In this document: positions 1 through 19,967 of the stretch, piece by piece
Layout: the number at the start of each line of letters is the position of its first letter
How positions within the stretch are numbered: the stretch's first letter is position 1
Assembly: GCA_030593645.1 (NCBI GenBank)
Contig: JAUVGT010000027.1
Location: 1 to 19,967 of the forward strand
Reading direction: 5' to 3'
DNA from: Deltaproteobacteria bacterium
GTDB lineage: Bacteria > Desulfobacterota > Desulfobacteria > Desulfobacterales > JAUVGT01
DNA length: 19,967 nt
The notes under the pieces: generated by a model
Told to the model about the DNA's origin: nothing
Seen by the model: only the letters and a program-made list of their open reading frames with translations
Database searches by the model: none
Made by a program: the position numbers and the translations under genes

Positions 1-932
1 TTAAGCAGGTTCTTGAAAAAGTAAGTCCGCTGCGTTTTCTACGATCCAGAAAGAACGCCATTCAGGGAGCTTTTACAAAGGGTTTGGTAAAAATTGTATT
101 TGAAATGGCGGATGAAGGTACAGGCGCTCTTATCGTACTCGCGGGTGAAAATAATCCTGAAGAATTTATTGATTCCGGCCATACAATAATGGCCATTCCG
201 GAACCTTTGCTGATTAAGAGTATTTTTAATAAGCATTCCCCGTTTCATGATGGTGCTGTTTTTATTGCTCATGACCGTATTGTAAAGGTCGGCGGAATAC
301 TTCCCCTGTCCAAACAGGACAATATCCCGAAGGAATATGGTACCAGGCACAGGGCCGCATTGGGACTCTCTGAGCTGAGTGATTCGCTTTGTATTGTTGT
401 TTCAGAAGAACGCTCTGAGGTGTCAACCATTCAGAATGGAAAAATTAAAATATGGTCTGAACCTGAATTTCTGGCCGCTCAGCTCAGGAAATGGCTCGGT
501 GTCCCGGATACCGCTCTTCCGATGTTTCAGGATATTTTAAAAGAAGTATTTGTGCGTAAATGGAAACCCAAGCTCAGCGCTTTTGCCATTGTACTTCTGG
601 CTTGGATTGTATTGGCAGGTCAGCAGGAAGTAACGCAGAATATTAATGCACCGATCAGACTTATTAACCAGCCGTCCGGTATGGTAGTGGATAAAGCTTC
701 AGTAAAATCGGTACACTTGAAATTGGCCGGTAAACGCAGCACTATGAACACAATGAGAGAACAGGACATTCACATTCAATTGAATCTCAGGGATATGGCC
801 GAAGGTGAACATATACTCCAGCTTACAGCGAAAAATGTGGATCTGCCGATCGGTATAAAAATAAAAAGAGTAAACCCTGATGTTGTTAAAATTTTTTTAA
901 AAGCATCCGGAAGAGACAGGATAACACATTAG
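1..932 (+). CDS. cdaA: Diadenylate cyclase (DAC/DisA_N domain), 5'-partial. It continues in-frame into a transmembrane helix and a YbbR-like (CdaR-like) domain. The ORF is open to the window edge in frame 3, upstream of the annotated Met at 84.
   Basis: Motifs TGALIVL, HDGAVFI and GTRHRAALGLSE...CIVVSEE are typical of the c-di-AMP synthase DAC domain. Downstream there is a hydrophobic segment LSAFAIVLLAWIVLAG, then a YbbR-like beta-rich segment (VHLKLAG...NVDLPIGIKI). The frame is open from nt 3. Confidence 0.6.
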   Translation, partial: KQVLEKVSPLRFLRSRKNAIQGAFTKGLVKIVFEMADEGTGALIVLAGENNPEEFIDSGHTIMAIPEPLLIKSIFNKHSPFHDGAVFIAHDRIVKVGGILPLSKQDNIPKEYGTRHRAALGLSELSDSLCIVVSEERSEVSTIQNGKIKIWSEPEFLAAQLRKWLGVPDTALPMFQDILKEVFVRKWKPKLSAFAIVLLAWIVLAGQQEVTQNINAPIRLINQPSGMVVDKASVKSVHLKLAGKRSTMNTMREQDIHIQLNLRDMAEGEHILQLTAKNVDLPIGIKIKRVNPDVVKIFLKASGRDRITH

Positions 933-976
933 CAATAATCTCAAACCCGCCACCTATCCATTTATCATAGAAACAA

Positions 977-1023
977 AAAAGCGATCTTTTAACCGCAACA
1001 CATTAAGAGATCGCTTTTTTTTG
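977..1023. terminator. Bidirectional rho-independent terminator between convergent genes (cdaA-like + and HU -).
   Basis: A perfect 11-bp stem aaaagcgatct (977-987) pairs with agatcgctttt (1007-1017). It is flanked by an A-run on the left (aaacaaaaaa) and a T-run on the right (ttttttt), giving a U-tract on both strands. Confidence 0.7.
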
Positions 1024-1034
1024 ACTGCTTAAAT

Positions 1035-1307
1035 TTAGATAGAGTCTTTAAGCTGTTTGCCAGCTTTGAATTTTACAACATTTTTAGCCTTGATTTTAAT
1101 TGGCTCACCTGTTTGAGGATTGCGTCCTTTACGGGCTTTACGGCGGATTTTCTGGAAAGTTCCAAAACCAACCAGTGTAAGCTTGCCGTCTTTTTTCTTT
1201 AAACTTTTTGTAACATTGGTGGTGAATGAACTAAGAGCCTTACCGGCCGCAACCTTTGAGATATTTGCGTCCTTTGCCATTTTTTCAATTAATTCCGCTT
1301 TAGTCAT
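1035..1307 (-). CDS. hup: HU/IHF-family nucleoid-associated DNA-binding protein (90 aa).
   Basis: Full-length match to the HU family: MTKAELIEKMA...GFGTFQKIRRKARKGRNPQTGEPIKIKAKNVVKFKAGKQLKD. A strong RBS (aggggga) precedes the ATG. Confidence 0.9.
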   Translation of the reverse strand: MTKAELIEKMAKDANISKVAAGKALSSFTTNVTKSLKKKDGKLTLVGFGTFQKIRRKARKGRNPQTGEPIKIKAKNVVKFKAGKQLKDSI

Positions 1308-1359
1308 CTGTTTCCCCCTTTAAAATTAGTGTTTAATACTCCATGCTGCTTCTAAGATG

Positions 1360-1388
1360 GCTTTATAGCAGAAAAAATCAATTGTCAA
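1360..1388 (-). promoter_or_regulatory. Candidate sigma70 promoter for the HU gene. On the minus strand TTGACA (the -35) is followed 15-17 nt later by TATAAA/TAAAGC-like -10 candidates.
   Basis: The minus-strand sequence reads cctaTTGACAattgattttttctgcTATAAAgcc. This lies ~40-80 nt upstream of the HU start codon. Confidence 0.3.
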
Positions 1389-1506
1389 TAGGTAAATGCT
1401 TATTTATTGGGGTTTTGGTGATATATATTGCATTAAACACGGTCGACTATTGGGCAACAGACAGATTAAGTAAAAATTTTTAGCATAATCCCATATATAT
1501 TAATTG

Positions 1507-1526
1507 TTTTTGAGATAGGTTCTACT
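1507..1526. repeat. Solo copy of the 20-nt motif tttttgagataggttctact. It overlaps the stop codon of the PLP-enzyme gene and is identical to 5134-5153.
   Basis: Exact 20/20 identity with 5134-5153. In both copies the TAG stop of a minus-strand gene occupies the same position in the motif (ggttCTAct). Confidence 0.6.
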
Positions 1527-2469
1527 CATCGGCTAAAATATTCGCAAGCACATCAGCGTCAATATTTCCACCGCTTAAAACAATTCCGATTCTGCCTCCA
1601 GGTTCAACAGCCCGGCTTAAAACCGCTGCCAGCCCCAGGGCCCCTGAAGGTTCAACCACAAGCTTCATGCGGTAAAATAAATATCGAACCGCTTCCATAA
1701 TCGATTTTTCCGTGACCGTTTTCATATCATCCACATATTTCAATACCAGGGGGAAAGTGATCTTTCCCAATGAAGGTGTACGGGTGCCGTCCGCGATGGT
1801 GGGTGGATTTTTAACCGTGTGAAGTTTTTTAGTGTGAAAGGATTTTGTCGCGTCATCTGCCAGTTCAGGCTCAATTCCGATTACGCGGCAGTCAGGGTCC
1901 ATGTTTTTACTTGCTATGGCACATCCACTTAATAGACCTCCGCCTCCGCATGGAACCAGAAGCATATCCAGTGTGTTTAGTTCTTCAAACAGCTCAAGTG
2001 CCGTGGTTCCCTGACCTGAAACAACATCTTTGTGATCGTATGGCGGAATCAGTGTGTACCCTTTTTCAGATTTCAGGTTTTCAGAAATTTCTTCACGGGT
2101 TGTTTTTTCCGGGTCATATTCAATGATGTCCGCGCCATACCCTTTGGTGGCGTTGCGTTTAATCTCGGGTGCATTTGAAGGCATTACGATTGTAGTTTTA
2201 ATTTTTAATAACCGGCCGACCAGGGCAACTGCCTGCGCGTGATTCCCGGAAGAGTGAGTGATGATACCACGGGCTTTCTGATCATCCGAAAGCCGTGACA
2301 TTGCGTTGTACGCGCCTCTGAATTTAAAGGCACCCACCCTTTGAAAGTTTTCGCATTTAAAAAAGATCTCCGCACCGGTTTTGTGATTCAGGGTTCTGGA
2401 TGTCATGACTGGAGTAATGTTGGCGTGCCCCTTTAGCTGCCTTTTCGCGGCTTTTATATTTTCGAACAT
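1522..2469 (-). CDS. PLP-dependent serine/threonine dehydratase family enzyme (TdcB / serine racemase / threo-3-hydroxyaspartate dehydratase-like), 315 aa.
   Basis: PLP lysine motif FKFRGA, HSSGNHAQAVA, a glycine-rich loop VPCGGGGLLSG and a C-terminal SGGNID. An RBS (aaggaaa) precedes the ATG. Confidence 0.85.
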   Translation of the reverse strand: MFENIKAAKRQLKGHANITPVMTSRTLNHKTGAEIFFKCENFQRVGAFKFRGAYNAMSRLSDDQKARGIITHSSGNHAQAVALVGRLLKIKTTIVMPSNAPEIKRNATKGYGADIIEYDPEKTTREEISENLKSEKGYTLIPPYDHKDVVSGQGTTALELFEELNTLDMLLVPCGGGGLLSGCAIASKNMDPDCRVIGIEPELADDATKSFHTKKLHTVKNPPTIADGTRTPSLGKITFPLVLKYVDDMKTVTEKSIMEAVRYLFYRMKLVVEPSGALGLAAVLSRAVEPGGRIGIVLSGGNIDADVLANILADE

Positions 2470-2614
2470 AATGTTTCCTTTGTGAGCGGAGTATTTTTCA
2501 TTGTGAATAATATGATTTTTAGTTATGATGAAAGGTAACTTTTACTATAATATTAATCTTTTGTTGGACGAAGTCAATCTCTAATCAGCTTCTTAAAGTA
2601 CATTTTCAGTTTAG

Positions 2615-2634
2615 TATCACCCGGATGGGTGATA
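2615..2634. promoter_or_regulatory. Perfect palindrome TATCACCC-N4-GGGTGATA in the divergent intergenic region between the PLP-enzyme (-) and hydrolase (+) genes. Candidate operator site.
   Basis: The 8-bp arms at 2615-2622 and 2627-2634 are exact reverse complements. Confidence 0.3.
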
Positions 2635-2789
2635 TAAGTACAAAAAAACGGTATATATTACATGGGTATCAGGAAAAAATACTGACATTGAAATCAAAAA
2701 CGATAGAAGCGATTAATAAATTTTTTTTTCGCGGGCCCTAAGTCCCCGGAAGTGTATTTTATCGGGGTCAGGATGAATAGAAAGGTAAT

Positions 2790-3680
2790 ATGATCTATAA
2801 GGATATAATGATTCAGGGATTGTCAGGCGCAGGAATCTTTATCGTGCTTTGTTTTGTGTTATCCTGGGCCGGCGCCAGAATATGGTGTCTGCCGAAAAGA
2901 AAACCTCATAATAAAGTGCCCGGTGATTTTGGAATGGAAAATGAAAGTGTTACTTTCAGCAGTCATAACAACACCGGAATCAAAGGGTGGTTTATCCCAG
3001 CGCAAACCGGATTAAAAATATCTCCGGTCATTATCCTGGCACACGGGTGGTCGCACAACGCGTCAAAGCTGCTCCCAATTGCGGCCCAGCTGAATTCGAC
3101 AGGCTTTTCCGTTCTTTTATATGACGCCCGGGGACATGGAATCAGTGAAGGTGATGGACCGGTCACAATTTTTAAAATCACACAGGATGTTGTTGCTGCT
3201 GTTGATTATCTGGAAACACGTCCAGATATAAACACAGAAAGAATTGGTGTGTTAGGGCATTCAATTGGGGGATCAGCGGCAATACTCGCGGCTTCATCTG
3301 ATTCACGGATCCAGTCTATTGTAAGCTGTTCGGGGTTTGCCGATCCGACTCAACTAACCCGTGAAACAATCAAAAAACTGCATATACCGATATTTCCTTT
3401 TTATTATTTTTTTATCTTTTTTATCAAAAAATGGATCGGCACATCAGTTGAACACATTATTCCCTGGAAGGTTATACACAAGGTTAAGGCTCCACTATTG
3501 CTGGTTCATGGAGATTCAGACGGGTATATTAAACCTGTCAACCTGGATATACTGTATGAGCGATCCAATAAAGAAAATACTAAAAAAGTACTAATCCCGG
3601 GCGCGCATCATTCAGACCTGATTGAAGACCGGTTTGTTATTAAAACAGTGATCGATTTTTTTATTGGTTCTTTACTTTAA
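2790..3680 (+). CDS. Alpha/beta-fold hydrolase (dienelactone-hydrolase / S9-like) with an N-terminal membrane anchor.
   Basis: N-terminal hydrophobic helix (GIFIVLCFVLSWAG). HGW...GHG oxyanion region. GHSIGG nucleophile elbow (GxSxG). Downstream Asp/His (LVHGDSDGY...GAHHSD) fits the catalytic triad. Confidence 0.8.
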   Translation: MIYKDIMIQGLSGAGIFIVLCFVLSWAGARIWCLPKRKPHNKVPGDFGMENESVTFSSHNNTGIKGWFIPAQTGLKISPVIILAHGWSHNASKLLPIAAQLNSTGFSVLLYDARGHGISEGDGPVTIFKITQDVVAAVDYLETRPDINTERIGVLGHSIGGSAAILAASSDSRIQSIVSCSGFADPTQLTRETIKKLHIPIFPFYYFFIFFIKKWIGTSVEHIIPWKVIHKVKAPLLLVHGDSDGYIKPVNLDILYERSNKENTKKVLIPGAHHSDLIEDRFVIKTVIDFFIGSLL

Positions 3681-3714
3681 TCAAAACGTATCAATAGAGG
3701 TTCACTATGACCGA

Positions 3715-4893
3715 TCAGGGCAGTTCCCAAAAGTTTTTTCGACTGGCATGGATCGGTTTTCCATATCTTAAGACGTCATCCATCCACACAATCAGTCGAT
3801 TAAATAATGGAAATTTCCTGATAAAATAGCGAACAGTATTATGTAAGTAACCGGCAGGTTTGTTAAACGGACAAACCATGACACAGTTGTTGCAGTCGAG
3901 CCAGTTTTTTACCCAGAACATAAAGCATTTTTCCGGGTTGATATACCATTTTAATATACCCGAATGATTGCTTGCTGACGGGCCTTTCGTTGCAGGTTCA
4001 TCTGATGAAATGGCTTGTGAAGGACAGTGTTGTGCGCATTTTTTACAGGTTCGGCAGAACTCTCTGACACCAAAGGGGCGAAAGTCATCATGCGCCAGGG
4101 GGAGGTCCGTAAACACTTTACAGATCCGTACCCTTGGACCGTACTTTTCTGTAATTAAAAGGCCCATGCGTCCCAACTCTCCCAGCCCTGCAGCCATAGC
4201 AAGCGGAATGGACAGGGCTGTGTCATTGCCTGACGGGATGGCTCGGTAGCCAAGTCCCCGGATAAATGTGGCAACCAGGTTTGCCAATACCGCCTGTGTT
4301 GAATATCCAAGGCCGGTAGCAGCGCCGGAAATACCGTCCGGAGAATAACGGCATGTGTCATAGTCCATCTCAACGACCATTACTACAGCGTTTGTAACTC
4401 CTTCGGGTAAATCGATCGGACGGTGTTCTGTATCGATCAGGTCGTATTCCCGTGAGTAAATGAGGTTCGGGTGAGCATGGCAGACACCCACAAGATCGGC
4501 GCCCAGAAATCGTGCTGCCTTTTTAACTATCTGTGAATTGGTTTCAGGGGAATTGGATACGGGTCCATCTGTATCAATAAATTTTTTTACTTTTTCTGAA
4601 ATATGTGTCCATGAATACAGGCCGTGATTTGACTTCATATTACCAAAGGCAAATCCATATTCAATATTCCAGGAAGCATTTCGTAGCGCGTAATCAAGTT
4701 TGCGGAATCCATACTTATCCTGATATTTGACCTGACCGTAAAGTTTGTTTCCGTGGGGAATGAATTCTGTGTCCCATGTCCTTCGCTTGAACATTTCATT
4801 TTTCTGATCAAACCGATAGTCTGGTACTTCCAGCGGGAAATAACGATTATCTTCTGCACTATGATTTTCCTGACTGTTTTGTCGGTTTTCCAT
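3715..4893 (-). CDS. Reductive dehalogenase (RdhA) family protein, short form (392 aa). It has no twin-arginine signal and there is no adjacent rdhB.
   Basis: AARFLGADLVGVC and AGLGELGRMGLLITEKYGPRVRICKVFTDLPL are core motifs of the RdhA/QueG-type corrinoid Fe-S family. There are two C-terminal Fe-S motifs: CRTCKKCAQHCP, and C-x10-CNNCVMVCP. RBS caggag precedes the ATG. The N-terminus (MENRQNSQENHS...) lacks an RR Tat motif. Confidence 0.7.
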   Translation of the reverse strand: MENRQNSQENHSAEDNRYFPLEVPDYRFDQKNEMFKRRTWDTEFIPHGNKLYGQVKYQDKYGFRKLDYALRNASWNIEYGFAFGNMKSNHGLYSWTHISEKVKKFIDTDGPVSNSPETNSQIVKKAARFLGADLVGVCHAHPNLIYSREYDLIDTEHRPIDLPEGVTNAVVMVVEMDYDTCRYSPDGISGAATGLGYSTQAVLANLVATFIRGLGYRAIPSGNDTALSIPLAMAAGLGELGRMGLLITEKYGPRVRICKVFTDLPLAHDDFRPFGVREFCRTCKKCAQHCPSQAISSDEPATKGPSASNHSGILKWYINPEKCFMFWVKNWLDCNNCVMVCPFNKPAGYLHNTVRYFIRKFPLFNRLIVWMDDVLRYGKPIHASRKNFWELP

Positions 4894-4909
4894 GCGGGAC
4901 TCCTGAGGG

Positions 4910-4943
4910 TGTAATTTGTATATACTTGTATATACAAATTACA
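4910..4943. promoter_or_regulatory. 34-bp perfect palindrome TGTAATTTGTATATAC-tt-GTATATACAAATTACA. It overlaps the -10 and transcription start region of the RdhA-like promoter and is a putative repressor operator.
   Basis: The 16-bp arms at 4910-4925 and 4928-4943 are exact reverse complements. The site lies 17-50 bp upstream of the rdhA-like ATG. Confidence 0.6.
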
Positions 4944-4957
4944 GAACTGTTTGTCAA
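4929..4957 (-). promoter_or_regulatory. Sigma70 promoter for the RdhA-like gene: TTGACA-N17-TATATA.
   Basis: The minus strand reads cccTTGACAaacagttctgtaatttgTATATAcaag...caggagtcccgcATG. The -35 is consensus, the spacer is 17 nt and the -10 is near-consensus. Confidence 0.55.
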
Positions 4958-5005
4958 GGGGGAAAAATGATCTGAGGAAATGAGTATTTGCTGCAATTCA
5001 GTATT

Positions 5006-5151
5006 TAGAACCTATCTCAAAAATATAGATTAGAGTTGAGGGCAAGGCACAGGTCAGTTAAAAAGCGGAGCATACACGTAGTATGTGAGTATTTTTCACT
5101 GACCTGTAACGCAGCCATCGAGCCTAAGATGTATTTTTGAGATAGGTTCTA
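5006..5151. repeat. ~146-bp element bounded by 18-bp terminal inverted repeats (tagaacctatctcaaaaa / tttttgagataggttcta) with an internal 10-bp hairpin. It is either MITE-like or a structured-RNA element.
   Basis: 5006-5023 is the exact reverse complement of 5134-5151. The internal stem acaggtcagt (5049-5058) pairs with actgacctgt (5098-5107). The right TIR overlaps the amidohydrolase stop codon. Confidence 0.5.
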
Positions 5152-6729
5152 CTTTTGATATACAATTTCGCCCTGAACAATAGTCATTTCAGTTTCTACT
5201 GACGTCCAGAGTTCAGGAGAAAGTTCAAACAGGTTTTGGCTGAAGACTGTCATATCGGCCCGTTTACCGGGTGCAATAGTGCCCAGGATATCGGACCTGC
5301 CGGAGGATATGTAGGGCTGAAGCGTGTATGGCGGAATACTTTCCGCGAGTGTGAGGTTTTGTTCAGGGAACCATCCCCCCGTTGGTTCTCCTTCAGGGTT
5401 TTTTCTTATAACCGCGGCCTGGAGACCCAGAACAGGATCGTTTGGTTCAACAGGTGCATCCGATCCAAACTGCAGGGGGATACCGGTCTCAAGCAGTGAT
5501 TTCCAGGCATAGGCGTATCTGCAGCGATCAGTTCCCAATAATTTAGTCGCGATGGGTATGTCTGTGGGAACAAAAACGGGTTGGACCGATGCAACCACAC
5601 CCAAATTGTGAAACAGATCCAGGTCTTTTGGCCGGTACAGCTGAACATGTTCAATACGGTCCGGTCTCTTGCCGGGGAGTTCATCTCTGGCAGAGGATAT
5701 CGCATTTAACGCATTTGTTAGCGCTTTATCACCAATTGCGTGAATGGCCACGTTCCATCCTTCATGATATGCCAGCCGTACATTATCCAGAAGTTCTTCA
5801 GGTGACAGGAAAGGTAAGCCGGTATAACCGGGCTCATCCTCATAAGGATCATGCAAAAGAGCGGTGCGTGAGCCAAGGGCACCATCCGCAAACATTTTTG
5901 CGTGGCCGGTCCAAAGGTATTCACTACCGCCACCGGGTTTAATATTTCGCTCTCCGGCCGTTTTAAGTTCATCCGGCGGTAATGTGTGGTATATTCGAAT
6001 CTTGAGTTTCTCTTCTTTTTCCAGAGAACGAAATGCTTCCCATTCATCAAGGGATTCCATCGTATTTACACCGGTCAATCCCATGCGAAATGCCTCTTTT
6101 TGGGCAAACATGGCTGCCTGTTTTCTCTCTTCAAGACTGGTTGAAGGAACATGGTCGTCGATCAGGTATTTTGCTTCACGGATGATTCCTGTGGGTTTCC
6201 CGGATACCGGGTTTTTATCAATTTTGCCGCCCGGCGGATCCGGTGTTTCTGCGGTGATACCGGCAATTTCCAGTGCCATAGTATTGACCCAAATGGAATG
6301 TGTACAGACCCGGGCCATCATTACCGGATTTTCAGGGGCGATTTTGTCAAGATCTTCTCTGTTTGGTTCACGGTTTTCATCCCAAAGGTTCTGGTTCCAG
6401 TTGCGGCCGATGATCCATTCCCCTCTTTTTCTGGACGATACAGTTTCTTTGATTTTTTTCAGACAGGCATCAATGGATGATAAATTTCTAAGGTCGATAT
6501 TTTGAAGTGAAAAACCGAAACTGATAAAATGACAGTGTGAATCCACAAAACCCGGAGTGATTAAACGCCCGGGTAAATCGATTTCAATACTTCCAGGGTT
6601 TGATGCACGTTTAACATCTTTGTTGCTTCCGATTGCCTGGATTAAACCGTTACGGACAGCAACAGCTTCAGCCCACGGGAGTTTTGCGTCACCTGTAAAA
6701 ATGTGTGATGAGTAAATTGTAAGATCCAT
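5149..6729 (-). CDS. Amidohydrolase-3 family metal-dependent hydrolase (YtcJ-like). The likely start is the MDLTIYS Met at 6729; the longer ORF start at 6762 lacks an RBS.
   Basis: HxH metal-binding motif GFVDSHCHF near the N-terminus, and amidohydrolase-like His/Asp motifs later (IHAIGD, GSDAPV). RBS ggaagga is 6 nt before the 6729 ATG. Confidence 0.8.
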   Translation of the reverse strand: MDLTIYSSHIFTGDAKLPWAEAVAVRNGLIQAIGSNKDVKRASNPGSIEIDLPGRLITPGFVDSHCHFISFGFSLQNIDLRNLSSIDACLKKIKETVSSRKRGEWIIGRNWNQNLWDENREPNREDLDKIAPENPVMMARVCTHSIWVNTMALEIAGITAETPDPPGGKIDKNPVSGKPTGIIREAKYLIDDHVPSTSLEERKQAAMFAQKEAFRMGLTGVNTMESLDEWEAFRSLEKEEKLKIRIYHTLPPDELKTAGERNIKPGGGSEYLWTGHAKMFADGALGSRTALLHDPYEDEPGYTGLPFLSPEELLDNVRLAYHEGWNVAIHAIGDKALTNALNAISSARDELPGKRPDRIEHVQLYRPKDLDLFHNLGVVASVQPVFVPTDIPIATKLLGTDRCRYAYAWKSLLETGIPLQFGSDAPVEPNDPVLGLQAAVIRKNPEGEPTGGWFPEQNLTLAESIPPYTLQPYISSGRSDILGTIAPGKRADMTVFSQNLFELSPELWTSVETEMTIVQGEIVYQK

Positions 6730-6835
6730 TTTTATTCCTTCCCAAAGTTGATGGTATCGCATAAGCTATAGACACATTTTAATAATAGAGCAAGTATTTT
6801 CATATGAATGAATTGCTGGGTATACAGGCTATTAC

Positions 6836-6866
6836 TGGATTGTTTCCAATAAAAATGGTATATAAT
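6836..6866 (+). promoter_or_regulatory. Candidate extended -10 promoter (TGgTATATAAT) upstream of the CCA-like nucleotidyltransferase gene.
   Basis: tggtatataat at 6856-6866. No good -35. Lies ~55 nt upstream of the ATG at 6920. Confidence 0.3.
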
Positions 6867-6919
6867 CTTGTTAGAAGTTATGATCTATTGAAATAAAATA
6901 AAGGCGTGTCATTAGAAAA

Positions 6920-8260
6920 ATGAGCGAAGAAAAAAAAGCGAACACTATCATTGACTGTCTCTGTCAAGAAGGATGGGAGGCTTATATCGCGGGCGGAGCC
7001 GCCCGTGATATTATTAACGGTGAAATACCGAATGATTATGATATTGTAACCAATGCTCCTTATGAAGTCATTACCGAATTATTCGCGAAAAGGAAGATGT
7101 CCCTTGTGGGCGCGAGCTTTAAGGTGTGCATTATAGATGGTATTGAAGTCGCGACTTACAGGAAAGATAACTATTTATTAACACCAGGGAGTGTCCCCGG
7201 TGTAGTGGAGGCGAAAACCATACAGGAAGATTTGGCAAGGCGGGATTTAACCATAAACTCAATGGCATTTTGCCCATACAATGGCGACATCGTTGATGAG
7301 TATGGCGGCGTTGAAGATCTGAAAAACCGGATAATCAGATTGACCGGGAATCCTGGTGAAAGAATAATGGAAGATCCGTGCCGTATATTAAGGGCCTGCA
7401 GATTTCTTGCAAAGCTCGAAGGAAGTTTTGATCCCGCGACCTTTGAGGCGCTTAGAAAAAACAGCTTTCTTGTAATGGAAAGGGTTGCACCTGAACGGAT
7501 CAGACTCGAAATTCTAAAAACCATGCAGTATCATAAGCCCAGTATATTTTTTGACGCGCTCCATGAAATCGGCGCGTTAAAATATTTATCCCCGGGTTTT
7601 GAGTTGTGCTATCACCATGATGGCGGTGTGTATCATGGGGAAACTATAGACGAACACATTAAGATGGTTGGGGATTCTCTTTCAAAGCGAAAACCATTAC
7701 TGAGGCTTGCCGGTTTTTGGCATGATCATGGTAAACCGGCTGCTGCGGAATATCGAAATGGGAATGTTTCATTTATACGGCATGCTGTTCTGGGGACAGA
7801 AATCGTGGATCAGGAACTGATAAAATTAAAATTCAGCGTACGGGAAACAGAATTTGTAAAATCAATTGTCAGACACCATATGCGAAATATACATCCCGAT
7901 GACAAACCCAAAACAGTCCGCAAAATGTTAAAAAAGCTAAATGATGACGGTGTTAACTGGAAAGATTGGCTGCAAATCAAGATTGCGGATACAAAAGGGA
8001 ACCTGCAAAAGAAAAACTTAAACCGGAATGAAGTAAAGAAAATTGTATTTAAGATACGTAATGAACTTAAACCGGATTCCAAACAGGCGGTATTGAGTAT
8101 TAAAGATCTGGCTGTGAACGGTGAAGATGTCATGCGTACTCTACACATTAAAGCCGGTCCAAAGGTAGGAAAAGTGTTAAACAAGCTCCTGGACCATGTT
8201 CTGGATACTCCGGAACTCAATACGCGTGAAAAATTAATGAAGTTAATTCCGGAAGGCTGA
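6920..8260 (+). CDS. tRNA nucleotidyltransferase / poly(A) polymerase family (CCA-adding-enzyme-like) with a C-terminal HD phosphohydrolase domain.
   Basis: Pol-beta NTase head GGAARDIINGEIPNDYDIVT, tRNA-NT family RRD motif (DLARRDLTINSMA), and HD-domain metal ligands (FWHDHGKP ... HHMRNIHPDD). Confidence 0.8.
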   Translation: MSEEKKANTIIDCLCQEGWEAYIAGGAARDIINGEIPNDYDIVTNAPYEVITELFAKRKMSLVGASFKVCIIDGIEVATYRKDNYLLTPGSVPGVVEAKTIQEDLARRDLTINSMAFCPYNGDIVDEYGGVEDLKNRIIRLTGNPGERIMEDPCRILRACRFLAKLEGSFDPATFEALRKNSFLVMERVAPERIRLEILKTMQYHKPSIFFDALHEIGALKYLSPGFELCYHHDGGVYHGETIDEHIKMVGDSLSKRKPLLRLAGFWHDHGKPAAAEYRNGNVSFIRHAVLGTEIVDQELIKLKFSVRETEFVKSIVRHHMRNIHPDDKPKTVRKMLKKLNDDGVNWKDWLQIKIADTKGNLQKKNLNRNEVKKIVFKIRNELKPDSKQAVLSIKDLAVNGEDVMRTLHIKAGPKVGKVLNKLLDHVLDTPELNTREKLMKLIPEG

Positions 8261-8377
8261 TCATCACTAATCGGGAGACCATCATCATTAAATAACAATA
8301 TAGCTCAGGATGGGTTATGGTTGATCAGAAATGTATACTCTGGATGTTCAGTCAATCGTGAAAACAGGAAAAAGATA

Positions 8378-9298
8378 ATGAGCAGCATATTTCAGAAATT
8401 GGAAAATAAAAAACTTCTGGAACACCATCCCTCGTTTATCAGCACCGGTGTTCATTATGAGGTCGTAATGGGCTCAGTGGCTTACGGTGTTTCAAGTGAT
8501 GCTTCAGATATGGACGTATATGGGTTTTGTATTCCCCCGAAGGATTTTGTTTTTCCTCATTTGCGAGGAGAGATTCCCGGATTCAGCAAGCCGGGTTCAT
8601 CATTTGAGCAATTTCAGCAGCATCATATTTATGATCAAACGGCATGCGGCGGTAGAGGCAGGGAATATGATATAACCATATATTCGATTATTAAGTACTT
8701 TCGATTATGCATGGAGAATAATCCGAATATGATCGACAGTCTTTTTGTTCCAAGACGCTGCATATTGTACTCTACTCAAACCGGAGAATTGGTTAGAGAA
8801 AACAGGCACCTTTTTCTTCACAAAGGCGCGTGGCATAAATTTAAAGGATATGCCTTTTCTCAGGTACATAAGATGAATACAAAGCAGCCGATTGGAAAGA
8901 GAAAAAAAATTATTGAACAGTTCGGATATGATGTAAAGTTCGCATACCATGTGGTTCGGCTGTTAAACGAAGTTGAGCAGATTTTAACGGAGCACGATCT
9001 TGACCTGGAGAAAAACCGGGAGCAGCTTAAAGCGATACGGCGGGGAGAGTGGAGCAGTGAAAAAATAAAAGAATATTTCGCGTCCAAGGAAAGAGAGCTT
9101 GAATCCCTGTATACTTCAAGCAAACTTTCTCCAATACCCAAAGAATCGGAAATTCAAAACCTTTTACTTAACTGTCTTGAGCACCACTATGGAAGCCTTG
9201 AAGCCTGTATTATTCGGGAAGATGCGGCGATTAAAGCGTTAAAGGATATTGACAAAATTCTGGATCGTTTGGATATCAAAACTAAAATTAAAAGCTGA
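8378..9298 (+). CDS. Pol-beta superfamily nucleotidyltransferase, predicted-NTase (PF10127/RlaP-like) family, copy 1. The ORF track begins at TTG 8321; the ATG at 8378 has an RBS.
   Basis: GS-x9-DxD signature MGSVAYGVSSDASDMDVYGF. ~300 aa with an alpha-helical C-terminal half. It is a paralog of the next gene. RBS aggaaa precedes ATG 8378. Confidence 0.6.
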   Translation: MSSIFQKLENKKLLEHHPSFISTGVHYEVVMGSVAYGVSSDASDMDVYGFCIPPKDFVFPHLRGEIPGFSKPGSSFEQFQQHHIYDQTACGGRGREYDITIYSIIKYFRLCMENNPNMIDSLFVPRRCILYSTQTGELVRENRHLFLHKGAWHKFKGYAFSQVHKMNTKQPIGKRKKIIEQFGYDVKFAYHVVRLLNEVEQILTEHDLDLEKNREQLKAIRRGEWSSEKIKEYFASKERELESLYTSSKLSPIPKESEIQNLLLNCLEHHYGSLEACIIREDAAIKALKDIDKILDRLDIKTKIKS

Positions 9299-9380
9299 TT
9301 TAAGATGAACAGAGCCAATACCGACTCCGAATTTCGATTGAGCGCGTTATTATTTCCCCTTGAGGGGACAGGGTGATACT

Positions 9381-10145
9381 ATGAACGTAAAAGAGAAAAT
9401 ACTAACCGGTTTGCGCCGGATAGAAAAGAAGTATAACGTCAAAATTATCTATGCCTGTGAATCGGGCAGCCGGGCCTGGGGATTTCCTTCAGAAGACAGT
9501 GATTACGATGTCCGCTTTATCTATGTCCATCCAAAGGACTGGTATTTAAGTATCGTAGAAAAGCGTGATGTAATCGAGATCCCGGTTGATAACGAACTTG
9601 ATATAAACGGGTGGGATATCCGGAAGTCGCTTTCACTTTTGAGAAAATCCAATGCCCCGATTCTTGAGTGGCTATCCTCACCAATCGTATATATGAAGGA
9701 CGTTAAAATTCTGGCCCCATTGCGAACATTATCTGGAAAAGCATTTTTGCCTGAATCCGTATGCCATCATTACCTGTCCATGGCTAAGAAGATGCTTGAA
9801 AAGATCGAGAATTCTTCAAAGGTCAGAATCAAAACCTACTTGTACGCCATACGGCCTGTGCTTTGCTGCATGTGGATTATCGAGAAGGGAACCCAGCCCC
9901 CTATGCTGTTCGGTACCTTAAAAAAATTATATTTGCCAAAAGGGAAAAGCAGGGAAGAAGTTGACAAACTGCTCATCCAGAAGGCGAAAAGTCTGGAATC
10001 AGATTTAATCGACCATTCCATTGTACTTGATGAGTTCCTTTCAGTAGAAACACAAAAAATAACTGACAATATTCCCAAAAATCCCTTAAAATGTGATGTC
10101 AACAATTTTGACAGTGTGTTTAAAGAGATCCTGGAAAGTGCCTGA
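9381..10145 (+). CDS. Pol-beta superfamily nucleotidyltransferase, predicted-NTase (PF10127/RlaP-like) family, copy 2. The ORF track begins at TTG 9360.
   Basis: ESGSRAWGFPSEDSDYDVRFIYV (hG[GS]...[DE]xD) NTase signature. Conserved ...AIRPVLCCMWI...PP..F block. Confidence 0.65.
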   Translation: MNVKEKILTGLRRIEKKYNVKIIYACESGSRAWGFPSEDSDYDVRFIYVHPKDWYLSIVEKRDVIEIPVDNELDINGWDIRKSLSLLRKSNAPILEWLSSPIVYMKDVKILAPLRTLSGKAFLPESVCHHYLSMAKKMLEKIENSSKVRIKTYLYAIRPVLCCMWIIEKGTQPPMLFGTLKKLYLPKGKSREEVDKLLIQKAKSLESDLIDHSIVLDEFLSVETQKITDNIPKNPLKCDVNNFDSVFKEILESA

Positions 10146-10367
10146 TCTTAGGGGGCGCGCAAAAATAACTTCATATTTTTTACATCCCGGATTCAGGCCG
10201 GCTTTGCCCGATCCTCAATTGCAAAATTCTCGAAATAGCTCACTTGGATACATAATTTTGTTTTTACAAAAAAATATCCGGGCTGCTGACACGGGGTTGT
10301 CACTCAACTGTTGTATCAAAATACATTGCTCTAAAAACAATAAAATACTATCGCGGGGAGTTTTATC

Positions 10368-11117
10368 ATGGGGAAAAAAATAATCGATGTAAATGAAGCA
10401 GATATCGAAGAAACCGGATTTTTTTGCTATATGAGTAAGAAAAAAACCATAGGGTATAAAAACAAACTGGAATGGCTGAAATCAAGATTTTCAGAAGGGA
10501 TGAAACTAAAAATTCTTGGGGAAGGGAAAAGGGGCGTGATTGAATATATACCCGGAGAACATGCATGGAGGCCAGTCAAAGCAGAGGGCTATATGTTTAT
10601 TCACTGTCTCTGGGTAGTTGGTAAAAGCAAGGGAAACGGGTACGCAAAAGAATTATTGAATGAATGTATAAAAGATGCCAGGAAACTGAAAATGAAAGGC
10701 GTGGCCATGGTCACAAGTGAAAAGGTTTGGCTTATGAGTAAGAAGTTTCTGGTATTGCAGGGGTTTGAATCGGTCGATAAAGCGCCACCCTCTTTTGAAT
10801 TGATGGTAAATAAATTTGATAATTCAAACTTGCCTTCTTTTACCGGAAACTGGGAGAAAAAAGCAGAAAGATTTGGTTCCGGTCTCACTGTTATCCAAAC
10901 AGATCAATGCCCGTACATCGATGACGCGGTAAAACTTGTTTTGGAAGTTGGAAAAGAAATCGATTCCGAATGCAGCATCTGTAAGCTTGAAAGCAGTCAG
11001 GATGTCCGTGATTTAACCCCTTCAGCTTATGGTACATTTAGTATTGTATATAATGGTAGATTGTTGAGTTATCATTATTTAACACGAAAGGATTTATTGA
11101 AGCAAATAGGTAAATAG
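10368..11117 (+). CDS. GNAT-fold acetyltransferase-like protein with a C-terminal extension (YoaP-like).
   Basis: N-terminal region FFCYMSKKKTIGYKNKLEWLK...GYMFIHCLWVVGKSKGNGYAKELLNECIKDA resembles GNAT/YoaP acetyl-CoA-binding cores. RBS gggag precedes the ATG. Confidence 0.5.
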   Translation: MGKKIIDVNEADIEETGFFCYMSKKKTIGYKNKLEWLKSRFSEGMKLKILGEGKRGVIEYIPGEHAWRPVKAEGYMFIHCLWVVGKSKGNGYAKELLNECIKDARKLKMKGVAMVTSEKVWLMSKKFLVLQGFESVDKAPPSFELMVNKFDNSNLPSFTGNWEKKAERFGSGLTVIQTDQCPYIDDAVKLVLEVGKEIDSECSICKLESSQDVRDLTPSAYGTFSIVYNGRLLSYHYLTRKDLLKQIGK

Positions 11118-11122
11118 GTTTG

Positions 11123-11455
11123 CTATTTTGCCTGCCACATTAAATGATCCAGATCTTTTTCCATATTGTTTTCAGGTTCCGATATGGGGCCGGCCCATTC
11201 CCCTTTGTATTCTTCAACGCTGACCGGCTCCTTGTATTCAGACAGGCTCAACTGGGGGACACAAAGTTTTGAATTTACAAATAAAATACGAGGTTTGCCA
11301 CTAATCTGAGATAACGAATTGTCAGTTCGCCTATACCAGTAATTTCCGGCTTCCTGGGGTTTTTCCAATGTCCAGCAGATATTTGATTTTTCCCATGGTA
11401 ATTTCATAATAAACCCCGTTTTGAGGAAAAGCGTAAGAAGCAATCTTCTTTTCAT
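11123..11455 (-). CDS. Hypothetical protein (110 aa; may instead start at the internal MKLPWEK Met).
   Basis: Open frame only. No recognisable motifs. The first ATG lies inside the loop of a 14-bp perfect hairpin. Confidence 0.35.
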   Translation of the reverse strand: MKRRLLLTLFLKTGFIMKLPWEKSNICWTLEKPQEAGNYWYRRTDNSLSQISGKPRILFVNSKLCVPQLSLSEYKEPVSVEEYKGEWAGPISEPENNMEKDLDHLMWQAK

Positions 11456-11478
11456 TGAGGTGGACTTCTTACGCTTTT
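11427..11478. promoter_or_regulatory. 14-bp perfect inverted repeat (aaaagcgtaagaag / cttcttacgctttt) with a 24-nt loop that contains the first ATG of the 110-aa ORF.
   Basis: The arms 11427-11440 and 11465-11478 are exact reverse complements. Confidence 0.4.
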
Positions 11479-11757
11479 GCAGGAGTGGTTCGGTTATTTA
11501 ATAACCGTAATTGAATCATATATCACCGAAATGTGGAAAACAATCCGGGAAACTACTCGATTTTGACTAAGTAGAACTACGCAGTTTTTACAGACACTGT
11601 GTATGTAAAAAACGATGTTATTATAAAAACATAATAATAACATAGACTTACAAAATATTTATAAAATAAATAGCATTCAGTGCGGGTATCGTCTACAAAA
11701 TATTTTATACTATTTTAATGACGGTCTATCCGTATCACCGTAAATTTTAATCTGTCT

Positions 11758-12183
11758 CTACTCATCATGGGGGGACACGGATTTTCTGAGTTTTTTTGTT
11801 TTACTTCTACGCTTTTTGGATTCTAAAATCCTCTTTTTTGATGCATAAGATTGTTTCGTTTTTTTTCTTTTTTTCGGTTTTTCTGCTGCCTGTTTTATTA
11901 ATTCGACAAGCCGATCAACAGCATCCTGCCGATTATGGGTCTGGGTTCGAAAACGCCGGGCATTAATGATCAGGATACCGTTATCGGTAATCCGGTGCCC
12001 CGAAAGCGTTTTTAAACGGGCACGAACATCATCCGGAAGTGATGGTGAATTTTTTACATCAAAACGGAGCTGAACCGCGGAGGAGACCTTGTTAACGTTC
12101 TGGCCGCCCGGTCCGGAAGCACGGATAAAATCGAATTTTAGTTCATTCTCATCAATTGAAATTTCTGCTGAAATGTTAATCAT
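11758..12183 (-). CDS. arfB: ArfB (YaeJ)-type alternative ribosome-rescue factor / peptidyl-tRNA hydrolase.
   Basis: GGQ catalytic motif in SGPGGQNVNKVSSAVQLRF, followed by a lysine/arginine-rich C-terminal tail (KPKKRKKTKQ...KKRRSKTKKLRK) that is diagnostic of ArfB. 141 aa. Confidence 0.85.
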   Translation of the reverse strand: MINISAEISIDENELKFDFIRASGPGGQNVNKVSSAVQLRFDVKNSPSLPDDVRARLKTLSGHRITDNGILIINARRFRTQTHNRQDAVDRLVELIKQAAEKPKKRKKTKQSYASKKRILESKKRRSKTKKLRKSVSPHDE

Positions 12184-12235
12184 GCTATATATTTCCGATA
12201 TAATGGTTTATATTATTGTTTAAATTACAGTATGA

Positions 12236-12721
12236 TTAATCGAGAAACACAACATTACTTCCTCGTATTTCACCATTGACTGCTACCCTGTACCAATGCC
12301 TTAAAATCAGGGTTTTATGATCAGGGTGACGGATCCATCCACGAACGTACAATGCGGGATCCCGGGTCATACGATTCCAACTCCAGGACTTTGCCTTGGG
12401 ATGTTTTCTGATATAACGACGTTTTTCGTTTTCAGTCAATCCCGCTGCAAGCCTGGTTCTTTCATTGATATCTTTGACCCTGGAGGCAAAAACCTGAACC
12501 GTGTAGACTGTAGTGCCGCCAACAATATATGCTTCCTGTGCCCGGTGAGGCTTATTGCCTGCTCTTACATTTGAAAGCATTATCGGTTCACCGCCTTTTG
12601 GGCGCAGGATCATCGCTTCCTTAACACTGAACCCTTCGACAGGAACAAAAAACCATTCCCCCTGCCGTTTGAATCCTTTGTTTTTACGGCGATGAAGCTG
12701 TCGTTTTTTAACATGATGCAT
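12236..12721 (-). CDS. Hypothetical basic protein (161 aa), co-oriented between rtcB and arfB.
   Basis: Intact ORF with a very basic N-terminus (MHHVKKRQLHRRKNKGFKRQ). No motif I can name. Confidence 0.5.
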   Translation of the reverse strand: MHHVKKRQLHRRKNKGFKRQGEWFFVPVEGFSVKEAMILRPKGGEPIMLSNVRAGNKPHRAQEAYIVGGTTVYTVQVFASRVKDINERTRLAAGLTENEKRRYIRKHPKAKSWSWNRMTRDPALYVRGWIRHPDHKTLILRHWYRVAVNGEIRGSNVVFLD

Positions 12722-12748
12722 TTTCTGAGACCATACCGCCAGTTCGGG

Positions 12749-13135
12749 TTATAATGCCTGCTTGGCAGCAAGTACGTTGCTGACTGTTCGGCGCGGTACC
12801 TGGGCCGCAAAAAATTCTCTTTCATCATGGCCGCAAAGCGTTTTAATGACTTCAGGATCCGGAGAAGTTCTGGCATTAAAGACTTTTGCCATTAGTAAAA
12901 GGTGGCGGTCTTTGGCCTGAACATCAGGCACAATAATATCTACTGTACCGCGAGTCCGGATGTCAAATATTTCTCCTTTTTTATCATTGATTACATCAAC
13001 GACATTATTACTGTTTTTATTATTTGCAGACCGGTCTGCAAGCCCGGAAAACATAACCCGTGCACCGATCATTTCAAATTTGTTTTTAATTATTTCTTTA
13101 TCCAATTGTTCACCTCTTTCTATAAGCGGCTCCAA
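12749..13135 (-). CDS. Hypothetical protein (128 aa, TTG start in the ORF track), co-oriented downstream of rtcB.
   Basis: Open frame in operon context with a 27-nt gap to the next gene. No recognisable motif. The start codon is uncertain. Confidence 0.4.
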   Translation of the reverse strand: MEPLIERGEQLDKEIIKNKFEMIGARVMFSGLADRSANNKNSNNVVDVINDKKGEIFDIRTRGTVDIIVPDVQAKDRHLLLMAKVFNARTSPDPEVIKTLCGHDEREFFAAQVPRRTVSNVLAAKQAL

Positions 13136-13309
13136 AACTTCCCATCAGGTCCAATTTTTGCTCCACCTTGAACGTAAACCTTGTTGGTAGTTTTGAAACC
13201 ACCTAAAAAAATATTTAGATTATAACTCTATCCTCTAATCAGAAAAAGGTTTCTGTTCAGAGGCGGCCAGCGTTGAATGATTTATTTCGTGGTTTCTAAT
13301 CATTTCATT

Positions 13310-14515
13310 TTATCCCTTCACAACGCCAAGCGGTCTAAGCTTCACAATTGGCTTGATCAGATCAAGTTCTGATTTAATAACCGCATCAATATCTTTATAT
13401 GCCTGGGGGGCTTCACCCAGATCGTATAATCCTTTGGTTTTACCTCTTTTTACTTTTTTCCATCTGTCGTATACGATTCCATCCATGGCCCGGTCACATT
13501 CTTCAGGTGTCAGGTTCTGGGTGGCCTGGTTTCTTCCCATTACTCGTCCGGCACCATGGGAACAGGACATAAAGGATTCCGCGGTACCCAGTCCTTCAAC
13601 AATATATGAAAATGAGCCCATGGAACCGGGGATAATTCCGGTCTCGTTCACTTTTGCTGACGTTGCGCCTTTTCTGTGCACCCAGACATTCTCACCAAAA
13701 TGGTTTTCGAGGGCCGCGTAATTATGGTGAATATTAATGGGCGCATTGAAAGTCACATTGCTGAAAATAGAGGAGAATGCTTCCATAAAGCGGTTCATGA
13801 TTCTCCGCCTGTTTTCTTTTGCATAGGATAGCGCGAAATTCATGTCTCGAATATAGCCCTGTCCTTCCCTGCTGTTAACCGGAAGAAATGCCAGATCTTT
13901 ATTCGGAATAACGGAGTAATATTTGCGGTTCAATTCAATGGCAACTGAATGATGATGTCTTGCGATGACATTTCCAAGATGCCTTGACCCTGAATGAATC
14001 ATCAGCCATACAAATTCATCATCCCCATCCTGGATCTCAATAAAATGGTTTCCACCTCCAAGAGTTCCAAGGTTTCGGCTCGCCAGATCGCCCACATGGT
14101 CTGTAAACCACCCCGTTTCATGGAATTCTTCAATATCTTCATCAATGCCTTCCCATGTTTGCGGTTTTTTATGAGCGTGTCCTTCTCCGCACGGAACAAA
14201 CGTTTTCACGAGGGTTACGATTTCACGCAGCTGTTCTTTTGTGACTCCGGAAGCCAGAATATCCGTCTTAACCGCTCCCATACCGCATCCAATATCAACT
14301 CCCACGGCATTCGGGATAACCGCGTTTTTGCATCCAATCACTCCTCCGATAGGCATTCCATAACCCTGATGGCAGTCGGGCATTAGAGCCACGTGGCGAA
14401 ATACAACCGGATGCATGGCAAGATCAGAGGCCTGAGCCCATGCCCTTTCTTCGATATCTTTGCACCATGATTTGATCGGCACTTTAAATTTATCTTCATT
14501 TTTTACCCATTCCAT
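13310..14515 (-). CDS. rtcB: RNA-splicing ligase RtcB (3'-phosphate/5'-OH RNA ligase). The preferred start is the MEWVKNED Met, which has a ggaggag RBS; the longest ORF would start at 14560.
   Basis: Hallmarks MPDCHQGYGMPIGG, GVDIGCGM, GGGNHFIEIQ, HSGSRHLGN, HHNY and CSHGAGR are all present. Confidence 0.92.
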   Translation of the reverse strand: MEWVKNEDKFKVPIKSWCKDIEERAWAQASDLAMHPVVFRHVALMPDCHQGYGMPIGGVIGCKNAVIPNAVGVDIGCGMGAVKTDILASGVTKEQLREIVTLVKTFVPCGEGHAHKKPQTWEGIDEDIEEFHETGWFTDHVGDLASRNLGTLGGGNHFIEIQDGDDEFVWLMIHSGSRHLGNVIARHHHSVAIELNRKYYSVIPNKDLAFLPVNSREGQGYIRDMNFALSYAKENRRRIMNRFMEAFSSIFSNVTFNAPINIHHNYAALENHFGENVWVHRKGATSAKVNETGIIPGSMGSFSYIVEGLGTAESFMSCSHGAGRVMGRNQATQNLTPEECDRAMDGIVYDRWKKVKRGKTKGLYDLGEAPQAYKDIDAVIKSELDLIKPIVKLRPLGVVKG

Positions 14516-14588
14516 GGTATTTCTCCTCCACGAGTATTTTCTGTAAAACAGATAAGGCATACCTGCTCTATGCCCGCCATGAAGGTTT

Positions 14589-15626
14589 TTACTTCATAGT
14601 GTATGGTTGACCATTGATTTTAATTTCACAGGCGTTTTCATCATACTGGTCAATGGAAACATCAATATCAAGGAACTGCTTGAGTACTTCAATATTGGTT
14701 AACGTATGCCTCGACGGGGTAAGGGTTCTGAATTTACCTCCCCCGGCCAAAGCCATTGGAATTAAAAGCTGATCAGCCAGGTAGCCGGCAACCGGCACTT
14801 TCGAGTTTAGATATTTCTGAACAAGCGTTACTGTTTTGTTTGCAACTTTTTCAGCAGTAACACCTCTTTCCCCGAATCCTGTAAACATTTCAGTGATGTT
14901 TTCGCTTTCAATTTCAACGGTCAGGATGTTCCCGGGTCCCATGGAACCCGTTACATCTTCTGCAATAAGGTCCTCCCGGGCCATATTCAGCTTGTCTTTC
15001 AATATTTTTAGTTCTCTGTTGGCGATGCTAATCGGCAGTTTTGCCGTTTTAGCAATGGCCCTTTGATTGATAACCCTGCCTCTTGCCGATAGATCTATTT
15101 TATTTAAGCTCCGGGTCGGTTTGACATTGACTGTGAACCGTCCTCCGCCCGCGGGATAGAAACCGGGCCGTTCAAGGACGGACGTGACTTCCGGACCCAT
15201 CTTATTGATCAGCGGCAAAAAAGCCTTCACTAGAAAATCAAAGGGCGGGGCATATGGGTTATGTGTGCCACCCTCCAGAACAACTCTTGAAGAATTTTTC
15301 GCAAGTAGCAGGGACGGGAGTATCGTTTGAAGTACAAGCGTACAGCTCCCGGCAGTACCGACCGAGAAAAGATAATCTCCCGCGTCAACAGTAACAGGTG
15401 AAAAAAATAGTTCTCCTGATCCGATGCTGTTGCCTTTAATTTCAGCTTTTCCGATTTCAGAGGCTGCGTTCGCCGCGGTCAGATGCTGTCTCATCAGACC
15501 CGGTTTTCTTCGGCCGGCCCGGATATTTTTAATCAAAAAAGGTTTCCCGGTCACAAGTGACATAGCCAGTGATGTCCGCAGGACCTGTCCGCCTCCTTCT
15601 CCAAATGAACCGTCAATATGTATCAT
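14589..15626 (-). CDS. rtcA: RNA 3'-terminal phosphate cyclase RtcA.
   Basis: The N-terminus IHIDGSFGEGGGQVLRTSLAMSLVTGKPFLIKNIRAGRRKPGLMRQHL is near-identical in pattern to E. coli RtcA. Also GSCTLVLQTILP and YLADQLLIPMALAGGG. RBS gagga. Confidence 0.92.
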   Translation of the reverse strand: MIHIDGSFGEGGGQVLRTSLAMSLVTGKPFLIKNIRAGRRKPGLMRQHLTAANAASEIGKAEIKGNSIGSGELFFSPVTVDAGDYLFSVGTAGSCTLVLQTILPSLLLAKNSSRVVLEGGTHNPYAPPFDFLVKAFLPLINKMGPEVTSVLERPGFYPAGGGRFTVNVKPTRSLNKIDLSARGRVINQRAIAKTAKLPISIANRELKILKDKLNMAREDLIAEDVTGSMGPGNILTVEIESENITEMFTGFGERGVTAEKVANKTVTLVQKYLNSKVPVAGYLADQLLIPMALAGGGKFRTLTPSRHTLTNIEVLKQFLDIDVSIDQYDENACEIKINGQPYTMK

Positions 15627-15649
15627 TTTTTATCCTCATTATTGGTTTA

Positions 15650-19967: not shown

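What the first reader, a model, noticed from the sequence alone, without database searches (positions are those of the whole stretch)
4910..4957. Consensus sigma70 promoter whose -10 and start region are buried in a 34-bp perfect palindrome upstream of the RdhA-like gene
TTGACA-N17-TATATA is close to the ideal promoter. The 16+2+16 palindrome TGTAATTTGTATATAC/GTATATACAAATTACA overlaps the -10 and the predicted transcription start. This is classic repressor-operator geometry. The sequence is not the known CprK dehalobox (TTAAT-N4-ATTAA), so an undescribed regulator-operator pair for a dehalogenase-like gene is plausible. No regulator gene is adjacent in this window.
Basis: seen in the sequence. 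Interest (0 to 1): 0.55.

Follow-up and report, generated by a model that had tools for sequence, protein, structure and literature searches.

The report
HutC-type operator on a dehalogenase-like promoter
The perfect palindrome is real, but it is two copies of the well-known binding box of HutC-type (GntR-family) repressors sitting on the promoter of a dehalogenase-like gene, so the switch is an ordinary kind; the only unusual point is that it ties this enzyme to histidine breakdown.

Summary
A perfect 16+2+16 palindrome lies at 4910-4943. On the minus strand it covers TTGACA-17-TATATA, the predicted start site and the first transcribed bases. It ends 6 nt before the ribosome-binding site of a cytoplasmic RdhA-family gene (3715-4893, minus).

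The "undescribed regulator" reading does not hold. The palindrome is two copies of the self-complementary octamer GTATATAC, 10 bp apart. This is the published GntR/HutC-subfamily box: HutC Phut site TGTA-N2-TACA, and TreR box TTGTATATACAA.

Supporting evidence:
- The same 22-mer lies next to GntR+UTRA regulators in nine genomes, seven of them true hutC/hutI/hutG loci.
- In L103, an RdhA ortholog (71% identity) sits in a hutC-rdhA-ftcD operon divergent from hutU-hutI-hutH. A near-identical double box (2 mismatches) sits beside a TTGACA in the hutU/hutC intergenic region.
- Orthologs lie within 10 kb of hut genes in 4 of 10 distinct contexts.
- The 30-bp core is identical in the closest ortholog, where third codon positions are 79% identical.

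Best explanation: a HutC-type repressor encoded elsewhere blocks RNA polymerase and is released by urocanate or a relative.

Caveat: toxin-antitoxin modules use the same 22-mer, so the motif alone does not name the protein. This is a new member of a known kind, of modest interest.

The parts
4952..4957 (-). -35 hexamer TTGACA (6/6 match to consensus)
   Evidence: Read from the sequence. Identical in L002 and in the L103 hutC promoter.
4929..4934 (-). -10 hexamer TATATA (4/6; no T at -7), 17 nt after the -35. It lies wholly inside box A.
   Evidence: Read from the sequence. The consensus scan, which requires T at position 6, does not list it.
4910..4943 (.). 34-bp perfect palindrome (16+2+16), the whole operator region. 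It spans about -21 to +13 relative to the inferred start site.
   Evidence: The central 30 bp (4912-4941) are identical in L002. The one arm position that differs is changed symmetrically in both arms.
4926..4937 (.). Box A: TTGTATATACAA, a perfect HutC-subfamily/Phut box (core GTATATAC at 4928-4935; TGTATATACA at 4927-4936). It covers the -10.
   Evidence: Zero mismatches. Literature consensus.
4916..4927 (.). Box B: TTGTATATACTT (read on the minus strand, AAGTATATACAA). Its core GTATATAC is at 4918-4925, and its centre is 10 bp from that of box A. It covers the inferred start site.
   Evidence: The same 10-bp tandem occurs in hut loci and in L103.
4920..4923 (-). Inferred transcription start, about 6-9 nt after the -10. 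This is not mapped experimentally.
   Evidence: Inference from standard sigma70 promoter geometry. A transcript starting here has an unstructured leader.
4900..4904 (-). Shine-Dalgarno AGGAG, 6 nt before the ATG
   Evidence: Read from the sequence. Conserved in L002.
3715..4893 (-). Regulated gene: a 392-aa cytoplasmic RdhA-family protein with two Fe-S cluster motifs and no Tat leader
   Evidence: TIGR02486 at 218 bits, above the cutoff of 160. PDB PceA-type hits at E 6e-64 and 6e-54, against QueG at 1e-5. Translation.
5154..5165 (.). Possible weak extra box TTTGATATACAA (2 mismatches), about 228 bp upstream at the stop codon of the amidohydrolase gene. Its status is uncertain.
   Evidence: (pair I4). 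No conservation data are available.

Best explanation
The palindrome is the operator of a GntR-family repressor of the HutC subfamily. This is most probably the histidine-utilization repressor HutC, or a close paralogue, encoded elsewhere in the genome.

The operator consists of two canonical boxes, each with the core GTATATAC. Their centres are one helical turn (10 bp) apart. Box A contains the -10 hexamer and box B contains the transcription start of a sigma70-type promoter (TTGACA-17-TATATA) that drives the RdhA-like gene.

Proposed mechanism:
- Repressor bound here keeps RNA polymerase from forming an open complex. The repressor is probably two dimers acting as a tetramer, as HutC does at PhutU in Pseudomonas.
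- Binding of the pathway intermediate releases the repressor and switches the gene on. For HutC that intermediate is urocanate; here it could be a related imidazole compound.

What is shown: the sequence, its position on the promoter, its conservation, its identity to known HutC-subfamily boxes, and the same double box on a hutC-rdhA-ftcD operon in an orthologous locus.

What is inferred: which protein binds, its stoichiometry, the inducer, the start site, and that the effect is repression.
For: 1. Sequence identity to published boxes.
- 4927-4936 is TGTATATACA, the HutC Phut consensus TGTA-N2-TACA. HutC forms a tetramer with a 51-bp footprint at PhutU and is released by urocanate (PMC12977541).
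- GTATATAC fits the HutC-subfamily consensus NyGTMTAKACNy, and extra boxes 7-12 nt from the site centre are common in this family (PMC4494728).
- TTGTATATACAA is the TreR box (PMC11356801). CelR of C. difficile uses AAATGTATATACATTT twice.

2. Genome survey.
- The exact 22-mer TTGTATATACNNGTATATACAA occurs in 76 species-representative genomes. My arithmetic gives about 0.5-4 expected by chance.
- Nine of these sites lie beside a HutC-like regulator. Four were checked against family models. Two pass the HutC equivalog model TIGR02018 (284 and 258 bits, cutoff 220), with hutI (449 bits) and hutG (348 bits) nearby. Two control other catabolic operons and carry GntR+UTRA domains.
- Every metabolic (non-mobile) context in the survey has such a regulator.

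3. Orthologous locus L103.
- The RdhA ortholog (71% identity) lies directly after a GntR+UTRA gene whose best family match is HutC (196 bits). It is followed by ftcD (450 bits), and the operon is divergent from hutU (852 bits)-hutI-hutH.
- The only box in 21 kb sits in the hutU/hutC intergenic region: TTGACAtagggttaaaATGTATATACAAATATATACAAATTT.
- It has the same 10-bp tandem, the same central AA and the same AAATT flank, with 2 mismatches to the window 22-mer.

4. RdhA orthologs lie within 10 kb of hutH/hutU/hutI/ftcD in 4 of 10 distinct contexts.

5. Purifying selection. The -35 and the 30-bp core are identical between the window and L002, while third codon positions are 79% identical (0.79^30 is about 8e-4) and the flanking bases differ.

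6. A transcript from this promoter would not contain the full hairpin, and its leader is unstructured.
Against: - No GntR-family gene is in the 20-kb window. The rest of the genome could not be searched, because the contig is not in the species-representative collection.
- The same 22-mer is also the promoter element of unrelated small regulators. It occurs at 49 nucleotidyltransferase/CopG-like modules in Bdellovibrionota, at MazE genes and at small ribbon-helix-helix genes. A Phd antitoxin binds TGTATATACA (PMC13034048). Motif identity alone therefore does not name the protein.
- Other RdhA orthologs have no such box, including three hut-linked clusters (L003/L007, L090, L101), one of which (L090) carries HutP and an AraC-type regulator. 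The link is lineage-specific.
- No hut gene is in the window.
- The L103 regulator scores slightly below the HutC equivalog cutoff (196 against 220 bits).
- Two dimers on boxes only 10 bp apart may clash sterically. The binding register and stoichiometry are unknown.
Confidence: 0.72

Rival explanations
1. The operator belongs to a small antitoxin-like or phage/plasmid-type repressor (ribbon-helix-helix CopG/RelB, AbrB/MazE or Phd family) that happens to control this gene.
For: - The identical 22-mer precedes 49 nucleotidyltransferase+CopG-like modules, 4 mazE genes and 1 small ribbon-helix-helix gene among the 76 genomes.
- All classifiable metagenome hits to the longer pattern are of this kind.
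- E. faecalis Phd was crystallized with TGTATATACA (PMC13034048).
Against: - In all those cases the small regulator or toxin gene starts within a few to about 30 nt of the box (autoregulation). Here the box is followed directly by the RBS and ATG of a 392-aa metabolic enzyme.
- No plausible small ORF lies in 4894-5148.
- The L103 orthologous locus places the same box on a hutC promoter.
Confidence: 0.08
2. One reading: a new, undescribed regulator family specific for this dehalogenase-like gene recognises the palindrome.
For: - No regulator gene is adjacent.
- The outer arms beyond the two boxes (TAATT/AATTA) are also conserved in L002, and there the palindrome extends to 20+2+20. This is more than a minimal HutC box needs.
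Against: - The core is an exact match to a box already documented for several HutC-subfamily regulators.
- The same box is associated with HutC-like genes in 9 genomes and in L103.
- Nothing in the data calls for a new family.
Confidence: 0.07
3. The element works as a nucleic-acid structure rather than as a protein site. It could be an RNA hairpin in read-through transcripts from the upstream amidohydrolase gene (affecting processing or stability), or a DNA cruciform or repeat-element end.
For: - As RNA it folds into a 15-bp stem of -17.4 kcal/mol, z = -3.7.
- The one arm change between the window and L002 is symmetric, as expected for a maintained stem.
- A REP-like 146-nt hairpin lies 60 nt upstream.
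Against: - The stem is not followed by a U-run and leaves the SD free.
- The -35 at the right distance is conserved in three loci.
- A transcript from that promoter lacks the upstream arm.
- In L103 the second box is imperfect (ATATATAC), which weakens the stem but keeps the box register.
- Symmetric changes can also arise from template-switch correction of quasi-palindromes (general knowledge).
Confidence: 0.06
4. A chance AT-rich low-complexity palindrome with no function.
For: The sequence is AT-rich and built from a simple (TA)n-like core.
Against: - The arm of 16 compares with 7-13 in 60 simulations.
- 30/30 conservation against 79% neutral identity.
- 76 genomic occurrences against at most about 4 expected.
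Confidence: 0.01

Closest known systems
HutC operator (Phut site, TGTA-N2-TACA) of histidine-utilization promoters (Pseudomonas, Klebsiella; GntR/HutC subfamily)
   Same: - The 10-bp core TGTATATACA is identical.
- The site overlaps the promoter and acts as a repressor site.
- Higher-order (tetramer) occupancy of an extended region is documented at PhutU.
- The same double box is found in hutC/hutI/hutG intergenic regions of Halieaceae, Simiduia and Parahaliea, and on the hutC-rdhA-ftcD operon of L103.
   Different: - The target here is an RdhA-family gene with no hut gene and no hutC within 20 kb.
- Two full boxes lie 10 bp apart inside a perfect 34-bp palindrome, rather than one box.
- The host is an uncultured, probably Desulfobacterota lineage, outside the Alpha-, Beta- and Gammaproteobacteria where HutC regulons have been reconstructed (PMC5343134).
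- The Pseudomonas hutU promoter is sigma54-type, whereas this one is sigma70-type.
TreR boxes of the Bacillus trehalose operon and CelR boxes of C. difficile (other HutC-subfamily repressors)
   Same: - The same 12-mer TTGTATATACAA / ATGTATATACAA (TreR), or the GTATATAC core (CelR).
- Two boxes per promoter.
- The boxes span the promoter of a catabolic operon.
   Different: These are sugar-phosphate-responsive regulators encoded in the regulated operon. Nothing links this locus to trehalose or cellobiose, and the orthologous context points to hut.
CprK/dehalobox control of respiratory reductive dehalogenase genes
   Same: A palindromic DNA site upstream of an rdhA-family gene.
   Different: - The sequence is different (TTAAT-N4-ATTAA is absent).
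- CprK is a CRP/FNR activator binding near -41.5, not a repressor site over the -10/+1.
- This RdhA is cytoplasmic, with no Tat signal and no rdhB.
Autoregulatory operators of type II toxin-antitoxin modules (CopG/RHH, MazE/AbrB, Phd)
   Same: The very same 22-mer lies over the promoter, and tandem short palindromes one helical turn apart are typical of these operators.
   Different: Those operators sit directly in front of the small antitoxin/toxin genes. No such genes are here.

Membership tests
GntR/HutC-subfamily operator (HutC Phut site) | Palindromic core GT[A/C]TA[G/T]AC, that is TGTA-N2-TACA | tested here: met
   4927-4936 is TGTATATACA exactly, and a second core GTATATAC lies at 4918-4925. 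The consensus comes from PMC4494728 and PMC12977541.
GntR/HutC-subfamily operator (HutC Phut site) | The site overlaps the promoter of the regulated catabolic gene | tested here: met
   Box A contains the -10 and box B the inferred +1. The TTGACA and the box are kept together in L002 and L103. The start site itself is not mapped.
GntR/HutC-subfamily operator (HutC Phut site) | A cognate GntR+UTRA regulator gene in cis or elsewhere in the genome | tested here: inconclusive
   None is present in the 20-kb window. One lies immediately upstream of the RdhA ortholog in L103.
GntR/HutC-subfamily operator (HutC Phut site) | The target gene belongs functionally to the regulated pathway (hut) | tested here: inconclusive
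   RdhA orthologs are within 10 kb of hutH/hutU/hutI/ftcD in 4 of 10 distinct contexts and in one operon with hutC in L103. No hut gene is in the window, and the enzyme's reaction is unknown.
GntR/HutC-subfamily operator (HutC Phut site) | Binding by HutC and release by urocanate | not testable with these tools
   This needs EMSA or footprinting with purified protein.
Sigma70-type promoter | -35 TTGACA, 16-18 nt spacer, -10 TATAAT with A at -11 and T at -7 | tested here: inconclusive
   The -35 is 6/6 and the spacer is 17. The -10 TATATA is 4/6, with A at -11 present and T at -7 absent, so the scan does not list it. The hexamers are conserved in L002.
CprK dehalobox | TTAAT-N4-ATTAA upstream of rdhA | tested here: not met
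   No match with up to 2 mismatches lies between 3519 and 6798. Window-wide there are 19 matches against 27 expected.
Toxin-antitoxin autoregulatory operator | The operator lies immediately upstream of a small antitoxin/toxin gene pair | tested here: not met
   The DNA motif is shared. The only ORFs of at least 20 aa in 4894-5148 overlap the RdhA gene out of frame or lie inside the repeat hairpin. The next gene is the 392-aa RdhA.
Reductive dehalogenase (RdhA) family, for the regulated gene | Match to the RDH model, two Fe-S motifs, similarity to solved RdhAs | tested here: met
   TIGR02486 scores 218 bits, above 160. CxxCxxCxxxCP and CxxCxxxCP motifs are present. PceA-type chains hit at E 6e-64 and 6e-54. 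No Tat leader is present, and no rdhB is in the window.

The most novel reading that the evidence does not exclude
A conserved clade of cytoplasmic, cobalamin/Fe-S RdhA-family enzymes may be an accessory component of anaerobic histidine catabolism, or of catabolism of a modified or halogenated histidine/imidazole compound. Members share 62-77% identity across sediment MAGs.

Evidence pointing this way:
- The gene nearly always sits beside a Liv-type amino-acid ABC transporter.
- It is repeatedly embedded in hutH-hutU-hutI-ftcD clusters.
- In at least two lineages (L103, and the window with L002) it carries a HutC-type double box at its promoter.

The palindrome would then be the first regulatory evidence placing an RdhA homologue in a hut regulon. 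No paper in the searchable library links the two.
Probability: 0.45. Interest if true: 0.6.

Novelty: new member of a known kind. Interest (0 to 1): 0.35.

Why it matters
The operator itself adds little. It is a textbook HutC-subfamily box in a tidy double arrangement on a sigma70-type promoter.

Its value is as a pointer. Non-respiratory RdhA homologues are abundant in marine-sediment genomes, and their substrates are mostly unknown. A HutC-type switch on this gene, together with the hutC-rdhA-ftcD operon in a relative, gives three concrete and testable leads:
- an inducer (histidine or urocanate),
- a regulator to clone,
- a class of candidate substrates (imidazole or amino-acid derivatives) for this clade.

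The work also shows that the exact same 22-bp sequence has been adopted by at least three unrelated regulator families. This is a caution against naming a regulator from a motif alone.

Tried and rejected
1. The palindrome was not found upstream of the 70-77% orthologs. They sit inside Liv-ABC/hut operons with short, unrelated intergenic regions. The weak TTGTTAATACAA in L003 is not kept in L007.

2. The metagenome scan for the longer pattern TTTGTATATACNNGTATATACAAA gave 8 loci. All were phage, plasmid or toxin-antitoxin-like, and none came from the window's lineage.

3. The window's contig is not in the species-representative genome collection, so a regulon search in its own genome was impossible.

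4. Exact-sequence cluster look-ups returned no names or accessions for window proteins.

5. The CCA-enzyme homologue search gave only a rough placement. The nearest named hits, Desulfococcaceae and 'Proteobacteria' MAGs, are at 47-48% identity.

6. Alternative -10 registers (ATATAC, TATACA, TACAAA with TGTAAT as the -35) were considered and are worse than TATATA. TG is not in the extended -10 position.

7. Terminator function is rejected, because no U-run follows the stem on either strand.

8. The alpha/beta-hydrolase next to the gene is only 24-26% identical to hydrolases near other orthologs, so it is not a conserved partner. The upstream amidohydrolase is 30% identical to one near the Gemmatimonadota ortholog, which is suggestive only.

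9. Flanking bases and the central dinucleotide of the 22-mer do not separate HutC-type from toxin-antitoxin-type sites (by eye).

Full report
**1. Observation**

The region reads, on the minus strand (4957 to 4891): TTGACA-AACAGTTCTGTAATTTG-TATATA-CAAGTATATACAAATTACACCCTC-AGGAG-TCCCGC-ATG.

- The inverted repeat is perfect. The arms are 4910-4925 and 4928-4943, 16 nt each, with a 2-nt centre.
- It is the longest perfect inverted repeat in the window. In 60 first-order Markov simulations the longest arm was 7-13 nt.
- The -35 is 6/6 and the spacer is 17. The -10 TATATA lacks the conserved T at -7, so the consensus scan, which requires it, does not list the site.
- If transcription starts about 7 nt after the -10 (near 4922, an inference), the palindrome spans about -21 to +13.

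**2. The gene**

- ORF 3715-4893 (minus, 392 aa) passes the RDH model: TIGR02486 scores 218 bits against a cutoff of 160.
- It carries CxxCxxCxxxCP and CxxCxxxCP motifs and has no Tat leader.
- It is far closer to PceA-type dehalogenases (E 6e-64 and 6e-54) than to QueG (1e-5) among solved structures.
- The window is a whole MAG contig.
- It also holds a CdaA-like gene, HU, a hydroxyaspartate ammonia-lyase, an alpha/beta hydrolase, an Amidohydro_3 enzyme, a CCA-adding enzyme, two RlaP nucleotidyltransferases, ArfB-like, RtcB, RtcA, an SPFH protein and RtcR.
- It holds no GntR, TetR, MarR or CRP-type regulator.
- The nearest named CCA-enzyme homologues are Desulfococcaceae and 'Proteobacteria' MAGs at 47-48% identity. 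The lineage is therefore poorly sampled and is probably Desulfobacterota.

**3. Conservation**

- Only one close ortholog exists in 5.8 billion clustered proteins: P0002, at 91% identity.
- Its contig, L002, has 69 nt upstream of the gene: CCATTGACAAATAGTTTTATAATTTGTATATACAAGTATATACAAATTATAAAACTTCAGGAGTCCCGCATG.
- Third codon positions of the two genes are 79% identical. The -35 and the central 30 bp of the palindrome are 100% identical, while the bases around them differ. The probability of 0.79^30 is about 8e-4.
- The single arm position that differs (G/C in the window, A/T in L002) changed in both arms. In L002 the palindrome is 20+2+20.
- The element is therefore under selection as a symmetric unit.

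**4. What the sequence is**

- GTATATAC is its own reverse complement. The 'palindrome' is therefore equally a tandem of two 8-bp palindromes, 10 bp centre to centre, with symmetric flanks.
- TTGTATATACAA (4926-4937) is a perfect 12-bp palindrome.
- This is the published HutC-subfamily box. The subfamily consensus is NyGTMTAKACNy, and additional boxes 7-12 nt from the site centre are frequent (PMC4494728).
- The canonical HutC Phut site is TGTA-N2-TACA. HutC forms a tetramer over 51 bp at PhutU and is released by urocanate (PMC12977541).
- The TreR boxes are TTGTATATACAA and ATGTATATACAA (PMC11356801).
- CelR of C. difficile uses AAATGTATATACATTT twice across its promoter (bioRxiv 10.1101/2021.06.26.450058).
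- A Phd antitoxin was also crystallized with TGTATATACA (PMC13034048).

**5. Survey of the exact 22-mer**

TTGTATATACNNGTATATACAA occurs in 76 species-representative genomes. My arithmetic gives about 0.5-4 expected by chance, depending on base composition. Classifying ORFs within 1.5 kb of the site gave:

| Context | Loci |
|---|---|
| ~157-aa AbiEii/DUF6036-like nucleotidyltransferase and/or CopG-like gene (all Bdellovibrionota) | 49 |
| HutC-like (GntR family) regulator | 9 |
| MazE | 4 |
| Small ribbon-helix-helix protein | 1 |
| Unclassified | 13 |

- Of the nine GntR loci, seven are hut loci of Halieaceae, Simiduia, Parahaliea, Haliea or Azotimanducaceae.
- Two regulators tested there pass the HutC equivalog model (284 and 258 bits, cutoff 220). 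HutI (449 bits) and HutG (348 bits) are adjacent.
- The other two GntR+UTRA regulators control a corrinoid-protein/methyltransferase operon in Zhenpiania and a PhyH/TRAP operon in Sulfitobacter.
- A metagenome scan with a longer pattern gave eight phage, plasmid or toxin-antitoxin-like loci.
- The sequence has therefore been adopted by at least three unrelated DNA-binding folds. In toxin-antitoxin or mobile contexts the small regulator gene begins right after the box. In metabolic contexts the partner is always a HutC-subfamily GntR protein.

**6. Orthologous contexts of the RdhA gene**

I read ten distinct contexts at 62-77% identity.

- Eight have a Liv-type ABC transporter next to the gene.
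- Four have hut genes within 10 kb:
  - L003 (with its close relative L007): HAL, urocanase and FTCD.
  - L090: two urocanases, a long HAL-like lyase, HutP, hutI and FTCD.
  - L101: hutU-ftcD-hutI-FTCD_C-hutH-Liv-rdhA on one strand.
  - L103: described below.
- Most have no HutC-type box.

L103 is the decisive case:
- hutH, hutI and hutU (TIGR01228, 852 bits) run one way.
- A GntR+UTRA gene runs the other way. Its best family match is HutC (196.5 bits, just under the 220 cutoff). It is followed by the RdhA ortholog, ftcD (450 bits) and FTCD_C.
- The only TGTA-N2-TACA in the 21 kb lies in the hutU/hutC intergenic region: cTTGACAtagggttaaaATGTATATACAAATATATACAAATTTtag.
- Aligned with the window, it shares the TTGACA, the two boxes in the same 10-bp register, the central AA and the AAATT flank.

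**7. Mechanism**

- Shown: a conserved sigma70-like promoter is completely overlaid, from the -10 through +1, by two canonical HutC-subfamily boxes.
- Shown: the same arrangement drives a hutC-rdhA-ftcD operon in a relative.
- Inferred: a HutC-type repressor encoded elsewhere binds the site, probably as two dimers side by side on one DNA face. It excludes RNA polymerase and dissociates when its ligand accumulates. The ligand is urocanate for HutC, or possibly a related compound here.
- The mediocre -10 hexamer may be the price of embedding it in the box core (TATATA lies inside GTATATAC).
- I put 0.72 on this explanation, and about 0.9 on the weaker claim that the element is a protein operator that represses this promoter.

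**8. Rivals**

- An orphan antitoxin-type repressor (0.08). This is disfavoured because no small gene follows the box and because of L103.
- A truly new regulator family (0.07). It is not needed by any observation, although conservation of the outer arms exceeds a minimal box.
- An RNA or DNA hairpin function (0.06). As RNA the element folds at -17.4 kcal/mol. However, it has no U-run, leaves the SD free, would not be fully transcribed from the conserved promoter, and is imperfect as a stem in L103 while keeping the box register.
- Chance (0.01).

**9. Comparison with known systems**

- The element works like a HutC, TreR or CelR operator.
- Membership in the HutC-operator class is met for the core sequence and for promoter overlap.
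- Membership is inconclusive for the cognate regulator (absent from the window, present in L103) and for pathway membership.
- Protein binding is untestable here.
- It is not a CprK dehalobox.
- It is not a toxin-antitoxin operator by context.

**10. Novelty and interest**

- The operator is a new member of a known kind, and interest is modest (0.35).
- The more novel reading is that this RdhA clade is an accessory enzyme of anaerobic histidine-type catabolism under HutC control. I found no paper connecting reductive dehalogenase homologues with hut genes.
- HutC regulons have been reconstructed only in Alpha-, Beta- and Gammaproteobacteria (PMC5343134).

**11. Dead ends**

These are listed under Tried and rejected. 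The main limitation is that the rest of this genome could not be searched for the regulator or for further boxes.

Noticed in passing
window 17506-17570 (-) and 17751-17766 (-): A perfect sigma54 promoter TGGCACatgcgTTGCT lies about 180 nt upstream of a tRNA-like element. Rfam tRNA scores 44.4 bits with the acceptor stem largely missing, and ARAGORN finds no tRNA. Both sit in the 1.1-kb gap between rtcR (18022-19644, +) and SPFH-rtcA-rtcB (minus strand). This looks like a YrlA/Y-RNA-like tRNA mimic in an RtcR-controlled RNA-repair operon that has no Ro/Rsr gene.
   Followed up: partly
window 5006-5151; also 1507-1524: A 146-nt near-perfect hairpin lies between the amidohydrolase stop codon and the RdhA promoter (RNA fold -64 kcal/mol, z = -9.2). 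Its ends are an 18-nt repeat, TAGAACCTATCTCAAAAA, which occurs three times in the window against 0.04 expected. At 1522 and at 5149 the TAG of the repeat is the stop codon of the upstream gene. It looks like a REP/MITE-like element, and it may insulate the RdhA promoter from upstream transcription.
   Followed up: partly
L003, L007, L087, L090, L100, L101, L103, L104, L105 (RdhA ortholog loci): This RdhA clade is unusually conserved for RdhAs (62-77% identity across MAGs labelled Desulfobacterales, Desulfatiglandaceae and Gemmatimonadota). It sits next to a five-gene Liv-type ABC transporter in 8 of 10 contexts and next to hut genes in 4 of 10. L090 also has a second urocanase paralogue and a 657-aa HAL-like lyase, which is reminiscent of ergothioneine or thiourocanate pathways.
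   Followed up: partly
L011-L086 (49 Bdellovibrionota loci, e.g. L013 5527-6252): In Bdellovibrionota, the same 22-mer lies between a TTGACA that abuts it and the ATG of a ~157-aa AbiEii/DUF6036-like nucleotidyltransferase, which starts only 6-8 nt after the box and is therefore apparently leaderless. An overlapping ~86-aa CopG-like gene follows. This is a very widely conserved toxin-antitoxin-like module, found once per species representative.
   Followed up: partly
L026 3320-3341 (Zhenpiania hominis): The same double box sits between a GntR+UTRA regulator and a corrinoid-protein plus methyltransferase operon. This is another cobalamin-dependent catabolic system under a HutC-subfamily box.
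   Followed up: no
window 8321-10145: Two tandem RlaP-family (PF10127) nucleotidyltransferase genes follow the CCA-adding enzyme gene. They lie in the same window as the rtcBA/rtcR RNA-repair genes.
   Followed up: no
window 5154-5165 and 10258-10269: Two weak HutC-like boxes with 2 mismatches each: TTTGATATACAA at the amidohydrolase stop codon, and TTGTTTTTACAA in the intergenic region before the GNAT/YoaP gene. Matches with up to 2 mismatches are enriched in the window, 6 against 1.2 expected.
   Followed up: no

Follow-up and report, generated by a model that had tools for sequence, protein, structure and literature searches.

The stretch of DNA analysed here (19,967 nt, hereafter the window) embeds, between positions 6920 and 10145, three nucleotidyltransferase genes that we interpret, with moderate confidence, as a three-enzyme RNA 3'-end restoration module accompanying an RtcB ligase system. 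By analogy with characterised enzymes, the trio is likely to restore damaged tRNA, the HD domain healing the 3' end, RlaP replacing missing nucleotides and the CCA enzyme rebuilding the CCA tail. The same enzyme combination recurs in other bacteria; thus, the window harbors a genuine kit for RNA (probably tRNA) repair, but one of a kind that is for the most part already known.

Organization of the nucleotidyltransferase cluster and of the rtc operon

The features of the window that are relevant to this interpretation are the following:

6920..8260, plus strand: class-II tRNA nucleotidyltransferase (cca) of 446 aa, with a CCA-adding-type head, an RNA-binding region, an HD phosphohydrolase domain and a C-terminal tRNA_NucTran2_2 domain
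8378..9298, plus strand: RlaP-A, PF10127 nucleotidyltransferase of about 306 aa (Pfam, 70.8 bits; cut-off 23)
9381..10145, plus strand: RlaP-B, canonical PF10127 (RlaP) nucleotidyltransferase of 254 aa (Pfam, 283 bits over the full model; cut-off 23)
10368..11117, plus strand: GNAT acetyltransferase with a YoaP-like C-terminus (Pfam), co-directional, 223 nt past RlaP-B
11758..12183, minus strand: ArfB ribosome-rescue peptidyl-tRNA hydrolase, at the tail of the rtc operon (NCBIfam NF006718, 188 bits; cut-off 100)
13310..14560, minus strand: RtcB RNA ligase, joining 3'-P or 2',3'-cP to 5'-OH ends (Pfam PF01139, 359 bits)
14589..15626, minus strand: RtcA, RNA 3'-phosphate cyclase (NCBIfam NF003246, 423 bits; cut-off 352)
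15783..16898, minus strand: SPFH/Band-7 protein, first ORF of the rtc operon (Pfam PF01145, 122 bits)
17506..17570, minus strand: tRNA-like RNA (Rfam RF00005, 44.4 bits; cut-off 29)
17751..17766, minus strand: perfect sigma-54 -24/-12 element TGGCACATGCGTTGCT (TGGCAC-N5-TTGC), heading the convergent rtc operon
18022..19644, plus strand: RtcR, sigma-54 activator, divergent from the rtc operon (NCBIfam NF038308, 794 bits; cut-off 650)

The three ORFs of the cluster are co-directional and separated by gaps of 117 nt and then 82 nt. They convergently face the minus-strand operon driven by RtcR and sigma-54, whose order is tRNA-like RNA, SPFH, RtcA, RtcB, a split unknown gene and ArfB, and are transcribed separately from it. 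The sequence-only reading had described the nucleotidyltransferases as adjacent to the rtc operon, which holds only loosely: they form a convergent unit, the GNAT gene lies in between, and rtcB is 3.2 kb from the RlaP-B stop codon. The GNAT gene stops 5 nt short of the last ORF of the convergent operon; a counterpart was sought in the related loci and found in none of them, and the gene is probably outside the module.

The -24/-12 element is the sole zero-mismatch sigma-54 match in the window, and the region upstream of cca (positions 6763-6919) holds nothing comparable to it. Scans for sigma-70 promoters and terminators did not rise above shuffled expectation. The analysis of GC and GC3 revealed neither a foreign signature in the trio nor a compositional mark setting it apart as one unit.

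With RtcR, the sigma-54 promoter, RtcA and RtcB all present, the Rtc repair system of the window is complete. The tRNA-like RNA, located about 600 nt upstream of the SPFH gene, has D, anticodon and T arms, an acceptor stub of merely 3 bp and no CCA encoded after the discriminator A; the earlier claim of a tRNA-like RNA lacking an encoded CCA is correct. ARAGORN called no tRNA in this region, and minimum free energy folding of it gave z = -1.1. An RtcB operon in which SPFH follows a tRNA-like gene matches the SPFH/Band-7 and tRNA-like RNA variant of RNA-repair operons reportedly recognised by Burroughs and Aravind in 2016. The split unknown gene of the window has no relationship to cluster c9, an unknown protein of 320 aa that recurs in the SPFH loci.

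The CCA-type enzyme and the two RlaP proteins

The first gene of the cluster was recognised by PF01743 (86 bits; cut-off 23), PF12627 (42 bits) and PF13735 (35 bits), all above the gathering scores, and its HD domain by PF01966 (30.7 bits; cut-off 22). The head motifs GGAARD (6992-7009, aa 25-30) and DYD (7034-7042, aa 39-41) are followed by those for template-free nucleotide selection, that is, motif B, RRD (7238-7246, aa 107-109), and motif D, EDPCR (7370-7384, aa 151-155). The HD(HGK) motif at 7721-7735 (HD at 7721-7726, aa 268-269) is flanked by His and Asp, and the HD domain is intact. The description of this enzyme as a tRNA nucleotidyltransferase head with RRD and HD is thus confirmed by both Pfam and the motif positions. 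In NCBIfam, the protein falls below the curated CCA equivalog thresholds (best model NF009814, 178 bits against 290), as it does for every other CCA/PcnB model; orthologues in housekeeping contexts also score below the cut-offs, and therefore these models probably do not cover this lineage. By eye, the beta strand and RRD are spaced much as in the E. coli-type enzyme, a mere hint at CCA addition as opposed to CC-only, A-only or poly(A) addition. Judging from domains and motifs, the gene is assigned as the CCA-adding-type tRNA nucleotidyltransferase, with an HD domain, of this lineage.

The 446-aa protein is identical to P0001; an exact-protein look-up with the window CCA sequence did not retrieve any match, and a scan of genome contigs yielded only two Desulfobacteraceae MAG loci. 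The window cca is nested among orthologues lying in housekeeping neighbourhoods (argS/pyrD, nifUS/carD, Tex) without RlaP. Because of this grouping, it is probably a resident, ordinary cca rather than a dedicated paralogue, and the RlaP pair is probably docked downstream of the cell's ordinary cca. Such a status is compatible with a role in repair, which E. coli Cca has as well.

The two downstream genes had been read as Pol-beta nucleotidyltransferases with PF10127 and an alpha-helical C-terminal domain. Both proteins exceed the PF10127 gathering score, their homologues bear the same precomputed assignment, and the AlphaFold models (pLDDT 89 for RlaP-A and 94 for RlaP-B) consist of a nucleotidyltransferase core and a helical C-terminal domain, in agreement with that reading. 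The ORF of RlaP-A opens at TTG 8321, and ATG 8378 is the probable start, since the homologues are 300-303 aa long; similarly, that of RlaP-B opens at TTG 9360, and the likely true start is ATG 9381, since its homologues have 254 aa and P0241 is an identical 254-aa call. The GS/DxD signature attributed to both proteins is common to them, but with a spacing of x10 and not x9: GS-x10-DMD at 8471-8515 in RlaP-A, with the third carboxylate, D98, at 8669-8671, and GS-x10-DYD at 9465-9509 in RlaP-B, with D74 at 9600-9602. The catalytic carboxylates are invariant in the alignments of 40 RlaP-A homologues (D44, D46, D98) and 36 RlaP-B homologues (D41, D43, D74), and both proteins appear to be catalytically competent.

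The hypothesis that the two genes are diverged tandem duplicates did not survive comparison. Their profiles share 23% identity over 116 columns, with an hhalign probability of 45%, and BLASTP matched them at the active site only. They belong to different PHROG families and have different phage relatives: RlaP-A, whose subfamily (about 303 aa) is unusually conserved, falls into phrog_388, and RlaP-B falls into phrog_14344 and shares 47% identity with the phiKZ nucleotidyltransferase. Each has orthologues in other phyla at 50-80% identity, far closer than RlaP-A and RlaP-B are to each other; for RlaP-A, 6308 homologues were found, with 64-78% identity across Desulfobacterales, Gammaproteobacteria and Acidobacteria. 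According to these sequence data, RlaP-A and RlaP-B represent two anciently separated subfamilies and not local duplicates. The heterodimer that had been suggested for them is consistent with the overlapping gene pairs, in either order, that occur elsewhere.

Recurrence of the gene associations

The survey was based on 85 non-redundant RlaP-A loci. RlaP-B adjoins RlaP-A in 13 of them, in both gene orders and often with overlaps of 4-29 nt (L008, L094, L096), and a CCA enzyme adjoins RlaP-A in 11. Among the latter are loci with the Desulfobacteraceae type (L004, L094, L063 and L087) and loci with an unrelated E. coli-type cca equivalog (L009, 610 bits, and L010, 624 bits; cut-off 451). In the CCA tree, the enzymes adjoining RlaP-A are scattered over several positions. 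The full trio is rare (2/85); one instance, L094, which came from a targeted look-up, is a tight RtcB2-PrfH-CCA-RlaP-A-RlaP-B operon with the trio ordered as in the window, and in both L094 and L004 CCA and RlaP form part of an RtcB2-PrfH operon whose genes overlap. Since unrelated contigs carry the two pairs and also the complete trio, the linkage of CCA with RlaP-A, of RlaP-A with RlaP-B and of the three together is more than chance.

The sequence-only reading had proposed to check the conservation of the nucleotidyltransferases next to rtc loci, which was indeed observed: RtcB lies within 11 of the 85 loci, in one gene string with the nucleotidyltransferases in L094, L004, L010, L013, L015 and L017. 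RF-1 family members (PrfH or ArfB) occur in seven loci, and at least three tRNA genes in 15, eight of which carry 10-26 tRNAs in an array (adjoining RlaP-A in L010, L015, L017, L018, L019 and L022); most array tRNAs near RlaP already encode CCA. An SPFH gene is present in only five loci: in L010, L015 and L017, a tRNA(-like) gene and then SPFH are in a string with RlaP-A plus CCA or RlaP-B, and L019 combines the RlaP pair, at a greater distance, with SPFH and a tRNA-Met gene. The same heal/fill/seal syntax is found in L095 (HD protein, RlaP-A, ATP-dependent ligase). RlaP-A/RlaP-B pairs also occur alone, for example next to BREX (L008) or surrounded by metabolic genes (L096), and of the 39 loci that span 8 kb or more, about 17 contain none of the partners. 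Beyond the clade of at least 65% identity, BLAST clustering of the RlaP-A neighbours gave diverse, partly phage-like contexts and no further recurrent partner.

Possible scenarios and relationship with known systems

RlaP is said to have been named, and linked to RNA ligases, by Burroughs and Aravind in 2016. Two Pseudomonas members, PfRlaP and PaRlaP, add one or two NMPs to RNA 3'-OH ends in vitro and reject 3'-P ends (Carruthers, Fatma and Huang 2025 preprint, PMC12776372), so that the general RNA-repair reading put forward earlier is well founded. Among the cellular macromolecules tested, RNA was the sole one used by the characterised RlaPs; the authors of the preprint also raise the problem that the RlaP product, a 3'-OH end, is not an RtcB substrate. 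The HD domain of E. coli Cca removes 2',3'-cyclic phosphate, as stated in PMC6961547, citing Yakunin 2004, and jumbo phages have been described that combine RlaP, CCA enzyme and RtcB with tRNA sets (Iyer et al. 2021, PMC7824862).

We propose that the module works as follows. A ribotoxin or nuclease would cut or trim a tRNA (possibly rRNA), leaving a 2',3'-cyclic or 3'-phosphate end, sometimes with nucleotides missing. The HD domain would turn the damaged end into a 3'-OH, as it does in E. coli Cca, and the RlaPs would refill the lost nucleotides, as in Pseudomonas. The CCA head would then restore the CCA tail wherever the acceptor end was damaged, and the RtcR-induced RtcA and RtcB, together with ArfB next door, would seal internal breaks and release stalled ribosomes.

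A more tentative extension, which we regard as rather doubtful, is that RlaP-A and RlaP-B cooperate obligately, possibly as a heteromer, and form with the HD-bearing CCA enzyme a ligase-independent pathway that would rebuild tRNA 3' ends trimmed beyond CCA or fill anticodon-loop gaps after HD dephosphorylation. Such a module would accompany RtcB systems and arrays of spare tRNAs and act against tRNA-targeting toxins in general. By providing RlaP with the 3'-OH it requires, the HD partner would address part of the end-chemistry problem raised in the preprint.

The neighbourhood might also be a coincidence: a mobile RlaP-A/RlaP-B pair would happen to lie behind a housekeeping cca and be functionally independent of both this gene and the rtc operon. 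The separate convergent transcription units, the lack of a sigma-54 promoter before cca, the housekeeping-context relatives of this gene (argS/pyrD, nifUS/carD, Tex), the RlaP pairs standing alone in L008 and L096, and the absence of a compositional mark of the trio as a single unit would all agree with it. However, the CCA/RlaP-A adjacency in 11/85 loci, which involves two unrelated kinds of cca and several places of the CCA tree, and the embedding of CCA and RlaP among the overlapping genes of RtcB2-PrfH operons (L094, L004) make such a coincidence unlikely. Since the near orthologues of this cca have ordinary neighbours and no RlaP beside them, the RlaP genes could simply prefer to dock next to cca, with no need of a strict partnership between them.

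CCA enzymes recognise the acceptor/T minihelix, to which the 3-bp acceptor stub of the tRNA-like RNA is a poor fit. This bears on the earlier idea that the nucleotidyltransferases tail or repair that SPFH-associated RNA and not cellular tRNAs, for which it can be said that the RNA is real, that its CCA is not encoded, and that SPFH and a tRNA(-like) gene are strung with RlaP-A in L010, L015 and L017 and more loosely in L019. Yet SPFH is found in just 5/85 RlaP-A loci, the majority of the RlaP/CCA pairs have no tRNA-like partner, the RNA lies 7.4 kb off in a separate, convergent, sigma-54-driven operon, and the array tRNAs near RlaP mostly encode CCA; we consider this idea improbable. Even less credit, to the point of being very improbable, is given to RlaPs as small-molecule or signalling nucleotidyltransferases, either modifying antibiotics (ANT/Lnu-like) or synthesising oligonucleotides for phage defence in the manner of Hailong HalB. 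The PDB sequence searches with both RlaPs did not retrieve any match, and the nearest solved folds are generic Pol-beta nucleotidyltransferases (ANT(4')/KNTase, LinB, Tam41 and Hailong HalB); moreover, L008 adjoins BREX genes. These fold matches are weak, though (TM 0.3-0.5, 10-14% identity); PADLOC gave no defence-system match for either RlaP, no effector partner gene was found, both proteins score above the PF10127 gathering threshold, the genomic partners are RNA enzymes and tRNAs, and RNA is the substrate of the characterised RlaPs in the tests cited above. The interpretation as an RNA 3'-end restoration module is the one we retain.

The RlaPs of the window resemble those of Pseudomonas in PF10127, in the three catalytic carboxylates, in the nucleotidyltransferase and helical domains, and in the vicinity of RtcR-RtcA-RtcB. 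In Pseudomonas, a single RlaP lies between rtcB and rtcA, within the operon, whereas the window has two subfamilies in a separate convergent unit behind cca, and the RlaP-A subfamily has a conserved insert between DxD and the third carboxylate. The window CCA enzyme shares GGxxRD, DxD, RRD, EDxxR and an intact HD domain with E. coli Cca, which predicts both CCA rebuilding and end healing by 2',3'-cyclic phosphodiesterase/phosphatase activity; however, the two are 26-28% identical, and the window enzyme adds a C-terminal PF13735 domain and scores below the NCBIfam CCA equivalog cut-offs. RtcB2-PrfH (TIGR03073/TIGR03072) is reportedly a damaged-ribosome rescue and repair pair, according to Tian et al. 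in 2022. It is joined to CCA-RlaP genes in L094, L004 and L010, and the window likewise pairs RtcB with a rescue factor, but with an RtcA-linked RtcB and ArfB, not RtcB2 and PrfH. The component list of the jumbo-phage kits (RtcB/Rnl ligases, RlaP, CCA enzyme, tRNA sets; Iyer et al. 2021, PMC7824862) matches that of the window, and HNH and rtcB genes are found next to long tRNA arrays of bacteria (Santamaria-Gomez et al. 2021, PMC8421152), nucleotidyltransferases being absent from the main text of the latter paper. Unlike these phage and array kits, the window has no tRNA array, a single tRNA-like gene, a chromosomal location and RtcR/sigma-54 control.

The components, the RNA-ligase linkage and the heal/fill/seal logic are already published, and the window does not represent a new kind of system. 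What the comparison adds is that at least two non-redundant RlaP subfamilies exist and are repeatedly encoded side by side, and that RlaP-A is repeatedly coupled to long tRNA arrays, RtcB/PrfH systems and HD-containing CCA enzymes from lineages unrelated to each other, which points to tRNA as the substrate. These data also suggest the HD domain as a source of the 3'-OH required by RlaP, and nominate a defined three-protein set for biochemical reconstitution.

The nucleotidyltransferase genes and their products

The window corresponds to one complete MAG contig from NCBI (19,967 bp), whose nearest relatives are Desulfobacteraceae MAGs. A 157-nt spacer is followed by four same-direction ORFs, with the following Pfam assignments:

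6920-8260 (+): CCA-type enzyme; PolyA_pol head, PolyA_pol_RNAbd, HD, and tRNA_NucTran2_2
8321-9298 (+), probable start ATG 8378: RlaP-A; PF10127 RlaP, 70.8 bits
9360-10145 (+), start ATG 9381: RlaP-B; PF10127 RlaP, 283 bits
10368-11117 (+): GNAT acetyltransferase with a YoaP-like C-terminal domain

The last of these genes, downstream of RlaP-B, has no counterpart in any of the related loci compared.

The CCA-type enzyme harbors the GGAARD, DYD, RRD, and EDPCR motifs plus the HD dyad. RlaP-A and RlaP-B share a GS-x10-DxD signature and a third Asp, all of which are invariant in the alignments of 40 (RlaP-A) and 36 (RlaP-B) homologues; thus, the common signature recognized in the sequence-only reading stands, with a spacing of ten residues rather than nine. 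The AlphaFold models of both proteins are confident (pLDDT 89 for RlaP-A and 94 for RlaP-B) and comprise a nucleotidyltransferase core and a helical C-terminal domain. Since ORFs, Pfam domains, motifs, invariant residues, and predicted folds all fit, the cluster of three nucleotidyltransferases is confirmed; the interpretation built upon it is partly supported.

In particular, the two RlaP proteins had been considered diverged tandem duplicates, which the data contradict: their BLASTP alignment is confined to the surroundings of the active site, the profile-profile probability is 45% (23% identity over 116 columns), they are assigned to different PHROG families, and each of them possesses thousands of separate homologues. 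Their phage relatives differ as well, being a Rhizobium T4-like phage nucleotidyltransferase (52%) and mycobacteriophage nucleotidyltransferases for RlaP-A, and the phiKZ 'YcgL' nucleotidyltransferase (47%) for RlaP-B. A RlaP-A/RlaP-B heterodimer would be compatible with the translationally coupled gene pairs.

RlaP-A is unusually conserved, with 64-78% identity across Desulfobacterales, Gammaproteobacteria, and Acidobacteria, far above its neighbours; the mean column identity is 70% (alignment A1, with 85 invariant columns across phyla) versus 49% for RlaP-B. Between the DxD and the third carboxylate, RlaP-A embeds a conserved, roughly 35-residue insert (PHLRGEIPGF...QQHH...GGxGREYD), which RlaP-B lacks.

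The convergent rtc operon

Only 5 nt lie between the end of the GNAT gene and the tail of an operon that converges on it from the minus strand and is organized, in transcription order, as follows:

17751-17766 (-): perfect sigma-54 element TGGCACATGCGTTGCT, head of the operon
17506-17570 (-): tRNA-like RNA (Rfam tRNA, 44 bits; acceptor stem of only 3 bp)
(-): SPFH/Band-7, then RtcA, then RtcB
12236-13135 (-): conserved gene of no known function, in two pieces, downstream of RtcB
11758-12183 (-): ArfB, at the operon tail (188 bits vs. a cut-off of 100)
(-): 110-aa ORF, last in the operon, after ArfB

The RtcR gene is divergent from this operon. Because the operon is convergent and a search upstream of cca found no sigma-54-like site, the nucleotidyltransferase cluster, described as adjacent to the rtc operon, is a neighbour of it and not a member.

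The tRNA-like RNA, with a CCUGGAA anticodon loop, lies 180 nt downstream of the perfect sigma-54 promoter and was not called by ARAGORN run on the window; full-length tRNA-like genes occupy the equivalent spot upstream of SPFH in three related loci (L010, L015, and L017). Most of the 156-nt SPFH-rtcA spacer is occupied by two direct tandem copies of a 68-nt repeat (15646-15781, 94% identical), each copy holding a hairpin of about 16 bp. The repeat could be REP-like, act as a processing site, or serve as a stabiliser. The two ORFs without Pfam domains 3' of rtcB correspond to the N-terminal half (128 aa) and the C-terminal half (161 aa) of a single conserved protein, about 280-300 aa long and with function unassigned (729 representatives at E<=1e-3), matching residues 1-131 and 145-299, respectively, of its homologue P0362; the gene is interrupted in the window by a stop or frameshift, representing either real decay or an assembly error. 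The ArfB of this RtcR-controlled operon is a bona fide ribosome-rescue hydrolase, and its presence parallels the PrfH-RtcB2 pairing of the related loci L094, L004, and L010.

Gene neighbourhoods of RlaP-A and the origin of cca

RlaP-A was used as the anchor, and the best 80 matching loci of one metagenome scan, together with hand-picked contigs, yielded 85 non-redundant loci, whose neighbours were scored by means of HMMs based on the window and on related loci. In this biased sample, to which L094 was added by deliberate search and whose fractions are descriptive, RlaP-B is adjacent on the same strand in 13 loci and a CCA-type enzyme in 11, both being present in two (the window and L094); RtcB occurs within 11 loci, SPFH in five, an RF-1 family protein (PrfH or ArfB) in seven, and at least three tRNA genes in 15. 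Among the 39 loci spanning 8 kb or more, 22 harbor one or more of RlaP-B, CCA, RtcB, and a tRNA cluster. Depending on the locus, RlaP-B precedes or follows RlaP-A, and overlap of the two genes is frequent.

The key case is L094, a compact RtcB2-PrfH-CCA-RlaP-A-RlaP-B operon from a different organism with the window's gene order (54% identity for CCA, 73% for RlaP-A). Related strings are RtcB2-PrfH-x-CCA-RlaP-A (L004) and RtcB ... HNH-SPFH-CCA-RlaP-A-RtcB2-PrfH (L010). In a Desulfobacterales MAG (L095, 8612-12062), RlaP-A stands in a row between an HD/HD_5 protein of 458 aa and a small, 274-aa ATP-dependent ligase, a heal/fill/seal trio with a 5'-phosphate ligase in RtcB's place. In L009 and L010, the cca linked to RlaP-A belongs to the E. 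coli-type equivalog (610 and 624 bits, respectively, vs. a cut-off of 451) and is only 26-28% identical to the enzyme of the window; RlaP-A thus pairs with the cca type that each lineage possesses, and this pairing across cca types, judged from gene neighbourhoods, argues for a functional link.

As to whether the window's cca is the resident gene or a dedicated paralogue, the evidence leans towards the former. Orthologues (55-67% identity) that have no RlaP beside them are found between argS and pyrD (L006), by nifUS and carD (L093), and by Tex (L001). A neighbour-joining tree places the window's enzyme with these orthologues, the RlaP- or RtcB-linked versions being scattered through it, and no compositional anomaly was detected. 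Two orthologues with 62% identity lie in defence-island-like surroundings (L091, 858-7858; L092, 32-10361), beside an RT-Cas1/Cas6 CRISPR adaptation module and a CopG antitoxin plus large helicase cluster, and RtcB is directly upstream of the orthologue in L007; for this reason, in these bacteria, the cca locus may border or mark a region of variable or defence character. Housekeeping status of the resident cca would be compatible with a repair role, since E. coli Cca is named a CCA addition/repair protein, and 2',3'-cyclic phosphate is removed by its HD domain (PMC6961547, which cites Yakunin 2004).

Long tRNA arrays are located in the following RlaP-A loci:

L018: 4761-8076
L015: 1183-6380
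L019: 14631-20027
L010: 2663-7172
L022: 380-2245
L075, L063, L017, L082, and L089: further array loci

These arrays consist of 8-26 same-strand tRNA genes with near-complete amino-acid sets within 10 kb of RlaP-A, often upstream of RtcB-SPFH-(CCA or RlaP-B)-RlaP-A, and their enrichment supports tRNA as the RlaP substrate. Most array tRNAs encode CCA, so the CCA enzyme there would act in repair, not maturation. The arrays resemble phage tRNA clusters and published bacterial long tRNA arrays.

A possible repair route and its precedents

According to PMC12776372, Pseudomonas RlaPs use RNA as sole substrate type, requiring a 3'-OH and refusing a 3'-P. They append one or two NMP and, on a mimic of nicked tRNA, favour the end at the break site; the authors themselves remark that the products are unsuited to RtcB, which needs a 3'-phosphate (PMC12776372). 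In the route that we propose, the 3'-OH would be supplied by an HD-bearing partner, either the CCA enzyme or stand-alone HD proteins (as in L095, L063, and L031); lost nucleotides would be refilled by RlaP-A and/or RlaP-B, acceptor ends would be completed by the CCA head, and internal breaks and stalled ribosomes would be handled by RtcB/RtcA and ArfB or PrfH. The alternative that the nucleotidyltransferases tail the SPFH-linked tRNA-like RNA finds little support in the gene contexts, because SPFH occurs in only 5 of the 85 loci and the window's RNA belongs to a different operon.

The components of this putative repair route have precedents. SPFH proteins with a tRNA-like partner were reportedly described in RtcB systems by Burroughs and Aravind in 2016. 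It was the link with RNA ligases that defined RlaP (see the summaries in PMC12776372, PMC6514570, and PMC7824862), and tRNA sets, RtcB/Rnl ligases, RlaP, and a CCA enzyme occur together in the jumbo-phage RNA-repair toolkit (Iyer et al. 2021, PMC7824862). Santamaria-Gomez et al. 2021 (PMC8421152) reported HNH and rtcB genes as neighbours of long tRNA arrays; a link with RlaP was not found in the main text of that paper. The window is therefore a cellular instance of an already described syntax. What may be unreported is that two distinct RlaP subfamilies are consistently paired, that RlaP-A is coupled to HD-CCA enzymes from lineages unrelated to each other, and how frequent tRNA arrays are near RlaP-A. 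The main value of the locus lies in a defined three-protein set with which the integration of RlaP with end healing and CCA repair can be tested.

Follow-up and report, generated by a model that had tools for sequence, protein, structure and literature searches.

Release factor-like proteins with a GGQ motif and RNA ligases of the RtcB family are known to act together. The PrfH-RtcB2 operon of E. coli ATCC 25922 encodes such a rescue-and-repair pair (PMC9304027, PMC9223846). For the smaller rescue factor YaeJ/ArfB of E. coli, complexes with the ribosome were solved (4V95, 6YSS), and the mechanism of the family was established by these structures. In Salmonella, activation of the regulator RtcR by damaged tRNAs ending in a 2',3'-cyclic phosphate is established (PMC7790460, PMC10159003). 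By Burroughs and Aravind (PMC6514570), a neighbourhood conserved with a pseudouridine synthase only is described for ArfB and contrasted with that of the repair-coupled PrfH. An arfB-rtcB operon is not reported in the titles and abstracts of the papers searched that mention both RtcB and ArfB.

The stretch of DNA analysed here, referred to as the window, comprises 19,967 nucleotides of contig JAUVGT010000027.1 (assembly GCA_030593645.1) of a deltaproteobacterium assigned to the Desulfobacterales. A preliminary description, made from the sequence alone, had placed an arfB gene of this window in one transcription unit with rtcB and rtcA and had suggested a coupled pathway of ribosome rescue and RNA re-ligation.

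Gene cluster and transcription signals

Six minus-strand ORFs are arranged co-directionally behind one consensus sigma-54 promoter, with arfB as the last of them and rtcR in divergent orientation (Table 1). In minus-strand order, the promoter is followed by a leader with a tRNA-like element, the Band7 gene, rtcA, rtcB, two ORFs representing the halves of a gene here called OrfX, and finally arfB. The pattern TGGC-N8-TGC has one minus-strand match in the whole window, at 17766-17752. The promoter and the leader are conserved in the related locus L173, which shares the core of the cluster (RtcR divergent from leader-Band7-RtcA-...-RtcB) and whose RtcB (73-75%), RtcA (66%) and equivalently positioned Band7 (76%) are identical to those of the window to the extent given.

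Table 1. Features of the rtc-arfB region of the window, in minus-strand order except for the divergent rtcR.
Feature	Position	Strand	Properties
rtcR	18022..19644	+	Pfam RtcR PF06956, 277.5 bits; Sigma54_activat PF00158, 164.4 bits
sigma-54 (-24/-12) promoter TGGCACATGCGTTGC	17752..17766	-	Consensus match; activity predicted
tRNA-like element	17506..17570	-	Rfam tRNA, 44.4 bits; acceptor stem cut to 3 bp
Band7/SPFH-family protein	15783..16898	-	Pfam Band_7, 122.4 bits; first ORF of the cluster
rtcA, RNA 3'-terminal phosphate cyclase	14589..15626	-	NCBIfam NF003246, 422.9 bits (cutoff 352); Pfam RTC and RTC_insert
rtcB, RNA ligase	13310..14560	-	Pfam RtcB, 358.7 bits
OrfX, N-terminal half	12749..13135	-	Listed start TTG 13135; ends at in-frame TAA (12751-12749)
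OrfX, C-terminal half	12236..12721	-	161 aa; ATG start
arfB, alternative ribosome-rescue peptidyl-tRNA hydrolase	11758..12183	-	141-aa ORF, ATG to TAG; GGQ catalytic domain, linker and basic C-terminal helix
terminator-like element	11607..11644	-	10-bp AU-rich hairpin, then U6; about 115 nt past the arfB stop; predicted

The rtcR product is a sigma-54 enhancer-binding activator combining an RtcR/CARF N-terminal domain with a sigma-54 AAA+ domain. Divergent RtcR, sigma-54 promoter, RtcA and RtcB, which characterize an RtcR-regulated rtcBA operon, were all found. Neither an ORF for Ro60/TROVE (gene list and family profiles) nor an Rfam match for YrlA (E ≤ 1) was detected in the window, and the features of the Ro/Y-RNA (rsr-yrlA) module are not present. 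RtcB probably starts at Met16 (14515), which gives a protein of 401 aa like its homologues; these are 65-78% identical, and the named ones originate from Desulfobacterales-type organisms. Assignment to the PrfH-associated subtype of RtcB was rejected (TIGR03073, 163 bits; cutoff 271.8).

The preliminary description had named a separate promoter and terminator isolating arfB as evidence against a shared transcription unit. None is predicted. Consensus scans detected nothing resembling a terminator on the minus strand from rtcB to arfB, and they gave no sigma-70-like site either for the AT-rich spacer of 52 nt between OrfX and arfB or for the sequence just upstream of arfB. A relaxed scan for hairpins followed by a U-run, applied downstream of the leader, yielded weak intragenic candidates and one clean intergenic element, which follows arfB. 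This hairpin is weak (-6.5 kcal/mol), and it is the sole clean intergenic hairpin-plus-U-run on the minus strand 3' of rtcB. The spacer between rtcB and OrfX (175-204 nt) is structured (folding z = -3.0). A perfect TATAAT stands alone in it (13224-13219), with no -35 element, and an internal promoter at this site is conceivable. The predicted signals are compatible with one transcription unit for arfB, rtcB and rtcA, which is plausible and the simplest reading.

The leader of the operon (16899-17751, about 850 nt) lies between the sigma-54 promoter and Band7. In its tRNA-like element the D, anticodon and T arms are intact, and the element appears to be embedded in a structure of about 200 nt closed by CCGCCGGGC. 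The element is conserved in the leader of L173 (6608-6671), where an A-U pair of the anticodon stem is changed to G-C in a compensatory manner and the loop differs. A genuine tRNA or YrlA was considered for the window and rejected, as only the truncated tRNA-like match was obtained and ARAGORN finds no tRNA. A GGCC hairpin with U5 near 17440-17405 could represent the end of a small RNA or an attenuator. Directly 5' of the Band7 start codon, an imperfect hairpin of about 150 nt (16903-17061) was observed; it was detected via weak matches to plant miRNA-precursor models, which with 27-29 bits are far under the thresholds.

On the plus strand, a cluster (6920-11117) converging on arfB encodes a nucleotidyltransferase of the CCA-adding/poly(A)-polymerase type with an HD domain, two RlaP nucleotidyltransferases (PF10127) and a GNAT-YoaP protein. 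RlaP designates the 'RNA-ligase-associated Pol-beta' family (PMC12776372). Because the CCA-adding and RlaP genes converge on the rtc cluster, the region from 6.9 to 19.6 kb can be regarded as an RNA-repair island. A minus-strand ORF of 110 aa (11123-11455) is located 3' of the terminator-like hairpin; the Logan contig L001 is identical and carries a shorter call of 94 aa, and no family match was obtained for the 110-aa ORF in Pfam, NCBIfam, PADLOC or PHROGs.

The arfB product and the split gene OrfX

The product of arfB matched the ArfB equivalog of NCBIfam (NF006718) with 188.3 bits at a cutoff of 100, and Pfam RF-1 with 91.9 bits. Its residues 1-136 were aligned with residues 1-135 of E. coli YaeJ (4v95_AY/6yss), so that the match is of full length and includes the basic tail. 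The GPGGQ motif occupies residues 24-28, and the tail is rich in Lys and Arg. In an alignment of 12 sequences, every family-invariant residue was found to be retained, including the invariant tail residues R106, T109, K123, K130 and R133; the same alignment revealed no feature distinguishing Rtc-linked from unlinked ArfBs. With its length of about 140 aa, its linker and basic helix and the lack of a codon-recognition domain, the protein has the architecture of ArfB/YaeJ, and all family characteristics open to a sequence check are present. Identity with PrfH was rejected, since the respective model (TIGR03072) reached 35.6 bits at a cutoff of 166.65 and matched the GGQ segment alone. Judged by these comparisons, the protein is a canonical ArfB/YaeJ and not a PrfH, and stop-codon-independent hydrolysis is predicted for it. 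The type assigned in the preliminary description, with a GGQ domain and a basic tail, is confirmed by the family score, the failed PrfH model and the alignment with YaeJ.

The preliminary description was silent on the distance between arfB and rtcB. The genes are not adjacent but 1,126 nt apart, and both OrfX ORFs lie in between. Altogether, 171 homologues of OrfX were found, mostly of 260-280 aa and spanning both ORFs; because most of them do so, the two ORFs are regarded as halves of one gene. The N-terminal half likely starts at TTG 13105, behind a Shine-Dalgarno-like motif (AGGTGA). The C-terminal half contains the motifs RRKNKGFxRQGEWFF, KPH, RHPDHKT and VVFLD. OrfX had no match in Pfam, NCBIfam, PADLOC or PHROGs; its predicted fold is confident, and no counterpart of the modelled structure was found in the PDB.

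The in-frame TAA of the window replaces a Lys codon that the homologues carry in the interdomain linker (KQAL*PELAVWSQKMHH), and the ATG of the C-terminal half comes nine codons after it. An alternative genetic code was rejected as an explanation, as TAA and TAG end the neighbouring genes normally. A relative of this arrangement is L082, a metagenome contig of 1.4 kb on which the OrfX halves (82% and 89%) and ArfB (81%) are highly identical to those of the window. In L082 the Lys codon is kept, and the same linker of nine codons is interrupted at two other sites, by TAG and by TAA. Frameshifts, or stops outside this linker, were not found in OrfX of either sequence. Its spacer between OrfX and arfB contains a GC-rich hairpin of 13 bp without a U-tract, which is absent from the window.

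These stops might indicate that the region 3' of RtcB is degenerating and that arfB is an inconsequential remnant. The dN/dS values obtained from the comparison of the window with L082 (0.14 and 0.10 for the N- and C-terminal halves of OrfX, 0.22 for arfB; dS 0.6-0.8) argue against this, and they indicate that purifying selection acts on the OrfX halves and arfB, or did so until very recently. Together with the confinement of the stops to the linker, the ATG soon after the stop in the window and the intact invariant residues of ArfB, this selection makes a decaying operon tail very improbable.

Full-length OrfX genes occur in the order RtcR<->Ro60-OrfX-RtcA-RtcB in L085/L086 and RtcR<->Ro60-OrfX-YrlA-ORF-RtcA in L089, while L088 contains OrfX-YrlA-RtcA near the end of the contig, with no RtcR called. 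A Ro60/TROVE gene and YrlA both adjoin OrfX in L085, L088 and L089. OrfX recurs in RtcR/Ro/YrlA/RtcA(/RtcB) operons, and therefore arfB lies inside the accessory zone of the operon and not beyond its end. The conserved tRNA-like leader RNA and OrfX are less expected features of the window than arfB itself.

Linkage of arfB and rtc genes in relatives

From at least 600 matched stretches per scan, the best 80 ArfB loci of species-representative genomes (49-65% identity) and the best 80 of metagenomes were selected; this selection may miss the nearest relatives, and L082 was not among the metagenome matches listed. The flanks of these 160 loci (1.8 Mb) were searched by tblastn with RtcB, RtcA, RlaP, OrfX, Band7, the CCA-enzyme and GNAT of the window and with RtcB and archease of L129 and L085, so that three divergent proteins served as RtcB queries. 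RtcB, RtcA and archease were absent from the flanks of 159 of the 160 loci. The preliminary description had named absent synteny in relatives as an argument against the coupling, and synteny with rtc genes is indeed largely absent. A conserved partnership of ArfB and RtcB was rejected on this basis.

The one positive locus, L129, encodes archease (5577-6056), RtcB (6073-7503) and ArfB (7517-7945) on one strand with gaps of 16 and 13 nt. Its ArfB scored 166.6 bits on the NCBIfam ArfB model. Because the identities to the window are low (53-55% for ArfB, 29% for RtcB), this is considered an independent juxtaposition. The locus is situated on a soil metagenome contig of high GC content (Ga0318514_10001411), with ORFs for BON-domain proteins upstream of archease-RtcB-ArfB.

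Two rough estimates of our own were used for comparison with chance. If about 0.1 rtcB per Mb is assumed, the single RtcB found in the 1.8 Mb of flanking sequence corresponds approximately to the chance expectation for a window of ±10 kb. If about 0.4 rtcB per genome of 4,000 genes is assumed, immediate same-strand adjacency of RtcB and ArfB is expected about 0.03 times among the 160 best loci and was observed once; this roughly 30-fold excess is suggestive, but not conclusive.

ArfB relatives with higher identity (72% in L170, 70% in L171) showed no linkage to rtc genes. The sequenced flanks of close RtcB relatives contained no ArfB, and they extend far downstream in L173/L174 only. This relative has other genes than ArfB downstream of RtcB; in L173 they encode a zf_Tbcl protein, several uncharacterized proteins and an RNase-T-like protein. 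Because L173 holds other accessory genes 3' of RtcB, the tail of the operon is a variable slot for added genes. The tail of L173 also contains a match to the tRNA model of 113 nt (12344-12456), which is possibly a tRNA with an insertion, and the rtc operon is followed by some 20 tRNA genes in an array (17911-21206), with an HNH nuclease gene inside it. L172 shows the order RtcR<->RtcA-RtcB, with about 420 nt of sequence left between RtcB and the end of the contig. Just upstream of rtcA (5127-5201), L172 retains a remnant of 25 aa that matches the C-terminal end of the window Band7 at 92% identity; Band7 is otherwise missing there, which suggests its recent deletion from that operon.

The other OrfX loci examined (L085/L086, L088, L089 and L206) have no ArfB; in L206, OrfX is 66% identical to that of the window and is not followed by ArfB. 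The adjacency of OrfX and ArfB is kept in L082, and no other such pair was seen among the OrfX loci examined. Viral contigs contained RtcB at 17 loci and ArfB-like genes at 14, and no contig combined the two. Among plasmids, 69 records with arfB were found; two of those inspected, pSYSM and pNOS7524.01, are true cyanobacterial plasmids, and neither has RtcB near arfB. On pSYSM of Synechocystis PCC 6803 (L207, 7001-8210), arfB is directly followed by genes for a PIN-family toxin and a HicB antitoxin, which is another instance of arfB beside an RNA-cleaving conflict system. Housekeeping synteny shared by the window and other ArfB loci was not found.

The proximity of arfB and rtcB noted in the preliminary description thus recurs in part: the gap of 13 nt in L129 and the OrfX-ArfB pair in L082 speak for it, and the 159 unlinked ArfB loci as well as L173/L174 speak against it as a general rule. 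The linkage of ArfB to rtc genes is confined to the lineage of the window and L082 plus one independent case, and it is a rare, lineage-specific addition and not a conserved partnership like that of PrfH.

Origin of the arrangement and comparison with described systems

The best explanation, to which we assign a probability of about 0.5, is that an ordinary, functional arfB was appended in one lineage to the 3' end of an RtcR/sigma-54 RNA-repair operon and is co-regulated with it. ArfB is a rare and recent addition to this operon and not part of a conserved module.

It is possible, though somewhat doubtful, that arfB is a housekeeping gene which is expressed alone downstream of the rtc cluster and has no functional coupling to it. 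The canonical protein, indistinguishable from unlinked ArfBs, would fit this explanation, as would the lack of any Rtc gene at nearly all of the best ArfB loci, the number of RtcB genes in their flanks, which is close to chance, and the downstream sequence of the close RtcB relative L173/L174. A weak promoter could be hidden in the AT-rich spacer of 52 nt, and ArfB is described as an 'institutionalized' stand-alone pathway (PMC6514570). This explanation does not account well for the position of arfB directly behind OrfX, a gene of the rtc operon family, for the conservation of this pair in L082 or for the recurrence of immediate same-strand RtcB-ArfB adjacency in L129 at a frequency above the expected one; moreover, no predicted promoter or terminator isolates arfB.

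The conserved pair in L082 could likewise mean that the partner of ArfB is OrfX, and not RtcB or RtcA, and that both genes landed in the tail of the rtc operon as an accessory cassette. This is unlikely. L082 is so short that RtcB may well lie upstream, the other OrfX loci examined are devoid of ArfB, and L129 ties ArfB directly to RtcB without OrfX. Genes for the OrfX C-terminal domain and arfB genes occur in mobile contexts, beside a RepB primase (L083), an integrase (L171) or the PIN toxin and HicB (pSYSM). These contexts, the long gap separating RtcB from OrfX and the fact that L082 shows no more of the arrangement than the adjacency of OrfX and ArfB are in favour of a cassette.

If arfB is an appended member of the operon, the following course of events can be proposed. 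Damaged tRNAs with 2',3'-cyclic phosphate ends would activate RtcR, as in Salmonella, and RtcR would then fire the sigma-54 promoter (17766-17752), whose sequence is present and whose activity is presumed. The resulting transcript would span the leader, Band7, RtcA, RtcB, the OrfX halves and ArfB and would end near 11644-11607, as far as the predicted signals indicate. RtcA and RtcB are known to heal and seal broken RNAs, and here they would heal and reseal broken tRNA or rRNA. The additional ArfB would reach with its basic tail into the mRNA channel left empty in ribosomes on cleaved mRNAs and hydrolyse the peptidyl-tRNA, and the ribosomes would be freed independently of tmRNA. In this sense, a coupled pathway of rescue and re-ligation may be encoded in the window, as the preliminary description had suggested.

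If arfB is truly under the control of RtcR, the Rtc response to RNA damage includes tmRNA-independent ribosome rescue in some bacteria, and the 'rescue then repair' logic of PrfH-RtcB extends to the far more widespread ArfB family. The locus would then also be a natural system for asking which stalled ribosomes accumulate after cleavage of tRNA or mRNA. Current understanding would change only incrementally, since the association is rare and the underlying idea is not new. A broader proposal, which we regard as rather improbable, is that RNA-repair operons repeatedly recruit a stop-codon-independent peptidyl-tRNA hydrolase (PrfH, and ArfB in at least two lineages) and that OrfX-ArfB forms a ribosome-directed arm of Rtc. 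If so, the lineages with ArfB would be that of the window and that of L129, OrfX would work with ArfB in the former, and the stops in its linker would represent a selected gene split or programmed read-through.

Among the described systems, PrfH-RtcB2 resembles the window in that a release factor-derived GGQ peptidyl-tRNA hydrolase is encoded with RtcB, which allows release of the ribosome followed by religation of the RNA. However, PrfH possesses a recognition domain for the decoding centre damaged by colicin E3, whereas the window encodes a canonical ArfB. PrfH-RtcB2 is also a tight unit of two genes with a dedicated RtcB subtype, conserved wherever it is found; in the window, arfB and rtcB are 1.1 kb apart in an RtcR/sigma-54 unit, the linkage is sporadic and RtcB is of another subtype. 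Consequently, the locus differs from the PrfH-RtcB module in factor type, in RtcB subtype and in the lack of a tight, conserved adjacency. CgPrfH of Capnocytophaga gingivalis (PMC11741408) represents a PrfH subfamily with a C-terminal tail. It is linked to RtcB, occupies the empty mRNA channel with a basic helix at its C-terminus and acts like ArfB on non-stop ribosomes, but it has the PrfH fold with a recognition domain, while the window protein is a true ArfB.

The arfB/yaeJ gene of E. coli (4V95, 6YSS) shares family, length and motifs with the window gene, and the proteins align over their full length; canonical stand-alone arfB genes have no RNA-repair neighbours, unlike arfB of the window. 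In the eukaryotic C12orf65-MJ1316 fusions (PMC6514570), a hydrolase of the ArfB class is likewise linked to a module for 2',3'-cyclic-phosphate RNA ends, but this is a eukaryotic domain fusion without RtcB and not a bacterial operon. The rsr-yrlBA-rtcBA operon of Salmonella (PMC7790460) has in common with the window the divergent RtcR, the sigma-54 promoter and the genes for RtcA and RtcB, and in both operons a non-coding RNA includes a domain resembling a tRNA; the window lacks a Ro/Rsr gene and an Rfam YrlA match and has Band7, the split OrfX and ArfB instead. The arrangement in the window extends the known theme of rescue followed by repair, using a generic non-stop rescue factor.

Follow-up and report, generated by a model that had tools for sequence, protein, structure and literature searches.

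In the present study, profile matches predict that the window (the whole stretch of deltaproteobacterial DNA that was analysed, 19,967 nucleotides) holds an RNA-repair operon in the order sigma-54 promoter, tRNA-like RNA, Band-7 gene, rtcA, rtcB, a gene of an unnamed family referred to here as X, and arfB, with rtcR divergent from it (Table 1). The RtcR activator, the sigma-54 box, RtcA and RtcB of an RtcR/sigma-54 rtcBA operon are all found, and X is co-oriented with rtcA and rtcB. The components of a Band-7 and tRNA-like RNA system were also observed, namely an SPFH gene, a tRNA-like RNA that precedes it and lies between the promoter and the Band-7 gene, and a linked RNA ligase. In agreement with the sequence-only reading, the two ORFs located between rtcB and arfB are co-oriented with both of these genes, and the gaps along the series rtcB, 128-aa ORF, 161-aa ORF and arfB are 174, 27 and 52 nt. 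No terminator-like site was found on the minus strand between 11000 and 13400, the region from rtcB to arfB, and we infer that X is probably co-transcribed within the RtcR/sigma-54 rtcBA operon. No tRNA gene was called in the window using ARAGORN, and the window has neither a tRNA array nor an HNH gene. GNAT genes are also present in the window.

Table 1. Features of the window around the interrupted X gene, in the direction of the operon.
Feature	Position	Strand	Remarks
rtcR, divergent sigma-54 activator with CARF-like RtcR domain	18022–19644	+	NCBIfam RNA_repair_RtcR equivalog, 793.7 bits (cut-off 650); PF06956 and PF00158
Sigma-54 −24/−12 exact consensus TGGCACatgcgTTGCT (TGGCAC-N5-TTGC)	17751–17766	−	faces the operon; only exact match in the window
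tRNA-like RNA with shortened acceptor stem	17506–17570	−	Rfam tRNA, 44.4 bits; no ARAGORN call
SPFH/Band-7 protein	15783–16898	−	first protein gene of the operon; PF01145, E 2.9e-35
rtcA, RNA 3'-terminal phosphate cyclase	14589–15626	−	PF01137, E 3e-75, and PF05189
rtcB, RNA 3'-phosphate ligase	13310–14560	−	PF01139, E 7e-107; upstream of X
128-aa ORF as first called	12749–13135	−	TTG start
Whole interrupted X gene	12236–13105	−	118 codons, TAA, 9 codons, 161 codons
Revised start of the N-terminal half, TTG	13105–13103	−	in register with consensus MxxxxLxxxFxxxGAR
N-terminal half, beta-rich domain	12752–13105	−	118 codons; motifs DRHLLLM and LCGHDEREFF (GxDE); ends ...AAKQAL
In-frame TAA	12749–12751	−	takes the place of the conserved Lys in the AKQAL-K-P motif
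Nine sense codons PELAVWSQK	12722–12748	−	between the stop and the ATG; resembles the PDLAVFSQK linker of an intact relative
C-terminal half (161-aa ORF, ATG start)	12236–12721	−	161 codons; basic linker, RRKNKGFKRQGEWFF hairpin, GNKPH, RHPDHKT, N-x-E, C-terminal Asp (VVFLD)
arfB, ribosome-rescue peptidyl-tRNA hydrolase	11758–12183	−	NCBIfam ArfB equivalog, E 4.8e-56, 188 bits (cut-off 100); 52 nt downstream of X
RlaP paralogs, two	8321–9298, 9360–10145		PF10127; 2–4 kb from X

The two ORFs had been put forward as two separate candidate factors in the sequence-only reading, and this view was not borne out. First, the same-frame translation revealed that both ORFs share one reading frame and are separated by a single TAA and nine sense codons. 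Second, homologs of approximately 260–280 aa cross the stop position without a break in alignments over both halves; at the stop site the sequence is ...AAKQAL*PELAVWSQKMHH... in the window and ...TAKQALKPDLAVFSQKRKK... in a relative with 66% identity. Third, uninterrupted copies were observed at 78 of 80 genome loci and at all 29 viral loci. Since the frame is shared and the homologs span the stop, the locus holds a single interrupted gene of family X and not two genes, and the 128-aa and 161-aa ORFs are the N- and C-terminal halves of this two-domain gene, which would encode approximately 289 aa if the stop were ignored. Lysine is the majority residue in the column of the stop (K122 in at least 70% of 81 sequences), and in the predicted model the stop sits where two linker helices meet (H114-121 and H124-132). 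The uncertain TTG start noted for the 128-aa ORF was corrected to another in-frame TTG, at 13105, because the family consensus aligns in register there. The N-terminal half thus has 118 codons, and a Shine-Dalgarno-like AGAGGTG is located 5 nt upstream of this TTG, at 13117–13111 on the minus strand. The basic N-terminus described for the 161-aa protein is a genuine, very basic stretch (MHHVKKRQLHRRKNKGFKRQ opens this ORF), although it is the interdomain linker of X rather than a true N-terminus. The practical consequence is that annotation should combine the two ORFs into a single gene marked as interrupted.

X is a large unnamed family that has neither a database name nor a known fold. It comprises 2,996 clusters at 50% identity (profile search, E<=1e-3) and is found in at least 557 species genomes. 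Neither ORF of the window matches a Pfam or NCBIfam profile, archease included, and the comparison of 104 X members with Pfam gave only scattered sub-threshold matches, none of them consistent. The typical homolog is a single protein of approximately 270 aa with two domains, and is marked by the motifs GxDE(R)xxF, AxxAL-K-P, RRxNxxFxRQGEWFF, (K/N)PH, RHxDHxT and NxE and by an invariant C-terminal Asp. Owing to the TAA, the window does not have one ORF of approximately 250–300 aa holding both domains; its copy carries every superfamily-invariant residue. In the N-terminal half, GxDE(R)xxF and the AxxAL(K)P helix are present (LCGHDEREFFAAQVP...AAKQAL), and D97, E98, F102, A117 and L121, which are invariant in 81 sequences, are all kept. 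The basic linker is followed by RRxNxxFxRQGEWFFxP (HRRKNKGFKRQGEWFFVP), in which R150, Q151, G152, E153 and F156 occur in 81/81 sequences. The C-terminal domain contains GNKPH, IRHPDHKTL, VNGE and ...VVFLD with Asp as the last residue, and the corresponding counts among the 81 sequences are 78 for H187, 79 for H249, and 81 for both H252 and D278. Approximately a dozen polar residues (D97, E98, R150, Q151, E153, H187, H249, H252, T254, N266, E268 and D278) are kept down to 24% identity, and both halves of X contribute to this set.

The predicted structure of X is confident and has no recognisable known fold: the model is one compact globule, mostly of beta-strand, with a pTM of 0.88, and the AF2 model of the 161-aa ORF, obtained from 111 aligned sequences, has a pLDDT of 88.3. 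Several candidate relationships were rejected. Ribosomal protein L1, the best PDB match by sequence profile (E 0.36), reflects a chance RQxEWF match. The hhalign comparison of the N-domain with the C-domain gave a probability below 1%, so that the two domains are not detectably duplicates. Searches of X for an HNH or PD-(D/E)xK nuclease profile, and for a beta-beta-alpha-Me or restriction-endonuclease-like core, revealed no nuclease fold or motif. The family is not described in PMC6514570, PMC7824862, PMC9503650, PMC7790460 or PMC12776372; the likeliest earlier mention, Burroughs & Aravind 2016, was outside this scope.

The surroundings of X were compared at 80 genome loci using six-frame neighbour clustering confirmed by Pfam. 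RNA-repair genes were observed within 10 kb of X at 30 of the 80 loci, including RtcB (11 loci), TROVE (9–13), RtcR (6), KptA (6), RtcA (4), Pnkp (3) and Band-7 (2), and single loci contain RlaP or an RF-1 domain protein; the other 50 loci have no RNA-repair neighbour within the fetched flank. The gene rtcR is directly divergent from X at three loci (L011, L037 and L061), kptA lies beside X with a median gap of 37 nt, and in Limnoglobus roseus X has a divergent neighbourhood that encodes Hen1, an R2K ATP-grasp protein and Pnkp. The strongest association of X is with long tRNA gene arrays. At least 3 tRNAs were found at 17 of the 80 genome loci and at 36 of 80 IMG/VR loci, at least 10 tRNAs at 9 and 21 loci, respectively, and a tRNA within 1 kb of X at 20 genome loci; the arrays that hold X are long and same-strand, with a maximum of 46 tRNAs. 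X occupies a conserved array position in Planctomycetota, Acidobacteriota, Bacteroidota, Gammaproteobacteria and Verrucomicrobiota, and an HNH gene lies beside it at 9 genome loci and 12 viral loci. Across phyla, X recurs next to RNA-repair genes and an HNH gene, and it is also embedded in long co-oriented tRNA arrays. The array association had not been foreseen in the sequence-only reading. One array (locus L045) contains a tRNA with a CUA anticodon approximately 1.9 kb from X.

These surroundings support the suggestion of the sequence-only reading that the ORFs might be accessory to RNA repair. The homologs with conserved synteny on which that suggestion depended were found, and X is a good candidate, by its neighbourhoods, for an undescribed tRNA/RNA-repair factor. 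A specific link to arfB was not supported across the family. The order N-terminal half, C-terminal half and arfB is retained in an 86%-identical relative, and X precedes arfB at L083 and L088 as in the window; beyond the closest relatives of the window, this link consists, loosely, of the one planctomycete locus with an RF-1 domain protein, where the order is X, HNH, tRNAs, two Band-7 genes and the RF-1 domain gene. A tRNA-like RNA is also located upstream of the Band-7 gene at X-carrying planctomycete and gammaproteobacterial loci (L016 and L006).

Several known systems resemble the X loci. RlaP (PF10127), the RNA-ligase-associated Pol-beta nucleotidyltransferase, is, as X is, an accessory gene recognised through repeated linkage to different RNA-repair systems, and its role was first inferred from neighbourhoods and tested later (PMC12776372). 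Unlike RlaP, X has no sequence or fold similarity to Pol-beta nucleotidyltransferases, contains other motifs and is mostly beta-strand, and its linkage to tRNA arrays is much stronger. Archease, the RtcB activator, is likewise a small accessory protein, encoded next to rtcB, with which the sequence-only reading had compared the 128-aa ORF, and the ORFs of the window do not match its profile. The 2H phosphoesterases (LigT/ThpR, CPDase) and X are both bilobed with a conserved His at a strand start in each lobe, and the H-x-T motif of the C-domain (DH-K-T) recalls these enzymes; the KptA/Tpt1 adjacent to X at 6 loci would pair naturally with a cyclic phosphodiesterase (pathway: PMC9503650). When compared with the definition of this superfamily, two HxT/S motifs and the bilobed 2H fold, X fell outside it.

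In cyanobacteria, the protein genes linked to long tRNA arrays (L-arrays) are the HNH gene all8564, rtcB, dpsA and the hypothetical gene all4315, and translational stress induces the arrays together with the HNH gene and rtcB (PMC8421152). Long tRNA arrays are also under the repressor TrcR, whose regulon includes a slipin/Band-7 gene and GNAT genes (PMC10272220). The L-arrays and the X loci have a common theme, in which tRNA genes form long co-oriented arrays and rtcB and an HNH gene lie in the vicinity, and the window resembles the TrcR regulon in its slipin/Band-7 gene and GNAT genes. A family with the features of X is not described in PMC8421152 or PMC10272220. The operon in the window has RtcR and sigma-54 where the L-array regulon has TrcR, and X is not placed there among many co-oriented tRNA genes, in contrast to many of its homologs.

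The survey of Burroughs and Aravind in 2016 reportedly describes a Band-7/SPFH and tRNA-like RNA repair system as well as RtcB-PrfH pairs for ribosome rescue or repair. A Band-7 protein, a tRNA-like RNA, RtcB and a GGQ release-factor-type hydrolase all lie in the one operon of the window, and the planctomycete X locus resembles the same systems in its two Band-7 genes, tRNA-like RNA and RF-1 domain protein. The release factor differs, being ArfB in the window and PrfH in the RtcB-PrfH pairs, and ArfB has been described as having no extensive conserved neighbourhood (PMC6514570). X is not named as a component of these systems in PMC6514570.

Herein, we propose, with a probability of roughly 60%, that the best explanation of these results is a split X gene which encodes an RtcR-regulated tRNA/RNA-damage enzyme and persists in this organism as a tolerated fission. 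First, X would be made within the RtcR-controlled response to damaged tRNA or RNA, the N-terminal half terminating at the TAA and translation resuming 27 nt later, at the ATG, to give the C-terminal half; the separate chains would then reassemble. Second, because about a dozen invariant polar residues come from both halves and the model is a single compact globule, X would be an enzyme rather than a scaffold. Third, the basic linker might hold the RNA, and X might recognise and process, that is heal or trim, broken tRNA ends, allowing RtcB, Pnkp-Hen1 or KptA to complete the repair. Judging from conservation and neighbours, our best guess is that X acts on broken tRNA ends as a His/Asp/Glu enzyme; no fold or profile match points to a particular chemistry.

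The most serious alternative, which we consider unlikely although by no means negligible, is that X is a recent pseudogene, in which the TAA killed the gene and the two ORFs are decaying, inactive remnants. The uninterrupted copies at all but 2 of the 80 genome loci and at all 29 viral loci, the division of the invariant residues (the putative active site) between the halves, and the ATG at 12721, which has no obvious Shine-Dalgarno sequence, are all consistent with the death of the gene. Loss does occur in this family, since four of the five known clade members are disrupted, in different ways, and L059 has stops at conserved core positions. Moreover, in L083, L004, L001 and L002 no canonical start codon was found between the interruption and RRxN...RQGEWFF, so that these copies need non-canonical initiation, readthrough or the status of young pseudogenes. 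Nevertheless, the pattern of substitutions shows that both halves in the window are under purifying selection: dN/dS against L083 was 0.137 for the N-terminal half (dS 0.81) and 0.101 for the C-terminal half, with dS in the range of 0.6–0.8, and these values are no higher than those against the intact L084. No frameshift and no second stop were found in approximately 280 codons. The positions of the stops also argue against random decay. L083 has different stops in this linker, TAG and TAA, which lie 6 and 8 codons past the site of the window's TAA, and L004, from a planctomycete MAG, has a TAG within it; thus, the stops of three independent lineages fall in a linker of approximately 20 codons, or 7% of the gene, and L059 is the only case outside it. 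All five clade members have 151 codons without a stop from RRKN to the end, with a pN that is far lower than pS, and two of these lack the N-domain yet retain the same 151-codon C-terminal half. C-half-only genes occur elsewhere (L086/L087), and P0063 is a genuine example. P0093 was rejected as a natural split gene, being a frameshifted full-length gene, probably on a long-read contig. Considering the purifying selection on both halves and the different linker stops in two other lineages, the balance tips somewhat towards a tolerated fission and away from a dead pseudogene.

A further alternative concerns the function rather than the state of the gene. X might serve mobility or conflict in tRNA-array islands that spread by horizontal transfer, and might merely travel with repair genes; it could, for instance, damage RNA as an effector or work as a nuclease together with the HNH endonuclease beside it. 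This would fit its conserved positions in long tRNA arrays, often by an HNH gene, and its presence on IMG/VR contigs; long arrays spread horizontally, with the HNH protein as a proposed homing endonuclease (PMC8421152), and no repair neighbour was seen at 50 of the 80 genome loci. However, array-free X genes are divergent from rtcR, lie close to kptA or are opposite Pnkp-Hen1, and the window copy lies inside an RtcR operon with neither array nor HNH gene. In addition, tblastn searches of GenBank phages and PLSDB plasmids gave no match to X, so the IMG/VR matches may come from megaphages, prophages or misbinned cellular contigs, and a nuclease fold or motif was not detected. This explanation is therefore improbable.

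Programmed or conditional readthrough appears more improbable still. According to this explanation, the linker stop is leaky, and full-length X is produced only in small amounts, or only if impaired termination or a suppressor tRNA permits it; the dosage of X would then be coupled to the state of the translation apparatus. Linker stops at different codons in three lineages (TAA in the window, TAG and TAA in L083, TAG in L004), the conserved codons from the stop to the motif, and the lack of a canonical restart codon in L083 and L004 are compatible with readthrough, as is the location of X beside a release-factor-like rescue gene and, elsewhere, in tRNA arrays such as that with the CUA-anticodon tRNA. 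On the other hand, no promoting structure or sequence context was found, L083 would require two events within three codons, TAA and TAG serve as normal stops for the rest of the window's genes, and the great majority of homologs have no such stop. An alternative genetic code was rejected, given that the neighbouring genes end in TAA or TAG. Finally, a sequencing or assembly error, with AAA (Lys) as the true codon and X intact, is very improbable even though a single base separates the TAA from a Lys codon and the contig, which is metagenome-derived, is rich in A at this point, because the change is a substitution and not a homopolymer-length change, linker stops also occur on related contigs from other samples, and a separate Logan assembly of run SRR18936878, possibly built from the same reads, is identical over the 301 nt compared, TAA included.

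Both RtcB-type repair operons and long 'cryptic' tRNA arrays are widespread and poorly understood, and the end-processing step that would make the products of RlaP compatible with RtcB is missing (PMC12776372). X, a large conserved family found near RtcB/RtcA/RtcR, Ro, Pnkp-Hen1 and KptA as well as within tRNA arrays, is an obvious candidate for one missing helper activity of these operons and arrays, and the intact copy in cultured organisms such as Limnoglobus roseus PX52, located at about 4,192,182–4,192,985 of NZ_CP042425.1 (L054), makes it directly testable. More tentatively, and with rather low confidence, X might be an undescribed enzyme family with a new fold, a signature protein of mobile long tRNA arrays and of unrelated repair systems (RtcB, Pnkp-Hen1, KptA, Ro and Band-7) that carries out a new step of tRNA damage control. 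Such a step would be an end-healing or end-trimming chemistry, or would shield tRNAs from anticodon nucleases. It is less likely that the recurrent linker stops form a readthrough or reinitiation switch that ties the dosage of X to translation. The repeated occurrence of stops in one linker makes the choice between a working split gene and a young pseudogene an interesting question in its own right.

Thus, the two ORFs between rtcB and arfB represent a single interrupted gene. The sequence-only reading had taken them for two candidate accessory factors of RNA or ribosome repair; its positions, orientation and gaps (174, 27 and 52 nt) were confirmed, as were the strongly basic N-terminus that it gave for the 161-aa ORF and the absence of any recognisable motif, neither half matching Pfam or NCBIfam. 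The ORFs are real, but they share one frame and have full-length homologs and are therefore one gene; the link to RNA repair held, but not the notion of two factors or a specific role in ribosome rescue. First, 13180 to 12236 translates in one frame that is broken by only one stop, reading ...VPRRTVSNVLAAKQAL, the TAA (12749-12751, minus strand) and PELAVWSQKMHHVKKRQLHRRKNKGFKRQGEWFF... Second, the 161-aa ORF used as a database query matched 171 proteins, mostly of 255-282 aa and covering the query at 90-100%, and their extra N-terminal residues (approximately 110) align with the 128-aa ORF. Third, a 66%-identical relative reads through the site of the stop with ...VPRRKVSNVLTAKQALKPDLAVFSQKRKKKKKKHLNRRKNKGFVRQGEWFF..., so that the TAA occupies a conserved Lys site of the family. 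The doubt raised over a TTG start for the 128-aa ORF was settled by an in-frame TTG at 13105, which lies in register with the family consensus start MxxxxLxxxFxxxGAR and has AGAGGTG 5 nt upstream. We refer to this family of approximately 270 aa as X, and to the parts before and after its interdomain linker as the N-half and C-half.

The interrupted gene belongs to a minus-strand string of co-oriented genes (11.7-17.8 kb) running from Band-7 to arfB, and no minus-strand terminator-like site was found between rtcB and arfB. The tRNA-like element at the head of the string has an acceptor stem of only 3 base pairs, for which reason ARAGORN makes no call on it; truncated tRNA-like elements with 80% mean identity to it lie directly upstream of Band-7 at two other X loci, one planctomycete (L016, 12312-12375) and one gammaproteobacterial (L006, 3106-3168). 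Between this element and Band-7 there is also a near-perfect hairpin, its 3' end approximately 13 nt ahead of the Band-7 start codon, which may serve for processing or as an attenuator, or may be a repeat element. A second string of RNA-repair genes (6920-11117, plus strand) converges on the rtc operon, which makes an RNA-repair island of all 13 kb. A flanking housekeeping-type gene has its closest named relatives in Desulfobacterales/Deltaproteobacteria MAGs (73-74% identity).

Features of the RNA-repair island in the window
Feature	Position	Strand	Remark
CCA-adding enzyme with HD domain	6920-8260	plus	
RlaP-family nucleotidyltransferase, first	8321-9298	plus	
RlaP-family nucleotidyltransferase, second	9360-10145	plus	
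GNAT/YoaP protein	10368-11117	plus	
110-aa ORF	11123-11455	minus	downstream of arfB; no Pfam or NCBIfam match
arfB	11758-12183	minus	
161-aa ORF	12236-12721	minus	
128-aa ORF	12749-13135	minus	
rtcB	13310-14560	minus	
rtcA	14589-15626	minus	
SPFH/Band-7 gene	15783-16898	minus	
Hairpin, about 145 nt	16911-17054	minus	MFE -67.3 kcal/mol; z = -8.8 against shuffles
tRNA-like element	17506-17570	minus	Rfam tRNA, 44.4 bits; about 180 nt downstream of sigma-54 box
Sigma-54 -24/-12 box, exact	17751-17766	minus	TGGCACatgcgTTGCT; between rtcR and Band-7 gene
rtcR	18022-19644		divergent from operon; NCBIfam equivalog, 793.7 bits (cut-off 650)

X is a widespread family, labelled 'hypothetical' in the source databases. 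Searched with a profile, 1.84 billion cluster representatives gave 2,996 X proteins at E<=1e-3, of which 656 reached E<=1e-30; the best 150 matches were nearly all of 250-300 aa and aligned end to end. When each species was represented by one genome, at least 557 proved to carry X, mostly Planctomycetota and Acidobacteriota, together with Verrucomicrobiota, Bacteroidota, Gammaproteobacteria, Chloroflexota and Clostridia. Pfam gave no consistent match across 104 members. Structure prediction followed by Foldseek, one of the checks proposed with the sequence-only reading, yielded confident models and no significant solved relative: AlphaFold2 modelled a full-length homolog from a 104-sequence alignment with a pLDDT of 92.2 and a pTM of 0.88 (88.3 pLDDT for the window C-half), and the best E-values were 0.9 with Foldseek against solved structures and 0.36 in a PDB sequence-profile search, neither being significant. 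The model comprises an N-terminal helix, a seven-strand beta meander, two linker helices and a second beta-rich domain opening with the RQGEWFF hairpin, and no duplication was detectable when the domains were compared with each other. An alignment of 81 X sequences, with IMG/VR relatives of 24-30% identity among them, shows which residues are invariant or nearly so (numbered on the homolog P0008): D97, E98, F102, A117, L121, R150, Q151, G152, E153, F156, H187, H249, H252, T254, N266, E268 and D278, with which the protein ends. They come from both halves, and the window copy keeps all of them. So large an invariant set of acidic, His and Arg residues is more suggestive of an active site than of the surface of a scaffold.

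The interruption itself can be read in several ways. X is uninterrupted in 78/80 genome loci and in all 29 viral loci with both halves. In one Clostridia MAG (L059), two conserved core positions are stops, and the gene is a plain pseudogene. In a Planctomycetota MAG (L004; 46% identity to the query homolog), a TAG interrupts the linker that is also interrupted in the window, ten codons past ALKP. The closest relative of the window, from another sample (L083), is 86% identical in DNA and keeps the order N-half, C-half, arfB; its linker Lys codon is intact (AAG), and a TAG and a TAA follow six and eight codons further on. Stops thus fall within the linker (approximately 20 codons, roughly 7% of the gene) in three lineages and elsewhere in one; by rough estimate, at least three of four lineages would have linker stops with P of roughly 1e-3 under uniform placement, or approximately 1e-2 once the surplus of Lys, Gln, Arg and Trp codons there is taken into account. 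Between the window and L083, dN/dS is 0.137 (dS 0.81) in the N-half and 0.101 (dS 0.62) in the C-half, no higher than against an intact relative, L084. From RRKN to the terminal Asp there are exactly 151 codons in all five clade members, with pN of 0.06-0.24 versus pS of 0.41-0.85, and the 18-codon RRKN...RQGEWFF motif has pN of 0.05-0.17 versus pS of 0.5-0.8, even upstream of the first canonical start codon. Two clade members (L001 and L002) are devoid of the N-domain, and genes with the C-half alone occur in an unrelated context as well (L086/L087). We read these patterns as suggesting that the linker is the sole place where X tolerates interruption and that the halves, or at least the C-half, may still be made, which is easy to picture in the window because an ATG lies 27 nt past the stop.

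Tolerated fission is accordingly our reading of the window gene, at a probability of approximately 0.5. Against it, the ATG has no clear ribosome-binding site, canonical restart codons are absent ahead of the motif in L083 (with ATA at the corresponding site), L004, L001 and L002, and the putative active site would be shared out between the halves. That the window copy is a young pseudogene is possible, if doubtful; readthrough of the linker stop is improbable, and an error at the TAA, which recurs within identical sequence in a separate Logan assembly that may derive from the same reads, is very improbable. The C-half-only relative L002 (701-1198 of contig JAANSX013216217.1; 65% identity) has a frame (-1/+2) that opens within the last 25 nt of rtcB. 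No ATG, GTG or TTG lies ahead of its RRKN...RQGEWFF motif, and a CTG stands two codons ahead of it, as in L001; this arrangement could mean that translation starts at a non-canonical codon, that the C-half is fused to RtcB by a frameshift or that it is a remnant.

RNA-repair genes recur beside X. Six-frame ORFs within 6 kb of X at the 80 genome loci were clustered and the recurrent clusters annotated, revealing a TROVE/Ro60-like protein (9-13 loci, downstream on the same strand), RtcB (11, mostly upstream on the same strand), an HNH endonuclease (9, immediately downstream), RtcR (6, directly divergent in three planctomycete contigs), KptA/Tpt1 (6, adjoining X with a median gap of 37 nt), RtcA (4), Pnkp (3), Band-7 (2), RlaP (1) and an RF-1 domain protein (1). 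At least one recognised RNA-repair gene flanks X at 30/80 loci, and at 17/41 of those of at least 12 kb; since each such gene normally occurs approximately once in a genome of several megabases, this is a large enrichment. In the cultured planctomycete Limnoglobus roseus PX52 (L054, 4751-10807, NZ_CP042425.1), which is tractable for testing X, an intact copy is divergent from an operon of Hen1, R2K ATP-grasp and Pnkp. Three Acidobacteriaceae loci (L007, L013 and L046) have the order divergent rtcR, rtcB, rtcA, a gap of approximately 600 nt, X, TROVE/Ro60 and a tRNA array; the gap (about 9420-10000) could hold a Y-RNA-like non-coding RNA because it sits in a Ro-containing rtc locus, and an Rfam scan of six X loci, including L007 and L046, returned no Y RNA family at the gathering threshold.

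The same scan revealed, unforeseen, dense tRNA arrays around X. ARAGORN counted 275 tRNA genes in 1.0 Mb at the 80 genome loci and 560 in 1.5 Mb at 80 IMG/VR loci, nearly all on the strand of X; at least three were present at 17 and 36 loci, respectively, and at least ten at 9 (up to 31) and 21 (up to 46), and a tRNA lies within 1 kb of X at 20 genome loci. Examples of such arrays are L016 7116-12375, L007 12959-16718, L012 63-4027 and L095. The position of X in the array is often fixed, as ...Ser(gct)-Arg(tct)-X-His(gtg)-[HNH]-Trp(cca)... in one gammaproteobacterium and two planctomycetes. In a Planctomycetaceae MAG (L045), a tRNA with the anticodon CTA ('Pyl'; about 12658, minus strand), a potential amber suppressor, lies approximately 1.9 kb downstream of an intact X. 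These arrays are the 'L-arrays' of Santamaria-Gomez et al. (PMC8421152), described there as spreading horizontally and as normally silent; in Anabaena, impaired translation induces them along with rtcB and a linked HNH gene. That report links homologs of the hypothetical gene all4315 to tRNA arrays and does not mention a conserved X-family gene within them. Under the control of the repressor TrcR are not only the array but also rtcB, HNH genes, a slipin/Band-7 gene and GNAT genes (PMC10272220), and GNAT is thus common to this translational-stress regulon and the convergent string of the window. No match to X was found among GenBank phages or PLSDB plasmids, and the IMG/VR contigs are therefore not taken to prove that phages carry it. 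Alternatively to a repair role, X could serve mobility or conflict in the tRNA-array islands.

For X, we observed operon membership, family membership, conservation and context, and we propose the following role. X would be produced when RtcR senses damaged tRNA (the signal as in PMC7790460), its Arg/Lys-rich linker would bind RNA, and the His/Asp/Glu cluster at the domain interface would process broken tRNA or RNA ends or, alternatively, recognise them for RtcB, Pnkp-Hen1 or KptA. Cyclic phosphodiesterases create or expose the 2'-phosphate in the pathway summarised in PMC9503650, and adjacency to KptA would fit an enzyme of this kind, as a lead only. Membership of the 2H family was rejected on the fold and on the two-motif test, X carrying one HxT motif. 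A protective or adaptor role on tRNAs is a further alternative.

The operon type (RtcR, sigma-54, rtcBA, Band-7 and tRNA-like RNA) and the tRNA L-arrays with HNH and rtcB are already known. X, unnamed in Pfam and NCBIfam, with no solved relative and not described in the literature examined (an earlier mention in Burroughs & Aravind 2016 is possible), is classed here as a new component in a known kind of system, of which the window holds an interrupted member. The window's own copy is a disrupted one; the family, being widespread, of unrecognised fold and tied to several RNA-repair systems and tRNA arrays, is directly testable and merits specialist attention.
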